Source: Provencibacterium sp. (GTDB lineage Bacteria; Bacillota; Clostridia; Oscillospirales; Ruminococcaceae). From it: a stretch of 64,000 nt of DNA. Positions 1 to 64,000 of this stretch are shown in pieces. Position 1 is the first letter of the stretch. Each line of letters opens with the position of its first letter. Under the pieces are notes generated by a model. It made no database searches. It worked only from the letters and a program-made list of their open reading frames with translations, and had not been told where the DNA came from. The DNA is taken from assembly GCA_022792175.1 (NCBI GenBank), contig JAAWAN010000020.1, positions 124,745-188,744 of the forward strand. The letters run 5' to 3'. Position numbers and translations under genes: made by a program.

Positions 1-76
1 CAGGCCTTGTGTAGGCTGATGCCCGCTTTTTGGCAGCCCGCCTGCTGCAGCGTTCGGGAGAGGAAAGAGCATTCGC

Positions 77-679
77 ATGAAAAAGATCGCATTGTTCGGC
101 GGCGCCTTCAACCCCATCCACCAGGGACATATTAACCTGGCGCTTTGCTTTGATGTCCGCATAAAATTTAATGAAATACTGCTGATTCCCAGCCATATTT
201 CCCCTCATAAGGATTCGAGCATGCTTCTCTCCGGCGAGGATCGCCTCGCTATGTGCCGTCTGGCAGCAAAAGACCATGCGCGCTTTTCTGTCAGCGATAT
301 CGAACTTCGGCGGGAAGGGAAAAGCTTTACCTTTGATACCGTTTGCGAGCTGCGTCAGCTTTATCCGGATGATAAGCTGTATCTGATTGTCGGCAGCGAT
401 ATGTTCCTTTCTATTGACAGCTGGTATCGCGCGCAGGAGCTGATGCATATGATTACCATCTGTGCAGCGGCGCGCGAAAAGGGGGAGTATGACCAGCTTA
501 TAGAGAAGCAGCTCGTTCTGGATACACAGGGGGTAAAATCGGTCATCTGCGAGATTGATGAGCTGCCCGTTTCCTCTACGGATATCCGCCGCCGGCTGCG
601 GGAAGGGCTTTCTGTGGAAGGAATGCTCCCCTCCCGTGTTCTGGACTATATCAAAGCACACCGGTTGTATGAATCCTGA
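77..679 (+). CDS. nadD: Nicotinate-nucleotide adenylyltransferase
   Basis: N-terminal ALFGGAFNPIHQGH (HxGH), YLIVGSD and SSTDIR motifs; first gene of the nadD-yqeK-rsfS cluster. Confidence 0.95.
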   Translation: MKKIALFGGAFNPIHQGHINLALCFDVRIKFNEILLIPSHISPHKDSSMLLSGEDRLAMCRLAAKDHARFSVSDIELRREGKSFTFDTVCELRQLYPDDKLYLIVGSDMFLSIDSWYRAQELMHMITICAAAREKGEYDQLIEKQLVLDTQGVKSVICEIDELPVSSTDIRRRLREGLSVEGMLPSRVLDYIKAHRLYES

Positions 680-790
680 TTTTTTAAACAGTTCAGCTTC
701 AAAGGAGCAGGGAAGAAGATTTCTGCGATCATCAAAAGCTATTTCGAAGGCTGAAATACCCGAAGGGCTATTCAGGCTGCGAAGAAAGGT

Positions 791-1438
791 ATGGTCATGG
801 AAATGATTACAAAAACCAGCGAACAGGAAATTTTAAATCACCTGCAGCAGCGCCTCTCCCCAAAGCGCTACCATCACAGCCTCTGCGTAGCAGAGCGAGC
901 AATTTTTCTGGCGCATCGCTATGGTGCGGATGAAAGCCGGGCACGTTTCTGCGGCTTGACGCACGATATCTGCAAAAACCTTCCGGAAAAAGAGCAGCTG
1001 CGCCTGATAGAGGCGCAGGGTATTTCGCTTGAGCGGGAGGTGTTGGCCTCCCCGCAGCTGTGGCACGCCATTGCCGGCAGCTGCTATATCCGCGATGCAT
1101 ATGGCATTACCGATATGGAAATACTGAATGCTGTCCGTTATCACACGACTGGAAGGGCTGAGATGAGCCTGCTGGAGGAGGTCATTTATCTGGCTGACCT
1201 GACCAGCAGCGACCGGAATTATCCGGATGTGGAGTATACGCGCACACTGGCAGACCGCAGTCTGCGCGAGGCAATGCTCTACTCTTTAAAATATATTCTT
1301 TCCAGCCTTCTTAAAGAGGGCAGGCCCCTTTGCCGGGACAGCACAGAGGCCTATAATTTTTACTGCCAGGCCCCGAAGGAGGATGAAAAACGGCCAATAT
1401 CCGCTGATGCAAACGCCGGGGAGGCTTGGAAAGCTTGA
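791..1438 (+). CDS. yqeK: HD-domain Ap4A hydrolase YqeK
   Basis: RYHHSLCVA, LTHDICK, WHAIAG, RYHTTG, IYLAD motifs; follows nadD. Start could be 797. Confidence 0.9.
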   Translation: MVMEMITKTSEQEILNHLQQRLSPKRYHHSLCVAERAIFLAHRYGADESRARFCGLTHDICKNLPEKEQLRLIEAQGISLEREVLASPQLWHAIAGSCYIRDAYGITDMEILNAVRYHTTGRAEMSLLEEVIYLADLTSSDRNYPDVEYTRTLADRSLREAMLYSLKYILSSLLKEGRPLCRDSTEAYNFYCQAPKEDEKRPISADANAGEAWKA

Positions 1439-2535
1439 AAAATAAAGCGATACCGATTATAATAGCAGTAGCCTTGTCAGTTGGGGCAGCACTCGCACTG
1501 GGCTGTCATTATTTCCGCCAGCCGGATGACCGTTCCCAGGAATCAGCAGATGGGGAGCTTCGTCAGGAGACTCTGAAGGAAATTCCTCTGCAGACCGATG
1601 AGGTGCGCCTGCTTTTCTGCGGGGTTGATTATTCACAGGAGCTGACAGATGTCATCATCTATGGTCTCTATGACCCGAAGGCTGGTTCGGTGAAGCTGCT
1701 CTCCATTCCGCGAGATACATTTTTGGGAGATGAATACCCTACAGGGAAAATCAATCAGGTTTATAAAACAACCGGCCGTATTGAAACACTGGAAGAGGAG
1801 ATTACCGAGCGCTTTCATCTGCCTATTGATTACTATATAACGATTACCCTCGAGTCGGTAGGAGAAATTATTGATGAAATCGGCGGCGTTCCGATTACGC
1901 TGGATCAGGATATTTATGATATGGGCGTAAAGCTTTTTGAGGCGGGCGAACAGGTCCTCAGCGGCGAGCAGGCGCAGCTGTTTATCCGCCAGCGGCATGC
2001 CTATGCTACCGCGGATTTGGGAAGGATTGAAGCACAGCATAAATTTCTGCTGGCACTGATGGAGAAGGTGCAGTCTATTGGCAAGCTCAAGGCCCTGCAG
2101 CTGGTAATCAGCCATTTTGACTGTGTTTCTACTGATATGCCGCTTGGCAGGGCGGTTTCCATCGTTTCAACCGCTTTCGGGATTACCGAGGAGGATATCG
2201 ATTTTTTCACCGTTCCCGGCAACGGAAAGATGAACGGGAGCTATGCTGTTTATGAAGTAGACCGGGAGGCGTTGGCACAGATACTGGGCGAGCATTTTCT
2301 GCCAGCTGCCGTTGAGGCGGAAAAGCTCGGCTTTCCAAGGGCAGAAGAGCCGGTTGTTTCTCAGCCGGAGCAGGAGGAAGAGATACCCAAAGAGTCTGAG
2401 ATGCAGCCATCCTCTTCGCAGAGCAGCGAATCGGACTATCTGGACCCCCATGGCTATGATCCATGGGTGGACGGAGATTATGACGAATGGGTAGAGCGCA
2501 ACAGCAGAAGAATGGCGCAAAGGGAAAGAAAATAA
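1426..2535 (+). CDS. LytR-CpsA-Psr (LCP) family cell-wall glycopolymer ligase
   Basis: N-terminal TM helix; GVD..TDVII, SIPRDT, KIN, RQRH..DLGRIEAQ motifs; acidic tail. Confidence 0.9.
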   Translation: MESLKNKAIPIIIAVALSVGAALALGCHYFRQPDDRSQESADGELRQETLKEIPLQTDEVRLLFCGVDYSQELTDVIIYGLYDPKAGSVKLLSIPRDTFLGDEYPTGKINQVYKTTGRIETLEEEITERFHLPIDYYITITLESVGEIIDEIGGVPITLDQDIYDMGVKLFEAGEQVLSGEQAQLFIRQRHAYATADLGRIEAQHKFLLALMEKVQSIGKLKALQLVISHFDCVSTDMPLGRAVSIVSTAFGITEEDIDFFTVPGNGKMNGSYAVYEVDREALAQILGEHFLPAAVEAEKLGFPRAEEPVVSQPEQEEEIPKESEMQPSSSQSSESDYLDPHGYDPWVDGDYDEWVERNSRRMAQRERK

Positions 2536-2612
2536 AAAAACTGAAGCCGGGGGTTATAGAGCAGGATATGATCATCTGGGAATCATCTGAAAGAAAAGGG
2601 GACTGATTATCG

Positions 2613-2972
2613 ATGACAGCGCTGGAAATCAGCCGGGAAGTGGTAAAACTTCTGGACAGCAAAAAGGCGGCCGACATCAAGGTATTGGAAATCAAGGATA
2701 TTTCTTCGTTGGGCGACTATTTTGTAGTGGCCAGCGGCAGCTCGACTACGCAGGTCAAGGCGATGGCCGATGAGCTGGAATTTCAGCTCAAGGAGAAGGG
2801 GGTTACTCCGAAAAGGGTGGAGGGCTACCAGTCGGCAGCCTGGATTGTGCTCGATTATTATGATGTTATCATCCACCTTTTCTATGAACAGACGCGCCAG
2901 TTCTATTCGCTGGAAAGGCTCTGGAGCGATGCGCCGTTATTAGATATCTCCGATTTGACGCACAGCGACTGA
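2613..2972 (+). CDS. rsfS: Ribosome silencing factor RsfS (Iojap)
   Basis: KKAADIKVL, DYFVVASG, WIVLDY.DVIIHLF..R.FY.LERLW motifs. Confidence 0.95.
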   Translation: MTALEISREVVKLLDSKKAADIKVLEIKDISSLGDYFVVASGSSTTQVKAMADELEFQLKEKGVTPKRVEGYQSAAWIVLDYYDVIIHLFYEQTRQFYSLERLWSDAPLLDISDLTHSD

Positions 2973-2985
2973 ATAATCTTAAGGG

Positions 2986-5400
2986 GTGTGGATGTTGAAA
3001 TATAATTATGCTGAGATTGAAAAAAAGTGGCAGAATATCTGGGAAAAGGAAAACACCTTTGCCGCATCGGAGGACCACAGCAAGCCCAAATATTATGCGC
3101 TGATTGAATTTCCCTATCCTTCCGGGCAGGGGCTGCATGTCGGCCATCCGCGCCCGTATACGGCGCTGGATATTGTCGCCCGCAAGCGCAGACTGCAGGG
3201 TTACAATGTGCTGTTCCCCATCGGCTGGGATGCTTTCGGCCTGCCGACGGAAAACTATGCCATTAAAAACCATATCCATCCGGAAATTGTAACCAAAAAT
3301 AATGTCGCCCGCTTTAAGTCCCAGCTTAAATCTCTCGGCCTCTCCTTTGATTGGAGCAGGGAGATCAACACCACCGACCCGGGCTATTATAAATGGACGC
3401 AGTGGATTTTCCTGCAGCTCTTTAAAAAGGGGCTGGCCTATAAAAAGGAGATGAACGTCAACTGGTGCACCGGGTGCAAGGTTGTTCTGGCCAACGAAGA
3501 GGTGGTCGGCGGTGTCTGCGAGCGGTGCGGTAGCGAGGTAGTACACAAGGTCAAAAGTCAGTGGATGCTTAAAATTACCGAATATGCCCAGCGGCTGATT
3601 GATGATCTCGACCTGGTGGACTACATAGACCGGGTCTCTACCTCTCAGAAAAACTGGATTGGCCGCTCCACCGGCGCCGAGGTCAGATTCTCCACTACTG
3701 CGGGGGATGAGCTGCTTATCTATACTACCCGGCCAGATACCCTCTTTGGCGCCACCTATATGGTCATTTCGCCGGAGCACCCTTACCTGCAGCGGTGGCA
3801 GGATAAAATCGAAAACTATGCTGATATCGTGCACTATGCTGAAGCGGCCGCCCGCAAATCCGACTTCGAGCGCACTGAGATTGTCAAGGACAAAACCGGC
3901 GTGGAGATCAAAGGGGTGCGCGGAATTAACCCTGTAAACGGCGAGGAAATTCCTATCTTCGTTTCGGATTATGTGCTGATGTCCTATGGCACCGGCGCCA
4001 TTATGGCGGTGCCCGCACACGATGAGCGAGACTGGGATTTTGCGAAAAAATTTGACCTCCCCATCATCGAAGTGGTGCAGGGGGGAGATGTGCAGCAGGC
4101 GGCCTTTACCGACTGCGAGACCGGCATTCTGGTCAATTCCGGCATTTTAAACGGACTGAGCGTTTCCCAGGCGAAGGAAAGGATTATCGCCTGGCTGCAG
4201 GAAAACGGCAAGGGTGAGCCGAAGGTCAATTTTAAGCTGCGCGACTGGGTCTTCTCCCGCCAGCGCTATTGGGGGGAGCCCATTCCGATTGTTTACTGCG
4301 AAAAATGCGGCTATGTTGCGCTTCCCGAGTCAGAGCTGCCGCTGATGCTGCCCGAGGTGCAGTCCTATGAGCCGACCGATAACGGTGAAAGTCCGCTTTC
4401 CAAAATGGAGGACTGGGTAAACACCACCTGCCCGCACTGCGGCGGCCCCGCCCGCCGGGAGACCGATACCATGCCCCAGTGGGCGGGCTCCTCCTGGTAT
4501 TTCCTGCGCTACTGCGACCCGCATAACGATAAAGCCCCCGCTTCGAAGGAGGCGCTCGACTACTGGATGCCGGTAGACTGGTACAACGGCGGTATGGAGC
4601 ATACCACGCTGCACCTGCTCTACTCCCGTTTCTGGCATAAGTTTTTGTATGATCTCGGCGTCGTCCCCGGGCCGGAGCCCTATGCCAAGCGGACGAGCCA
4701 CGGCATGATTCTGGGCGAAAACGGCGAAAAGATGTCCAAGAGCCGCGGGAATGTCGTCAACCCTGATGACATCGTGCGCGATTATGGGGCAGATACGCTG
4801 CGCACCTATGAGATGTTTATCGGCGACTTTGAGAAGGCGGCACCGTGGTCGAATTCCTCGGTGCGCGGCTGCAAGCGCTTTCTCGAGCGCATCTGGTCGC
4901 TGCAGGATATGCTTTCAGCGGAGAACGGCGTCACCCCGGCGCTGGAAAGCAGCCTGCACAAAACGATTAAAAAAGTCGAAAAGGACATTGAAAACCTGAA
5001 GTTTAACACTGCCATTGCCGCCATGATGGGATTTCTCAACGAAGTAACGGCGCATGGCTCCCTTTCGCGGGAGACCTACCGGGTGCTGTTGATTCTGCTC
5101 AACCCCTTTGCGCCGCACATTACCGAGGAAATTTATGAGCAGCTGGGCTATGGCGGGCGCATAAGTGACGAGCAGTGGCCGCAGTATGAGGAAAGCCTCT
5201 GCAAGGAGGAGACGGTCGAACTGGCCGTTCAGGTCAATGGAAAAATTCGGGGACGCTTCTCGCTGCCGGCCGAGGCCGGACAGGGGGAGGCCATTGCGCA
5301 GGCGAAACAGCTTCCGGAGATTGCAAAGCTGCTGGAAGGCAAAACGCTGGTCAAGGAAATTTATGTAAAGGGCAAGCTGGTAAACCTGGTCATCAAATAG
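2986..5400 (+). CDS. leuS: Leucine--tRNA ligase
   Basis: FPYPSG.GLHVGH (HIGH-like), [17 protein letters not shown] editing motif, VQVNGK tail. Start may be 2992. Confidence 0.97.
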
Positions 5401-5440
5401 TAAAGATTTTTTGAAATGCGCAGGAACTGGCTGCTACCTC

Positions 5441-5470
5441 TTGACAGTTTTCACGGATTTATTGTATAAT
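5441..5470 (+). promoter_or_regulatory. SigA-type promoter of rpsU
   Basis: TTGACA (5441) - 18 bp - TATAAT (5465). Confidence 0.8.
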
Positions 5471-5602
5471 AGTTATTGTTACCTGGCAACGGGTGAGCAG
5501 CAGCTTTTTCTGCAGCAGCCGTTGCGTGAGCTATCCCTGCCGGAGGCAAGGATAGCGGGGTATATATCTCCTGCTTTAGGGCGAAGAGGAGGGAAGTTAG
5601 AA

Positions 5603-5779
5603 ATGGCCGAAATTCGGGTGAAGGACAATGAGTCTCTCGACAGTGCTCTGCGCCGGTTTAAAAGACAGTGCGCGCGCTCTGGCGTGCTCGCGGAAGTACG
5701 CAAAAGAGAACATTATGAGAAGCCTTCTGTAAAGCGCAAGAAAAAGTCTGAGGCTGCGCGTAAGCGTAAATACAAATAA
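5603..5779 (+). CDS. rpsU: 30S ribosomal protein S21
   Basis: [56 protein letters not shown]; SD GAGGAGG upstream. The 5411 start in the ORF track is over-extended. Confidence 0.97.
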
Positions 5780-5789
5780 TCCTACAAAT

Positions 5790-5820
5790 AAGCGGGCGGT
5801 TTAGACTGTCCCGCTTTTTT
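5790..5820 (+). terminator. Intrinsic terminator after rpsU
   Basis: AAGCGGG...CCCGCTT stem followed by a T run. Confidence 0.8.
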
Positions 5821-5869
5821 GTCGTTTTTTCCATTCGGTGTTGTTTGGCAGAGGACGGCATGGTATAAT

Positions 5870-6011
5870 AGCTGCATAGCAGCTATTATACCCAATTTAT
5901 TTGGCCGCCCTACGGGCAGGGCCAGTTCATCCATAATCGCTTCACGCTTATGGATGAACAGCTGCATAGCAGCTATTATGCCCAATTTATTTGGCCGCCC
6001 TACGGGCAGGG
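5870..6011. repeat. Two 52-bp direct repeats (one mismatch) separated by a 38-bp hairpin-forming spacer
   Basis: 5870-5921 equals 5960-6011 except 5890A/5980G; period 90 bp. Confidence 0.95.
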
Positions 6012-6175
6012 GCAATTATACGGCAATCCGCCGTGTGAAGCAGGGCTTTTCTTCTATGGTGTGTCTACAATAGAAGAAAGCCGATCGATGAGGGCCGGTT
6101 TTACCCACAGCGGCGGGCCAAAGCTAGCAGCCGGGATAGCTGCAGGAGAGATCTACCGGCATTTTAGGAGCGAAC

Positions 6176-6685
6176 ATGATGTTTTATCCGACCTATCATT
6201 TCCGAAGCGTTTGCGATATTTCCCCGGAATTTCTGCTGGAAAAGGGGCTGCGCCGGCTGGTGCTGGATGTGGACAACACATTGACAACCCATAACCATCC
6301 GCAGCCCGGCAAGGGGGTTGCCAGGTGGCTGAAACAGTTGCAGGAGAGCGGAATTTCCGTTATCATCCTTTCCAATAATGATACAAAGCGGGTAGAGCCC
6401 TTTGCCGCCCTGCTGGACCTTCCGTTTGAAGCAGACGGGGCAAAGCCGCTCACCAGCGGATATGAGCGCTGCCGACGACGCTTCGGTTGCGAAAAAAGAG
6501 AGATGGCTGCCATTGGTGACCAGCTGTTGACCGATATCTGGGGCGGTTGGCGTTATGGGATTGCCACCCTTCTGGTGGACCCGATTGAGCCGGAGGTCGG
6601 CTGGTTTTTTCGCCTGAAGCGCGCTTTGGAGCGGCAGATGATGAAAAGCTATCACAGGAAGGGAAGGGCGCAGTATGAGCGCTAG
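6176..6685 (+). CDS. yqeG: YqeG family HAD-IIIA phosphatase
   Basis: LVLDVDNTL, ILSNN, AKP, IGDQLLTDIWGG motifs. Confidence 0.92.
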   Translation: MMFYPTYHFRSVCDISPEFLLEKGLRRLVLDVDNTLTTHNHPQPGKGVARWLKQLQESGISVIILSNNDTKRVEPFAALLDLPFEADGAKPLTSGYERCRRRFGCEKREMAAIGDQLLTDIWGGWRYGIATLLVDPIEPEVGWFFRLKRALERQMMKSYHRKGRAQYER

Positions 6686-7535
6686 GTTCGGTCCGGCCGG
6701 GAACAGCGAAAGCTTCCGGCAGATGGGTTATAAAAAGACGATGGATGTACCGGACTATCTTTTAAAGCTGGGACTGGATCATTATGAATACCAGTGCGGG
6801 CGCGGCGTACGTATCTCTGAGGAACAGGCCCGGGCATTCGGAGAGAAAAGCCGGGAAAAGGGAATTAGCCTTTCAGTGCATGCGCCCTACTATATCTCGC
6901 TTTCCGGAATCGAAGAGGAAAAGCGTCTGGGCAGCATTGAGTATATTCTGCAGACCGTCCGGGTGGCGAAGGCGATGGGAGCGCAGCACATCGTAGTTCA
7001 TTCCGGTTCCTGCGCCAAGCTCAGCCGGGAAAAGGCGCTTGAACTTTCAAAGGATACGCTGAAAAGAGCGCTGCAGGCAATGGAGGAGGAGGGCCTCGGT
7101 TCGGTTACCGTCTGTCCGGAAACAATGGGGAAGACCGGCCAGCTGGGAACGCTGGAGGAGGTGCTGGCACTCTGCCAGGCGGATGAGCGCCTTCTGCCCT
7201 GCGTTGATTTTGGCCACCTCTATGCGCGCACCTTCGGCGAAATGAACGGGGCAGAGAGCTATGAAGCGGCTTTGAAAAGCATACAAAATGCGCTGGGAGA
7301 ATCGCGCGCTAGAAGCTTTCATGTGCATTTTTCCCGCATTGCCTTTACCCGGCCCGGCGGGGAAAAGAGGCACCTGACCTTTTCAGATGAAACGTTTGGC
7401 CCGGAATATCCGCCGTTTATCGAGCTCATCCACCGTTATTCGCTTTCGCCCATCATCGTCTGCGAATCGGCGGGCACGCAGGCGGAGGATGCCAAAGCTA
7501 TGAAGGACTGCTATATGCAGCTGAAAAACCGTTAG
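6675..7535 (+). CDS. nfo: Endonuclease IV-like AP endonuclease (TIM barrel)
   Basis: SVHAPYYISL, VVHSG, PETMGK..QLG, DFGH..AR, HVHFS, CES metal-ligand motifs. Confidence 0.8.
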   Translation: MSARFGPAGNSESFRQMGYKKTMDVPDYLLKLGLDHYEYQCGRGVRISEEQARAFGEKSREKGISLSVHAPYYISLSGIEEEKRLGSIEYILQTVRVAKAMGAQHIVVHSGSCAKLSREKALELSKDTLKRALQAMEEEGLGSVTVCPETMGKTGQLGTLEEVLALCQADERLLPCVDFGHLYARTFGEMNGAESYEAALKSIQNALGESRARSFHVHFSRIAFTRPGGEKRHLTFSDETFGPEYPPFIELIHRYSLSPIIVCESAGTQAEDAKAMKDCYMQLKNR

Positions 7536-7579
7536 GCAAACCCGGGCGGGGTTTATGACCATAAAGGAGGAAGATTGCC

Positions 7580-8644
7580 ATGGAAAGAATACAGAAGCTT
7601 GTCTCCCATATGCCGGAAGATATGGATGCCGTTTTGATTGACGGGCCCTATAACCGCCTCTATTATGCCGGTATGCACTCTACGGCGGGAACGCTGGTGA
7701 TTACCCGGGATGCAGCCTATTTCATTATCGATTCCCGCTATATTGAGGCGGCGAAAAAGACGGTGAAGGGGTGCGAGGTCATCCTGCAGGGGAAGCTTTA
7801 TGAGCAGCTGGCGGAGATTTTAAAAAAGCACGGGGTCAAGCGCATAGGGATTGAGGATACCAAAACGGTGGACAGCTATCTTTCACTAAAGGAGAAACTG
7901 CCGGAGGTTGAGGTCATACTGGACCGGCGCCTTGGTGAAATTATCTCCCGGCAGCGGATGATTAAGGAGCCCTGCGAGCTCCAGAGCATCCGTCGCGCAC
8001 AGGATTATACCGACCGTGCTTTTACCCATATCTGCGAATTTATCCAACCAGGCATGACGGAAAAGGAGATTGCGCTTGAGCTGGAGTTTTATGCGCGCAA
8101 GATCGGAGCGGAGGGCGCATCGTTTGAGTATATTGTCGTATCCGGTCCGAACGGTTCGCTTCCCCATGGGCATCCTACCGAACGCCCCGTGGAAAAGGGT
8201 GACTTTATTACGATGGATTTCGGCTGCCTGGCGGATGGCTACTGCTCAGATATGACCCGCACCATAGCGGTGGGCGAACCGGGAGAAGAGAAGCGCAGCA
8301 TTTATGAAACGGTGCTGAAAGCCAACCGCGCCGCAATGGCCGCTATCCGTGCCGGCGTTTCCTGCAAGGAAATTGACCAGATAGCGCGCGACATCATCAC
8401 CAAGGCCGGTTATGGCGAATGCTTCGGACACGGGCTGGGCCACAGCGTAGGCTTGGAAATCCATGAGAATCCCCGTTTCAGCCCCACCTGCGAGGATATC
8501 TGCGAGGCCGGTTTGATTATGACCGATGAGCCGGGCATCTATCTGGAGGGCCGCTTCGGCGTCCGGATTGAGGATATGGTTTATGTAACCGAGGAAGGCT
8601 GCATAAACCTGACGAAATCCGATAAAAATCTCATTATCCTGTAA
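7580..8644 (+). CDS. Xaa-Pro peptidase (M24 family)
   Basis: DSRY, PHG, MDFG....GYCSDMTRT, HGLGHSVGLEIHE, DEPGIY, GVRIED motifs; precedes efp. Confidence 0.93.
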   Translation: MERIQKLVSHMPEDMDAVLIDGPYNRLYYAGMHSTAGTLVITRDAAYFIIDSRYIEAAKKTVKGCEVILQGKLYEQLAEILKKHGVKRIGIEDTKTVDSYLSLKEKLPEVEVILDRRLGEIISRQRMIKEPCELQSIRRAQDYTDRAFTHICEFIQPGMTEKEIALELEFYARKIGAEGASFEYIVVSGPNGSLPHGHPTERPVEKGDFITMDFGCLADGYCSDMTRTIAVGEPGEEKRSIYETVLKANRAAMAAIRAGVSCKEIDQIARDIITKAGYGECFGHGLGHSVGLEIHENPRFSPTCEDICEAGLIMTDEPGIYLEGRFGVRIEDMVYVTEEGCINLTKSDKNLIIL

Positions 8645-8767
8645 GATGCAGGCAGAGAAAGCGTTAAAATCTGCAAAACCTCTTGCAAAATATTGCGAGA
8701 TAGGCTAGACTGTTAATATTGTGTGCCGCATAGGGCGGCCGGCTAAAAGATATGGAGGTTTGTATAG

Positions 8768-9325
8768 ATGATTTCTGCAGGAGATTTCAGAAACGGCGTT
8801 ACCTTTGAGATGGATGGAAACGTAGTGCAGATTATTGAGTTCCAGCATGTAAAGCCGGGAAAGGGGGCGGCCTTCGTCCGCACCAAAATCCGCAATGTAA
8901 TCACCGGGGGCGTAACCGAGAAGACCTTTAACCCCAATGATAAATATCCAACTGCCTATATTGAGAGGAAGGATATGCAGTATCTCTACAGCGATGGGGA
9001 CCTCTACTATTTTATGGACAACGAGACCTATGAAAATATTCCGATCAGCTCTTCTATCCTGGGCAGCAACTTTAAGTTTGTCAAGGAGAATATGGACTGC
9101 AAGATTCTTTCCTACAAGGGAAATGTTTTTGGCGTAGAGCCGCCCACCTTTGTGGAGCTGGAAGTTACAAAGACCGAGCCCGGTGTGCGCGGCGATACCG
9201 CTACTAACGTCACCAAGCCTGCGGAGCTGGAGACCGGTGCGGAAATCCGCGTTCCGATTTTCATTAACGAAGGCGATAAAATCCGGATTGATACGCGTAC
9301 CGGCGAATATATGGAGCGTGCGTAA
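8768..9325 (+). CDS. efp: Translation elongation factor P
   Basis: [12 protein letters not shown] loop, [26 protein letters not shown]. Confidence 0.98.
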
Positions 9326-9352
9326 AGCACGACTGAGGGAGGATAATCTTTT

Positions 9353-9766
9353 ATGACCATTACAGAGAAGGTTGCTTATCTGCGGGGCCTGTTTGAGGGC
9401 ATGGGCGTAGATGAAAACACAAACGAGGGCAAGCTCTTCAAGGCGGTTATTGATGTGCTCGATGATATGGCCTACAGCATTGCAGATGTTGAGGACGGTA
9501 TGGACGAGATGAGCGAGCAGATTGAGACGATTGATGAGGACCTCGACAATCTGGAGCAGGATTTTTACGGAGTCGACGAGGATGAAGAGGACGAGGAGGT
9601 CTACGAAATCACCTGCCCGAACTGCGGCGAAAAAATCTGCCTCGATTTTGAAATGCTTTCGGATGGCGAAATTGAGTGCCCGGGTTGCGGAGAGCATCTG
9701 GAATTTGATCTGGATGAGTGCGGCTGCGAAGACTGTTCCTGCTGCGGAGATGAAGAAGAGAAATAA
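9353..9766 (+). CDS. CD1247-like protein with acidic region and zinc-ribbon
   Basis: EKVAYLRGL.EG N-terminus, CPNCG and CPGCG pairs; usual neighbour of efp in Clostridia. Confidence 0.75.
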   Translation: MTITEKVAYLRGLFEGMGVDENTNEGKLFKAVIDVLDDMAYSIADVEDGMDEMSEQIETIDEDLDNLEQDFYGVDEDEEDEEVYEITCPNCGEKICLDFEMLSDGEIECPGCGEHLEFDLDECGCEDCSCCGDEEEK

Positions 9767-9839
9767 TTGATAGCTTTTTAACAAAACAGTGGGCTTTATG
9801 CTCACTGTTTTGTTATGAGCCGCCTATTTCCTTCAATTC

Positions 9840-9868
9840 TTGACAGGGCTTTCCGCAATCGGTATAAT
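9840..9868 (+). promoter_or_regulatory. SigA-type promoter of the apbE-rnf region
   Basis: TTGACA (9840) - 17 bp - TATAAT (9863). Confidence 0.8.
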
Positions 9869-9902
9869 GAAAACGATACAGATAGGGGGAGGCAGCGTTT
9901 CA

Positions 9903-10955
9903 TTGAAAAAGAAGCTCCGCTTTCTGCCAGCAACGCTCTGCCTGCTTATTTTGCTTGCAGGGTCTGCCCTTTATCTCTATAGCCGCACGCAGGCCCGAGA
10001 GGAGCGACGGCATCTCTATATGATGGATACGCTCATAGAAATCGTTTTTTATGGGCCAAATGCTCCCGGCGCCGCAGATGCGCTGGAAACAAAGCTGAAG
10101 CGGTGGGAGGAAAACACCTCCCTGTACTGTCCGCAGGGGGATATCGGCCGGCTGAATGCAAAAGCGGGAGATGGGGAGCCGGTTGCTCTCAGTGAAGAGG
10201 TCTTTTCTCTGCTCCAAAATCTCAGCGCATGGAGCTTAAAAAGCGAAGGCTGTTTTGATCCTACCATCGCTCCACTCACCCTTTTATGGAACGTCCGGGG
10301 TGAAAACCCGCAGGTTCCCTCTGCGCGAGCGGTAGCCGAAGCCCTTTCGCTGGTAGATGTGGGTGACCTGCAGCTGGATCCAACTGCCTGCTCAGCAAAG
10401 CTGATGCGGCCGGGACAGGCAGTAGATCTGGGCGGCGCTGCCAAAGGGGCGGCGAGCGCGCTCGCTTTTGAAACGATGGAAGACTGCAGGGTAGCAAACG
10501 GATATGTTTCGTTCGGCGGAAATCTGGCGGTTCGGGGAAAGCGGCCGGATGGGAAGGATTTTCGCTTCGGCGTACGCGATCCCTGGGGAAGCGAGTCCGC
10601 CTTTTTTGCGACCCTTTCCCTCGAGGGAAAGACGATGGCGACCACTGGGGACTATATCCGCTATTTTGAAGAGAATGGCGTTCGCTATTCCCATCTGCTC
10701 GATCCGCGTACTGGTTATCCGGCAAAAGGGGAGCTCTGCTCTGTTTCGGTTGTTGCTAAAGACGGTGCGCTCGCCGATTTTCTTTCGACAGCATTGTTCA
10801 TTGCCGGAAAAGATGCAGTGCTTGCGCGAATGCAGGAGGCGGATTTTCAGCTTATCGCTGTAGACCGGGAGAAGAATGTTTATGTTTCTGCCGGCCTGCA
10901 GGAGAATCTTCAGCCCAATCCGGACAGTCCGGATTTTAACTTTCATTTTCTCTAG
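9903..10955 (+). CDS. apbE: FAD:protein FMN transferase (ApbE family)
   Basis: MDT, FDPTI.PL..LW, DLGGAAKG, GGNL, ATTGDY.RY, HLLDPRTGYP, AD.LSTALF motifs; TTG start after SD. Confidence 0.92.
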   Translation: MKKKLRFLPATLCLLILLAGSALYLYSRTQAREERRHLYMMDTLIEIVFYGPNAPGAADALETKLKRWEENTSLYCPQGDIGRLNAKAGDGEPVALSEEVFSLLQNLSAWSLKSEGCFDPTIAPLTLLWNVRGENPQVPSARAVAEALSLVDVGDLQLDPTACSAKLMRPGQAVDLGGAAKGAASALAFETMEDCRVANGYVSFGGNLAVRGKRPDGKDFRFGVRDPWGSESAFFATLSLEGKTMATTGDYIRYFEENGVRYSHLLDPRTGYPAKGELCSVSVVAKDGALADFLSTALFIAGKDAVLARMQEADFQLIAVDREKNVYVSAGLQENLQPNPDSPDFNFHFL

Positions 10956-10980
10956 CTTTCCAAAACCGGGAGGGAAGGCC

Positions 10981-11505
10981 TTGCGTTCGCTGCAAAAGGA
11001 TACTCGAACTACAGCGCTCACTGGCCTGCTGTTTGCCTTGGCAATGGCGCTGAGCTTTTTTGAATCGACCATCGGTGGGCTGATAGCGCTGCCGGCGGGA
11101 ATCAAGCTGGGGCTTTCCAATATTGTGGTGCTTTTTTCGCTTCTGACGTTGGGAAAGCGCAGCGCCTTTTTGCTTATCTTTTTAAAAGCGCTTTTTGCAC
11201 TGCTTTCACGCGGTGCGGTTGCAGGCCTTTTGAGCCTGTCGGGAGGCATATGCTCCGCAGCGGTCATGATGGCGCTGATGGCACTGCCGCACCTTTTGGT
11301 GGGCTACCGAGTGCTGAGCGCAGCGGGGGGCTGTGCGCACAATATCGGGCAGATTGCGGCGGCGGCGCTGATTATCCGCAACCGGTATCTTCTATATTAT
11401 CTACCGGTGCTGCTTCTGGCCGGCATCATCACCGGTTTTCTGACCGGAACGGCCTATTCAGCTCTGGAGCCCTACCTGAACCGCTGGAAATCTGCGCGGC
11501 CTTAA
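10981..11505 (+). CDS. Gx transporter / heptaprenyl diphosphate synthase component I family membrane protein
   Basis: A.ALS.FE...P.GIKLGLSNI and S..GG.AHNIGQ motifs; several TM segments; TTG start. Confidence 0.8.
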   Translation: MRSLQKDTRTTALTGLLFALAMALSFFESTIGGLIALPAGIKLGLSNIVVLFSLLTLGKRSAFLLIFLKALFALLSRGAVAGLLSLSGGICSAAVMMALMALPHLLVGYRVLSAAGGCAHNIGQIAAAALIIRNRYLLYYLPVLLLAGIITGFLTGTAYSALEPYLNRWKSARP

Positions 11506-11616
11506 ACAGACGTGAAGAGGTTGGAAGCAGCCGGAGGAGGCTATCAAAAAATAACATAATCGGTAAATCACGATCATGCGCTCTGTGCGTCAGGATAAAA
11601 ATGAGGAGGTAAACAG

Positions 11617-12933
11617 ATGGCTTTTCTGAAAAAGAACGGCTTAAGCGGCGTTCATGTGCCTCACCGCAAAGAGAATACCGAAGAACTGCCGGCAGTTCGG
11701 ATGCCGGTCCCTGCCAAGGTATATATCTCCATGCAGCAGCACATAGGGGCGCCCTGCAAGCCGCTGGTGAAAAAAGGGGACAGCGTAAAGGTGGGCCAGC
11801 TTATCGGTACCAGTGATGCATTTGTCAGCGCACCGGTTCATTCGAGTGTTTCCGGAACGGTTACCGATATGATTGAAATCATCAACGTGAATTCCGCGCG
11901 CGCGGTCTGCGTCGTCATCGAAACGGACGGGCTGCAGACGGTGGACGAGAGCGTCCGACCGCCGCAGGTTCACGACGCTGCCAGGTTTATCGCGGCCATT
12001 CGCGATTCCGGCCTGGTCGGACTGGGTGGGGCAGGCTTCCCGACTTTCATCAAACTCAACCCCAAAAATATTGATCAGGTGGATACGCTGGTGGTCAATG
12101 GCGCGGAGTGCGAGCCCTACATCACCTCCGATTACCGGACAATGATGGACCACACGGACGACATTCTGGAAGGGATTGAGCTGCTCAGAAAGTATCTGAC
12201 GCTGCCGCACGTCTATATAGGGATTGAAAAGAACAAGCCGAAGGCGATTGAGCTTATGCGCGAGCGTACCGAAAAAATCGGCGGCATCGAGATTGTCCCG
12301 TTGGATGCCAAATATCCCAAAGGAGCAGAAAAGGTAATTGCCTATGAAACGACCGGCCGGATGGTTCCGGAGGGCAAGCTGCCGAACGATGTTGGCCTGA
12401 TTGTTTCCAATGTTACGAGCGTTGCTTTTATTGCGCAGTATCTGCGCACCGGCATGCCGCTCATTGAGAAGACGCTGACGGTGGACGGGTCGGCCGTCAC
12501 CCATCCGCAGAATGTAACAGCGCTCATCGGTACCACCTGCTCGGATATTATCGACTTCTGCGGCGGCTACCGCACCGAGCCGCGTTTGCTGCTCTATGGA
12601 GGCCCGATGATGGGCTCGGCCATTCTCAGCGACAGCTATCCGATTATAAAAAATAACAATGCCCTGCTGGCCTTTGCAGAGGCGGGGGAGGCGCAGATGC
12701 AGGAAACGCCCTGCATCCGCTGCGGCAAGTGTATAGAGGCCTGCCCCTATAACCTGATGCCCGCCCAGTTTGAGGCTGCCTATAAGGCGCGGGATTTGGA
12801 AACGCTCAATAAGCTCAAGGTCAGCCTGTGCATGGAGTGCGGCTGCTGTTCCTATATCTGTCCGGCCCGCCGGCCGCTGGTGCAGACCAACCGCCTGGCC
12901 AAGGCGCTGCTGCGCGCCCAGGCCAAAAAGTAG
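11617..12933 (+). CDS. rnfC: Rnf complex subunit C
   Basis: QHIGAP, GLVGLGGAGFPT, NGAECEPY, GGPMMG; two CxxCxxC 4Fe-4S motifs. Confidence 0.95.
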   Translation: MAFLKKNGLSGVHVPHRKENTEELPAVRMPVPAKVYISMQQHIGAPCKPLVKKGDSVKVGQLIGTSDAFVSAPVHSSVSGTVTDMIEIINVNSARAVCVVIETDGLQTVDESVRPPQVHDAARFIAAIRDSGLVGLGGAGFPTFIKLNPKNIDQVDTLVVNGAECEPYITSDYRTMMDHTDDILEGIELLRKYLTLPHVYIGIEKNKPKAIELMRERTEKIGGIEIVPLDAKYPKGAEKVIAYETTGRMVPEGKLPNDVGLIVSNVTSVAFIAQYLRTGMPLIEKTLTVDGSAVTHPQNVTALIGTTCSDIIDFCGGYRTEPRLLLYGGPMMGSAILSDSYPIIKNNNALLAFAEAGEAQMQETPCIRCGKCIEACPYNLMPAQFEAAYKARDLETLNKLKVSLCMECGCCSYICPARRPLVQTNRLAKALLRAQAKK

Positions 12934-13040
12934 GCGCCGTTTCTGCTTTTCCGGCGCAGAAAACCGGAACGCTTTAAAACACATGTAGATATTCGGTTTT
13001 TTGACGAATGCAATCTCCCCAGAAAGGAATGATGAACTTC

Positions 13041-13994
13041 ATGGCTAACCGGCTGGTTATTAAATCATCGCCGCATCTCAAATCCCCTATGAATACGCAG
13101 ATGATTATGCGCGATGTGATTATTGCCCTGATCCCTGCCTTTATCTGTTCGGTTGTTATTTTCGGCCTGCGCGCGCTGCTGCTGGTGAGCATCTGCGTAG
13201 CCTCCTGCGTGGTATTTGAGTATCTTTCCCGCCTCGTAATGAAACGGGATAATTCCATCTCCGATCTCAGCGCAGTGGTGACAGGTATTCTGCTCGCCTT
13301 TAACCTTCCGGTGACCTTTCCCATCTGGATGGCGGTCATCGGCTCGTTCTTCGCCATTGTCGTTGTAAAGCAGCTTTTTGGCGGTCTGGGGCAGAACTTC
13401 GTCAACCCCGCCATTGCCGGGCGCGTTTTCCTGCTGATTTCGTTTGCCACTCCGATGACCGACTGGCTGCTCCCGCAGAAGGGGGAGGAGGGCGTCGCTC
13501 TAGTGGCGGGGGCAACGCCTCTGGTACATATCGCCCGCGGGGAGATGGAAGCTCTGCCTTCGCTGACTGACATGCTGCTGGGTATCCGTGGCGGCTGTCT
13601 CGGTGAAACGGCTGCCTTGGCGCTTTTAGTGGGCGCCGCCTATCTGCTCTGGCGCGGTGTTATCCGGCCGGTCATTCCCGCGACCTTTTTGGGAACAGTG
13701 TTTGTTCTCTCGCTGTTGATGGGGCAGAATCCTCTTTATCAGCTGCTCTCCGGCGGCGTCATCCTGGGTGCCTGCTTTATGGCTACCGACTATGTCACCT
13801 CTCCCTCCACCTTTAAGGGAAAGTTGATTTTTGCTTTCGGCTGCGGCCTGATTACGATGATGATCCGGGTATATGGTTCCTATCCGGAGGGAGTCTCGTT
13901 CGCCATTCTGTTCATGAACATTCTGGTTCCACATATCAATTCTCTGACGCGCACCAAGCCCTTTGGCGTGCTTGAGCCCAAGAAGGAGGGATAA
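13041..13994 (+). CDS. rnfD: Rnf complex subunit D
   Basis: SSPH, KQLFGGLGQN..NPA, GATPL (FMN-Thr), MATDYVTSP. Start may be 13029 or 13032. Confidence 0.95.
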   Translation: MANRLVIKSSPHLKSPMNTQMIMRDVIIALIPAFICSVVIFGLRALLLVSICVASCVVFEYLSRLVMKRDNSISDLSAVVTGILLAFNLPVTFPIWMAVIGSFFAIVVVKQLFGGLGQNFVNPAIAGRVFLLISFATPMTDWLLPQKGEEGVALVAGATPLVHIARGEMEALPSLTDMLLGIRGGCLGETAALALLVGAAYLLWRGVIRPVIPATFLGTVFVLSLLMGQNPLYQLLSGGVILGACFMATDYVTSPSTFKGKLIFAFGCGLITMMIRVYGSYPEGVSFAILFMNILVPHINSLTRTKPFGVLEPKKEG

Positions 13995-14061
13995 GTTTGA
14001 AAAGCAGGATTTTCAAACGTGCGGCCTCATACAGAAGCGATAGAAAGGAAGGGGTATCGGC

Positions 14062-14589
14062 ATGAACGAAACTGTCAGGGATTTTGTTCTTCCCACGCTG
14101 GTTTTAGCAGTCATCTGCCTGGTCGTTTCCGCCGCGCTCAGCGGCACCTATGGGATTACCAACCCGATTATTGAAGAAAATAACCGGATTGCGGAACAGC
14201 AGGCACTCACAGAGGTACTTCCTGCTGGCGATTCGTTTGTGGCTGCCGAAGGCAGTCTGCCGGATGGCGTATCTGCCTTTTACACGGCAGAGAATGGTGC
14301 AGGCTGCGTTGTGCGCGTTTCCCCTTCCGGCTATGGCGGGCCCATCTCGATGATGGTGGGGCTTAATACTGATGGTGCTATTTCCGGCATCAAGGTGCTG
14401 GAAAACAGTGAAACGCAGGGCATCGGCAGCAAGGTTATGGATGAAAGCTACACCTCGCAGTATGCCGGCAAGTCCGGGGCGGACGAGGTGGATGCCATCG
14501 GCGGCGCTACCATCTCCTCCACCGGTCTCAAAACCGGGATACGCACGGCGATGGAGGCGGCTGCCGCGCTTGGAAAGGGGGCAAACTGA
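14062..14589 (+). CDS. rnfG: Rnf complex subunit G
   Basis: N-terminal TM, GYGGPI, ETQGIG, DAIGGATISS FMN-binding motif. Confidence 0.93.
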   Translation: MNETVRDFVLPTLVLAVICLVVSAALSGTYGITNPIIEENNRIAEQQALTEVLPAGDSFVAAEGSLPDGVSAFYTAENGAGCVVRVSPSGYGGPISMMVGLNTDGAISGIKVLENSETQGIGSKVMDESYTSQYAGKSGADEVDAIGGATISSTGLKTGIRTAMEAAAALGKGAN

Positions 14590-15266
14590 TGGGACACCTC
14601 AAGGAGCTTACCAAAGGCTTTATTAAAGAAAACCCGGTGCTGGTTCTGCTGCTGGGCACCTGCCCAACGCTGGCGGTCTCCACCATGGCGAAAAACGGCC
14701 TCGGAATGGGCGTTGCCGCTACGCTGGTGCTGCTTGGCTCCAATATCGTGATTTCGCTGCTGAAAAAGGTCATTCCCGATAAGGTGCGCATTCCCTGCTA
14801 TATTGTCATCATCGCCGGGTTTGTCACCATTGTTCAGTTTCTGGTAAAGGCCTATGCGCCCTCCATTGACTCGGCGCTGGGCATTTATCTGCCGCTGATT
14901 GTCGTCAACTGCATTATTCTCGGGCGCGCCGAAATGTTTGCCAGCAAGCGCGGCGTTCTGGATTCCGCGCTGGATGGGCTGGGCATGGGCATCGGCTTCA
15001 CCATTGCGCTGCTGCTCATCGGCTCTATCCGGGAAATTCTGGGGGCCGGCACCTGGTTTGGCCTGCGGCTTTTGCCCGAATCGGTAAGCCCGATTGCCAT
15101 GATCGGCCTGCCGCCGGGAGGGTTTCTGATTTTCGGCCTGGCGGTGGCGCTGGCCAACTGGGTCTCCAAGGGAAAAATTCTGAAGAACAAATCTGCTGGC
15201 TGCGCGGGCTGCCCCTCGAGCGGCGCCTGCTCGGGAGACTGCGAAGGGAAAGGGGAGAACGCATAG
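14589..15266 (+). CDS. rnfE: Rnf complex subunit E
   Basis: ENPV.VLLLGTCPTLAV, RIP, PLIVVNCIILGRAE, PPGGF. Confidence 0.95.
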   Translation: MGHLKELTKGFIKENPVLVLLLGTCPTLAVSTMAKNGLGMGVAATLVLLGSNIVISLLKKVIPDKVRIPCYIVIIAGFVTIVQFLVKAYAPSIDSALGIYLPLIVVNCIILGRAEMFASKRGVLDSALDGLGMGIGFTIALLLIGSIREILGAGTWFGLRLLPESVSPIAMIGLPPGGFLIFGLAVALANWVSKGKILKNKSAGCAGCPSSGACSGDCEGKGENA

Positions 15267-15857
15267 ATGAATCAGCTGATTATCATCCTCTTCAGTGCTA
15301 TTCTGGTCAACAACGTCGTTCTCAATCAGTTTTTGGGCATCTGTCCGTTTTTAGGCGTTTCTAAAAAGCTGGACTCCTCGTTCGGCATGAGCGTTGCAGT
15401 GACCTTCGTTCTGCTGATTGCAACAGCGGTTACCTGGCCGATTTATACCTTTATTCTCGAGCCAAGTGGTTTTAAGTATATGCAGACAGTGGTTTTCATT
15501 CTGGTGATTGCCGCCCTGGTGCAGCTGGTAGAGATTATTTTAAAGCGCTATCTTCCAGCGCTTCATCGTTCTCTGGGCGTCTATCTGCCGCTGATTACCA
15601 CCAACTGCGCGGTGCTCGGCGTTACTATTCAGAATATTGACAAGGGCTATTCCTTCCTCCAGTCGCTCGTTTATGCGCTGGGCATCGGCCTGGGCTTTAT
15701 GCTGGCGATGGTGCTCTTTTCGGGCGTACGCCAGCGAATTGAAAGCGCGGACATTCCGCAGTTTTTTAAGGGCATGCCCTCGGTGCTGATTGCCGCTTCG
15801 CTCGTTTCGCTCTCCTTCATGGGCTTTTCCGGTGTTGTAGAGGGTATTTTCGGCTGA
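15267..15857 (+). CDS. rnfA: Rnf complex subunit A
   Basis: FLGICPFLGVSKK, LPLITTNCAVLG. Confidence 0.95.
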   Translation: MNQLIIILFSAILVNNVVLNQFLGICPFLGVSKKLDSSFGMSVAVTFVLLIATAVTWPIYTFILEPSGFKYMQTVVFILVIAALVQLVEIILKRYLPALHRSLGVYLPLITTNCAVLGVTIQNIDKGYSFLQSLVYALGIGLGFMLAMVLFSGVRQRIESADIPQFFKGMPSVLIAASLVSLSFMGFSGVVEGIFG

Positions 15858-15896
15858 GCGAAGGTAAAATCCTGCAGAAAGGAAGGATGAAAAGGA

Positions 15897-16688
15897 ATGG
15901 GTAGTTTTATTCTGCCGGTCGTTATTGTAACCATTATCGGCATTCTGCTGGGGCTGATGCTCTCCTTCGCTTCTAAATTCTTTGCCGTTGAGGTGGATGA
16001 GCGTGTTGTGAAGGTACGGGAGGCGCTTCCGGGGGCAAACTGCGGCGGCTGCGGCTTTGCAGGCTGCGATGAATATGCAGCAAAGATTGCCGCCGGGGAA
16101 GCCGCCCCCAATCTCTGTACGCCGGGCGGGGCAGCAACTGCCCGCCAAATCAGTGAGGTTTTGGGCGTCTCCTTTGAAGGGGTAGAGGAGAAGAAAGCGC
16201 AGGTACGCTGTCGGGGCCACCTGGGAACGACCGAATATATCATGGAATACATGGGGCCGAAGACCTGTGCCGCCTGCAATTCGCTCTATCAGGGCCGCCG
16301 CAGCTGCTCACACGGCTGTCTCGGCTATGGTGACTGCGTGCGCGTCTGCCAATATGATGCCATCCATGTGGTGAACGGCGTTGCTGTGGTGGATGACAAA
16401 AAATGCACTGGCTGCGGAATGTGTGCAAAGGAGTGCCCGGACCAGCTGATTCAGATTGTACCGGCACACGCCAAGGTCTATGTCGGCTGCAGAAGCACCG
16501 ACAAGGGCGCCTATACCCGCAAGCTCTGCAAAAATGGCTGTATCGGCTGCATGAAGTGTCAGAAAACCTGCCAGCATGGCGCTATCAAGGTGGAGCATAA
16601 TCTGGCATATGTAGATCCTGAACTTTGCACCGGCTGCGGCGAGTGCATCGCCGTCTGTCCGACGCAGGCGATTCAGCGCTATGAATAA
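15897..16688 (+). CDS. rnfB: Rnf complex subunit B
   Basis: LPGANCGGCGFAGC plus several CxxCxxCxxxC ferredoxin motifs. Confidence 0.95.
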   Translation: MGSFILPVVIVTIIGILLGLMLSFASKFFAVEVDERVVKVREALPGANCGGCGFAGCDEYAAKIAAGEAAPNLCTPGGAATARQISEVLGVSFEGVEEKKAQVRCRGHLGTTEYIMEYMGPKTCAACNSLYQGRRSCSHGCLGYGDCVRVCQYDAIHVVNGVAVVDDKKCTGCGMCAKECPDQLIQIVPAHAKVYVGCRSTDKGAYTRKLCKNGCIGCMKCQKTCQHGAIKVEHNLAYVDPELCTGCGECIAVCPTQAIQRYE

Positions 16689-16690
16689 AT

Positions 16691-16739
16691 AGTAAAAGAA
16701 AGCACAGCAGGAGGCTTTCCTGCTGTGCTTTCTTTTACT
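16691..16739. terminator. Bidirectional terminator between rnfB and the Nudix genes
   Basis: 22-bp perfect inverted repeat AGTAAAAGAAAGCACAGCAGGA / TCCTGCTGTGCTTTCTTTTACT. Confidence 0.85.
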
Positions 16740-16850
16740 GTCAGAAAAGGCAGAGTCCTATGCCGGTTGCTTTACAAAAGAGCCGCCCATACAGAGAGCG
16801 CGCCGCTTTCCTCTGGCCGCGCCAGCCTGCATGGCCTTGGGGAGGCTTTT

Positions 16851-17504
16851 TCAGTCCGTTAAAAGATAACACGAGATGACTGCTTTTCTCCTCCGGTCTA
16901 TCCGGCATTCCTGAAAAACCAGCCGTCCGGCAGAGCCGTTTTTTAGTTCAGAGGAGAGCATCTCCCTCGGCGAATAAAAGCGGGAGAGCGGCCTCTCGAG
17001 CACCATCCTCCCGTCCTTCCAAAGCTGAATAAAGACCGGACAGCTCCTCTCGGCCCCGGTTTTTATCCATCCTGCCCTGTCTGCGGCAGGTCGGGAAACA
17101 CTGCTGCGGGGCGGGAGGGAGAAGAGGCTGTCCCGATATCCCTGCGGCATCGGCAGGCGGCTGATGACTGATGGATCGAACCAGGCAAGGCTGCCTCCAT
17201 CCTGATCACATAAAATATCCGGTATATGCAGCGCGCGGCAATGATAGGGGAGAATAAAAACGCAGCTCTGCCCAACCGCCAGTGTCCAGGGCTCCAGCGG
17301 CTGCTGCACCTCTATTTCGATGCCGGATTCCTCTAAAAATTCGGTATGAAGCCTGGCCTCAAACGAACGGTCTCCTATTTCCAGCCGTCCGCCCAAAAGC
17401 TCATATTCCTCCCGCTCGTTTTTTCGCAGCAGAAACCGTCCGGATTTTTTCAGAACCCCTTTGACCGAAACCGGGAAACATTCCGGGGCACCCTCTTCTT
17501 TCAC
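16851..17504 (-). CDS. Nudix hydrolase with variant Nudix box and C-terminal extension
   Basis: GGRLEIGDRSFEARLHTEFLEESGI; GTG start overlaps the upstream stop (GTGA). Confidence 0.7.
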   Translation of the reverse strand: MKEEGAPECFPVSVKGVLKKSGRFLLRKNEREEYELLGGRLEIGDRSFEARLHTEFLEESGIEIEVQQPLEPWTLAVGQSCVFILPYHCRALHIPDILCDQDGGSLAWFDPSVISRLPMPQGYRDSLFSLPPRSSVSRPAADRAGWIKTGAERSCPVFIQLWKDGRMVLERPLSRFYSPREMLSSELKNGSAGRLVFQECRIDRRRKAVISCYLLTD

Positions 17505-17953
17505 TGCTTCTCCTCCCTCAGCTCGCTGTAAAGTTTTCCGGAAAGGGCGTCCTGAAACGCCTGGCGACGAATGGGGATCATCTCCTCAGGCAGAGCGGTA
17601 ATCTCAAACCATTCGAGGGCGGAACACTTTTCCGGCTCGGTAATTTGGGGAGAACCGGTAAAGCTTTTAAAAAAGAAATAGATATCATAGTAGGTGTGCG
17701 CCCCTATCCGGTGGCCAAGATGGGCGAATTGTGCATCCTGTGCTGAAACGATAAGCCCGGTCTCCTCGCTGCATTCCCGGACCGCTGCCTCAGAAGCAGT
17801 TTCCCCCTCCTCCACATGGCCGCTGCCGGCAAAATCCCATTTTCCATCCATATATCCGGTATTCTGCCGCCGGTGCAGCAATACCTGTGTCTGTCCGTTA
17901 TATTCACGCAGGATAATTGGAAAAACGGCGGACAGCGATTTAAAGTGTTCCAT
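17501..17953 (-). CDS. Nudix (MutT-like) hydrolase
   Basis: Canonical box GHVEEGETASEAAVRECSEETGL; EPEKC motif. Confidence 0.9.
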   Translation of the reverse strand: MEHFKSLSAVFPIILREYNGQTQVLLHRRQNTGYMDGKWDFAGSGHVEEGETASEAAVRECSEETGLIVSAQDAQFAHLGHRIGAHTYYDIYFFFKSFTGSPQITEPEKCSALEWFEITALPEEMIPIRRQAFQDALSGKLYSELREEKQ

Positions 17954-18035
17954 TTTCTTTCCTCCTTCTCTATGAAAAACAGCGAAGAACCCTCTGCTGC
18001 AGGGCTCTTCGCTGCCGCATTTTCCAATAAACGCT

Positions 18036-19277
18036 CTATGATCTTTCCTTTTTTCGAACCTTCAGCAGCCGGGTAAAGGCGGGATGTCCCTCTTTCTGCG
18101 TCTCCGGCTTTTCCTGCGAAAGAATGCGGCTATAGATGGTGCTGATATAATCTGCCAGATTCTGCGCGCCGGAATTTTTTACCGACTGGCGGACGGAGGA
18201 TTTAAGAATACGCAGCTTTTCTTCATCCATCTTTTTTATCCGCCGAAGCTCGGAAGCCATTTCGGCGGCATTGCGGTAAGTGAAGCCGTTGACACCGTCA
18301 GTTACCTGGTCTTTATTGAGCTCATCGTAAAGCTGCAGCACCGGCAGGCCGGCTGCCATTCCCTCCAGCATGGAGATGGAATTGGTATCGGAAAGAGAGG
18401 CAGTGACATAAACGTCGCCCGAGGCGACATAGGGGGGAAGATCGCTATGCTCCACCCGCCCGGTAAAGATAACGGTATCGGAAATTTTCAGCTCATCGGC
18501 CAGCGCCTGCAGGTTTTCTCTCTCCGGCCCATCCCCGATAATGACCAGATGAATGCGGTCCTCCAATCGGATTTCTGCCGCCCAGTAGCGCAGAAGAACA
18601 TCCACGCTCTTTTCGCGCCCGAGCCGTCCTACAAAGATGGCAACCATCTCATCCGGCGCAATATGGTATTTTTCCCGGAAAGCTCTTTTATCCTCCTCGG
18701 TCACCTTTTCGGGCGAGAAGGCATCTAGCTCCACCGGGTTCGGGACTACGCTGACCGGCTTATCCAGCCCGGTCTCCTTGATATACTGCTCGCATTTGAT
18801 GCTCGGTCCGGTCACCTCATCGGCAGATTTGGCAAAAATGCGGAAATAGCGGTGGGAGATGCGGGTGGTAATTCCTACCAGCGGAGCAGGGGCCACATAG
18901 TAGATATATTCATCATACATGGTGTGCAGGGTATATACCAGCGGAACACGCAGAATCTTGGCAATCCCGATGCCGGAAAGGCCGATGCCGAACTCATTGT
19001 GAATGTGGATGATGTCCGGATTGAAGTCGCGCAGAAAACGCAGGCGGGTCCGGCTGACGGGAAGCGCAATGTCAAACCCATACAGACGCTTGCTGCCCTT
19101 ATGTGCCGGGCAGTAGAGGATATTATCCTTGATATAATGCTTGCGGGTTTTCGAGTTGGCCGTAACGATGAGCACCGTGTGTCCCATTGCCTCCAGCCCA
19201 TCCTTCAGGGCTTTGACATGTGTGACCACTCCGTTAATATGGGGGAGATAGGTTTCGGTAAACAGAGCGACTCTCAT
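18036..19277 (-). CDS. GT4 glycosyltransferase, likely monoglucosyldiacylglycerol synthase
   Basis: MRVALFTETYLP.INGV, HTLHT, FVGRL..EK, SDTNSISMLEGMAAGLPV. Confidence 0.85.
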   Translation of the reverse strand: MRVALFTETYLPHINGVVTHVKALKDGLEAMGHTVLIVTANSKTRKHYIKDNILYCPAHKGSKRLYGFDIALPVSRTRLRFLRDFNPDIIHIHNEFGIGLSGIGIAKILRVPLVYTLHTMYDEYIYYVAPAPLVGITTRISHRYFRIFAKSADEVTGPSIKCEQYIKETGLDKPVSVVPNPVELDAFSPEKVTEEDKRAFREKYHIAPDEMVAIFVGRLGREKSVDVLLRYWAAEIRLEDRIHLVIIGDGPERENLQALADELKISDTVIFTGRVEHSDLPPYVASGDVYVTASLSDTNSISMLEGMAAGLPVLQLYDELNKDQVTDGVNGFTYRNAAEMASELRRIKKMDEEKLRILKSSVRQSVKNSGAQNLADYISTIYSRILSQEKPETQKEGHPAFTRLLKVRKKERS

Positions 19278-19739
19278 TTTAAGTGAACACTTCCTTTTTT
19301 TTGGGCATTTGCCGGCTTGAGGCTTAAAAGGCCTCATCCTTCCCGGATATGCAGCCGGCGCTTATCTTGGCAGACTCCGTATGTATATTATAATGCGCAG
19401 CAGGCAAAGCCGCAAGCCCCAAAAGCCTTCGGCCTTTAAATCCCATGGCTTTTGGAAGCGGCAAGCAGACTTCGCCTGAAAAATCACGCCTTACAGCAGT
19501 GTTGAAGTAAGACAGGCTTTTGTATTGTAAAACGGGCGCGCTGCAAAACTTTCGTTTTGCAGCGCGTCTTTCCTCATTATAACGGAAATTTTGTTTTTTC
19601 AATTGAATCTCTGCGGCGGCTACGGTATAATAACTTCAGATGGTATATTTTTCAGCTAACAGGGCCAGCTTTTTAAGCGGGCGGATGCACGGCTGAAAGG
19701 CGGCCAGGCTACCCTATTAAAGCAAGGGAGGGCACCAAC

Positions 19740-20696
19740 ATGAGCATTACCTACTCTGTTTCTTTGGAAAAGCTGATCCGTGAGTTTGATCTGATACCGG
19801 TCTATCTGCCCTGTGACGCGAAAGATATTCTGATTACCTCATCAGATGTGAACCGGCCCGGTATGCAGCTCAACGGCTTTTTTGATTTCTTTGACCGCAG
19901 CCGAATCCAGATTGTCGGAAAGAGCGAAATCGCTTATCTCCGCCAGCTGGAGCCGGAAGAGCTTACAGGCTCCTGCGATAAATTTTTTTCCTATAAGCCC
20001 CCGGTCATTATCGTTTCGCGCGGTCTGGAACCGCTGCCCGCCATGGTACAGGCAGCAGAAAAATATAAGGTGCCGCTCATGCGCACCAATGACGGAACCT
20101 CTGCCTTTATGGCAACTCTTATATCTCTTTTAAATGTGGAGCTCGCTCCGCGCCAGACCTGCCATGGGGTTCTGGTGGAGGTTTATGGCGAAGGGATTCT
20201 TCTTTTGGGGGAGAGCGGCGTCGGCAAAAGTGAAACGGCAATCGAGCTTGTCAAACGCGGTCACCGGCTGATTGCAGATGATGCGGTTGAAATCCGGCGG
20301 GTTTCCAGCCGCACGCTGGTGGGCACCTCGCCGGAAAATATCCGGCATTTTGTTGAGCTGCGCGGAGTCGGCATCATCAATGCGCGGCGGATTTTTGGCA
20401 TGGGCGCCGTTAAAATGACCGAACGGATTGATATGGTCATTCAGCTCGAGCTGTGGGATAAAAAGAAGGTCTATGACCGGATGGGGATGGAAAGCCAGTA
20501 CACCGAAATTCTCGGCGTCTCGGTCACCTCAACGGTTATCCCGGTCAAACCCGGGCGCAATCTTGCCATTATCATTGAGGTTGCCGCCATGAACAACCGT
20601 CAGAAGAAGATGGGCTACAACGCAGCGCAGGAGCTTTTGGAGAAGGTTGGAATGGTCGACCCGGAGGCGGAGAGCAGCGTTTGGGATAACTACTAA
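19740..20696 (+). CDS. hprK: HPr kinase/phosphorylase
   Basis: HGVLVEVYGEGILLLGESGVGKSE Walker A, LIADDAV, ELRGVGII, PGRNLA. Confidence 0.97.
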   Translation: MSITYSVSLEKLIREFDLIPVYLPCDAKDILITSSDVNRPGMQLNGFFDFFDRSRIQIVGKSEIAYLRQLEPEELTGSCDKFFSYKPPVIIVSRGLEPLPAMVQAAEKYKVPLMRTNDGTSAFMATLISLLNVELAPRQTCHGVLVEVYGEGILLLGESGVGKSETAIELVKRGHRLIADDAVEIRRVSSRTLVGTSPENIRHFVELRGVGIINARRIFGMGAVKMTERIDMVIQLELWDKKKVYDRMGMESQYTEILGVSVTSTVIPVKPGRNLAIIIEVAAMNNRQKKMGYNAAQELLEKVGMVDPEAESSVWDNY

Positions 20697-20771
20697 AGGC
20701 TCCCAAAATATTCTGCCTGTCTGTCAGGCCTTTCTTCATCTACAACAGGTTTAAAGGAGGAAGTGCTCTTT

Positions 20772-21494
20772 ATGCATTTCATTGCCGACACGCATACACA
20801 TACCCTTGTTTCCGGACATGCCTATAGTACAATCTGCGAAAATATGTCTGCTGCCGCCAGGGCAGGGATGCGTTTTCTCTGCCTCACCGAGCACGCAGGC
20901 CGGATGCCGGATGCGCCGCACTCTCTTTATTTCGATAACATGAAGGTGCTGCCGGATGTGCTTGACGGCGTATTTCTTATCCGCGGCTGTGAAGCGGATA
21001 TTATGGACACCCGGGGAACGCTCGATCTGCCGGAGCACACGCTAAAAAGCCTTGAATGGGTGATTGCCTCGCTGCACCCGCCGGTCTATCCGCCGGCGGA
21101 TATCGAGGCCCATACGGAAACCTGGATGCAGGTTGCCAAAAACCCTTTAGTGGATGTAATCGGTCACTGCGGCGATGAGCGTTACCGTTTTGACTATGAG
21201 CCGGTCATCCAGGAATTTGCAGCAAATGGGAAGATTGTAGAGATAAACGCCAATTCTTTTCGGGTGCGCAAAGGCAGCAAGGAGAATTGCCGGACGATTG
21301 CGCTGCTCTGCAAAAAATATGGCGTTCGCGTTGTGGTCAGCTCGGATGCACACTTCTGCAGCTGGATCGGCAGGTTTGAACCGATACCGCAGATGCTTTC
21401 TGAAATTGATTTTCCCGAAGAGCTGATTATGAATGCAGATTATGAACGTTTTTCTTCGCTGATGAAGGAGAAGACCGGTCGAGATTTTTCCTGA
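20772..21494 (+). CDS. PHP-domain phosphatase (YcdX-like)
   Basis: DTHTHT..SGHAYST, TEH, GCEA, SLH, GH, SSDAH. Confidence 0.88.
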   Translation: MHFIADTHTHTLVSGHAYSTICENMSAAARAGMRFLCLTEHAGRMPDAPHSLYFDNMKVLPDVLDGVFLIRGCEADIMDTRGTLDLPEHTLKSLEWVIASLHPPVYPPADIEAHTETWMQVAKNPLVDVIGHCGDERYRFDYEPVIQEFAANGKIVEINANSFRVRKGSKENCRTIALLCKKYGVRVVVSSDAHFCSWIGRFEPIPQMLSEIDFPEELIMNADYERFSSLMKEKTGRDFS

Positions 21495-21523
21495 ATATAT
21501 TTACAGATTGGGAGGAAGCATCT

Positions 21524-22477
21524 ATGCATTATTATCTGGGCGTTGATCTGGGTGGAACCAACATAGCTGTTGGAGCGGTGGATGAAAACTGTCAGATTGT
21601 CGGCAGAGGTGTGGTAAAGACCGACCTTCCCCGTCCGGCGGCAGAGATTGTAGAGTCCATTTCCCGTGCATGCACGCTGGCCTTAGTCGATGCAGGGCTG
21701 AAAATAGAGCAGATTGACTGGGTCGGTATCGGTTCTCCCGGTGTGGTGAACAGCTCATCGGGTGAAATTGAATTTGCCAATAATCTTCAGTTTCACAATG
21801 TTCCGCTGCGCCGGATGGTTTGCGACATTACCGGACGGCCCACCTATCTGGAAAATGATGCGAATGCAGCCGCCTATGGCGAGGTTTTGGCAGGCGGCGC
21901 GCGCGGCTATCAGGATGTGGTGGCCATTACGCTGGGAACCGGTGTCGGCGGCGGCATCATCATTGGCGGCCGGATTTATTCTGGTTATAACCATGCGGGT
22001 GCAGAGCTGGGGCATGTAGGCATGTTTTATGGGGGCGAAACCTGCAGCTGCGGCTCTATCGGCTGTGTAGAGACCTTTTGCTCCGCTTCGGCGCTCATCC
22101 GGCAGACGCAGGAGAAAATGAAAGCGAGGCCGGATTCGCAGATGTGGGCGCTCTGCGGCGGCAATATAGAAAAGGTGAGCGGAAAAACAGCCTTTGATGC
22201 GATGCGCGCCGGCGATGCGGCAGGCAGCGAGGTGGTTCGCCAATACTGCGATTATTTGGGTTATGCGGTCAACAGCTTTGTGAACCTTCTGCAGCCGCAG
22301 GTGGTCCTGCTCGGCGGCGGCATCAGCCGCGAAGGGGAGACGCTCCTCGCGCCGGTTCGCGAATATGTCTATTCCCATGGACTGGTCAGCGACCCGAAAA
22401 AGCGCGTGCACATTGAGGCGGCCACTCTCGGAAATGATGCGGGGATTATAGGCGCCGCATTTCTGGGCAACCTGTAA
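21524..22477 (+). CDS. ROK family glucokinase
   Basis: DLGGT, ENDANAAA.GE, LGTGVGGG, ELGH, CSCGSIGCVE zinc motif. Confidence 0.9.
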   Translation: MHYYLGVDLGGTNIAVGAVDENCQIVGRGVVKTDLPRPAAEIVESISRACTLALVDAGLKIEQIDWVGIGSPGVVNSSSGEIEFANNLQFHNVPLRRMVCDITGRPTYLENDANAAAYGEVLAGGARGYQDVVAITLGTGVGGGIIIGGRIYSGYNHAGAELGHVGMFYGGETCSCGSIGCVETFCSASALIRQTQEKMKARPDSQMWALCGGNIEKVSGKTAFDAMRAGDAAGSEVVRQYCDYLGYAVNSFVNLLQPQVVLLGGGISREGETLLAPVREYVYSHGLVSDPKKRVHIEAATLGNDAGIIGAAFLGNL

Positions 22478-22600
22478 GCATAGAATAAAAGCAGAAGGCC
22501 GGAGTGCTTTCCGGCGGGGCATTCCTGAAAGGCGGGCGGGGCAGAGGACAGAAAGTCCTGTTTTTCCAGGGTATGTCCCCCATATTTGGGAGGGATTCGT

Positions 22601-23512
22601 TTGACGGGGAAAATTGCCAGGCTGGCTGAAAAATGCAAAGAGCTCGGCTGCGAATACCGCCTGCAGGAGCCTATGCGGCTGCACACCAGCTTTAAAATCG
22701 GCGGGCCGGCCGATATCTTTCTGTTGCCCGAGCGTCCGGAGCAGATTGCTGCGCTGCTGCCTTTTGCGCAGGAGCTGAACATTCCTCTGCATCTGCTGGG
22801 CTGCGGCTCAAATGTTCTGGTCAGCGATGCGGGGATACGCGGCGCGGTACTGGCTATAAGCGGACGGCTTTCGAAAATAGAACGTCTTTCCCCGCAGAAG
22901 ATTTTCTGTGCGGCCGGTGCAGGCCTCATGCAGCTCTGCCGGTTTGCGCAGAGCGAGGGACTCGGCGGCCTGGAATTTGCTTATGGCATTCCCGGCAGCG
23001 TAGGCGGCGCCATTTTTATGAATGCGGGCGCCTACGGTGGTGAGATGAAGGACATTCTTCTCTCGGTTTCCCACATAACGGCCGACGGAAAGCTGGATAC
23101 GCTCTATGGAGATGCCCTGAAGCTCTCCTACCGCCACAGCGCCTATATGGAAAACGGCTGCTGCATTCTTTCGGCTGAATTTGCCCTTCAGCAGGCAGAA
23201 CCGGATACCATCCGCGCACAGATGGACGAGCTGAAAAAAAGGCGAAAAGAGAAGCAGCCGTTGGAATATCCCAGCGCGGGCAGCACCTTTAAGCGCCCAA
23301 AGGGTGCTTATGCCTCTGCACTCATCGACCAGTGCGGGCTCAAGGGGCTGCGCATAGGAGATGCGGTGGTCAGCGAAAAGCATGCCGGCTTTATCATTAA
23401 CGCCGGCAGCGCCAGCTGTGCCGATGTCTGTGCGCTGATAGATGAGGTGAAACAGCGGGTGCTTTCGCAGACGGGGATAACGCTTGAATGTGAAGTTCGC
23501 CTGCTGAGTTAG
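22601..23512 (+). CDS. murB: UDP-N-acetylenolpyruvoylglucosamine reductase
   Basis: HTSFKIGGPA, GCGSN.LV.D.G, GIPGSVGGA.FMNAGAYG, QPLEYPSAGS.FKRP. Confidence 0.96.
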   Translation: MTGKIARLAEKCKELGCEYRLQEPMRLHTSFKIGGPADIFLLPERPEQIAALLPFAQELNIPLHLLGCGSNVLVSDAGIRGAVLAISGRLSKIERLSPQKIFCAAGAGLMQLCRFAQSEGLGGLEFAYGIPGSVGGAIFMNAGAYGGEMKDILLSVSHITADGKLDTLYGDALKLSYRHSAYMENGCCILSAEFALQQAEPDTIRAQMDELKKRRKEKQPLEYPSAGSTFKRPKGAYASALIDQCGLKGLRIGDAVVSEKHAGFIINAGSASCADVCALIDEVKQRVLSQTGITLECEVRLLS

Positions 23513-23548
23513 AGCAGCAGGCGATGGGAGGACGAAAACATAAAGGGA

Positions 23549-24493
23549 GTGAGCGCATTGTCCTTTTCTTCTGTGCTCAAAAAAGAAATCTGCGGCAACC
23601 GCCCCTTTATTTATGCCCATAAGCAGGCGATCCTGTTTGGAATGCTCCTGGGCGCGCGCTCCTGCGCCCCTGAGAGCATTCTTTTATATACGGAGAATCG
23701 CTGGGTTTCCCGGTTGTTTGCCGAGCTTATTTATGAGCTGGCGGAAATCAAAACGTCCGTCACCTCTACCGAGCAGATTTTAGGGGATGACCGAAGGCTC
23801 TATGAAATCCGCGTGGATACCGCGGAAGACCGAAAAGCCGTACTTGCCTATCTGGCACCGGTAAGGCAGCACTTTTTTGGTTGCATGCCGGACAATCAGA
23901 AAAACCAGGAGTTTCTGCGCGGCGTTCTCTGCGGTGCATTTTTAAGCTGCGCCAACATTTCCGATCCGCAAAAAAGCTATCATCTTGAGTTTGTAGCGCA
24001 TGCCGAGACGGCGCAGCAGGGCCTTTGCACCCTGCTGGATAAGCTGGATATGCGTTTTCGGAAAACGACCCGCAAGGGGATTCCCATTCTCTATGTGAAA
24101 AATTCGGAGGAAATAGAGGATGTTCTCACCCTTCTGGGGGCTGGAAAGAGTGCACTGGAAGTGATGAATGTCAAAATCTATAAGGATATGCGCAACCGGG
24201 TAAACCGCGTTACCAACTGCGAAACGGCCAATATCGACCGCACAGTCCTGGCCTCCTCACAGCAGAATGCACAGATTCGCCTGATTGAGCGGACGGTTGG
24301 CCTCGAGGCGCTTCCTGAAAATCTGCAGCAGATTGCCCGGCTGCGGCTGGAAAATCCCGATATGCCGCTGAGTGAGCTGGCCGCGGCGCTGACACCGCCG
24401 GTTTCTCGCTCAGGCGCGCATTACCGGCTGAGGCAGATTGCCGGCTTTGCAGAGAAGCTGCAGACAGAAGAAAGGAAAACGACCCGGCAATAA
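23549..24493 (+). CDS. whiA: DNA-binding protein WhiA
   Basis: FLRG..GAF, DP.KSYHLEF, RNRVNRVTNCETAN, SRSG..YRL. Confidence 0.93.
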   Translation: MSALSFSSVLKKEICGNRPFIYAHKQAILFGMLLGARSCAPESILLYTENRWVSRLFAELIYELAEIKTSVTSTEQILGDDRRLYEIRVDTAEDRKAVLAYLAPVRQHFFGCMPDNQKNQEFLRGVLCGAFLSCANISDPQKSYHLEFVAHAETAQQGLCTLLDKLDMRFRKTTRKGIPILYVKNSEEIEDVLTLLGAGKSALEVMNVKIYKDMRNRVNRVTNCETANIDRTVLASSQQNAQIRLIERTVGLEALPENLQQIARLRLENPDMPLSELAAALTPPVSRSGAHYRLRQIAGFAEKLQTEERKTTRQ

Positions 24494-24511
24494 GGAAAGG
24501 GGACAGGCAGA

Positions 24512-27500
24512 GTGCAGGACTTTGTCCATCTGCATGTACACAGTGAGTATAGCCTTCTGGATGGTGCCTGCCGCATAGAACGCCTCATCGACCAGGCGGC
24601 TGCTTTGGGACAGCAGGCGGTCGCTATTACCGATCACGGCGTGATGTATGGCGTTGTCGATTTTTATAAATATGCGAAGAAAAAGGGGATTCGCCCCATC
24701 ATCGGCTGCGAGGTCTATGTCGCCCCGCGCAGCCGGCAGGATAAGGTGCACGGGCTGGATTCCAGCCCTTACCACCTGATTTTGTTGTGCGAAAATGAAA
24801 AAGGATACCGGAATCTGACCGAGCTTTGTTCGCTGGGATTTATTGAAGGGTTTTATGGAAAGCCGCGCATCGACCGTGAGCTGCTGCAGGGGCGCACCGA
24901 GGGGCTCATCTGCCTGTCTGCCTGTCTGGCCGGGGAGGTGCCCCGCCGCCTGGGCGAGGGGGATTATGCCGGGGCCCTAAAGGCCGGACGCTTTTACCGA
25001 GATCTGTTTGGGCCGGAAAACTATTTCATCGAGCTGCAAAACCATGGCATACGCGATCAGCAGCTGATTTTGCCGATGCTTGTCCGGCTGAGCAAAGAGC
25101 TGGGCGTCGGTATGGTGGCGACAAACGACTGCCACTATATTGAAAAGGCGGATGCCCGCATGCAGAAGGTGCTCATCTGTATTCAGACCAACCACACAAT
25201 TGATGAAGAAAACGAGCTCGCCTTTGCGACTGATGAGTTTTATCTTAAAAGCGGGGACGAGATGCATAGCCTGTTTGGTTCCTTTGAAGGGGCTATTGAG
25301 AACACCGTGCGCATCGCGCAGCGCTGCCAGGTGGAATTCGAGTTTGGCGTTCATAAGCTTCCCTATTTCCAGGCGCCTGAAGGAGAAGAAAATGAAGTCT
25401 ACTTTCGCCGCCTCTGCTATAAGGGGCTTTATCGCCACTATGGGGAGCATCCGGCGCAGGAGGTGGTTGAGCGGCTGGAGTATGAGCTGCAGACGATTGC
25501 CTCTATGGGCTATATCGATTACTACCTGATTGTTTTCGATTTTATCGATTTCGCCCGCCGTAGCGGCATCCCTGTCGGACCGGGGCGCGGCTCGGGGGCA
25601 GGAAGCCTTGCCGCCTACTGCATCGGCATCACCGGCATCGACCCTATCCGCTATAATCTGCTGTTCGAACGGTTTCTCAACATTGAGCGGGTGAGCATGC
25701 CGGATTTTGATATCGACTTTTGCTATGAACGCCGGCAGGAGGTCATCGACTATGTCATTCGCCGTTATGGAAGCGACCATGTCGCCCAGATTATCACCTT
25801 TGGAACGATGGCAGCTCGCGCCGCCATACGGGATGTCGGGCGCGCGCTGGGAATGAGCTACCAGTCGGTGGATGAGGTGGCCAAAGCCGTTCCGATGGAG
25901 CTGGGGATGACCCTCGAGCGTGCACTTAAAAATTCTCCGCGGCTGCGTGAGCTGGAGCAGGGGAGCGCGCAGGTGCAGGAGCTCATCCACATGGCGAAAA
26001 AAATTGAGGGGATGCCCCGGCATGCCTCCACCCATGCGGCAGGCGTTGTCATTACCCGCGACCCGGTCATGCAGTATGTGCCGCTGGCCAAAAATGATGA
26101 GGCGATTGTTACCCAGTTTCCCATGACGACGCTGGAGGAGCTGGGGCTTTTGAAGATGGATTTCCTGGGGCTGCGCAACCTGACGGTTATCCACCATGCC
26201 GAGCAGATGATCCGCCGGCAGAAGCCGGACTTTGATATGGAAAAAATCCCTCTGGATGATCCCGGCGTTTATGAAATGCTTTCGCAGGGGGATGCCGTTG
26301 GGGTGTTCCAGTTTGAATCCTCCGGTATGCGCCAGGTAATGGCGCAGCTGCACCCGCAGAGCATTGAGGATTTAACGGCGGTCATCTCGCTTTACCGTCC
26401 CGGACCGATGGAGTCCATCCCGCGCTATATTGAAAACCGGCATCACCCGGAAAAAATCACCTATGAAACCCCGCTTCTGGAGCCGATTCTCTGTGTAACC
26501 TACGGCTGCATCGTCTATCAGGAGCAGGTGATGCAGATCTGCCGCTCGCTGGCGGGCTATTCCTATGGACATGCCGACTTGGTGCGTAAGGCGATGGCGA
26601 AAAAAAAGGCTGATATCATGCTGCGGGAGCGGGAGGCATTTGTGCATGGCGCCCGCCGCGAGGATGGGACGGTCGAATGCGTCGGCGCGGTAGCAAACGG
26701 GGTGGACGAAAAGACGGCCAACCGGATTTTCGATGAGATGGTTTCCTTCGCTTCCTATGCCTTTAACAAGTCCCATGCCGCTGCTTATGCGACCGTCGCC
26801 TATCAAACTGCCTTTTTGAAACACCACTATCCCAAAGAATATTTTTCAGCACTGCTCACCAGCATACAGGATTATACCGATAAAATGGTCGAATATATCC
26901 ATGAAATCCGCAAAATGGGGATACAGGTTCTGCCGCCGGATGTAGGGGAGAGCATGGAAGGCTTTACTGCATCAGCAGAGGGGATTCGCTTTGGCCTGCT
27001 GGGAATTAAAAATATTGGACGGGGGCTGATTGCGGCCATTCTGGCCGAGCGGCAAAAGAGGCCGTTTTTAGGTTTTATTGATTTTTGCGAGCGCACCTGC
27101 GGCCGGGAGCTCAACCGCCGCGCGCTCGAAAGCCTGATTAAAAGCGGCGCGCTCGATTCTCTCGGCAATAACCGGCACGAAATGCTCAGCGGGTATGAGG
27201 CGGTGCTTGCAGACACAGAGGCGCAGAGAAGAAGCAACCTTGCCGGTCAGCTGAATCTTTTTGAAGGAGTAGACAGTTCGGCGGCCACCTCCCGTTTACT
27301 GCAGCGGCAGGAGGAATTTTTGCCTGCGGTTCTGCTGGAAATGGAAAAGGAAGTGACTGGCATCTATATCTCCGGTCACCCGCTCGATGCCTATACCGAA
27401 ACGGCAAAGGCAATAGGGGCGCAGGAGATTCGCTCGCTGCTCAGCCTTGAGGAGCCGCCTGCCGGAAGGGGGCATTCGGAACGGACGGCAACCCTCCTTT

Positions 27501-28036
27501 GCATCATCGCTTCCCGTAGGCTGAAGGCCACCCGAAACGGCCAGATGATGGGTTTTGCCATCGCCGAGGATCAAACCGGCCGGATGGAGATGCTCGTTTT
27601 CCCCAGGGTACTTGAGCGAACCGGCGCACTTTTCAGCGAGGGAAAGATTGTCGCCGCGAAGGGAAGGGTTGCTGTTCAGGAAGAAGAGGAGCCCAAATTC
27701 CTGCTGGAGGAGCTGCTGGACCCGGCCTCTTTGCCTGCCTCTGCAAAACCGGCAACAGCTTCGGCAGAAAAGCCGCAGGAGCCGACTGCCGCCCAAAAGA
27801 GCGGTGGAAAACGTAGCGGCCTTTATCTCAAGGTATCCTCCCGGCTGGACAGCCGGTTTGAAGAGGCCTGTGCGTTGCTCAAAAGAAACCGGGGGAACTG
27901 CCCGGTCTACATCTATGTAAATGATGAACAAAAGCTGATGCAGGCGCCCCAGGCGCTGTTTATTCGCTATACGGCAGCCCTGCATGAGCAGGCAGCCCTT
28001 TTGCTGGGGCAGGAAAATGTAAAATTTGTTTCATAA
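24512..28036 (+). CDS. dnaE: DNA polymerase III alpha subunit (DnaE)
   Basis: HLHVHSEYSLLDG PHP domain, GRGS.AGSL, MPDFDIDF, KMDFLGL, YAFNKSHA; no intein visible. Confidence 0.97.
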   Translation: MQDFVHLHVHSEYSLLDGACRIERLIDQAAALGQQAVAITDHGVMYGVVDFYKYAKKKGIRPIIGCEVYVAPRSRQDKVHGLDSSPYHLILLCENEKGYRNLTELCSLGFIEGFYGKPRIDRELLQGRTEGLICLSACLAGEVPRRLGEGDYAGALKAGRFYRDLFGPENYFIELQNHGIRDQQLILPMLVRLSKELGVGMVATNDCHYIEKADARMQKVLICIQTNHTIDEENELAFATDEFYLKSGDEMHSLFGSFEGAIENTVRIAQRCQVEFEFGVHKLPYFQAPEGEENEVYFRRLCYKGLYRHYGEHPAQEVVERLEYELQTIASMGYIDYYLIVFDFIDFARRSGIPVGPGRGSGAGSLAAYCIGITGIDPIRYNLLFERFLNIERVSMPDFDIDFCYERRQEVIDYVIRRYGSDHVAQIITFGTMAARAAIRDVGRALGMSYQSVDEVAKAVPMELGMTLERALKNSPRLRELEQGSAQVQELIHMAKKIEGMPRHASTHAAGVVITRDPVMQYVPLAKNDEAIVTQFPMTTLEELGLLKMDFLGLRNLTVIHHAEQMIRRQKPDFDMEKIPLDDPGVYEMLSQGDAVGVFQFESSGMRQVMAQLHPQSIEDLTAVISLYRPGPMESIPRYIENRHHPEKITYETPLLEPILCVTYGCIVYQEQVMQICRSLAGYSYGHADLVRKAMAKKKADIMLREREAFVHGARREDGTVECVGAVANGVDEKTANRIFDEMVSFASYAFNKSHAAAYATVAYQTAFLKHHYPKEYFSALLTSIQDYTDKMVEYIHEIRKMGIQVLPPDVGESMEGFTASAEGIRFGLLGIKNIGRGLIAAILAERQKRPFLGFIDFCERTCGRELNRRALESLIKSGALDSLGNNRHEMLSGYEAVLADTEAQRRSNLAGQLNLFEGVDSSAATSRLLQRQEEFLPAVLLEMEKEVTGIYISGHPLDAYTETAKAIGAQEIRSLLSLEEPPAGRGHSERTATLLCIIASRRLKATRNGQMMGFAIAEDQTGRMEMLVFPRVLERTGALFSEGKIVAAKGRVAVQEEEEPKFLLEELLDPASLPASAKPATASAEKPQEPTAAQKSGGKRSGLYLKVSSRLDSRFEEACALLKRNRGNCPVYIYVNDEQKLMQAPQALFIRYTAALHEQAALLLGQENVKFVS

Positions 28037-28051
28037 TTCACAGCAGGGCGC

Positions 28052-28080
28052 TTGATTATCAGGGTGTGATTCGCTATAAT
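28052..28080 (+). promoter_or_regulatory. SigA-type promoter of pfkA
   Basis: TTGATT - 17 bp - TATAAT. Confidence 0.65.
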
Positions 28081-28139
28081 GGAACTCGATGAAGATACAT
28101 AGAGAATAAAAGCGGTTCATCAGGCTTTAAAAGGAAAAG

Positions 28140-29126
28140 GTGGAAGATATGGTGGAGAACAGAAAGAAAAAAATTGGTGTTTTAACCAGCGGCGGCGATG
28201 CGCCGGGTATGAATGCAGCTATCCGTGCGGTGGTGCGCTCCTCAATTGCAAAGGGACTGGATGTGGTAGGCGTTCGTCACGGCTACAACGGGCTGATTAG
28301 CGGGGATATTTTTGATATGAACCTGCGCAGCGTTTCGGAAATCCTCCATCGCGGCGGTACCATTCTGTATACTGCGCGCTGCAAGGAGTTCCGCACACAT
28401 GAAGGTGTTCTTAAAGCCAAGGAGACCTGCGAAAAGCTCGGGATAGACGGGCTGGTGGTTATCGGCGGCGATGGGAGCTTTCGCGGCGCGCGCGACCTCT
28501 CGCTGGAGGGGATTCCCTGCGTGGGCCTGCCGGGAACGATTGACAACGATATCTCCTGTTCGGATTACTGCATTGGCTTTGATACCGCTCTGAATACGGC
28601 GGTGGAGGCGGTGGACAGGCTGCGCGATACCTCTCAATCGCATGATCGCTGCAACGTGGTTGAAATCATGGGCAACGGTGCGGGTCATCTTTCGCTGGAG
28701 TGTGGCATTGCCTGCGGCGCAAGCGCCATCTGGGTCAACGAAGTCGATTTCGATGTGGATGCCAGCATCATCCAGCGCATTCTTGAAACGGGGAAAACTG
28801 GTAAGCACCATTTTATCGTCATCGTCGGCGAAGGCATCACAGATGTGCACTCACTGGCCAAATATATTCAGGAGCGCACTGGCGTGGAATCCCGTGCCAC
28901 CGTTTTAGGCCATATCCAGCGCGGCGGCTCGCCCACGGCTAAGGACCGCATTATGGCAACCCAGTTAGGTTTCCATGCTGTTGAGCTGCTCGAGAAGGGG
29001 ATTGGCAACCGGGTAGTGGTCATCCGCAGAAACCGCGTGGTGGATTTTGATATTCTGGAAGCACTGCAGATGAAGAAAGAAATCGACCACCGGCTCTACG
29101 ATATTGCAAAAATGATTAACATCTGA
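28140..29126 (+). CDS. pfkA: ATP-dependent 6-phosphofructokinase
   Basis: LTSGGDAPGMN, GGDGSFRG, PGTIDND, EIMG, LGHIQRGG. Confidence 0.97.
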   Translation: MEDMVENRKKKIGVLTSGGDAPGMNAAIRAVVRSSIAKGLDVVGVRHGYNGLISGDIFDMNLRSVSEILHRGGTILYTARCKEFRTHEGVLKAKETCEKLGIDGLVVIGGDGSFRGARDLSLEGIPCVGLPGTIDNDISCSDYCIGFDTALNTAVEAVDRLRDTSQSHDRCNVVEIMGNGAGHLSLECGIACGASAIWVNEVDFDVDASIIQRILETGKTGKHHFIVIVGEGITDVHSLAKYIQERTGVESRATVLGHIQRGGSPTAKDRIMATQLGFHAVELLEKGIGNRVVVIRRNRVVDFDILEALQMKKEIDHRLYDIAKMINI

Positions 29127-29353
29127 GCCCCTGTGTTCAGTGTATTTTGCCGGGCGGCTGGTCTAGCAGCCGCCCTTCCTTTTTATATGTCGAGCCTGTT
29201 TTCTGATTTTTATATAGTCGACGCACTTGGAAAAGTGCGCGAGCAATGTCCATAAAGTTTGGCGCAGGGCTGCATTTGCGGTCACATGCAGCGGTATTCG
29301 CCGCATGTGAAGTGCGTTGACGATAAAATGCCGGGAGGCACCAGGAGGCTATA

Positions 29354-29962
29354 ATGAACAAAAAAAACAAGTATGCTACATGGCGGGTTGCTTTACAGAC
29401 CTTTGGGACATCGATTGTCGCCATTATCTTTTCTTCGCTTCTTACCCTGTCGCTCGGTGGGGTTTCAGATAACTTTTTCTGGACAGCGCTGATGCAGCTA
29501 TTATCCCTGCTGATCTATGTTTCGATAATCTATTCTCCCAGCTGGTATTGCGGCGACCATGATTCCAACTCTGTCCACTTCGGCCGGATGCAGGAGGACC
29601 TCAATAAGGGGATCAAAATAGGTCTTTTAACAATGATTCCCTATATGCTGACACCGGTTCTTCTGGTTCTCAGCAAGCTTCAGGCATTTGGCATAGTCGA
29701 TCTCGGCTTCGTCTACCGCATTCTGAATATGCACCTGCTGTATGCGATCAACTGGCTGATCCCGCCGGAGAAGCTGGTTGCAGAGGTCTCCTGGCTGGCC
29801 ATTATTGGCGTCTGGCTCTATCATCTGATTATTCCTGTGACCTGTGCGGTTGCCTACCGATTGGGCTATATGCATGTTTCCATCAGCGAGCGGCTGATTT
29901 TCAAAAATCTGCCCAAAAATCCGAAGAGCTCCGGTAAAAAAAATCAGAAAAAGAGAGGATAA
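29354..29962 (+). CDS. Hypothetical membrane protein
   Basis: About four hydrophobic segments, basic C-tail, SD AGGAGG; followed by an inverted repeat. Confidence 0.75.
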   Translation: MNKKNKYATWRVALQTFGTSIVAIIFSSLLTLSLGGVSDNFFWTALMQLLSLLIYVSIIYSPSWYCGDHDSNSVHFGRMQEDLNKGIKIGLLTMIPYMLTPVLLVLSKLQAFGIVDLGFVYRILNMHLLYAINWLIPPEKLVAEVSWLAIIGVWLYHLIIPVTCAVAYRLGYMHVSISERLIFKNLPKNPKSSGKKNQKKRG

Positions 29963-30151
29963 AGTTCTCAGATTCCTCAGGCGGAGCGATGCTTTCGCCT
30001 GAGGAATCCCTTTTTGGGCCCGCTGCATATCTGTGCCGACATGCGGCATATCCATAAATCAAAAGAATATGCCAAAGGGAGAGGGCGTCAAAGCAGTGCC
30101 CCGCCTCCTCCTTTTGGAAAAGGATTTTGTTTATGGATGGGAGGAAACCGG

Positions 30152-30952
30152 ATGAAGAAATACAGGTTTGGAGCGACTGCTTTTTTAGCGGCCTGCTATA
30201 CGGCAGCCATTGCCTGCATTCTTTCAACGCTGGGGCAGACGATGACCGTCAGCGGGCCGCTCTGCAGCAGCCCGGTCATGATTATCGATGCAGGACACGG
30301 CGGATTTGACGGAGGTGCAGAGGGAGCCGCGGGCACGGTGGAAAAGGACATCAACCTTCCTGTCGCCCTCAAGGTGCGGGATCTGCTGACCCTGTTCGGC
30401 TTTAAGGTTCTTATGACGAGGGAAAGCGATATCTCCACCTGCGATGAGGGACTTGAAAGAATTTCCGACAAAAAAACAAGTGATATCCTAAACCGCTTTT
30501 CAATGATTGAGGCACATCCGGAGGCAGTCTTTTTAAGCATTCACCAAAACAAGTTTCCGGATAGCTCACAGTTCGGCGCACAGATGTTTTATGGCCCAGA
30601 AAACGAAGAGAGCATGCTGCTGGCTGGCATTCTGCAGCAGAATTTCCGGGAGATGCTTCAGCCGGAAAACGAGCGGGAGATAAAGGAAGCGACGGACAGC
30701 GTTTATCTTCTGTATCATTCTCCCATTCCCAGCGTTTTGATTGAATGCGGCTTTCTTTCCAATCCCAGGGAGGAGGCACTGCTGAAAGATGAGCAGTATC
30801 AAAACCAGATAGCCTTTGCGATTGCTGCATCGGTTTTGCAATATATAGAGCAGAGATATGCCCCACAGCTGCAGTCGCTTACCTCCCCGCCGAACACCCA
30901 GGCCGCAGCTTATCTGCAAAAGCCGCATCTGCACGCCTACCGACTGCCCTGA
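30152..30952 (+). CDS. N-acetylmuramoyl-L-alanine amidase (Amidase_3, CwlD-like)
   Basis: IIDAGHGGFDGGA, EKDINL, LSIHQN, VLIECGFLSN; N-terminal signal/TM. Confidence 0.88.
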   Translation: MKKYRFGATAFLAACYTAAIACILSTLGQTMTVSGPLCSSPVMIIDAGHGGFDGGAEGAAGTVEKDINLPVALKVRDLLTLFGFKVLMTRESDISTCDEGLERISDKKTSDILNRFSMIEAHPEAVFLSIHQNKFPDSSQFGAQMFYGPENEESMLLAGILQQNFREMLQPENEREIKEATDSVYLLYHSPIPSVLIECGFLSNPREEALLKDEQYQNQIAFAIAASVLQYIEQRYAPQLQSLTSPPNTQAAAYLQKPHLHAYRLP

Positions 30953-31041
30953 CCGGTATTAAAGCAAAGAGAAATAGCCTTTCTCAAAACCGCACTGCAG
31001 ATAGCCGGGCTTTCGTTTATAAAAGCATAATAAGAAAGAGG

Positions 31042-32433
31042 ATGAAAATGGCTAAAATCAAGTCCACCTATGTCTGCAGCAGCTGCGGCTGTGTTTCTCC
31101 AAAATGGTATGGGAAATGCCCGGACTGCGGCGAATGGAACAGCATGCAGGAAACGCTGTCCGTTCCCGAGCCGGAGCCTGCCAAACGGCATCTTTCCCCG
31201 GTAAACGCTTCAATAGCGGCAGCCGAGGTGCTGTCGATTGATGAAATTGTTGCCGATGAAGCACTGCGCTATCATACCGGCATCGGCGAGCTGGACAGGG
31301 TACTGGGCGGCGGAATTGTTCAGGGATCGGTCACGCTGCTCAGCGGCGATCCGGGCATTGGGAAATCCACTCTGCTGCTGCAGATGTGCGCCCCCCTTTG
31401 CGAAGCGGGGTTGCGGGTATTATATGTATCCGGCGAGGAAAGTGCCCGGCAGCTCAAGCTGCGTGCCCAGCGGCTGGGCGTTCGGTCGGGCGGCCTGCTG
31501 ATTGCTTCTGCCACTCAGGCGCCTATCATTCTGTCCACCATTGAGAAGCATCAGCCGGATATCGTAATGATCGATTCCATCCAGACTATCTATATGCCCA
31601 CTCTCAATTCCTCCGCTGGTACCGTTTCTCAGATCAGAGAGTGCACACAGCTGCTGATTGCCTGTGCAAAGGGAAGGGAAATCCCTCTATTTTTGGTCGG
31701 ACATGTCAATAAGGATGGAGCGATTGCCGGCCCGAAGGTGATGGAGCACATGGTAGATACGGTGCTCTATTTTGAAGGGGAGCGCCATCTGGCCTTCCGT
31801 ATTCTGCGGGCCGTTAAAAACAGATTTGGTTCTACTAACGAGATCGGCGTTTTTCGGATGGCAGAGTCCGGCCTGGAGGAGGTGGGCAATCCCTCCTTTG
31901 AAATGATTGCCGGGCGGCCGCGGGATGTATCCGGCAGCTGTATTGCCTGTGTGATAGAAGGCTCCCGGCCGATTCTGGCCGAGGTACAAGCGCTGGTCTG
32001 TAAAACAAATTTCGGCACTCCGCGGCGGATGGCCACCGGCTTTGATTTTAACCGGACAGCACTGCTGCTGGCGGTTCTCGAAAAACGTTGCGGCTACTTT
32101 TTCGGCAATTTGGATGCCTATGTCAATGTAGCCGGAGGTCTGCGACTGGACGAGCCTGCCTCTGACCTGCCGGTTGCGCTGGCGCTGGTTTCCAACCTGA
32201 TTGATAAACCGGTCGCCTATGACCTGGCCGCCTTTGGGGAAATCGGACTGGCCGGAGAGCTGCGCAGCGTTTCCCATGCAGAGCTGCGCCTGAGCGAGGC
32301 CTACCGGTTGGGCTTCAGGCGGTTTCTGCTGCCCAAGGCGGCAGCTGGACAGCTCTCCAGGCTGCCGGAGGATGTCACCCTGATTGCCGCCGATTCGCTG
32401 CGGGCTGCCTTTGAGGCTGTCTTTACCGGCTGA
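31042..32433 (+). CDS. radA: DNA repair protein RadA/Sms
   Basis: CSSCG..CPDCG zinc finger, GDPGIGKST, KNRFG, Lon-like C-terminus. Confidence 0.97.
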   Translation: MKMAKIKSTYVCSSCGCVSPKWYGKCPDCGEWNSMQETLSVPEPEPAKRHLSPVNASIAAAEVLSIDEIVADEALRYHTGIGELDRVLGGGIVQGSVTLLSGDPGIGKSTLLLQMCAPLCEAGLRVLYVSGEESARQLKLRAQRLGVRSGGLLIASATQAPIILSTIEKHQPDIVMIDSIQTIYMPTLNSSAGTVSQIRECTQLLIACAKGREIPLFLVGHVNKDGAIAGPKVMEHMVDTVLYFEGERHLAFRILRAVKNRFGSTNEIGVFRMAESGLEEVGNPSFEMIAGRPRDVSGSCIACVIEGSRPILAEVQALVCKTNFGTPRRMATGFDFNRTALLLAVLEKRCGYFFGNLDAYVNVAGGLRLDEPASDLPVALALVSNLIDKPVAYDLAAFGEIGLAGELRSVSHAELRLSEAYRLGFRRFLLPKAAAGQLSRLPEDVTLIAADSLRAAFEAVFTG

Positions 32434-32564
32434 GAGGGGACAAAGTAGCTGCATTCTTCTCCAGATAACGCCGCGGGAGCCGCTGTTCCAAAAACGGTAC
32501 AGCACCCATCGCGCTGATGCATGCAACTCTTATTGCAGGATATCAAATTCATGATGATCACCAT
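32301..32564 (-). CDS. Small Cys-rich hypothetical protein overlapping the radA 3' end
   Basis: SD AAAGGA; MNLISCNKSCMHQRDGCC...ECSYF resembles small clostridial CxxxC..C..C proteins. Confidence 0.55.
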   Translation of the reverse strand: MVIIMNLISCNKSCMHQRDGCCTVFGTAAPAALSGEECSYFVPSQPVKTASKAARSESAAIRVTSSGSLESCPAAALGSRNRLKPNR

Positions 32565-32758
32565 TCCTTTTAGAAACGCCGGACGGCGTCTCTGCCTTTA
32601 GTGTAATTCCTAGGGAAGGGATTATACCCGGATTATTTTTCAGCCGCTTTCTTCCGGATAGGCGGTAAAAGAAAACAGAGAGGCTATCCTTTCCATCTGA
32701 TGGCCGTCCGTCTGCAATCGGCTAATTTTTTGAAAAGAGGGCAGAGAGGGGAGAAAGA

Positions 32759-33511
32759 ATGCTGCAGCCAGTTGATTTTCCCAATCTCCCGCAGGGAGAG
32801 GTAGCATTGGCCGCCGTCTCCGGAAGGGACAAGGAAATTCTGCAGACTCTTTGGAATCTGCAAATCGAACCGCTGCCGGTCAGCGAAAGCCTCCGGCTGG
32901 ACGGGCCCATTCGCTCTCATGCAGATATGCGTCTGCATTATCTGGGCCAGGGGGAAGTGGTTGTGGAGACGGGGGATGCCCTGCTGTTTTCCGCCTGCAT
33001 CCGCAGAGGGCTGAAGGCTATATATGCCGCCCACCCGCCGGAAAAACGCTATCCGCAGGATGTGGGACTAAACTGCTTTGCGCTGGGCCGTTATCTTATC
33101 GGACATCTCCAAGCGATGGACAGCGCCGTGCGCGGCAGCTACCTTTCCCGGGGATTCCAGCTGCTGGGAATCCCCCAGGGCTATGCCAAATGTTCTGCAG
33201 CCATTGTTTCAGCGAACGCGGTTATAACGGCCGATCCACCTTTGGCAGCAGTGCTGGAAAGGACAGGCTTCGACTGTCTGCGCATATCGCCCGGCCACAT
33301 ACTTTTAGAGGGCTATGCCTATGGCTTTCTGGGAGGTGCCTGCTTTTTATCCTCCCCAGACTCCCTCTGTTTTTTTGGGGACCTTGATACCCATCCAGAT
33401 GCAGAGGATATCCGTGCCTTCTGCCAAAGCCATGGTGTAGCGGTTCGATCGCTTCTGAAAGGAGCTCTGCGCGATATTGGCTCTGTTTTGCCGCTCTTCT
33501 GCAGAGTATAA
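32759..33511 (+). CDS. DUF6873-like pentein/GME-fold protein
   Basis: I.SHADM...LG, YPQDV.LNC, QGYAKCS, ITAD, I.LEGY.YGFLGG motifs. Confidence 0.65.
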   Translation: MLQPVDFPNLPQGEVALAAVSGRDKEILQTLWNLQIEPLPVSESLRLDGPIRSHADMRLHYLGQGEVVVETGDALLFSACIRRGLKAIYAAHPPEKRYPQDVGLNCFALGRYLIGHLQAMDSAVRGSYLSRGFQLLGIPQGYAKCSAAIVSANAVITADPPLAAVLERTGFDCLRISPGHILLEGYAYGFLGGACFLSSPDSLCFFGDLDTHPDAEDIRAFCQSHGVAVRSLLKGALRDIGSVLPLFCRV

Positions 33512-33576
33512 TGTTGAATTTTGTCGAATTTTAGGATATAATGGTTCCCATAAAAAAGATAAACGGGGATCAAAAG

Positions 33577-35034
33577 ATGAAAAAATGGAAAACCATCGGC
33601 TGGTTGGCAGTGATATCGGCAGCCATATTTTTCTGTCTGCAGGCGGGTGCTCTGGCGGATGAATCCGCTGCCTTTACAGGAAAAAATTCTTTTTCGCTTC
33701 AAAATGTAGTCTGGAAAGAGGAAAGCCCTGTCCCCGCTGCAAAGAAGGGCTACTATCAGCTGGGTGCTGGGGTCGGGCAGGGGAGCATCACCTTTTTCAA
33801 TGATGGTTATTCGCATCTGTCGGTAACCGGATATACCGAGTCTGCCTCCTTCACCTCCTGGCGCGGAAACCAGCCGGTTCGCGGATATACTTCTATCAAC
33901 CTCGGCTCTCTGGAGATTCTGCGGCTGCGCTATGATACCGGCCGCCATCTTTTGATGGCCTGCGATGGTCAGGAGGTTTTCTGTGTTTATCCTGACAGCA
34001 GCGCCGCCGATGGATCCGGCTACAGCTGCGCCTCCCTGTTCGGCATCCTTTCAGCGGATGCCTTTTCCCGTTTCCCATACTATGGAATCAGCCTGGAATT
34101 CTCGAAGGATGGCCGCCTGTTCGAACCGCTTCCTTCCGAGTATTTGCTGACGGCTCTGGAAGAAAGCGCAAAGCTTACCTATCAGGAAAAACACTCCGCA
34201 TCCGTTCCAAAGGATGCTGTCTGGCTGCGTATTTCGCTCAGCTATGCTAAAGAGCTGAAAAATAGTGAAGGAACGATTTTCGTCAACCATCAGGAATGTC
34301 CCATTAAAATTTCCGGTATCCGCTGCACACCTTCCCATGCCGAAGGCCCCTTCGTTTCCTCCTCTCAGCCAATCAGCTCTTCTTCCGGTAATGCGGACTC
34401 CAGCTCTTCCTTGCCGCCTGTTTCCAGTTCATCCGTCCCAGATATTTCCTCGTCCGTATCTTCTGGGGAAAACGATGTAACGTATGTGCCTTCCGAAGAA
34501 GAAAATGAAGGCAATAAAGCGGAAAACACCTCTTCGTCCAGCAAACCTAGCGTTTATCTGGATATCACCTCCTCCAAAACTTCGGGAGGGGAGAGCGACT
34601 CCTTTGATTCCTCCAAAAAGCAGCACTCCTTCGGAAAAGTGGAGAGGGAGCCTATACAGGATGCCCGGGAAAATGCATTTACTGCGGCTCCCTTCTCCGG
34701 GCCGTCTGCGGACGACAGTATGCTGGAGGACTCCTTGGAGGGTTCTTTAGAAGGAAAGGAGGCATCGGCTGCAGAAGAGGGGCTTTTAAAAGCAGAACTG
34801 TCCCCCTGCTCTGCACAGAAACCGGAAAGCAAAGCAGAAAGTCTGGCGGCAGAAGAAGCTATGGATAAAACCATATCATCTGATCTCTCCCCAGCAGGGC
34901 CCGAAAACCTGCAGGAGCAGGCGGAGAGCAGAGAAACTTCAGGTTTTCTGCTGCTGTATCTGGCCGGAGTCCTTTTTGCAGGGGCTTTCTGGGCCGGCCG
35001 GATCAGTACTCGATCTCATAAATTTAAAAAGTGA
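33577..35034 (+). CDS. Secreted, C-terminally anchored Ser-rich protein of unknown function
   Basis: Signal peptide, Ser/Glu-rich linker, C-terminal TM plus basic tail; promoter TTGAAT-17-TATAAT at 33514-33542. Confidence 0.75.
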   Translation: MKKWKTIGWLAVISAAIFFCLQAGALADESAAFTGKNSFSLQNVVWKEESPVPAAKKGYYQLGAGVGQGSITFFNDGYSHLSVTGYTESASFTSWRGNQPVRGYTSINLGSLEILRLRYDTGRHLLMACDGQEVFCVYPDSSAADGSGYSCASLFGILSADAFSRFPYYGISLEFSKDGRLFEPLPSEYLLTALEESAKLTYQEKHSASVPKDAVWLRISLSYAKELKNSEGTIFVNHQECPIKISGIRCTPSHAEGPFVSSSQPISSSSGNADSSSSLPPVSSSSVPDISSSVSSGENDVTYVPSEEENEGNKAENTSSSSKPSVYLDITSSKTSGGESDSFDSSKKQHSFGKVEREPIQDARENAFTAAPFSGPSADDSMLEDSLEGSLEGKEASAAEEGLLKAELSPCSAQKPESKAESLAAEEAMDKTISSDLSPAGPENLQEQAESRETSGFLLLYLAGVLFAGAFWAGRISTRSHKFKK

Positions 35035-35182
35035 CAGCTATTCTATTCGATTATCTGGTATAAACGGATAATTCCCCCAACAGAACTTGCAATTGCGGCG
35101 GATTTATTATATAGTTACAAAGGAGATATCTAAATTTATTAACCGGCGGTTGGCTATTTTGACGGCCGATGGGGGTTTCATC

Positions 35183-37009
35183 GTGACAGATAAAACGAAT
35201 TTATGTATGGGCTGCATGATGCTCCTGGATTCGAAAGGACCATGCAGCTATTGTGGATATAACGACTCTGAACCATATAATGTCAATTATCTGCCGCCGC
35301 ATACCCAGCTGCAGCAGCGGTATATTGTCGGCAGGCTGCTTTCTGAAAATGGCGAGGGCGCCTGTTATATCGGCTATGATTTGGAGGAGGATTATCGTGT
35401 TATCCTCCGGGAATTTGCTCCGCTGAAGCTGGCCGCACGCAACCATGCCACTCTGGAGCTGATGCCCATTCGGGAAAAAGAGACGGCCTTTAAAAACCTG
35501 CAGGCGGATTTTGAAGACCTTTGCTCCATGCTGCGGGGAATGCAGAACATCCGCGGTATTACGCAGGTGTTGGATATTTTTCATGAAAACGGTACGGTCT
35601 ATGCCGCTTTCCGCTATATGAACACCCTTTCACTGGGGACGCTCATCTCCCGTTGCGGCGGCGAAATTCCCTGGACGAAGTGCAAAAAGATGTATCTGCA
35701 GCTGCTTAATACCGCTTCGCAGATACATAAAAGAGGGCTGATTCATGCCGGGATCAGCCCGGAAACCATTTTGGTGGACGAAAAGGGAAATGCCTATTTC
35801 AGTCATTTTTCGGTGAATGTACTTCGCTATGCGAACAGCGAAATTGAAAGCGAGCTTTTTGATGGATACTGTGCCCCCGAGCAGTATGAAGCAAGCGCCT
35901 CCTTCGGGGAATGGACGGATATTTATGCGCTCAGTGCCGTTGTTTACCGGATGATTACCGGAACCCAGCCGCCGGATGCGCCCAGCCGCAGGGAGCAGGA
36001 TAATCTTCTTGCCGCCTGTGAGTTGGATTCTTCCATTCCGAAGAATATTTCTGATGCCATTCATGCCGGGCTGGCCCTCTCGATTGATGAGCGCACACCG
36101 ACTGCAGATGCGCTGGCTGCGCAGCTGCTGGACTGCATACAGACCAATACCGCTATCTACCAGGGAGAAAATTTCACACAGGATATTCATGCTGCGCTGG
36201 ATGCATCGGAAGAAACAGAAAAAGAAGAGAATCCGCCTATGAGCAGGCGGCAGCAGCGCAAACAGGAAAAGCTGGAAAAGCGCGCACTCAAGCGCAAAAA
36301 AAAGCGTCGTGCGCTTCGCAGCTTTTTGATCGCTCTGGTGACCATCCTCCTGACCTCGATGGGGCTGGGCGGCTTTATCATGTTCTATCTCTCCCGAAAT
36401 TATGATGATATTCAAAACAGCGTATCGCATTTCGTTTCAGTAGGGGAGAGGAGCTCCTCAAGCGCTTCTGGCTCTTCCTCTGAGCCGACCATTGTTCCGG
36501 ATTTTATCGGACAGCTTGCCGAAAAAATTACCTCCAACAAGGATTACAGCGCCAGCTTTGATCTTTCCGTTGTCTATCAATATAACGATGAACATCCCAC
36601 TGCAGGCGAGATATTCGATCAATCGCCAAAGGAGGGAACACGCATGTCCAACCGCGGCACGGTTATTCTCTATGTCAGCAAGGGGCCCGAAACGACCAGG
36701 CTGCCCAATCTTGCAGGAAGCACGGTAGAGCTGGCCATTCAAACGCTGGAAGGGATGGAGCTTCAGTATCAGGTTATCTATGTTATCAATGACAGCTATG
36801 CAGATGGCCTGGTGGCTTATACTTCTCCGGCAGCGGACAGCATGGTCTCCAAAAATGATGAAATTCTGATATTTACTAAAAATACCGAAGCTGCTTCCTC
36901 AGAGGCCTCTGGGGATTCTTCTGAGAGCTCATCCTCCAGCTCGGAGGAAAGCCGCCCCAAAGCGCGCAAAGTGCTTCGCGATGAAAGTAGCTCAAAAAAC
37001 GACTGGTAA
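35183..37009 (+). CDS. PASTA-domain Ser/Thr kinase-like protein (predicted pseudokinase)
   Basis: N-terminal CMGC..CSYCG, kinase-like fold with APEQY, TM helix, two PASTA-like repeats (VPDFIG, LPNLAG); GTG start. Confidence 0.85.
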   Translation: MTDKTNLCMGCMMLLDSKGPCSYCGYNDSEPYNVNYLPPHTQLQQRYIVGRLLSENGEGACYIGYDLEEDYRVILREFAPLKLAARNHATLELMPIREKETAFKNLQADFEDLCSMLRGMQNIRGITQVLDIFHENGTVYAAFRYMNTLSLGTLISRCGGEIPWTKCKKMYLQLLNTASQIHKRGLIHAGISPETILVDEKGNAYFSHFSVNVLRYANSEIESELFDGYCAPEQYEASASFGEWTDIYALSAVVYRMITGTQPPDAPSRREQDNLLAACELDSSIPKNISDAIHAGLALSIDERTPTADALAAQLLDCIQTNTAIYQGENFTQDIHAALDASEETEKEENPPMSRRQQRKQEKLEKRALKRKKKRRALRSFLIALVTILLTSMGLGGFIMFYLSRNYDDIQNSVSHFVSVGERSSSSASGSSSEPTIVPDFIGQLAEKITSNKDYSASFDLSVVYQYNDEHPTAGEIFDQSPKEGTRMSNRGTVILYVSKGPETTRLPNLAGSTVELAIQTLEGMELQYQVIYVINDSYADGLVAYTSPAADSMVSKNDEILIFTKNTEAASSEASGDSSESSSSSSEESRPKARKVLRDESSSKNDW

Positions 37010-37020
37010 AATATAGTAAA

Positions 37021-37070
37021 ATAAAGAGAGTGCAGCGAAACCGTCTCTTTCGTTGCACTCTCTTTATTTT
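37021..37070. terminator. Bidirectional terminator between the convergent kinase and GNAT genes
   Basis: ATAAAGAGAGTGCAGCGAAA / TTTCGTTGCACTCTCTTTAT inverted repeat. Confidence 0.8.
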
Positions 37071-37115
37071 CTTGAAAAAACAAGGCTATGGGCAAAAAGG
37101 AGACAAATAAAAAAC

Positions 37116-37700
37116 TTACAGGAAACGGTCCTTAATCTCCTCAAACGGGCGCACGGGCGGCGGCTGCGCCAGGTGGGCACCTATCTGCTTTTCCATCCAA
37201 ACCATATTGTACCAGCGTCCGAATTTATAGCCGCACTGATGAAATTCCCCCACCAAGCGAAAGCCCATCTGCCGGTGAAAGTCTATGCTGTCCCGGGTGA
37301 GATAAGGATCCACCTGCTGCGGACAGGCAATGCAGGCATTGAGGTTAACAATATGTTGAAAAGCCAGTATTTCTTCCAGCTTCAGATAAAGCGCCCTTCC
37401 AATTCCCCTTCGCTTGTGCTCCCCAGCAATATAGAGGCTGGTCTCTACCGCCCAGCGGTAAGCTGCCCGCTCATGAAAGGATCCGGCATAGGCATAGCCC
37501 ACAATCTCCCCATCCAGCTCGGCCGTCAGATAGGGGTAGCTTTTCAGCGTTTTCTCTATCCTGTCCGCAAATTCCTGCAGGGAAGGGATCTTATATTCAA
37601 AGGTAATTGCCGTTTGCTTCACATAGGGTGCATAAATTTTCAGCAGCTCTGGCGCATCCCGGGAATCAGCCACCCGAATATTTAAACCCGTTTTCTCCAT
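37116..37700 (-). CDS. GNAT N-acetyltransferase (phosphinothricin acetyltransferase-like)
   Basis: IYAPYV..TAITFE, VGYAYA, YRWAVE.S.Y, GIGRALY, GYKFGRWY. Confidence 0.88.
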   Translation of the reverse strand: MEKTGLNIRVADSRDAPELLKIYAPYVKQTAITFEYKIPSLQEFADRIEKTLKSYPYLTAELDGEIVGYAYAGSFHERAAYRWAVETSLYIAGEHKRRGIGRALYLKLEEILAFQHIVNLNACIACPQQVDPYLTRDSIDFHRQMGFRLVGEFHQCGYKFGRWYNMVWMEKQIGAHLAQPPPVRPFEEIKDRFL

Positions 37701-37727
37701 CTGTCCATCCGGCCCTCCCATAACCTG

Positions 37728-38393
37728 TTATTCGACGCTGTCAGAAGCGGCCTGCAGCGCCTGCCAGTGATCGCAGTAATCTTTGAGAACGCATTCGGCG
37801 CAACGGGGGCGGTTGGCAATGCAGACGGCGCGCCCATGGATGACCAGCCGATGGCAGAATGCCCCTGAGCGATCGAGAGGCAGAATCTCTCGCAGCTGCA
37901 TTTCTACCTTCAGTGGGTCCTTGCCCTTCGAAAGCCCCAACAGGTTGGTAATGCGGATGCAGTGGGTATCGCAAACTACCGAAGGCTTTCCAAAAATATC
38001 ACCGACAATAAGGTTGGCCGTTTTTCGCCCTACACCCGGCAGCCGGGTCAGCTCTTCAATGGTATCCGGCAGCTGATAGTGGTAAACATCGCGCAGCATA
38101 ATGGCCATGTTTTTTAAGTCGCGCGCCTTCATCTTATAAAAGCCGCAGGGACGCACCAGCTCTTCCAGCTCATTGAGGTCTGCTTCTGCAAAAGCATCGA
38201 TAGAAGGGTAGCGGCTAAACAGCTCCTTGGTAACAATGTTTACCCGCGCATCGGTACACTGCGCGGATAAGCGGGTAGACATCAGCAACTCATGCGGCTT
38301 TTCCTGATTATGCTCCAATGAACAATAGGCGGTGGGATAAGCTTCTTCCAGAAGCTGAACGATTTTTTCTGCTTTTTCCTGCAGGCTAGTCAT
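37728..38393 (-). CDS. nth: Endonuclease III
   Basis: LSAQCTD..VN, LPGVGRKTAN HhH, DTHCIR, C-terminal Cx6Cx2Cx5C 4Fe-4S motif. Confidence 0.96.
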   Translation of the reverse strand: MTSLQEKAEKIVQLLEEAYPTAYCSLEHNQEKPHELLMSTRLSAQCTDARVNIVTKELFSRYPSIDAFAEADLNELEELVRPCGFYKMKARDLKNMAIMLRDVYHYQLPDTIEELTRLPGVGRKTANLIVGDIFGKPSVVCDTHCIRITNLLGLSKGKDPLKVEMQLREILPLDRSGAFCHRLVIHGRAVCIANRPRCAECVLKDYCDHWQALQAASDSVE

Positions 38394-39448
38394 GAGTCAG
38401 CACCCGCTTTCCTGTTTTTCTTTTCAGCAATTTTTTCCAGATTATCGTGTACCGTTTCCTTTTGGCTTCTTTCAACCTCATTCGCCAACGGAGAAAGTGA
38501 TGAAGCGCGTTCCAGCTGCTTATCTGAAACATGGGTATAAATTTCTGTTGTAGAAAGATTGGCATGTCCTAAAATTTCCTTGAGTACCCGGATATCTACG
38601 CCGCCGTGCTGATACATCAGTGTGGCCGCCGTATGCCGGAGCTTGTGCGGCGAATAGCCCCGGCCGTCCAGATTGGAGCTGGAAAGCCCGCTTTCTACAA
38701 TCTGCTCCACACGGCGAGGGGAAAGCCGCTGCCCCTGCCCGGAAACAAAAAGGGCGTTGGGGTCCTTAGCGGAGGGCTTGCGAACCTTTTTATAGCGCTC
38801 AATGGCAGACAGACAGGCATCGTTCAGATAAACAATGCGCTCCTTATTTCCTTTACCCAAAAGGCGCAGCGTATTTTCGCGGATATCCTGCAGATTGATA
38901 CCGCACAGCTCAGAAAGGCGCATTCCGCAGTTTAAAAAGAGGGTTAAAATACAGTAATCCCGCTCATAATTTTTACCCTGCGGCAGATTTCGCAGCAGTT
39001 CCAGGCTCTCATCCAGTGAGAGAAAGCGCGGAACAGCGCGTTTAATGCTCGGCATTTCCAACAGCTCGAGCGGATTTTCCTCCAGAAGCTGCGTTTTGGA
39101 TACCAGATATTTATAAAAGGAACGCAGCGCCGAAACCTTGCGAGCCCGTACGCTGGCAATGTTGCCGCGTTCAGAGAGCGTATAGTTCAAAAAAGCATAA
39201 ATATCTGAGAGAGTCACCGAACAGATCACTTCATCTGGCAGGTCGGTGATCGGCTGTTCCTCCAGCGGAATATCTGAGTGCGCATGGCATACCTTGTGGT
39301 ATTTTAGATAACGCAGATACAGCCGCAAATCAACATGATAGGCTTCTACCGTTCGTGCAGACCGTCCGCGGATGGTCAACATATAATGTAGAAAGTCCTG
39401 CAGCGTCTGCGGGCAGTCTGAAAAATCGCTCTGTATGTATGCCGTAAT
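38390..39448 (-). CDS. xerC: Tyrosine recombinase, XerC/XerS-like
   Basis: Intact GMRLSE, GKGNKER, HKLRH, LGH, IYTH. The reading frame runs from the 39382 ATG back to an in-frame TGA at 39449-39451; true start uncertain (ATT 39448?). Confidence 0.88.
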   Translation of the reverse strand: MTAYIQSDFSDCPQTLQDFLHYMLTIRGRSARTVEAYHVDLRLYLRYLKYHKVCHAHSDIPLEEQPITDLPDEVICSVTLSDIYAFLNYTLSERGNIASVRARKVSALRSFYKYLVSKTQLLEENPLELLEMPSIKRAVPRFLSLDESLELLRNLPQGKNYERDYCILTLFLNCGMRLSELCGINLQDIRENTLRLLGKGNKERIVYLNDACLSAIERYKKVRKPSAKDPNALFVSGQGQRLSPRRVEQIVESGLSSSNLDGRGYSPHKLRHTAATLMYQHGGVDIRVLKEILGHANLSTTEIYTHVSDKQLERASSLSPLANEVERSQKETVHDNLEKIAEKKNRKAGADS

Positions 39449-39460
39449 TCATCCCCCCTA

Positions 39461-39490
39461 AATTTCGCTAAATTTTTATTTAGCGAAATT
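39461..39490. other. Palindrome AATTTCGCTAAA-TTTTTA-TTTAGCGAAATT; candidate dif-like recombination site or operator
   Basis: 12-6-12 (13-4-13) perfect inverted repeat directly upstream of the xer SD. Confidence 0.5.
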
Positions 39491-39747
39491 CTGTAGTATT
39501 CCTTCTCCCTGCTCTTTCATCCCTTATTTTACCACAAATTTTCCTTTCTGCATAGCAGCCTTTCCTAGAATGCAACATCAATTCCGGCGCGCAGCTTAAG
39601 CTTTTAAATATTAAATCGTTTTTAAGGCAGATAAGCAAAATTCGATACTGTCATCCTTAAAAATCCAAACCAAGGCCGCATTTGCAGCTTTGACTATATG
39701 AGCCATGCCAATCTTAAAATGAGCGGTCAGAAATCAGCCGCTGCTAT

Positions 39748-39804
39748 TTATGTCATAAGGTTATGTCATAAGGCAGATTCCGAAACAAATGTTTCGGAAT
39801 CTGC
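39748..39804. repeat. Tandem TTATGTCATAAGG x2 abutting a 15-2-15 perfect inverted repeat
   Basis: 39748-39760 equals 39761-39773; GCAGATTCCGAAACA-AA-TGTTTCGGAATCTGC at 39773-39804. Confidence 0.9.
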
Positions 39805-39949
39805 AGAAACCTTTGGCTCTTTCTGCAGCAGATTTCAGGTAGCTGTTTTTCAGAATTGAAAAGCTTGCTTTTTTAAATATGGTGTGCTAAAATACCGATT
39901 TAATAATTGCAGGATGCGTTCCAGCTTCTGAAAGCAGAAAGGAGCAGAT

Positions 39950-40603
39950 ATGAAACCAACAGGAATTGCTTTTGATTATGATTATACCCTCGGCGATTCA
40001 ACAAAGGGCATCCTTATTTGTGCGAATGAGGCGCTCTCCCGCCTGGGCTGGCCGCCATTTTCTGCCGAACAGATTCAAAAGACGATCGGCATGTCCCTCA
40101 AAGAGACCTACCGGGCTTTAACAGGCGATCCCTCCCCCGAGCATGCACAGGCCTATCATCTCTATTTCAGAGAAAAAGCACAGGAGGTAATGGCGCCCAA
40201 CGCTTCTTTTTATCCCGGGGCTGCTGAACTGCTGAAACAACTGGTCGAAGAAGGTTACCTGCTGGGCATTGTAACCTCCAAGCAGCGCCTGCAGATCGAA
40301 AAAATTCTGCAGTTGCATCATCTCCGTCCATATTTTGAAACGGTACTCGGCGGCGATGATGTCTCGGCCGAAAAACCGGATCCGGAAGGGCTACTGCGCG
40401 TCCAGAGCGAATGGAAGCTGCAGCCTCAGCAGCTTCTCTATATCGGTGACAGCCTGGTGGATGCCAAGACGGCACAAAGAGCCGCCCTCCCCTTCGTGGC
40501 TGTAACCACTGGCGTTACTCCGCAGGAGGCCTTCTCCCCCTTCCCCTGCTGCGCTATCCTGAATAGCCTGCAGGAGCTGCTCCCGTTTCTGGAATCCCTA
40601 TGA
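39950..40603 (+). CDS. HAD-IA hydrolase (phosphoglycolate phosphatase-like)
   Basis: FDYDYTLGDS, IVTSK, KPDPEG, YIGDS.VD. Confidence 0.88.
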   Translation: MKPTGIAFDYDYTLGDSTKGILICANEALSRLGWPPFSAEQIQKTIGMSLKETYRALTGDPSPEHAQAYHLYFREKAQEVMAPNASFYPGAAELLKQLVEEGYLLGIVTSKQRLQIEKILQLHHLRPYFETVLGGDDVSAEKPDPEGLLRVQSEWKLQPQQLLYIGDSLVDAKTAQRAALPFVAVTTGVTPQEAFSPFPCCAILNSLQELLPFLESL

Positions 40604-40619
40604 AAGGCGGGAAGGAAAA

Positions 40620-41474
40620 ATGGCAGTCACTCTCAGCGGACATAAATATTTTATGGATGGGCTGGTAGGCATCACGCACGATGTTTCTGCAAGTGGTTGT
40701 GAAACCCATACGCATGATTTTGTGGAAATAATCTATTTGCTTCGCGGAAGATGTGTGCATATTATTAACGATACCGCCTATCCGGTCAGCCGCGGTAGCA
40801 TGCTGATGGTCAACTACCACTGCACGCACAGCTTTTTTTCGGAAGGCAGCGTAGAATACATCAATATTCTGATGAAGCCGGAGTTTATCCATCAGAACCT
40901 GGTTCAGCCGGAAAATGCTTTTGCTCTGCTGGCGCTTAATGATTTTAAGGACTTTCAAACGATTGTCGCGAAGGAAAACTGTGTGGTGCACTTTTCCGGC
41001 GAGGAACGCAATCAGGTGGAAATGCTGATTCTTTCCATGGAGCAGGATGCACAGAAACTTCTTCCCGGCAGCCAGCTGGCGCTTCGCTGCAGTCTCAACC
41101 TTCTGCTCATCCGCCTGTTTCGAAAGATGTCCCTTCCCATGCGAAGCGGTAAAGGGATTGACAGCGAGCTGCTGGCCTATATTAAAAACAACTGCGCCGA
41201 ACGGCTGACCCTCGAGGAGCTGGCAGCCCAGCGCCACTACAGCCCCTCTCATTTCAGCCGCTCCTTTAAGCAGTATACCGGTATGACACTGACCCGCTAT
41301 CTGGATGCCGCCCGCATTGAGCGGGCCTGCTTTCTGCTGGAATCCACCGACAAACCAGTTGGAACGATTATTTCCGATGTCGGCTGCAGCGACCGGACGA
41401 AGTTCTTTCGTCATTTTCTTCAGCAGACCGGACAGACTCCTCTCCAATACCGAAAAAGCAGAAAGCAGCTATAA
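40620..41474 (+). CDS. AraC family transcriptional regulator
   Basis: Cupin HTHDFVEI.Y; C-terminal double HTH. Confidence 0.9.
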   Translation: MAVTLSGHKYFMDGLVGITHDVSASGCETHTHDFVEIIYLLRGRCVHIINDTAYPVSRGSMLMVNYHCTHSFFSEGSVEYINILMKPEFIHQNLVQPENAFALLALNDFKDFQTIVAKENCVVHFSGEERNQVEMLILSMEQDAQKLLPGSQLALRCSLNLLLIRLFRKMSLPMRSGKGIDSELLAYIKNNCAERLTLEELAAQRHYSPSHFSRSFKQYTGMTLTRYLDAARIERACFLLESTDKPVGTIISDVGCSDRTKFFRHFLQQTGQTPLQYRKSRKQL

Positions 41475-41692
41475 AAATAGATTTCGGTGCAATTTTCCCT
41501 TTAAACAAAACGGGCCCAAAGAATGCAGCTGCAGCAAAAAACAATACTTTTTTTCATCAAAAACCTATCTTTTATTCCTTTCTTCCCTCTGCTAAAATGA
41601 AGGAAACCGGCCTTGAAACATGGCTTTATAAAAAATCCGTTTTAGAGAAAGCCTGCCGGAAAGGCGCCATTTTTAAAGAAAGGGATGATGAG

Positions 41693-43129
41693 ATGGAAAT
41701 CAGGCTGAACAGAGAACAGATTCGGGATAAGATTCATGCCTGCTGGATTGGAAAGAACATTGGCGGAACGATGGGAACGCCCTATGAAGGAAAGCGGGAG
41801 GTACAGGATATTTCCGGCTTTTCTTCTCCCAAGGGAGAACCGCTGCCCAACGATGATCTGGACCTTCAGCTGGTATGGCTGACTGCTATGGAGCAGGAAG
41901 GGCCCCATCAGCTGTCGGCCAATCTTCTGAGCGACTATTGGGTCAGCTATATCCCGCCGCACTGGAATGAATATGGTATCGGCAAAAGCAATCTGAAAAT
42001 GGGATTGCTGCCCCCGCTCTCCGGGGAATTCTGCAACGAGTCCTGGAAAAATTCCAACGGCGCATGGATCCGTTCGGAAATCTGGGCCTGTATGGCGCCC
42101 GGATTCCCCTATGTCGCCATGAAATATGCGATGATGGATGCCTGCATTGATCATGGCCTCTCGGAGGGCACCTATGCCGAGATGTTTACGGCGGCGATGG
42201 AAAGCCTGGCCTTTTTCGAGACGGATGTCCGCACAGTTATTGAAAAGGCCCTCCGCTTTATTCCGGAGGATTGCCGGGTTGCTTGTAGCGTTCGCCTGGT
42301 AATTTCCGAATATGAGAAAGGCACCCCTTGGCGCGAGGTGCGCGAAAAGGTGGTTGAGGAGAGCAAAGACCTTGGCTGGTTCCAGGCACCCGGCAACCTG
42401 GGCTTTGTGGTCCTGGGACTTCTGTATGGTGAAGGGGATTTCAAAAAATCGCTTATCTATGCCATTGACTGCGGGGATGATACCGACTGCACCGGCGCCA
42501 CATGCGGCGCGCTGCTGGGCATTCTGGGAGGAACAGCTGCTATCCCCCAGGATTGGAAAGAATATATCGGCGACCGCATCATCATGGTGGCAGCCGATGC
42601 CTCTTACGGCCGTTTGCCTAGAAGCTGCACCGATTTGACCGAACGCGTCTGCCGGATGATTCCCTGCGTTCTGAACGCTCATCATATCCATATGGAGTAT
42701 ACCGACGGTGAGACGGTTTATGACCCGCAGGCCGCTCTGGATGTTGCGCGCGAGGAATGCAAATGGTTTATGGAACGCTCTCCCTATTCCTTTGATATTG
42801 CCTCTCCCCATACGCGGGCCACGGTCGAATACTTTACCGAGCCGGTTATCAGGCCTGGCGATTCCTTTAAACTCCGGGTTCGGCTGCGCAATCTGCTCGC
42901 CGATCCCCGCCATGTTGATTTCAGTGTTTATCTGCCGGAGGGTTGGAGCGCTGCCTATCCCCGCACCGTCTACCTGACCCATAAAACGGCCAATACAAGC
43001 GGCTGTGCCACCTGGGAGATGGAGCTTACGGCAGGAGAAAGGGTGGAACCTACCAACAAGCTGGTAATCTATCTTTCATCGGCCAGCCATCCCCTGCCGC
43101 TGCTGCTTCCGGTCGTCCTTCTGGGATAG
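41693..43129 (+). CDS. ADP-ribosylglycohydrolase family protein with C-terminal beta-domain
   Basis: GGTMGTPYEG, NDDLD, SNGAWIR, DDTDCTGAT.GA..G. Confidence 0.85.
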   Translation: MEIRLNREQIRDKIHACWIGKNIGGTMGTPYEGKREVQDISGFSSPKGEPLPNDDLDLQLVWLTAMEQEGPHQLSANLLSDYWVSYIPPHWNEYGIGKSNLKMGLLPPLSGEFCNESWKNSNGAWIRSEIWACMAPGFPYVAMKYAMMDACIDHGLSEGTYAEMFTAAMESLAFFETDVRTVIEKALRFIPEDCRVACSVRLVISEYEKGTPWREVREKVVEESKDLGWFQAPGNLGFVVLGLLYGEGDFKKSLIYAIDCGDDTDCTGATCGALLGILGGTAAIPQDWKEYIGDRIIMVAADASYGRLPRSCTDLTERVCRMIPCVLNAHHIHMEYTDGETVYDPQAALDVAREECKWFMERSPYSFDIASPHTRATVEYFTEPVIRPGDSFKLRVRLRNLLADPRHVDFSVYLPEGWSAAYPRTVYLTHKTANTSGCATWEMELTAGERVEPTNKLVIYLSSASHPLPLLLPVVLLG

Positions 43130-43212
43130 CCACCGGCTTGCCCGCTGCCGCGGGGCGCAGTAAGCGTTTTGCGGTTATCCGTTTTATCCGGGCAGTACCT
43201 GCCTGTCATATC

Positions 43213-43252
43213 CAAAAAAGCCCCCATCCGATTCAAAACAGGATGGGGGCTT
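43213..43252. terminator. Terminator between convergent genes
   Basis: AAGCCCCCATCC / GGATGGGGGCTT preceded by an A run. Confidence 0.75.
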
Positions 43253-43298
43253 ATCCGCTTGTAGCCAAATGGGTATGACCTATACAGAAACGGATTTT

Positions 43299-43838
43299 TT
43301 ATTTCATCTTTCGCATAATCCGCGGACGGAACCAGTTAAGATAAACATAGGTAATATTGGTAACGGCGATATCATAGATAAAAAACATGATATTTCCCAT
43401 CACCAGCAGCACCAGAATGGAATACTGGCCAAAGGCACCTGACTGCTCTAAAACATCATCTATTCCCAGAACATAGATAAGCACCAGATAGCTGCCGATT
43501 ACAGCCACATTAAAAAGGGTAAATTTGCAGAGATACTCGAGCACGCGAAAAGAGAGTTTCTCCAGCTTCACCTTGATAATCGGGTAATATCCAAAAAAGC
43601 CGACAAACATCAGCGCCGCTTCCTTGACCGGGACGACGATCAGCGAAAGAATCGCGACTGCCGCATAAACCAGAACCGCGGTGGATATACCGTTTTCAAT
43701 AATCACTGCAATCAAAACGATGCCCGCAAGCGCGGGAAAAGCAAACTGCGTAAACGGGAACATGCAGGTCAAAAAAATCAAAAACAGACAGAGAGAAGCG
43801 CAAACGCCTCCCAGCGCAACCTGTGTGCTTTTCTTCAA
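43299..43838 (-). CDS. Hypothetical multi-pass membrane protein
   Basis: About five hydrophobic helices, FFGYYPIIK motif; TTG start. Confidence 0.78.
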   Translation of the reverse strand: MKKSTQVALGGVCASLCLFLIFLTCMFPFTQFAFPALAGIVLIAVIIENGISTAVLVYAAVAILSLIVVPVKEAALMFVGFFGYYPIIKVKLEKLSFRVLEYLCKFTLFNVAVIGSYLVLIYVLGIDDVLEQSGAFGQYSILVLLVMGNIMFFIYDIAVTNITYVYLNWFRPRIMRKMK

Positions 43839-43884
43839 CTCCCCACTTCCCTACTTCCTCTCTGCCCTGAGCGCTCTCTGTCCT

Positions 43885-44535
43885 TTAGCAGCAGCTGATA
43901 AGGTCGCCGCCGAAACATTCGCAACAGCAGTCGGCACATATCAGGCCGGAACACATATCGCATGCGCTGCAGCCCCCCATCTGCACAGGCTGACGATAAG
44001 GCGCCTGCCCGCCGCCCATGCCCGGATTTCCCGTCTGGCGTTGCCACATCAGCTGATTATAGGCAGCCCGGTACTCCTGATTGACCGGATTCATCCTGCA
44101 GGCCTGCGCAAAATGATTATAGGCTTCATCCAGCCAACCGCGCGTATAGAAGATGCTGCCCTTCAAAAAATACCATTCCGCATCCCGGCTGCCGGCTGGT
44201 ACACCGTTTATCAGCTCCTCCGCCTCGGAAAGCCGGTTTTGATTAATCATCCGGCGGATATCCGCATACTGGCTGGAGGCGCCTGCGTAAGAGCCGCCAT
44301 AACTGCTTTTCTGCCCATAGCCGGAGGAGGAAGCGGAAGAACCGGAGCGGCGCATCCGCATCACCTGATCATAGGCTTCGTTAATTTCCTTCATCTTCTC
44401 GCTCGCAAGGTCTGCAAGCGGGTTGTTCTGGTAATTATCAGGATGATATTTGCGCGCAAGCTCTCGATAGGCGCTTTTTACCTCTTCATCGGTTGCGCTG
44501 GAAGCAACGCCTAAAACCTTATAGGGATCGGTCAT
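43885..44535 (-). CDS. J-domain (DnaJ-like) protein with TPR-like region and Cys-rich tail
   Basis: [24 protein letters not shown]; ends [28 protein letters not shown]. Confidence 0.9.
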
Positions 44536-45419
44536 GCATGTATCTCCTTTACCCTCTCATTTGCCTTTTTCCCATCCTCAGCCAGTATCCGGCTGACAGA
44601 AGCTTTCAGTCCCAGATAGATGATGTTGGAAAGAATATCCTGATAACGGTTCAGAGTGAGCAGTTCGAAGGTTTTGGCAATCTCCCCTGCCGTTAAATTC
44701 AGGGAAAAAATGGCCTGCTCCTTTAAGCCAATCATATCCCGCCCATTTTTCATCCCCGAAATAAAAGGATTATACCGCCCCTTTATCCGGTCTTCTTGGA
44801 GGTCATCCAGTGCATCAGCCAGATAAATCCAGCGTCCCATCAGGTAGCCAAGCCGCTCCAGAACCCTGCGCTGGCCCTCTTCGTTCGAAAGTTCCCGGAA
44901 CAGAACCGACAGACAGACTGCAATGGGTTCACTGGCCGCATCGCTGCTGCTACAGTTATTTTGCTCAAGAGATGCCTGTTTTTTCATCTGCCTGCCAATT
45001 TCTTCATCCATCTTCGGCAGCTGTGCGCGCGCCTTTTTCCATGCGCGCCGCACAAAGGGAAGCGCTAAAAGATATCCCGCCTTTTGCGGATAGCGCTCAT
45101 CCGCAATATTATCCAGCAGCTTATAGTATAAAAGCAGCATGGCAGCAGAAGCACTGAAATGCAGGCTTTGGCAGTCCAAACAGCAGGGACGCTTTTTTAA
45201 CGGATTATAAAGACAGTTTTGCCTTTTAAATACCGGCGGCACTTCGCCGATCGCCATCTGCAACAGAGCCAGAAAGGTAAAGTCGTAGCTCAGTGTCAGC
45301 CGGGCAAAAGGCCCATAGGAACGGGAAAGCTGTTTGCACAGGCCGCAGTAAACAGCCTTATAGGTATCATATTCGCAGATGCGCAGCATCGGCTTAAAGG
45401 GCTGAATATATCCAAACAA
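44532..45419 (-). CDS. DUF5685-like protein
   Basis: [38 protein letters not shown]; stop overlaps the J-protein start. Confidence 0.75.
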
Positions 45420-45615
45420 ACGCCGGCCCCTTTCCTTTTCCTTTGCTTTTTATCTATTTCCAGAGCGTTTTTTCAGCCTGCAGCCGCAAAAAATGCCTAA
45501 ATATGCATTAATTTTATTTTACAACATACCCTCTCTTTTTTGATTAACAAAATGTAAACAGAGGAATGTTAAGCTGTAAACATGCGGCCTTTTCCTCCTT
45601 CAAAGGAGAAAAAGG

Positions 45616-48600
45616 CTACGATACCGGAGAAACGGTAACGCTCAGCTGCTGCTTTTCTTCCTCTTTATCCGCCCAGACTTCAATTGTGGCCTCCCCTTCT
45701 CCCACTGCATCCACCCAGCCATCGGCATCTATGGTGACGACAGCTTCATCGCTCGAGCGGTATTGAAGTTTATCTCTATCCGGCCCGGTCTCCGGAGTCA
45801 GCTGAAATCCTTCCCCTGCCTGCAGAGTGAATACAGACTGAGAAAAGGAAAGCTTCTCCTCCTCCCCTTCATCGGCAGTTACCTCCACTTCGCATGCAGC
45901 CTTATATTTTCCATCCAAAACAGAGGCAGTAACGGTGCAGCTGCCCTCTCCCACCGCTTCCATATAGCCGCTGGAATCGATAGTGACCACTTTTTCATCC
46001 TCTGATTCCCAGAGTATTTCCTCTTCCTGCACCTCTCCGAAAGCCTGTGCCGCCAACTGGTAGCCTTCGCCAACCGACAGCGAGAGATTGGTTTCCTTTA
46101 GTACAAGCGCTGACTGCTGCCCGGACTGCTCTTCAGAATCCCTGTCAGACTCCTCCCAGTCGTCGCCGATTTCCTCCCCCTGTCCGCCGGCAATGCCGGT
46201 GGAGATGGCGCCGATATAAGCGCGCACCCCCTCTGCAATCCCGTCCGCTATCTGCTGCTGAACGGAGGAGCTGGTCAGCTGCTTATATTCGTTTTTATTG
46301 CTGATAAAGCCGCTTTCGATCAATACAGAGGCAAACCGGCTGTCGGTGGTCACTATATACCGTCCCGCCTTGCCCCCGCGGTTCACCGTATCCAGCGCAC
46401 CAGCCACCCGCCGGGAAATTTCGCTGGCCAGCAGCTGCCCGTTGGGATAGAAATAGTAGGCCTCTGTTCCTCGGGCGGCAGCATCAACCGAGCTGTTGGA
46501 ATGGATGCTCAGAAAGATATCTGCATCAAAGGAGCGCGCCTGCTCAATGCGCTGTGTCAGCGTCAGATAGGGATCGGTCTGGATCAGCTTTACCTTCATG
46601 CCGAGCGCTTCCAGTGCATCTGCCGTTTTTTGAGCAATGGCCAGGTTGACATCCTTTTCATCCATTTCCGGATAATAGCCGGAGGCTCCCCGATCCTTTC
46701 CGCCATGTCCCGGGTCGATAGCTACCCGCACGTTCCCAAGCTTAGTGGGTGGATTGGTCAGGCGCAGAACCAGTGTATCCCCCTCATAGTAGGCATAATA
46801 GCCGAGAAAAGAACCCGGCTTTGTAAAAGAGAGGGTCAGCCGGCTGCCGGACCAGTCGGCTGAGCGGATGACCGGATTATCCGGCACCTGCAGCGAGGAG
46901 GGGGTAGAGGATGTATACTGAAAATCGAAGGTAATGCCGTCGCTGCGGTAGGTGACCAGATAAGGGACCGGCTGGTCGGTAGCCAAACGGACGTAGGTAT
47001 AGCCGGTATCGCTGCTGATTTTCATTCCCCGAATGGCGTTTCCGGCAGCCAGATCTCCTTCGGCTTTGCTGACATCCTCCGCATAAACCCGCACCCCCGA
47101 CTGCAGCTGGTAATACCGGTAAGAGCCGGAGCTGTTGGTAAAGCTGAGCACATCGCCAATTGCATAGTCCTTTGTCCCCCGGGGCAGCGGGAAAAAGGCC
47201 GGATTCGACTCGTTGTTGAGCACATCTACTGGAAAGGTTTTGGCAGAATCGGCGGTGACGATAATAAGATCCCCATCTCCAGCCGCAACCACCTTTTTAA
47301 TGGTGACCTGTGCTCCCTGCATACTGTCGGAGATCCCCTGCCACTCTCCATAAACGGTGACAGCACCCAGGCTTTGCTGGGAGGCAGAGGCGGCCGGTAG
47401 GGTAAACTCCCCGGTGAATTTGGAGTAGGAGCTGCTGTGGTCGGTATCATCGTCGTTTTCAGCCTCGCGCGTGAGGGATATTGTCATGCCGCCCAGTGTG
47501 GCAGATACCGCCGCATCATTATGGGCCAGTGCGGAAACCTGCAGGCGCATGCCGCCATCCGCCTCCACAGAGCCGGTCGGAGAAACCTCCTGTATAATCT
47601 GCACATTCCGGGTAATCCGGTAAACGAGAGACTTTCCCTTATGTGTAAAGGTAAAAACATTTTCCCCCGGCTGCAGCTGCTCGTTGGTAGTAAAATACCC
47701 ATCCGCATCGGTGTCCAGGGCCTGTCCGTTTAAGGTGACAGCAAAATTGGGGTCGGAGGCGCCGCGGAAAACCATCAGCGGCTCGAAGGTAGAAAAGGTA
47801 GTCTCTTCCGGTGTGCTGACCGCCAGTTCGGTCAGCACATGGCTAACATTGACCCGGTTTTCAAAAAGCGCTACCAGAAGGTCGGTGCTTGACTGGGGAT
47901 TTTCCCTGAGCCGGGAGAGGTTGTTAAAGAGACTCCCCTCATACTGCGCGCATTCACGCGCATAGATGATCTGCTGCACCAGCTCATCCGGGGACTGATA
48001 GCCCGGCGCATCGGTGCAGATTTTATCTGAGGGGTGCAGTATGTAGAGGGGAACTCCTGCCTGCCGGGCCTGTGCATCCCACCAGGCCGCCGTCTGCCGG
48101 AAAGGTTCCTCTGCGCTGTCGGTAGAGCCGTTTGTGCGCATGGCAATAAAGTCAAAGCCGCCCTCCAGAGCCAGCTTGCGGGTATCTATGTTCTGAGAGC
48201 TCAAGGAGGTAACGCTTTGGGAAGTGGGCGAGCCCTCCGGGTTTACCGAGTCATTTTCCCATACCCCATCCACCATCAGCCCTGCCCGAACGGCGGGGCT
48301 CTGCAGCCGGGCTGCCTCGAGCACCGTCAGACAGAGGGATTCACTGAAAGATCGCATATAGTTTTGATAGCCGACGCCTGTCCCGGAATGAATATAGCGG
48401 GCATAAGAAGAGGCGGACGGCTCGTTGCCGTAACGGTCAATGAGCAGCCCGTCTACCGAATAGCGTCCGAAAAACTCCCATGCGTTGCGGTATGCGAAAT
48501 CAATCTGCGCCATGTCCAACGATGAGGGAAACTGTATGCCGTCCTCTCCCGAAAAGGCAGCCGCCTCATAGAGAACATAGAAATACATCCCCCGTGCCCG

Positions 48601-49167
48601 TGTTTTTGAGCTAAGCAGATCCAGAATATCTATCTCCCGGTTTGCCGGCGATACTTCCTTCGTCTGATAGACTGCTCCCTCTTCCCCATAAAGCCGGGCT
48701 ATAATGGTGTTCATCCCCAGCCGCTGCGCTTCCTCGAGCGCCTCTTCTATTCCTGCGCGGATGGCCGCTTCCTCTCCTTTTATCGGATAGTCCACCCCCG
48801 GCTGCAGATATACCGCGTGCATAGGATTAGGCCTGCTCCCTGCCGGCGCGGCTTTCTCCTCGGGGGCAGGCTCCTTTTCCGCAGAAGGCTCAAAGCCCTC
48901 CTCTTCTCCTTCCTTCTCCTCAGAGGAGCTTTCCCCCTGCTGCGCTTTAAGAGGTGCTTTCTCCTCTGTTTCGTTATTCTCTTCATTCTCTGAGGACGAT
49001 TCATCCGGCTGTCTCTCTTCCCCGGAGACGGCCGGAGAGAACGCAGGGAGCGCAAAGGGAAAATGCTCCCGGAAAAGATAGAGGACGCCGGTCAGAACCG
49101 CAATCAGGACAAAAATAGCTCCCATTACCGTTCCAAAAACCCGAAGATTGCGAAAAAAGCGTTCCAA
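45616..49167 (-). CDS. Large membrane-anchored N-acetylmuramoyl-L-alanine amidase with GHL10-like and Big_2-like domains
   Basis: IDPGHGG, EKDVNL, LSIHSN, LIESGFISN; N-terminal TIM-barrel-like part; two C-terminal Ig-like repeats (W.S.DE.V.TID..G...AVGEG). Confidence 0.82.
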   Translation of the reverse strand: MERFFRNLRVFGTVMGAIFVLIAVLTGVLYLFREHFPFALPAFSPAVSGEERQPDESSSENEENNETEEKAPLKAQQGESSSEEKEGEEEGFEPSAEKEPAPEEKAAPAGSRPNPMHAVYLQPGVDYPIKGEEAAIRAGIEEALEEAQRLGMNTIIARLYGEEGAVYQTKEVSPANREIDILDLLSSKTRARGMYFYVLYEAAAFSGEDGIQFPSSLDMAQIDFAYRNAWEFFGRYSVDGLLIDRYGNEPSASSYARYIHSGTGVGYQNYMRSFSESLCLTVLEAARLQSPAVRAGLMVDGVWENDSVNPEGSPTSQSVTSLSSQNIDTRKLALEGGFDFIAMRTNGSTDSAEEPFRQTAAWWDAQARQAGVPLYILHPSDKICTDAPGYQSPDELVQQIIYARECAQYEGSLFNNLSRLRENPQSSTDLLVALFENRVNVSHVLTELAVSTPEETTFSTFEPLMVFRGASDPNFAVTLNGQALDTDADGYFTTNEQLQPGENVFTFTHKGKSLVYRITRNVQIIQEVSPTGSVEADGGMRLQVSALAHNDAAVSATLGGMTISLTREAENDDDTDHSSSYSKFTGEFTLPAASASQQSLGAVTVYGEWQGISDSMQGAQVTIKKVVAAGDGDLIIVTADSAKTFPVDVLNNESNPAFFPLPRGTKDYAIGDVLSFTNSSGSYRYYQLQSGVRVYAEDVSKAEGDLAAGNAIRGMKISSDTGYTYVRLATDQPVPYLVTYRSDGITFDFQYTSSTPSSLQVPDNPVIRSADWSGSRLTLSFTKPGSFLGYYAYYEGDTLVLRLTNPPTKLGNVRVAIDPGHGGKDRGASGYYPEMDEKDVNLAIAQKTADALEALGMKVKLIQTDPYLTLTQRIEQARSFDADIFLSIHSNSSVDAAARGTEAYYFYPNGQLLASEISRRVAGALDTVNRGGKAGRYIVTTDSRFASVLIESGFISNKNEYKQLTSSSVQQQIADGIAEGVRAYIGAISTGIAGGQGEEIGDDWEESDRDSEEQSGQQSALVLKETNLSLSVGEGYQLAAQAFGEVQEEEILWESEDEKVVTIDSSGYMEAVGEGSCTVTASVLDGKYKAACEVEVTADEGEEEKLSFSQSVFTLQAGEGFQLTPETGPDRDKLQYRSSDEAVVTIDADGWVDAVGEGEATIEVWADKEEEKQQLSVTVSPVS

Positions 49168-49208
49168 GCGGCACCCTGCCCTCCCTCCCGGCGAAATCTT
49201 TCATGAAG

Positions 49209-50615
49209 CTACAAAATATCCTTTAAATTTTTCAGCTCCTCCTCTACCGCATCGGCCGCTTCCCCATTCGACATAAACAGCGAAGCGTAGCGATAGAGCG
49301 CGAAGCCGCCATAATGTGACTGCTCCCGGGAAAAGGCAACCATTTTTGCGAGCAGGTCGGTGTTCTCTATCCATTCCCTGCTGCCCGTGCCTGCCCATAT
49401 GTCCTCCTGCCCGATTTTATAGGGCGCCAGGCCGACATACAGCTGGATGGTATCCACCTTAATCATCCGGTTCCAGCTTTCGACCGTGCTCTTAAACGGG
49501 GCAGTCTCATTTTGAATGCCAAAATAAATCTGGGGACATATGTAATCCACATAGCCCTCAGTGGAGAGCCACTTCGCTACATCGATGAACTGCTCGTTGT
49601 AGTTAATATCGTTATTTCCCTGCGGTGAAATGCCGAACAGCAGGCGGCTGTTTGTCTGTTTCACCGTCTCATAGACCTCGCGGATCAGAAGGTTGACATT
49701 TTCCCGCCGCCACGCCTGCTGGCTCAGCTCTCCGCCCTGCGCGCGGTAGCTTTCATAGCTTTTCTGGTCGAAGTCCAGCAAAGGGGTAGGATAAAAATAA
49801 TCGTCAAACTGTATGCCATCCACCTCATAGTTTTCAATAATCTCCCGGACGCCGTCCACAATCAGCTGCCGGGCCTTCTCACTGCCCGGGTTGAGATACA
49901 GCCCGCCCTCATAGCGGATGACATCGTCCGTCCCCTCTTCTTCCCACTGTGCGGCAGGATTCTCGCTGCTTAAGGGTTTGTCTGTCCCCGATGTCCGTAT
50001 GCGGTAGGGATTTATCCAGGCATCAATGCGCAGCTTTCGGCTCTTTGCCTCTTCCACCATTACCTGCAGAGGATCGAAACCCGGATCCTGCCCTTCGGTC
50101 CCGGTTATCACATAGGACCAGGGAAAATAATGGGAGGAGTAAAGTGCATCGCCAAACGGGCGCACCTGCACAAAGACAGTGTTCAGCCCTAGGTCTTTGA
50201 TATGATCGAAGGCCTCCGCAATATTGACGCGGAATTCTGTTTCGTTTCTTCCGGTCAAGAGCTCCTGCCATTCCAGATAGGAGAGCCAGGTGGCACGCAC
50301 CTCGCCGGATATTTCTGCCGCAGCGGGCTGCTGCTCCTGCGAAGCGGAAGATTCCTCTTTTGAGGCCTGCGACTCCTCCGGCTCAGAAACTTCCGTCGGC
50401 GCCTGCGCCGGGGCATCCTCCTGGGAGGATGCCGATTCCAGCGGCGGCTGCTCTAAAGCATCCGGATACTCTTCAGGATAGTCGGAGGGACGGCTTTCCG
50501 GCGTTTGCAGCCAGATGGTTTTACTGACCGTATCATAAGGGATCTCGGCCGGTTCGGCCGAGCAGGCCGAAAAAAGCATCAGCGCGGCCAGTAAAAAAGG
50601 AAGAAGCTTTCGCAT
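49209..50615 (-). CDS. Glycosyl hydrolase-like 10 (DigH-like) lipoprotein
   Basis: Lipobox FSAC; RATWL, GLNTVFVQVRP, DPLQ, AWINPYR, DGIQFDDYFYP, DYICPQIY. Confidence 0.85.
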   Translation of the reverse strand: MRKLLPFLLAALMLFSACSAEPAEIPYDTVSKTIWLQTPESRPSDYPEEYPDALEQPPLESASSQEDAPAQAPTEVSEPEESQASKEESSASQEQQPAAAEISGEVRATWLSYLEWQELLTGRNETEFRVNIAEAFDHIKDLGLNTVFVQVRPFGDALYSSHYFPWSYVITGTEGQDPGFDPLQVMVEEAKSRKLRIDAWINPYRIRTSGTDKPLSSENPAAQWEEEGTDDVIRYEGGLYLNPGSEKARQLIVDGVREIIENYEVDGIQFDDYFYPTPLLDFDQKSYESYRAQGGELSQQAWRRENVNLLIREVYETVKQTNSRLLFGISPQGNNDINYNEQFIDVAKWLSTEGYVDYICPQIYFGIQNETAPFKSTVESWNRMIKVDTIQLYVGLAPYKIGQEDIWAGTGSREWIENTDLLAKMVAFSREQSHYGGFALYRYASLFMSNGEAADAVEEELKNLKDIL

Positions 50616-50843
50616 GGTTACCTCCCCAGCAGTGATCGATAAAATATGGAAACCGTTTAAGGACAATATGGACTTATTTTACACCAACCGGAAAGCAGGG
50701 TCAACATTTTTCCCGGAATATACCCTACCCCTATACTATCCGCTCTAGCAGACAGATATGTATAAAAACAGCAAAATCCCTCTGCAGAGCGCTCCTCTGC
50801 AGAAGGATTTGTCTGTCTTTATACACGGGCATGAGCCTATGTA

Positions 50844-51218
50844 TCAGCCATGTCCGCCATTATCAAGGCTCAGGCCCAGGCTGATGCCGATTGCCTCATC
50901 TACCGCATGCATGGCAGTGGTATCCAGCCGGCCCATTCGTTCCTTCAGCCGCTTTTTATCAATGGTGCGCACCTGCTCGAGCAGCACTACGCTGTCGCGG
51001 GAAAGCCCGCAATTCTCCGAGGGCAGCTCGATATGCGTAGGAAGCTTGGATTTATCCTTTTGGGAGGTAATTGCTGCCGCAATCACCGTAGGGCTGAATT
51101 TATTGCCAACATCATTTTGAACAATCAGCACAGGGCGAATGCCGCCCTGCTCGGAACCAACCACCGGACTGAGGTCCGCATAGTAGATTTCTCCTCTTTT
51201 GACCGTCACGCCTATCAC
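50844..51218 (-). CDS. mazF: MazF/PemK family endoribonuclease (NdoA/EndoA-like)
   Basis: KRGEIYYADLSPVVGSEQGGIRPVLIVQNDVGN..SPT, LLEQVRTIDKKRL; start GTG 51218 or 51209. Confidence 0.95.
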   Translation of the reverse strand: MIGVTVKRGEIYYADLSPVVGSEQGGIRPVLIVQNDVGNKFSPTVIAAAITSQKDKSKLPTHIELPSENCGLSRDSVVLLEQVRTIDKKRLKERMGRLDTTAMHAVDEAIGISLGLSLDNGGHG

Positions 51219-51536
51219 GCTCCGCCTTCCATTTTTTTCACATTCTGCGGCGTACTCCCCTGAAAAGAGAAAACCGCCGCCTGCTTTCTACTTTATCATG
51301 GCCGCATTTTCTGCCGGATATACATATGGCAGGCAGAGGCCCTGCCAATCTATCCTATTATCAGCAAAGGAAAATTGACAGCAAAAGGCTGCGAAGGCCA
51401 GAGCAGCCTGTTCTGACCTTCGCGCCCTTACAGGAGAAAGAGGCAATCTGTATTTGAACAAATACAAGGTGTGATTCATTCTTAAAATCTGTCTGCCGTC
51501 TGGCGGCCGCCGCCTGGCAAGTGGTTTTCTTCTTAC

Positions 51537-51573
51537 AAAAAACGGGACAGCCTCCCTTATGGAAGCTGTCCCG
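51537..51573 (-). terminator. Terminator ending the acpS operon upstream of mazF
   Basis: CGGGACAGC / GCTGTCCCG stem followed by TTTTTT on the - strand. Confidence 0.8.
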
Positions 51574-51603
51574 AACGAATGGCTCTGCTTTTATTTACCG
51601 CGT

Positions 51604-52122
51604 TTATCCGACTGCCTGAGGGACCGGCTCGCTCAGTTCGGCAGCAAATCTGAGATCTGGCATCAAAATTTTTTGAGGCAGAAGGCTCTGCTCCTCTAAA
51701 AACACCTCCAGGCGCCCATGCTCGCTTTCCAGCTGCAGCGAACGGGAGAGAGTCATCTTCTCCCCGTTTATCCTGCAGAGTGCATCCTGCAAAAGGGTCA
51801 GCACCGATGAGGCAGGAGCGGCAGCACTGTTAACCGAAACGCACAGGCCGGTATATTCCGCCTGCAGCACCCCTTCCTGCAGCCACAGCGTTAAACCGGC
51901 AATATTTTCAGGGGAATCTACCGTCAGCCGGGTTTCTCCGCTGGAAAAGCGCTCCAGCTTACCCTGTAAAGCAGTTTTACTGTACACCACCTGAACAGCG
52001 GTAATATAAGGGTCCGGCAGCCGGATAACGGAATTCTCCGGATTTTTGGGTGCATGCGAACAGCCTGCCAGGCACAGAACAAAAAGCAGCGCGAGCCATT
52101 GCCCTCGAAAGCTCTTTCTCAA
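51604..52122 (-). CDS. Hypothetical lipoprotein
   Basis: Lipobox LAGC; occupies the slot after acpS/nnr. Confidence 0.7.
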   Translation of the reverse strand: MRKSFRGQWLALLFVLCLAGCSHAPKNPENSVIRLPDPYITAVQVVYSKTALQGKLERFSSGETRLTVDSPENIAGLTLWLQEGVLQAEYTGLCVSVNSAAAPASSVLTLLQDALCRINGEKMTLSRSLQLESEHGRLEVFLEEQSLLPQKILMPDLRFAAELSEPVPQAVG

Positions 52123-52218
52123 AAAAACTCCCCCATTTTTTGAATGCTGTTTTCTTTTTGGGAAAACAAATTTCAGAAAACGGGAAATCTCAAAATACCT
52201 TATACCTTTTTGCTTCTT

Positions 52219-53091
52219 CTACCGTCCGTTGCGCAGGAAGATTTCCGGCAGAAAAGATAATATATCCTCCGGCTGCATACAAAAGCGGCTCATTTTCCAG
52301 GCACAGAGGTCGGCGGCCGCCCCATGCAGATAAACCCCGCAGGCGGCCGCCCAAAGTGCGGGAATTCCCTGCGCGAGCAGCGAGCCAATCATTCCACTGA
52401 GCAGATCCCCGCTGCCCGCCTTGGCCAGTCCACTGTTCCCGGAAGGATTTTCCAGTATCTCTCCTGCGGGAGAAGCAATCAGCGTATGCGGCCCTTTAAG
52501 AACGGTTACCGCCCCCGTTTTTTCTGCGCAGGCAGCGGCGGCCTTCGTCCGGTGCGCATGCACCCATTCGGCCGGCTTTCCCAGCAAGCGGCCCATCTCC
52601 CCTTCATGCGGCGTTAATATACGCTCCCGTTTTCCACAGGCTATATCTATGCAGCCGCCCAGAGCGTTTATGCCGTCTGCATCGAGCAGTACCGGCTCTT
52701 CATAACCCTGCAAAACGGTGTGCACCAGTGTGCGGGTGTCCTCATCCAGCCCCAGTCCGCAGCCGATAACCAGCGCATGGTAGCCGGCTGCCCGCTTCAA
52801 AATATCCGGGGCCGCCCGGCAGGAGATGCGCCCCGCCTCGTTTTCCGCCATCGGGTCATAGGTCGGCGTCAGCAGGTGAAAGGAGGCACTTTGGCAGACG
52901 AAGGGCGTCGATGCCAGCGTCAGATAACCGCAGCCGGCGCGCAGGGCGCCTAAGAGGGTTAAAACCGGCGCACCGATAAAGGAGCGGCAGCCCGCAACGA
53001 TATACAGTCTTCCGGCAGAGGATTTGTGCAGGTCCTCCGCCTTTGGCGGAATATGGGAAAAAACCATCCCTTCGTTCAGTAAGATACTCAA
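52219..53091 (-). CDS. nnrD: ADP-dependent NAD(P)H-hydrate dehydratase (no epimerase domain)
   Basis: HKSSAG, GCGLG, LLDADG, LTPHEGE, VLKGPHT, GNSGLAKAGSGD.LSG. Confidence 0.88.
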   Translation of the reverse strand: MSILLNEGMVFSHIPPKAEDLHKSSAGRLYIVAGCRSFIGAPVLTLLGALRAGCGYLTLASTPFVCQSASFHLLTPTYDPMAENEAGRISCRAAPDILKRAAGYHALVIGCGLGLDEDTRTLVHTVLQGYEEPVLLDADGINALGGCIDIACGKRERILTPHEGEMGRLLGKPAEWVHAHRTKAAAACAEKTGAVTVLKGPHTLIASPAGEILENPSGNSGLAKAGSGDLLSGMIGSLLAQGIPALWAAACGVYLHGAAADLCAWKMSRFCMQPEDILSFLPEIFLRNGR

Positions 53092-53462
53092 TCTTCTCCC
53101 CCCTCACAGGCAATGACAACAGCCGTGGCATAATGTGGGCAGTGGCTGATGCTGACGCTAAAGCGAAGGCGCATCTTCCCGGCAAGCTCCTTGGCGCGGC
53201 CGGACAGTCGGATAAACGGCGCTCCCCTTTCATCCCGCAGAATCGAAACCTCCGGAAGCGAAAAACCGCGGACGCCGGTCCCCAGTGCCTTGGCAAATGC
53301 CTCCTTTGCGCAGAAGTTGCCGGCCATGGTCGCGGCAGACATTTTCCTCTCCCGAAAAAGCGCTATCTCCTCCGCTGAAAAAACCCTCGTTAGAAAACGA
53401 GGGTTTTGGGAGGAGCGGCGAATGCGATCGATCTCTTCAATATCCGTTCCGACGCGCATCAC
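53088..53462 (-). CDS. acpS: Holo-[acyl-carrier-protein] synthase
   Basis: VGTDI, FCAKEAFAKALGTG, SISH. Confidence 0.95.
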   Translation of the reverse strand: MMRVGTDIEEIDRIRRSSQNPRFLTRVFSAEEIALFRERKMSAATMAGNFCAKEAFAKALGTGVRGFSLPEVSILRDERGAPFIRLSGRAKELAGKMRLRFSVSISHCPHYATAVVIACEGGED

Positions 53463-54001
53463 TGTGCCGCCTTCTTTACGAAAACCTGAAAGGCCAGCTG
53501 CTTGGAAATAAACGGACGGATTGCCTCAAGCAGCCGCTCGCTGGTATTAAATACCAGCAGCGTATGTCCGTGCTTGGAGTGCTTGAAGCTGGCATACCAG
53601 ACATCCGGGTCGCTCGGACTGGAGCAGGCCATAATCCGGGTCTGATACTGCTTATTCTGATGCTCGGCCGCGCGGTAGGGACCCAGAGCCTCAAAGGAGG
53701 AACACTTCACCGAAAGCAGGCGCTTGCGGGAATTCCGGTTCATGATTTTGTCAATATCCATGTCCCCGTTGGTCAACAGGTATTCATATTCCAGGTTCAT
53801 CATACTGATTAGCCGATAAGCACCATAAATGGCTCCGAATGCTATCAGATAACCAAACATGGAAAACATTCCCAAAATTGGAGAAAGAAGAAAAAGAAGG
53901 ATCGCAATAACGGCCGCAGCCAGTACAATCAGAATTTTCAGAAGAATATCCTTCGAAGTGGAACGTTTTTTTACCAGATATTCAATGTAGGTGTCCGCCA
54001 T
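53459..54001 (-). CDS. DUF6106-like membrane protein
   Basis: E.LVKK, two TMs, EYEY....G..DIDKI....RK. Confidence 0.7.
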   Translation of the reverse strand: MADTYIEYLVKKRSTSKDILLKILIVLAAAVIAILLFLLSPILGMFSMFGYLIAFGAIYGAYRLISMMNLEYEYLLTNGDMDIDKIMNRNSRKRLLSVKCSSFEALGPYRAAEHQNKQYQTRIMACSSPSDPDVWYASFKHSKHGHTLLVFNTSERLLEAIRPFISKQLAFQVFVKKAAQ

Positions 54002-54202
54002 CTTTGAAGCATTCCTTTCTTTGAGAGGCCGAGTCATTCTTCCCACTGGCAGATTTTTTGCCCGCGCGGCCTCTCGTGTTTCACTCAGTATATCATACAA
54101 ATTATAAAGGTTCAATCTCTTTTTTGTGAATGAACCTTTTCAGAAAGCAGCCTTTGAAGCTTAACCCTGCCAGAAAAAATGAAAGATATTTAAAAATAGG
54201 AC

Positions 54203-54231
54203 TTGCAGAATCATATTCCCTGTGCTATAAT
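54203..54231 (+). promoter_or_regulatory. SigA-type promoter of pheST
   Basis: TTGCAG - 17 bp - TATAAT with TG extension. Confidence 0.7.
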
Positions 54232-54261
54232 AAATGCCAATTTCAAATTTATCGTGTTAAA

Positions 54262-54552
54262 CATGCTGACTGAGAGAGTAGGGCGGTTTGTCCCATCCAA
54301 CAGAGAGGAGCGGCGATGCGCTGAAAGCCGCCTGCTTGGCCGCTGCCTGAAGTTCACTCACGAGTGGTGTTGTCTGAACCCGGTTCTTCTCCATAAAGGA
54401 AAAGCTGGCAGTAAGCGGCAACGGATAGCAACCGTTAACAGCTGATAAAGCGCCATCCTTCAAAAAAGGATGGAATTGCGGGTGGTACCGCGGAAGGCAG
54501 GCTGACAGCAGCTCTTTCGTCCTGTAGGAAAAGGACGAAAGAGCTGTTTTTG
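54262..54552 (+). promoter_or_regulatory. T-box riboswitch (Phe)
   Basis: AGTA and CAGAGA elements; specifier CTGAAG-TTC (54353-54355); GGTGGTACCGCG at 54481; terminator CAGCTCTTTCGTCCT/AGGACGAAAGAGCTG plus T run. Confidence 0.92.
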
Positions 54553-54588
54553 ATTTACCGGAAAACAGCTGAAAGGAAGGAAGACCCG

Positions 54589-55608
54589 ATGAAAAACGCA
54601 ATCGAAAATATACGCTCGCTGGCGCACAAAGCACTCGAGCAGGCCGCCAGCCCCAAAGAAATTGATGAAATACGCATCCGCTTTCTGGGAAAAAAGGGAG
54701 AAATCACCGCCATTCTCAAGCAGATGGGCTCGCTCTCTGCTGAAGAGCGCCCCAAGATCGGGCAGCTGGCCAATGAGGTTCGCGCGCACATTGAAAAGGA
54801 AATTGAGGGAAGGATTGCCACTCTTAAAAAAGCCGAGCTGGATCGACGGCTGCTGGCGGAAAAAATCGATGTAACCCTCCCAGGCAGTATGCAGCCGATC
54901 GGTCATCAGCATCCGCTCTCCCAGGTGCTGGGTGAGGTGCAGGATATCTTTCTGGGTATGGGCTTCTCTGTTGCGGAGGGCCCCGAGGTGGAAACCGATT
55001 ACTATAACTTCGAAGCGCTGAACCTGCCGAAAAACCATCCCGCCCGCGATACGCAGGATACCTTTTATATCTCGGAAAACATCCTGCTGCGCACCCAGAC
55101 CTCTCCCGTACAAATTCGCGTCATGGAGAAGCAGCAACCGCCTATCCGCGTTATCGCTCCCGGACGTGTTTACCGTTCGGATGCGGTAGACGCCACCCAT
55201 TCCCCGGTTTTCCATCAGATTGAAGGGCTGGTCGTGGACAAGGGCGTTACCATGGCCGACCTCAAGGGAACGCTGGAAACCTTCGTCAAGCAGCTGTATG
55301 GCTCCGAGTCGGTCGTGCGTTTCCGTCCCCACCACTTCCCCTTCACCGAGCCCTCCGCTGAAATGGACATTATGTGCTTCGAATGCCATGGCAAGGGGTG
55401 CAGCCTCTGCAAAAAGGAGGGCTGGATTGAGATCCTCGGCTGCGGAATGGTGCATCCCAAGGTGCTGCAGAATGTCGGACTGGACCCCGAGGTATACAGC
55501 GGCTTCGCATTCGGCATAGGGCTCGAACGGATTGTAATGCGCCGCTACAACATTAAGGACCTGCGCCTGTTTTATGAGAACGATATCCGCTTCCTTGAAC
55601 AGTTTTAA
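54589..55608 (+). CDS. pheS: Phenylalanine--tRNA ligase alpha subunit
   Basis: [46 protein letters not shown]. Confidence 0.97.
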
Positions 55609-55688
55609 TGCTGGCCGTGCAAAAAACAAGCTGTTTTTAATAACGAAAAATCTGCCGGAGCTTTGCCGGCGGGAAATGGGGGATTACG

Positions 55689-58064
55689 ATGCTTTTATCC
55701 ATGAGATGGCTCTCTGATTATGTAAAAATAGATGAACCTATCCATGATTTCTGTGAAAAAATGACCATGTCCGGTTCAAAGGTGGAGTCGTATTCCACTG
55801 AAGGGGAGGAAATCTCCAAGGTGGTTGTCGGCAGGGTGCTCTCGGTCGTCAAACATCCGAACGCCGATTCGCTGGTTATCTGTCAGGTGGAAGTCGGGCA
55901 GGAACAGCCGGTTCAGATTGTTACCGGCGCGACTAATGTTGTGCCCGGCGCCCTGGTTCCGGTCGCGCTCGATGGCTCTACCCTGCCTCACGGAGTTTCT
56001 ATCCGCAGGGGAAAGCTGCGCGGCGAGGTTTCCAACGGAATGCTTTGCTCTCTCTCCGAGCTGGGAGTCAGCGTTCACGACTTCCCCTATGCGATTGAGG
56101 ATGGCATCTTCCTGCTGCAGGAGGACTGCGAAATCGGTCAGGATATTCGTTCGGCCATCGGCTTAAACGATACGGTCGTCGATTTTGAAATTACCTCCAA
56201 CCGGCCGGACTGCCTGAGCATTACCGGACTTGCGAGAGAGGCCTCCGCCACCTTCAAAGCATCGCTGATGATTCCGCAGCCTCTCGTTCGTTCGGAAAGC
56301 GGAAGGGTGGAAGACCTTCTCAATGTGGAGGTGCAGAACACCGATCTCTGCCTGCGGTATATCGGCCGGGTGGTCAAAAATGTCAAAATCGGCCCCTCCC
56401 CGCGCTGGATGCGCGAGCGGCTGCGCGCCTGCGGCGTGCGCCCCATCAACAACATCGTGGATATCACCAACTATGTGATGCTGGAATATGGGCAGCCGAT
56501 GCATGCCTTTGACTACAGCCTTGTCAAGGGCGGAAAGATTGTGGTGCGCAACGCCCGCGAAGGGGAAACCATTACCACGCTGGACGGTATAGAGCGCCGC
56601 CTCTCCCCCTCCATGCTGGTCATTGCTGACTGCGAAAGACCCACTGCCGTCGCCGGTGTTATGGGCGGAGAATACAGCGGCATTATGGAGGATACCCAGA
56701 CGATCGTTTTTGAATCTGCCTGTTTTGACGGCGGCTCGGTCCGCCTGACAGCGAAAGCGCTGGGAATGCGCACCGAAAGCTCGTCGCGCTATGAAAAGGG
56801 CCTGGACCCGAACACCTGCCTGCCGGCTATTCAGCGCGCCTGCGAGCTGGTGGAGCTGCTGGGCGCCGGCGAAGTGGTCGGCGGCATGATTGATTCAAAT
56901 CCCGCCGGACGTGCCGCTGCTACCCTTCCTTTCACTCCCGACTGGATCAACCGTTTTCTGGGTATTGAGCTCTCTGAAAAGGAAATGATTGAGATTCTGC
57001 AGTCTATCGGCTTTTCTGTTTTCGAAGGCCGGATCACCGTTCCCACCTGGCGTGCAGATATCGAATGCGGGGCGGATGTAGCAGAGGAAATTGCCCGCTT
57101 TTATGGCTACAACCGCATCCCCACCACCAGCCTGAGAGGCTCCGCACAGGGCAGCCTGACCAGCGAGCAGAAGTTTACTCGGCGCATCCATCAAACGCTG
57201 CTGGCACAGGGGTTAAGCGAAATTATCACCTATACCTTCATCAGCCCAAAGAATTATGATAAAATCGAGTTGCCGCAGCAAAGCGAGCTGCGCCGTTCAC
57301 TCGTTATCCAGAATCCGCTCGGCGAGGATACCAGCATCATGCGCACCACCGCCCTCCCCTCGCTGCTGGATATTGTGGCGCGCAACTACAATAACCGCAA
57401 TGAAGCCGCGCTGCTCTATGAAATCGGAACTGAGTATACCCCCACCCGCGAAGGGGAGCTTCCGCTCGAGCATCAGCAGATTACCTTGGGCGGATATCGG
57501 GAGGGCTATGATTTCTTCCAGCTTAAGGGCGTTATCGTCACCCTGCTCGAGAAGCTGAATGTTGTCGGCTATGAGTTCATTCAGAAAACGGACCATCCCA
57601 CCTTCCATCCCGGGCGCTGCGCCGAGCTGACGGTGAATGGCGAGAGCTGCGGCATCTTCGGCGAAATTCATCCGAAGGTAGCGGAAAATTATGGCGTGGG
57701 TACGCGCATCTATGCGGCGAGCATCCGGGTAGAGGTACTCTACCGGAACCATCAGCCGCTTAAAGACTGCCGGCCGCTTCCCCGCTTCCCTGCCTCAATG
57801 CGCGATCTGGCGCTCATCTGCGAGGAGAATATGCCTGCGGCGGAGCTGGAAAAGGCCATTCGCTCTTCCGTTGGCCCGGTGCTCGAACGACTCCGGCTGT
57901 TTGATGTCTACCAAGGTGCACAGATTCCCTCCGGGAAAAAGAGCATTGCCTACTCGCTTTCCCTGCGCGCCGGCGACCATACCCTCACCGATGAGGAGGC
58001 CGATGCTGCCGTAAAGCGTGCGCTCAAGGCGCTGGATAAAATTGGCGTTTCCCTGCGCGCTTAG
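55689..58064 (+). CDS. pheT: Phenylalanine--tRNA ligase beta subunit
   Basis: HPNAD.L, RGEVSNGMLCS, TSNRPDCLS, NNIVDITNYVMLEYGQP.H.FD, FHPGR, C-terminal anticodon-binding domain. Confidence 0.97.
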   Translation: MLLSMRWLSDYVKIDEPIHDFCEKMTMSGSKVESYSTEGEEISKVVVGRVLSVVKHPNADSLVICQVEVGQEQPVQIVTGATNVVPGALVPVALDGSTLPHGVSIRRGKLRGEVSNGMLCSLSELGVSVHDFPYAIEDGIFLLQEDCEIGQDIRSAIGLNDTVVDFEITSNRPDCLSITGLAREASATFKASLMIPQPLVRSESGRVEDLLNVEVQNTDLCLRYIGRVVKNVKIGPSPRWMRERLRACGVRPINNIVDITNYVMLEYGQPMHAFDYSLVKGGKIVVRNAREGETITTLDGIERRLSPSMLVIADCERPTAVAGVMGGEYSGIMEDTQTIVFESACFDGGSVRLTAKALGMRTESSSRYEKGLDPNTCLPAIQRACELVELLGAGEVVGGMIDSNPAGRAAATLPFTPDWINRFLGIELSEKEMIEILQSIGFSVFEGRITVPTWRADIECGADVAEEIARFYGYNRIPTTSLRGSAQGSLTSEQKFTRRIHQTLLAQGLSEIITYTFISPKNYDKIELPQQSELRRSLVIQNPLGEDTSIMRTTALPSLLDIVARNYNNRNEAALLYEIGTEYTPTREGELPLEHQQITLGGYREGYDFFQLKGVIVTLLEKLNVVGYEFIQKTDHPTFHPGRCAELTVNGESCGIFGEIHPKVAENYGVGTRIYAASIRVEVLYRNHQPLKDCRPLPRFPASMRDLALICEENMPAAELEKAIRSSVGPVLERLRLFDVYQGAQIPSGKKSIAYSLSLRAGDHTLTDEEADAAVKRALKALDKIGVSLRA

Positions 58065-58180
58065 CCGCTTTTCTGGAATTTATTGTAATAAAGCTCCAAA
58101 GCAGAGGCATATTTTTTTCATCATTTACCGCTTGAAAGCAGCGCACAATTGTTGTATCCTAATAGGCAGAGGTGAAAGCT

Positions 58181-58426
58181 ATGCATGAACCTACCATTTC
58201 GTTTACCATTCATGAAGACAAGGAAAAACAGGTGAAGGAAATTCTGACCGCCGTTTATGATGCTCTGCGGCAAAAGGGCTATAACCCTATCAATCAGATT
58301 GTAGGCTATATCCTTTCTGAGGACCCCACCTATATCACCACCTACAACAATGCGCGCAGCCTCATCCGCCGCATCGACCGCGATGAGCTGCTTCAGCTGC
58401 TGGTGAAATCTTATCTGGATGACTGA
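58181..58426 (+). CDS. IreB/ReoM family regulatory phosphoprotein (UPF0297)
   Basis: [33 protein letters not shown]...RDELL. Confidence 0.92.
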
Positions 58427-58567
58427 ATGCTCTGATCTGTAAAGTATACTGCTTTACAGGCATTCAGCCTGCAGAAGAGCTGCACTGCGCAGAATATTGT
58501 TCTTGAAGAGACTGGAAGAAAGCAGATTTGCTGTCTTCCAGTCTCTTTTCTGCTTCGGGCCTCTGCG

Positions 58568-58750
58568 GGAAAAAGAATCTCCTCCGACAGGAGCACCATA
58601 GTGTTATAGGCGAAGATACTCTCTTCATCCCGGGGAGCTCCGACCCTTTTCAGACGATCCATCGTGACAGGCTAAGGAAAAGTCCGCCAAGCGAAAGCAT
58701 ACCAGCTGCCCCGGCGCTCAGGATACGGCGGGGCTCGGGGCGATTTTCCT
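58568..58750 (+). ncRNA. Candidate 6S-like structured RNA
   Basis: About 180 nt intergenic rod: CCGGGGAGCT (58630) pairs AGCTGCCCCGG (58704); imperfect terminal stem; unpaired central region. Strand uncertain. Confidence 0.45.
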
Positions 58751-59060
58751 CCCGATCCGGGTCGAAATTTTTTCCTTGAAAATAGATGAATGTCCGCATA
58801 ACGATTCCTTTAGGAGCGGTTCAGGTGAGCTTGTTATATGATGTACGGCCGCTGTACAGTAAGATTTTTCTGTACTAGCAATGTATAAAAGCTGAAGGTC
58901 TTAAAGCGGTATGAAAGCAGATAGAAAATCCTTTCCTTCATTCTTAAAGACTTTGTTCTGAAATTCCCGGATGTAGGGTTGTACTGTCTTTAAAAATATG
59001 CTATAATTAATATTCAAGTATATGTAAAAAATTATTCTATATAGGAGAGGAGCGGATGAA

Positions 59061-59354
59061 ATGACGCAGGCAAAAGAAAATCAGATGATGATGTACAAGG
59101 GAAAGCCTCTCGTGCGCAGCGGAAACACCATTTACTATGGAAGCATGGCGGACAGATATGTCACCCTGCTACAGGTTCTATCCACCAATGAGTTTCATGG
59201 CATACAGATGGCCTCCAAGGTATCGGTCCAGCTGCTATCCACCGACCCGAACCACGGGCCGAAGGAAAGAATCGTAAAAAAAACCGAAAAGAACGGGCTG
59301 TATAATGCGCTGAATATTGCCAACATCTGGCTGATGCGCTATCTGGAGCAATAG
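59061..59354 (+). CDS. Small hypothetical protein
   Basis: SD AGGAGAGGAG; promoter TTGTAC-17-TGcTATAAT at 58979-59007; YKGKPLVRSGNTIYYG motif. Confidence 0.75.
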   Translation: MTQAKENQMMMYKGKPLVRSGNTIYYGSMADRYVTLLQVLSTNEFHGIQMASKVSVQLLSTDPNHGPKERIVKKTEKNGLYNALNIANIWLMRYLEQ

Positions 59355-59475
59355 CTGTCCTCTTCGTCTGAAAATATGAAACGAAACCTGGAACGTCTTA
59401 TCAAAAAGCCGTCCGCAGGAGTGCTGTGAACCGAAGGTTCCCGTGCATCCCTGCGGGCGGCTTTCAGATTATCTC

Positions 59476-61860
59476 TCAATCGGTGAACTGATAACGAATC
59501 TCTTCCGCATGAGTACAGGCCCTCAGATCCTTTTCGCTTTCTGCAAACAGGCTGCCATGCCGGCGCACCGCCTTCACCGTCAGGCATGCGAACGTATCAC
59601 GCATGGAAAGGCCATGCTCTGTTTTATATTTGCGCATCCCGGCGAGCGCGGCCTTAAATTCTCCGCCAAAGAGCAGGATATCTGCATCCGGCTCCTGCTC
59701 CTGCGGCCACTGCAGCAGATGGATGGAGGTCGCCCCCTCCTTTTCCTGAAAGCCTTTGAGATAAATTTCTTCTGTAATGTGCGGCACGAAGGGAGCATAG
59801 AGCTTTAATATACTCAAAAGGGCAAAATAGAGCGCAGCCTGGGCGGCGGCCCGTCCCTCTTCACCATGTATATCCGGCTGATACAGCCGCTGCTTGACAA
59901 TCTCGATATAGTTATCGCACAGGTCGTCCCAGAAAAGGGCATCCACCGTATGGCGCGCCAGCCCTATTTCATAGGCATCCAGATAGCGAGCAGCCTGGCT
60001 GGCCGCCTGCCTGGTCCGCTCTATCATCCACCGGTCGACAGGCAGCAGCGCCGGACAGCTGGTTGGGTCAAAATCCGCGAGATGCCTAAGGCAAAAGCGA
60101 GAGGCATTCCAAAGCTTGACCATAAAGCGGCGGGAGGCATCCTCCATCTCCCGGCGGTCAAAAAAGGTGTCTGTTCCCAGCCGTGCGCTGGCCGCCCAAT
60201 AGCGGATCATGTCTGCTGGACAGGTCTGCAGCAGCGCCTGCGGCGTTAAAGCGGCATTTCCTTTCGACTTGGAAATTTTTTCGCCCGGCTTAGCCAAAAC
60301 AAAGCCGCAGATCATGATATCCCTCCAGGGGATATCTCCAACATGGAACAGGCTGCGTGCAATCGTATAAAAGGCCCAGGTGCGGATAATTTCATGCGCC
60401 TGGGTGCGCATTCCCATTGGGAGAAAATCCTCCTTCTCTCCGCGCTCCCGGGCGCTTTCCTGATTGATGAGCGGCGTTAAGGAGGAGGTGGCCCAGGTAT
60501 CCAAAACCGCCTGCTCCGGAATAAATTCAGCTGCGCCGCATTCGCAGCGGCCGGTATATGGCGTTTCCAGCGGATTAACCGGCAGCTGCTCCGGCTGCGC
60601 AAAGTGCGGCTTACCGCAGTCCCTGCAGTACCACACCGGAAACGGAATGCCAAAATAGCGCTGGCGAGAGATGCACCAGTCCCATTTCAAATTTTCCACC
60701 CAGTCCCGGTAACGTCCCTTCATGGAAGCGGGATACCAGTGAATCCGTTCGCCTGCCGAGAGCAGCGCCTGCTTCTGGCTGAGCACATCCACATACCATT
60801 GGCGGGAAGGAATAATTTCCACCTCGGTGCCGCAGCGCTCATGCACCGAAACCGTATGGGTCAGCCGTTCGGTTTTCTGCAGCAGGCCCCGCTCGCTGAG
60901 CAGACGGATAATCTCGCTGCGCGCGGCGCGCACCGTCAGTCCTCCGATATGAGGAACCTCCCCGGCAATATGCCCATCCGGCAGGATGACCTTTTTACAG
61001 GGCAGCTGGTGCTCCTGCACCCATTCCAAATCGGTGGTGTCGCCGAAGGTGGCGCACATGACGGCGCCGGTCCCTTTCTGCATGCCCACCCGGCTGTCTG
61101 CCAAAACCGGCACGGAAAAGTCATAGAGCGGAACGGTAATATCCTTCCCAATAAGCTTTTGATAGCGCGGGTCATCTGGATGGACAAAGACACAGACAAC
61201 GCCATACAGCAGCTCGGGACGGGTGGTGGCCACCTCCACCGTCTCCCCTTCTGCCCTGAAGGGAAGGTAACAAAACTGCGACTGCAGCTCTTTACTCTCC
61301 AGCTCCGCCTGCGCAATGGAGGTACGGCACTCGGTGCACCAGAGCACCGGGGACTGGCGGATATAGGCGCGCCCCGCCTTTGCCAGCTCGATAAAGGCGC
61401 GCTGTGAAATCTTCTGCGCCTTTTGGCTGACAGTCGTATACTGCAGGCTCCAGTCGCAGGAAAAGCCCATTGCCTTCCAGAGCGCTTTAAACTCCTGCTC
61501 ATATTTTTGCGTGGTTTGCACGCAGCTTTCGCAGAAGCGGCTGCGCGGTACCTCCACCGCCCGGATTCCGGTTTCCTTCTCTACCAGTCTTTCAGAGGGC
61601 AGCCCGTTATCATCAAAGCCGAACGGATAAAAGACGTTGTAGCCCCGCATCCGGCGGTAACGGGCAATCATCTCTGCCTGCGCATAGCTAAAAATATGCC
61701 CGATATGCAAGCTGCCGCTGACAGTGGGCGGCGGTGTATCGATAGAATAGACAGGCTTATCCGCATCGGGACGATAGGCGTAAATCCCTTTCTGCTCCCA
61801 GTATTCCTGCAGCCGTTTTTCCGCCTGCAGGCCATCATAACGCTCTTTTAACTCTTCCAT
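59476..61860 (-). CDS. valS: Valine--tRNA ligase, archaeal-like (type 2)
   Basis: DTPPPTVSGSLHIGH, GFDDNGLP.ERLVEK, DWCISRQR, QAHEIIRTW, KISKS; no long C-terminal coiled coil. Confidence 0.92.
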   Translation of the reverse strand: MEELKERYDGLQAEKRLQEYWEQKGIYAYRPDADKPVYSIDTPPPTVSGSLHIGHIFSYAQAEMIARYRRMRGYNVFYPFGFDDNGLPSERLVEKETGIRAVEVPRSRFCESCVQTTQKYEQEFKALWKAMGFSCDWSLQYTTVSQKAQKISQRAFIELAKAGRAYIRQSPVLWCTECRTSIAQAELESKELQSQFCYLPFRAEGETVEVATTRPELLYGVVCVFVHPDDPRYQKLIGKDITVPLYDFSVPVLADSRVGMQKGTGAVMCATFGDTTDLEWVQEHQLPCKKVILPDGHIAGEVPHIGGLTVRAARSEIIRLLSERGLLQKTERLTHTVSVHERCGTEVEIIPSRQWYVDVLSQKQALLSAGERIHWYPASMKGRYRDWVENLKWDWCISRQRYFGIPFPVWYCRDCGKPHFAQPEQLPVNPLETPYTGRCECGAAEFIPEQAVLDTWATSSLTPLINQESARERGEKEDFLPMGMRTQAHEIIRTWAFYTIARSLFHVGDIPWRDIMICGFVLAKPGEKISKSKGNAALTPQALLQTCPADMIRYWAASARLGTDTFFDRREMEDASRRFMVKLWNASRFCLRHLADFDPTSCPALLPVDRWMIERTRQAASQAARYLDAYEIGLARHTVDALFWDDLCDNYIEIVKQRLYQPDIHGEEGRAAAQAALYFALLSILKLYAPFVPHITEEIYLKGFQEKEGATSIHLLQWPQEQEPDADILLFGGEFKAALAGMRKYKTEHGLSMRDTFACLTVKAVRRHGSLFAESEKDLRACTHAEEIRYQFTD

Positions 61861-62169
61861 ATTTTTATTTTCCTCCCCAGATGAGTCCGCCCCAGCTGGC
61901 CAGGCCAGAAGCGGTTTTGGCCGGCAGCCGCCAGCTTTTGGAAGCGGCCGGTCTTATCGTTACGATGCATCGCAATAAACAAAAAAACAAGCGTTCGAAA
62001 ATCTCTCTCAAAGGCGAAGAGATCTTCTGATTGAGCATTGTTCCCCCTAAAGAACAAACTTCAAATGCTCTTCCATGCGCTATAGAAAGGATGCCGGGGT
62101 CTGCCTGCTGTGCTCCTTTGTAGATGGATATCTGACCTCAGCTGTTTTCCCCGGCGGCTTTCTTCGAGA

Positions 62170-62420
62170 CGAAATAAAAAAATCCGCCCCAAGCCCTTCT
62201 GCGGGTTTAGGACGGATAAAATTCCGCGGTACCACCTAAATTCGTCTTCTTCCTGGAAGACGCAGCTCTAAGGGGAGGATAACGGTTCCCAAGCCGGCGG
62301 ATTCTACTCATCGCTTTTCCTTCCGCACTCATAAGCCACTTTCAGACTGCCCGCACGAAAACTTGCACCACCCGTTTTCTCTCTGCAGCACGAAGCAGCC
62401 TTACTCTTCTCATTCAACGA
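62170..62420 (-). promoter_or_regulatory. T-box riboswitch (Val)
   Basis: On the - strand: AGTA and CAGAGA, specifier CTGAAA-GTG (62337-62339), AATTTAGGTGGTACCGCG, terminator plus T run; promoter TTGCAA-17-TGtTATACT at about 62443-62471. Confidence 0.88.
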
Positions 62421-62507
62421 TTTCTTTGGTTAAATTTTGCTTAGTATAACACAGAGCTTTCTGAATTGCAAGAGAAAAATTCCGGCATTCTGCGTGGCCT
62501 CGGCATA

Positions 62508-63488
62508 TCAGGGTTCCTGCGGTTCATCCGGAGCAGGAGGTTCAGAATAGGACTGCTGCGGCCCTTCCCTATCAAAAGAAAGCTCTTCCGGCTCTTTCCA
62601 GCTGGAATCCGGTTCTGAAACCGGAGGCTCAGCAGTAAACTCCCTGGTGGGCTCCTGCTCAGGCACATCTTTGGTATCTGTGCGCTGGCCGTATTCCATA
62701 ATAACCCGCACATAGAGCGCCTGCGCGCTTAGATAGTAGGGAGCGACGAAGAGGATGGGAATCACCAGAATGCAGCTCAAAAACCAGCCCAGATAAGAAA
62801 GGTCAAATAAGAAAAGCTCCGCCTTTCGGCCCTTCATGCAGTATACCGACTGTTTAATGGCACGTCTCACCGAGCAGCCGCCCTCTGCATAAATATACCG
62901 TGCAGGAAGATAACGCTTGCAGAAAATCCAGGAAAAAATGCCGGTCAACGCCAACAAAATGCTGCCAGCAAGCGTCAGCATTCCGCCCACTACCGAAGCG
63001 ACGGCGGCCGGAACCGGTTCCGGGGACCAAAAGCCGTTAAACAGCTCGAGTCCGGCGCTTGTCAGCGCAATCGGGATTATCGTAAAAAGAAAAGTATAGA
63101 AAAGCCGGCGCACAAAAAGATTGATCTCCAGCCAGACCGAGCCAAAATAATTTTTGGCGCCTGCAAAATAATCAAACAGATCGACAATATCCCCCGGCTC
63201 GTTTCCCACCAAGCGATAAAACCAGCGGGAGGCGCCAATCAGCAGCGGCGAGAAAAGAACAAGCTGCAGCAGAAGAGTAACCAAAACAATGGCCGGGGAG
63301 AGCAGATAGTTCCAGTCCCCCATTATTTTCAGATACCCGAAAGCGGAGGCGGACACGTTGGCCACCATCATCAGCAGGGAAAAAAGAAAGACAACGCAGA
63401 TCAGAATTAATACGATAATCAGCGCTTTGATGTAGTGCTGCCCTAATACCCTGCGGGCATTGCTTTTTACCTTTGAGCGAATGCTCAT
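62508..63488 (-). CDS. DUF975 family membrane protein
   Basis: K..AR..L, IKQS...MKGRK.ELF..DLS.LGW, PY..A.A..Y; Pro/Glu-rich tail. Confidence 0.75.
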   Translation of the reverse strand: MSIRSKVKSNARRVLGQHYIKALIIVLILICVVFLFSLLMMVANVSASAFGYLKIMGDWNYLLSPAIVLVTLLLQLVLFSPLLIGASRWFYRLVGNEPGDIVDLFDYFAGAKNYFGSVWLEINLFVRRLFYTFLFTIIPIALTSAGLELFNGFWSPEPVPAAVASVVGGMLTLAGSILLALTGIFSWIFCKRYLPARYIYAEGGCSVRRAIKQSVYCMKGRKAELFLFDLSYLGWFLSCILVIPILFVAPYYLSAQALYVRVIMEYGQRTDTKDVPEQEPTREFTAEPPVSEPDSSWKEPEELSFDREGPQQSYSEPPAPDEPQEP

Positions 63489-63547
63489 GAAAATCACTTC
63501 CTAAACGATATGGTAAGGCCGGCTGCCCGGCAGATTTCCTGTGCGTT

Positions 63548-64000
<453 letters not shown>

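What the first reader, a model, noticed from the sequence alone, without database searches (positions are those of the whole stretch)
38390..39490. Candidate single-recombinase Xer/dif module (XerS/difSL-like) in a clostridial lineage
Seen: an intact tyrosine recombinase, with a perfect palindrome AATTTCGCTAAA-TTTTTA-TTTAGCGAAATT touching its SD, exactly where the skew flips. I found no canonical ATAA-N6-TTATG dif in this gap and no second xer in the window. Established: streptococcal XerS acts alone on difSL just upstream of its own gene, and Xer sites have roughly 11-bp arms around a 6-8 bp core. From memory (to verify), the difSL left arm TTTC-N3-AAA before a 6-bp core has the same geometry, and this protein's N-terminus (P..L.DF..Y...S..T...Y; ITDLP.EV...D...FL.Y) resembles XerS. 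Inference: this palindrome is the dimer-resolution site and may also autoregulate xer.
Basis: partly seen in the sequence, partly recalled or inferred. Interest (0 to 1): 0.85.

Follow-up and report, generated by a model that had tools for sequence, protein, structure and literature searches.

The report
Palindromic clostridial dif–Xer module
A perfectly symmetrical 28-bp DNA site beside a recombinase gene at the replication terminus is very probably where this gut Clostridia bacterium and hundreds of relatives separate joined sister chromosomes; it is a non-standard form of a known system, it may explain why the standard site was never found in Clostridium, and phages appear to exploit it.

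Summary
A perfect palindrome sits at 39461-39490 (core ATTTCGCTAAA-TTTTTA-TTTAGCGAAAT, 39462-39489), one base from the Shine-Dalgarno sequence of a tyrosine-recombinase gene. It is unique in the window and lies about 3 kb from the cumulative GC-skew maximum.

Comparative evidence strongly supports a dif-like recombination site:
- 56 of 81 orthologous loci carry an 11-6-11 inverted repeat within 2 kb upstream of the gene, 51 of them perfect. That is roughly 110-fold over background.
- The spacer is always 6 bp, and the arm sequence tracks the recombinase phylogeny.
- 31 of 38 testable loci show the +/- skew flip of a terminus; none shows the opposite.
- Clostridium sensu stricto has the same module where genes and skew converge.
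- Integrase-less filamentous prophages sit exactly at the site, flanked by a full site and a hybrid site whose homology ends at the central region.
- The same arms, with different centres, occur on tailed-phage genomes that lack the recombinase.

The protein is not XerS-like. Family-model scores rank XerC > XerD > XerA > XerS, all below cut-off. The arms resemble the XerC arm of Firmicutes dif.

Single-recombinase action, FtsK control and autoregulation remain inferred. In this genus the full-length gene has no canonical start codon.

The parts
39462..39489 (.). 28-bp core recombination site (dif-type): two arms and a central region
   Evidence: Perfect 11-6-11 inverted repeat, unique in the window. 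It is 100% conserved, centre included, in five Provencibacterium-like relatives while the rest of the intergenic region cannot be aligned. Homologous sites lie upstream of the orthologous gene in 56 of 81 loci.
39462..39472 (+). Left arm ATTTCGCTAAA, the predicted binding site for one recombinase monomer
   Evidence: The arm sequence is conserved and covaries with the recombinase clade...CGCTAAA...CACTAAA...ATACAAAA...GCGCAAAA...CGTGAAA. It matches the XerC arm of Lactobacillus casei dif, ACTTCGCATAA, at 9 of 11 positions.
39473..39478 (+). Asymmetric 6-bp central region TTTTTA (TAAAAA in gene orientation), the predicted strand-exchange region
   Evidence: The length is always 6 bp. The host consensus is T-[AG]-A-A-[AT]-A, found in either orientation. 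It is conserved within host lineages but differs on phage-borne copies. In prophage junctions the homology ends exactly after this region.
39479..39489 (+). Right arm TTTAGCGAAAT, the exact reverse complement of the left arm
   Evidence: 11 of 11 positions are complementary here and in 51 of 56 orthologous sites.
38390..39445 (-). Tyrosine recombinase gene (Xer family, XerC-like). Called ORF 38390-39382. The conserved N-terminal extension reaches at least 39445, with a candidate non-canonical ACG start at 39443-39445.
   Evidence: Pfam Phage_integrase plus Phage_int_SAM_1; NCBIfam XerC 226 bits, XerD 201, XerA 187, XerS 131, all below cut-off. Catalytic R-K-H-R-H-Y residues intact. Homologues start about 20 residues before the called Met. 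ACG lies 7 nt after the SD and is conserved in relatives.
39453..39459 (-). Shine-Dalgarno sequence AGGGGGG of the recombinase gene, one base from the site
   Evidence: Read directly from the sequence; conserved in relatives.
37728..38393 (-). Endonuclease III (nth). Its ATG overlaps the recombinase stop (ATGA), so the two are co-transcribed in this genus. It is not part of the recombination system itself.
   Evidence: TIGR01083 nth at 203 bits; same arrangement in relatives.
32322..37670 (.). Plateau of the cumulative G-C skew maximum (peak at 36453), marking the replication-terminus zone

Best explanation
The palindrome is the chromosomal dimer-resolution (dif-type) site of a clostridial Xer system.

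Proposed mechanism. The adjacent XerC-like tyrosine recombinase binds one monomer to each of the two identical 11-bp arms. Two sites on a chromosome dimer synapse as a tetramer. Strands are cut and exchanged at the borders of the asymmetric 6-bp central region, which sets the alignment of the partners. This converts dimers to monomers at the terminus.

What is shown:
- the site's architecture, conservation and covariation with the recombinase;
- its position at the terminus;
- natural recombination products at the site, in the form of prophage junctions.

What is inferred:
- action as a homo-oligomer without a XerD partner;
- activation by FtsK/SpoIIIE;
- cleavage positions;
- repression of xer in this genus, where the site abuts the SD.

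The same arms with other central regions on phage genomes are best read as cer/lox-like sites that borrow the host enzyme.
For: (1) Architecture. 11-6-11 with a fixed 6-bp spacer in every genome. 56 of 81 loci have a site with at least 10 of 11 arm positions paired within 2 kb upstream of the gene, 51 of them perfect. That is 0.37 per kb against 0.0033 per kb elsewhere in 1.2 Mb.
(2) Specificity covaries with the enzyme. Arm variants partition with the recombinase tree, and further variants sit beside more distant homologues.
(3) Terminus. 31 of 38 loci show GC skew + on the left and - on the right of the site, and none shows the reverse. In the window the skew peak is 3 kb away. In Clostridium sensu stricto, genes and skew (+0.22 to +0.28, then -0.14 to -0.17) converge on the module.
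(4) Independence from the xer promoter. The site is separated from the gene by housekeeping genes in L003, L017, L020 and L044. Host-like sites without a nearby xer gene, sharing a conserved centre, also exist.
(5) In-vivo recombination products. In L019 an 8.4-kb element is inserted between mutS2 and xer. It carries a Zot-like protein and a replication initiator but no integrase. It is flanked by a hybrid site (ATTGCACTAAA TCAAAG CTATGACAATA) and the perfect site. Relatives have mutS2-site-xer directly, and the homology between the two junctions stops right after the central region. L295 is a second such case; L027 and L033 are similar but encode a mini-integrase.
(6) The catalytic residues are intact and invariant, and the fold matches XerA, XerD and XerH.
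(7) No canonical Firmicutes dif was found in 1.36 Mb of these terminus loci. Kono et al. 2011 failed, or predicted sites 137-175 degrees from the skew shift, in Clostridium.
Against: - No biochemical or genetic test exists.
- Whole genomes could not be scanned, so uniqueness of the site per genome and absence of a XerD paralogue are unverified. The literature states that XerC and XerD are both widespread in Firmicutes (PMC8136486).
- About 20 of 80 loci, mainly one Acutalibacteraceae-like clade, have no site nearby and mostly no skew flip.
- Skew around the host-like sites that lack a nearby xer gene was inconclusive.
- A few lineages have asymmetric arms: L002, L007, L016 and C. tertium.
- A possible canonical-looking site lies 5.3 kb away in L068.
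- In this genus the full-length gene lacks a canonical start codon.
Confidence: 0.8

Rival explanations
1. The site is dif, but it is processed by a conventional heterotetramer: this XerC-like protein together with a XerD paralogue encoded elsewhere in the genome. It would then be an unusually symmetric XerCD/dif rather than a single-recombinase system.
For: - The family scores best on the XerC model.
- The arms resemble the XerC arm of Firmicutes dif.
- The literature reports XerC and XerD as ancient and widespread in Firmicutes, and Kono et al. treated Clostridium as XerCD-containing.
- Some lineages have one diverged arm: C. tertium, L002 and L007.
Against: - 51 of 56 sites are perfect 11/11 palindromes across very divergent genomes. 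Two paralogues with distinct specificities would not maintain this, and canonical dif arms always differ.
- No XerD-type arm (TTATGTAAACT-like) occurs at these termini.
- No second recombinase is present in the window or in 79 of 80 loci.
Confidence: 0.15
2. The palindrome is only an operator. The recombinase, or a recombinase-derived repressor, binds it to control xer-nth transcription without recombining it.
For: - In this genus the site abuts the SD.
- In the ...TGTATAAT variant, one arm looks like an extended -10 box.
- Recombinase-fold repressors exist, for example phi3T SroF among the fold matches.
Against: - The catalytic residues are intact and invariant.
- The distance to the gene varies from -34 to -1622, with genes in between.
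- The site tracks the terminus.
- Prophages are inserted exactly at the central region.
- Copies of the site without a recombinase gene occur on phage genomes.
Confidence: 0.03
3. The palindrome acts as an RNA hairpin in the xer 5' UTR or as a transcription terminator.
For: It folds into a 14-bp hairpin (z = -4.9), and changes on both arms preserve pairing.
Against: - There is no G+C-rich stem or T tract, and no terminator call.
- There is no Rfam match.
- The rare imperfect sites show C·A and C·C mismatches rather than G·U pairs.
- The arm sequence, not just the pairing, is conserved over family-level distances.
- The site occurs in both orientations, beyond other genes, and in phages.
Confidence: 0.02

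Closest known systems
XerS/difSL of Streptococcus and Lactococcus
   Same: The site lies immediately upstream of its recombinase gene as one module at the terminus. The arms are of the TTTC-N3-AAA type. One enzyme is presumed to be sufficient.
   Different: The protein is not in the XerS family (131 bits against a cut-off of 267). The site is 28 bp with a 6-bp centre and perfectly symmetric arms, whereas difSL is 31 bp with unequal arms and an enlarged centre.
Canonical XerC/XerD-dif of Firmicutes (CodV/RipX, dif ACTTCCTAGAATATATATTATGTAAACT)
   Same: 28-bp 11-6-11 geometry with an AT-rich centre beginning with T and ending with A. The site is at the terminus. The protein is closest to XerC, and the arm is 9 of 11 identical to a XerC arm.
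   Different: Both arms are the same XerC-like sequence, and the inner bases are TAAA/TTTA instead of ATAA/TTAT. There is no XerD arm. The gene is linked to the site. The protein scores below the XerC and XerD cut-offs.
XerL/dif of Legionellales
   Same: A single recombinase, with dif arms that are long uninterrupted inverted repeats. The system was discovered through a mobile element integrated at the site.
   Different: In Legionella pneumophila the gene lies more than 400 kb from dif. Protein relatedness was not tested here. The host phylum is different.
XerA/dif (Archaea) and XerH/difH (Campylobacterota)
   Same: Single-recombinase Xer systems. XerA is the best structural match (5hxy, 4a8e), and XerH is also matched.
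   Different: The XerA model scores 187 bits, below its cut-off of 220. XerH is distant at 55 bits. Their sites have imperfect arms.
Cre/loxP and plasmid cer/psi sites
   Same: Perfectly symmetric arms around an asymmetric spacer that dictates partner choice. Phage copies with other spacers resemble heterospecific lox sites. Recombinase-less copies on replicons that rely on the host enzyme resemble cer and psi.
   Different: The arms are 11 bp with a 6-bp spacer. The enzyme is chromosomal and housekeeping, not phage-encoded.
IMEX (CTXphi, VGJphi and LME-1, integrated at dif by host Xer)
   Same: Integrase-less filamentous prophages (L019, L295) flanked by a full site and a hybrid site that share the central region.
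   Different: The hosts are Clostridia. Integration by the host enzyme is inferred, not demonstrated, and the free attP form was not found.

Membership tests
XerS/difSL | Recombinase belongs to the XerS family (NCBIfam NF003462, cut-off 267 bits) | tested here: not met
   130.9 bits. XerC, XerD and XerA models all score higher, for all 16 family members.
XerS/difSL | 31-bp site with unequal arms (TTTCCGAAAA / TTTTCTTGAAA) and an enlarged central region | tested here: not met
   The site is 28 bp, with identical 11-bp arms and a 6-bp centre.
XerS/difSL | Site immediately upstream of the recombinase gene, at the replication terminus | tested here: met
   The site is 1 nt from the SD. The skew peak is 3 kb away. 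31 of 38 orthologous loci flip +/- at the site.
XerS/difSL | One recombinase is necessary and sufficient; the reaction is FtsK-dependent | not testable with these tools
   Requires genetics or biochemistry.
Canonical XerCD/dif | Protein passes the XerC (TIGR02224, 335 bits) or XerD (TIGR02225, 330 bits) equivalog cut-off | tested here: not met
   226.5 and 200.7 bits; the best family member reaches an E-value of about 3.5e-70.
Canonical XerCD/dif | 28-bp site with 11-bp arms and a 6-bp centre, single copy at the terminus | tested here: met
   Single copy was tested only within the window and within about 20-kb loci.
Canonical XerCD/dif | Two different arms (a XerC arm plus a conserved XerD arm TTATGTnAAnT) with inner ATAA/TTAT | tested here: not met
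   The arms are identical, with inner TAAA/TTTA. No canonical dif was found in 1.36 Mb of terminus loci.
Canonical XerCD/dif | Two paralogous recombinases in the genome | tested here: inconclusive
   No second recombinase in the 64-kb window or in 79 of 80 loci. Whole genomes could not be scanned.
Archaeal XerA | Protein passes NF040815 (220 bits) | tested here: not met
   186.5 bits, although XerA is the best fold match.
Tyrosine recombinase, Xer clade in general | Catalytic R-K-H-R-H-Y residues, an N-terminal SAM-like domain and a C-terminal catalytic domain | tested here: met
   R177, K199, H268, R271, H295 and Y304 are invariant. The AF2 model (pLDDT 79) matches XerA, XerD and XerH.
IMEX (for the elements found at the site in relatives) | No integrase of its own; integrated at dif; flanked by dif and a hybrid dif-like site sharing the central region | tested here: met
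   L019 and L295. L027 and L033 carry a 172-202 aa integrase-like protein and therefore do not qualify.

The most novel reading that the evidence does not exclude
Most of the class Clostridia (Oscillospirales and Clostridium sensu stricto, at least 588 species) resolves chromosome dimers with a homomeric XerC-derived recombinase acting on a perfectly palindromic dif. This would be a fifth single-recombinase Xer family. It would explain the long-missing dif of Clostridium. It would be hijacked by integrase-less filamentous phages, which would be IMEXs in Gram-positive anaerobes. It would also be mimicked on tailed-phage genomes by sites with the same arms but heterospecific central regions, forming a natural lox-like toolbox.
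Probability: 0.5. Interest if true: 0.75.

Novelty: new variant of a known kind. Interest (0 to 1): 0.7.

Why it matters
Xer/dif is the near-universal solution to chromosome dimers, yet no credible dif has been defined for Clostridium. Kono et al. 2011 either failed or predicted sites on the wrong side of the chromosome.

If this reading is right, it has several consequences:
- A defined 28-bp site and its enzyme would give a terminus marker for thousands of gut and clostridial genomes and MAGs.
- It would explain where integrase-less prophages insert in these genomes.
- It would provide a family of recombinase-and-site pairs with naturally varied arm specificities and spacers that could serve as orthogonal genome-engineering tools in Clostridia.
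- It would provide a case of XerC-to-homomer evolution to compare with XerS, XerH, XerA and XerL.

Tried and rejected
- Terminator or RNA element: no terminator or promoter consensus call at the site and no Rfam family.
- Canonical dif: pattern and mismatch scans against seven known dif sequences found only background.
- XerS kinship: rejected on model scores.
- Second xer gene in the window: none found by tblastn.
- The tandem TTATGTCATAAGG repeat and the 15-2-15 inverted repeat in the same gap: considered as accessory or alternative sites, but they are absent from close relatives.
- Free (circular) form of the L019 element: a search for its attP found nothing in viral contigs.
- Host-like sites without a nearby xer gene, as a gene-independent terminus test: skew and gene orientation were inconclusive on short contigs.
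- FtsK-orienting polar motifs: only weak polarity in 64 kb, confounded by gene orientation.
- Prior description: six literature searches, including a search for the motif strings themselves, found none. Closed-access papers were not covered.
Full report
**1. The observation**

The window carries a perfect inverted repeat at 39461-39490 (13-4-13). Read as a recombinase core site, it is ATTTCGCTAAA (39462-39472), TTTTTA (39473-39478) and TTTAGCGAAAT (39479-39489).

It is the only match in 64 kb even with three mismatches allowed, and none occurs in shuffled sequence. One base separates it from AGGGGGG (39453-39459), the Shine-Dalgarno sequence of a minus-strand tyrosine-recombinase gene (38390-39382 as called).

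The window has no ATAA-N6-TTATG motif and no second tyrosine recombinase. Cumulative G-C peaks at 36453, on a plateau from 32.3 to 37.7 kb, so the site is about 3 kb from the skew switch.

The palindrome has no terminator features, and the region has no Rfam match.

**2. The gene**

Pfam finds Phage_integrase plus the N-terminal SAM-like domain. NCBIfam ranks XerC (226 bits) above XerD (201), XerA (187) and XerS (131). All are below the curated cut-offs, and the order is the same for all 16 family members tested.

By sequence, the best solved relatives that are named recombinases are XerD and XerA, with XerH far behind. One higher-scoring chain is deposited under an unrelated name. An AlphaFold model (pLDDT 79) matches XerA, XerD and XerH. 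The catalytic residues R177, K199, H268, R271, H295 and Y304 are present and invariant.

So this is an active-looking Xer-clade enzyme closest to XerC.

One oddity concerns the start. Homologues begin about 20 residues upstream of the called Met, with M-x4-6-[FY]-x-D-C-P-x-x-L-x-D-F-L.
- In the window and in four Provencibacterium-like relatives that stretch is in frame and conserved. Synonymous changes keep the peptide.
- No ATG, GTG or TTG precedes it, and the ATG next to the SD is in another frame.
- A conserved ACG sits 7 nt after the SD.
- The sequence is identical in four independent public runs.

**3. Comparative test of the site**

Eighty orthologous loci from GTDB species representatives were fetched.
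- Frequency. An 11-6-11 inverted repeat whose inner bases are AAA/TTT lies within 2 kb upstream of the gene in 56 of 81 loci, and 51 of these are perfect. That is 0.37 per kb, against 0.0033 per kb in the remaining 1.2 Mb.
- Spacer. It is always 6 bp.
- Arms. They come in a few variants: ATTTCGCTAAA, ACTTCGCTAAA, GTTTCACTAAA, ATTGCACTAAA, ATTATACAAAA, ATTGCGCAAAA and others. These partition with the recombinase tree, and further variants appear beside more distant homologues.
- Centre. The host consensus is T-[AG]-A-A-[AT]-A, found in either orientation relative to the gene.
- Close relatives. The site, its centre and the SD are identical while the rest of the intergenic region cannot be aligned.

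**4. Terminus**

Any terminus read 5' to 3' must go from positive to negative GC skew, whatever the orientation. Of 38 loci with at least 5 kb on both sides, 31 are +/-, none is -/+, and 7 do not change sign.

The family is also the protein that sources name 'XerC' in Clostridium sensu stricto. There, left-flank genes (ftsK, recA, rny, purB) are on the + strand and right-flank genes (mutS, mutL, miaA, hfq) on the - strand. Skew goes from +0.22 to +0.28 on the left to -0.14 to -0.17 on the right. Three sites were read from these loci:
- ACGTCGTGAAA-TATACA-TTTCACGACGT;
- TATTCGCGAAA-TGTTTA-TTTCGCGAAAT (C. tetanomorphum);
- ATTTCGCTAAA-TATACA-TTTATTATATT, an asymmetric site (C. tertium).

Each lies 50-170 nt upstream of the gene.

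**5. Not merely an operator or hairpin**
- The distance to the gene ranges from -34 to -1622. In L003, L017, L020 and L044, unrelated housekeeping genes lie between the site and the gene.
- Host-like contigs from metagenomes carry the site without a nearby xer gene, with a conserved centre (TGCAAA) in a partly syntenic context.
- The rare imperfect sites show C·A and C·C mismatches rather than G·U pairs.

**6. Natural recombination products**

In L019 the ancestral order mutS2-site-xer, seen in L026 and L029, is interrupted by an 8.4-kb element. The element encodes a Zot-like morphogenesis protein and a replication initiator but no integrase.
- Its left junction is a hybrid site, ATTGCACTAAA-TCAAAG-CTATGACAATA. 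Its right junction is the perfect site, ATTGCACTAAA-TCAAAG-TTTAGTGCAAT.
- The two junctions are homologous for about 110 bp up to and including the central region, and they diverge immediately after it.

This is the signature of integration by exchange within the central region, as for elements that exploit Xer in Vibrio and Legionella.

L295 is a second inovirus-like case. L027 and L033 show the same full-plus-hybrid arrangement but carry a 172-202 aa integrase-like protein.

**7. Phage-borne copies**

Exact matches to the two commonest arm pairs occur in 20 and 36 IMG/VR contigs. Nearly all lack the recombinase gene and lie inside genuine tailed-phage modules: between terS and terL, after the portal gene, or near replication genes.

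Their central regions (TTAGAC, TCTTGA, TACCTA and others) differ from the host consensus. In one phage lineage with 81% identical flanks, all seven members have different centres (46% identity). Host lineages with similar flank divergence keep the centre at 95-100%.

The simplest reading is that these replicons borrow the host enzyme for their own multimer resolution, as cer, psi and lox do. A heterologous centre would prevent exchange with the chromosomal site. This reading is an inference.

**8. Relation to known dif sites**

The supplement of Kono et al. 2011 lists Firmicutes dif as ACTTCCTATAA/TATATA/TTATGTAAACT, with L. casei having ACTTCGCATAA as its left arm. Arms found in relatives (ACTTCGCTAAA) match that XerC arm at 9 of 11 positions, the window's own arm (ATTTCGCTAAA) at 8, and the centres are of similar type.

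The same table gives no dif for C. perfringens and C. beijerinckii, and for C. botulinum it gives sites 137-175 degrees from the skew shift-point. No canonical dif was found in 1.36 Mb of the terminus loci studied here. L068 has one canonical-looking candidate 5.3 kb from the gene, but that is compatible with chance in 28% G+C DNA.

The site is therefore best described as a dif whose two arms are both XerC-type. Compared with difSL (31 bp, unequal arms) it shares the module organisation and an arm flavour, but not the geometry or the enzyme family.

**9. What remains inferred**

The two-fold symmetry kept in 51 of 56 genomes argues for one protein species on both arms. I could not census whole genomes for a XerD paralogue, and the literature treats XerC and XerD as widespread in Firmicutes.

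Dependence on FtsK/SpoIIIE, the cleavage positions and dimer resolution itself are untested. Autoregulation is plausible in this genus, where the site touches the SD, but it is not a conserved feature.

About 20 loci, chiefly one clade, have neither a site nor a skew flip nearby. This suggests that gene and site are unlinked there.

**10. Novelty**

Six literature searches, including one for the motif strings, found no description of this site or system. The enzyme is routinely annotated 'XerC'.

I rate it a new variant of a known kind: a fifth single-recombinase-type Xer/dif arrangement, very widespread, with associated mobile elements.

Noticed in passing
window 39382-39460 (minus strand); L137-L142: The conserved N-terminal roughly 20 residues of the recombinase have no ATG, GTG or TTG start in this genus. 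The SD-adjacent ATG (39450-39452) is out of frame and overlaps a TGA. A conserved ACG (39443-39445) lies 7 nt after the SD and may be a weak non-canonical start. The sequence is identical in four public runs.
   Followed up: partly
window 38390-38393: The recombinase stop and the nth (endonuclease III) start overlap as ATGA, which suggests translational coupling. The same arrangement occurs in close relatives.
   Followed up: partly
window 39748-39804: A tandem repeat TTATGTCATAAGG x2 (each unit containing the palindrome TTATGnCATAA) directly abuts a perfect 15-2-15 inverted repeat, GCAGATTCCGAAACA-AA-TGTTTCGGAATCTGC. Both lie in the divergent xer/HAD-phosphatase intergenic region. Neither is conserved in relatives, and their function is unknown.
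   Followed up: partly
L081-L136 (IMG/VR contigs): 56 viral contigs carry the same 11-bp arms without the recombinase gene, inside tailed-phage packaging or replication modules. Their central regions differ from the host consensus. One lineage (L108, L111, L118, L124, L126, L131, L134) has seven different centres in seven phages.
   Followed up: partly
L019:1150-9990; L295:1462-6683: Integrase-less filamentous-phage-like elements (Zot-like protein, Rep, small hydrophobic proteins) are integrated exactly at the site. Each is flanked by a full site and a hybrid site that share the central region.
   Followed up: yes
L027:5064-9722; L033:5072-9493: 4.4-4.6-kb elements sit at the site with the same full-plus-hybrid junctions. 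They encode a 172-202 aa catalytic-domain-only integrase-like protein, and L027 also encodes a rolling-circle Rep.
   Followed up: partly
L019:1197-1224, 1493-1520, 9846-9876: A second, dif-like motif of the ATAA-N6-TTAT type (for example ATTTCGCAATAA-TAAAA-ATTATGTGCAAT) recurs about 75 bp upstream of each junction and once on its own. It may be an accessory site or a remnant of earlier integrations.
   Followed up: no
L343/L344 versus L345, position 9841-9846: Contigs that encode the identical recombinase protein and have near-identical flanks differ by an inverted central region (TATACA versus TGTATA), while the arms are unchanged.
   Followed up: no
L042:967-5028: Two paralogous recombinase genes (each about 53% identical to the query) flank a single site, together with an AbrB-like gene and membrane-protein genes.
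   Followed up: no
L073:~170-205; L043:~3630-3665: Two unusual arrangements. In L073 the arms are in swapped order (TTTTGTATAAT-TGA-ATTATACAAAA) and overlap a TTGACA-N17-TATAAT promoter. In L043 a hybrid of two arm types is separated by an 8-bp spacer.
   Followed up: no
L273, L277, L297, L331, L332, L336 and others: Host-like metagenome contigs carry the site without a nearby xer gene, with a conserved TGCAAA centre. The context is partly syntenic (flavodoxin-like gene, SpoU methylase, SpoIIID).
   Followed up: partly
window 39455-39490, in runs X1, X3, X7: In mouse-gut metagenomes, one to eight or more other contigs with unrelated flanks match only these 35 nt, with 2-3 differences. Many co-resident genomes or phages therefore share the site.
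   Followed up: partly
L060:~9930: The site upstream of the Caproiciproducens orthologue is partly replaced by a run of N (masked stretch) in the stored record.
   Followed up: no
window, whole: Some G-rich words point towards the site from both sides: GGGGGAG 9:0 on the left and 0:6 on the right; GGGCAGGG 5:1 and 0:2. This is a weak hint of FtsK/SpoIIIE-orienting polarity and is confounded by gene orientation.
   Followed up: partly
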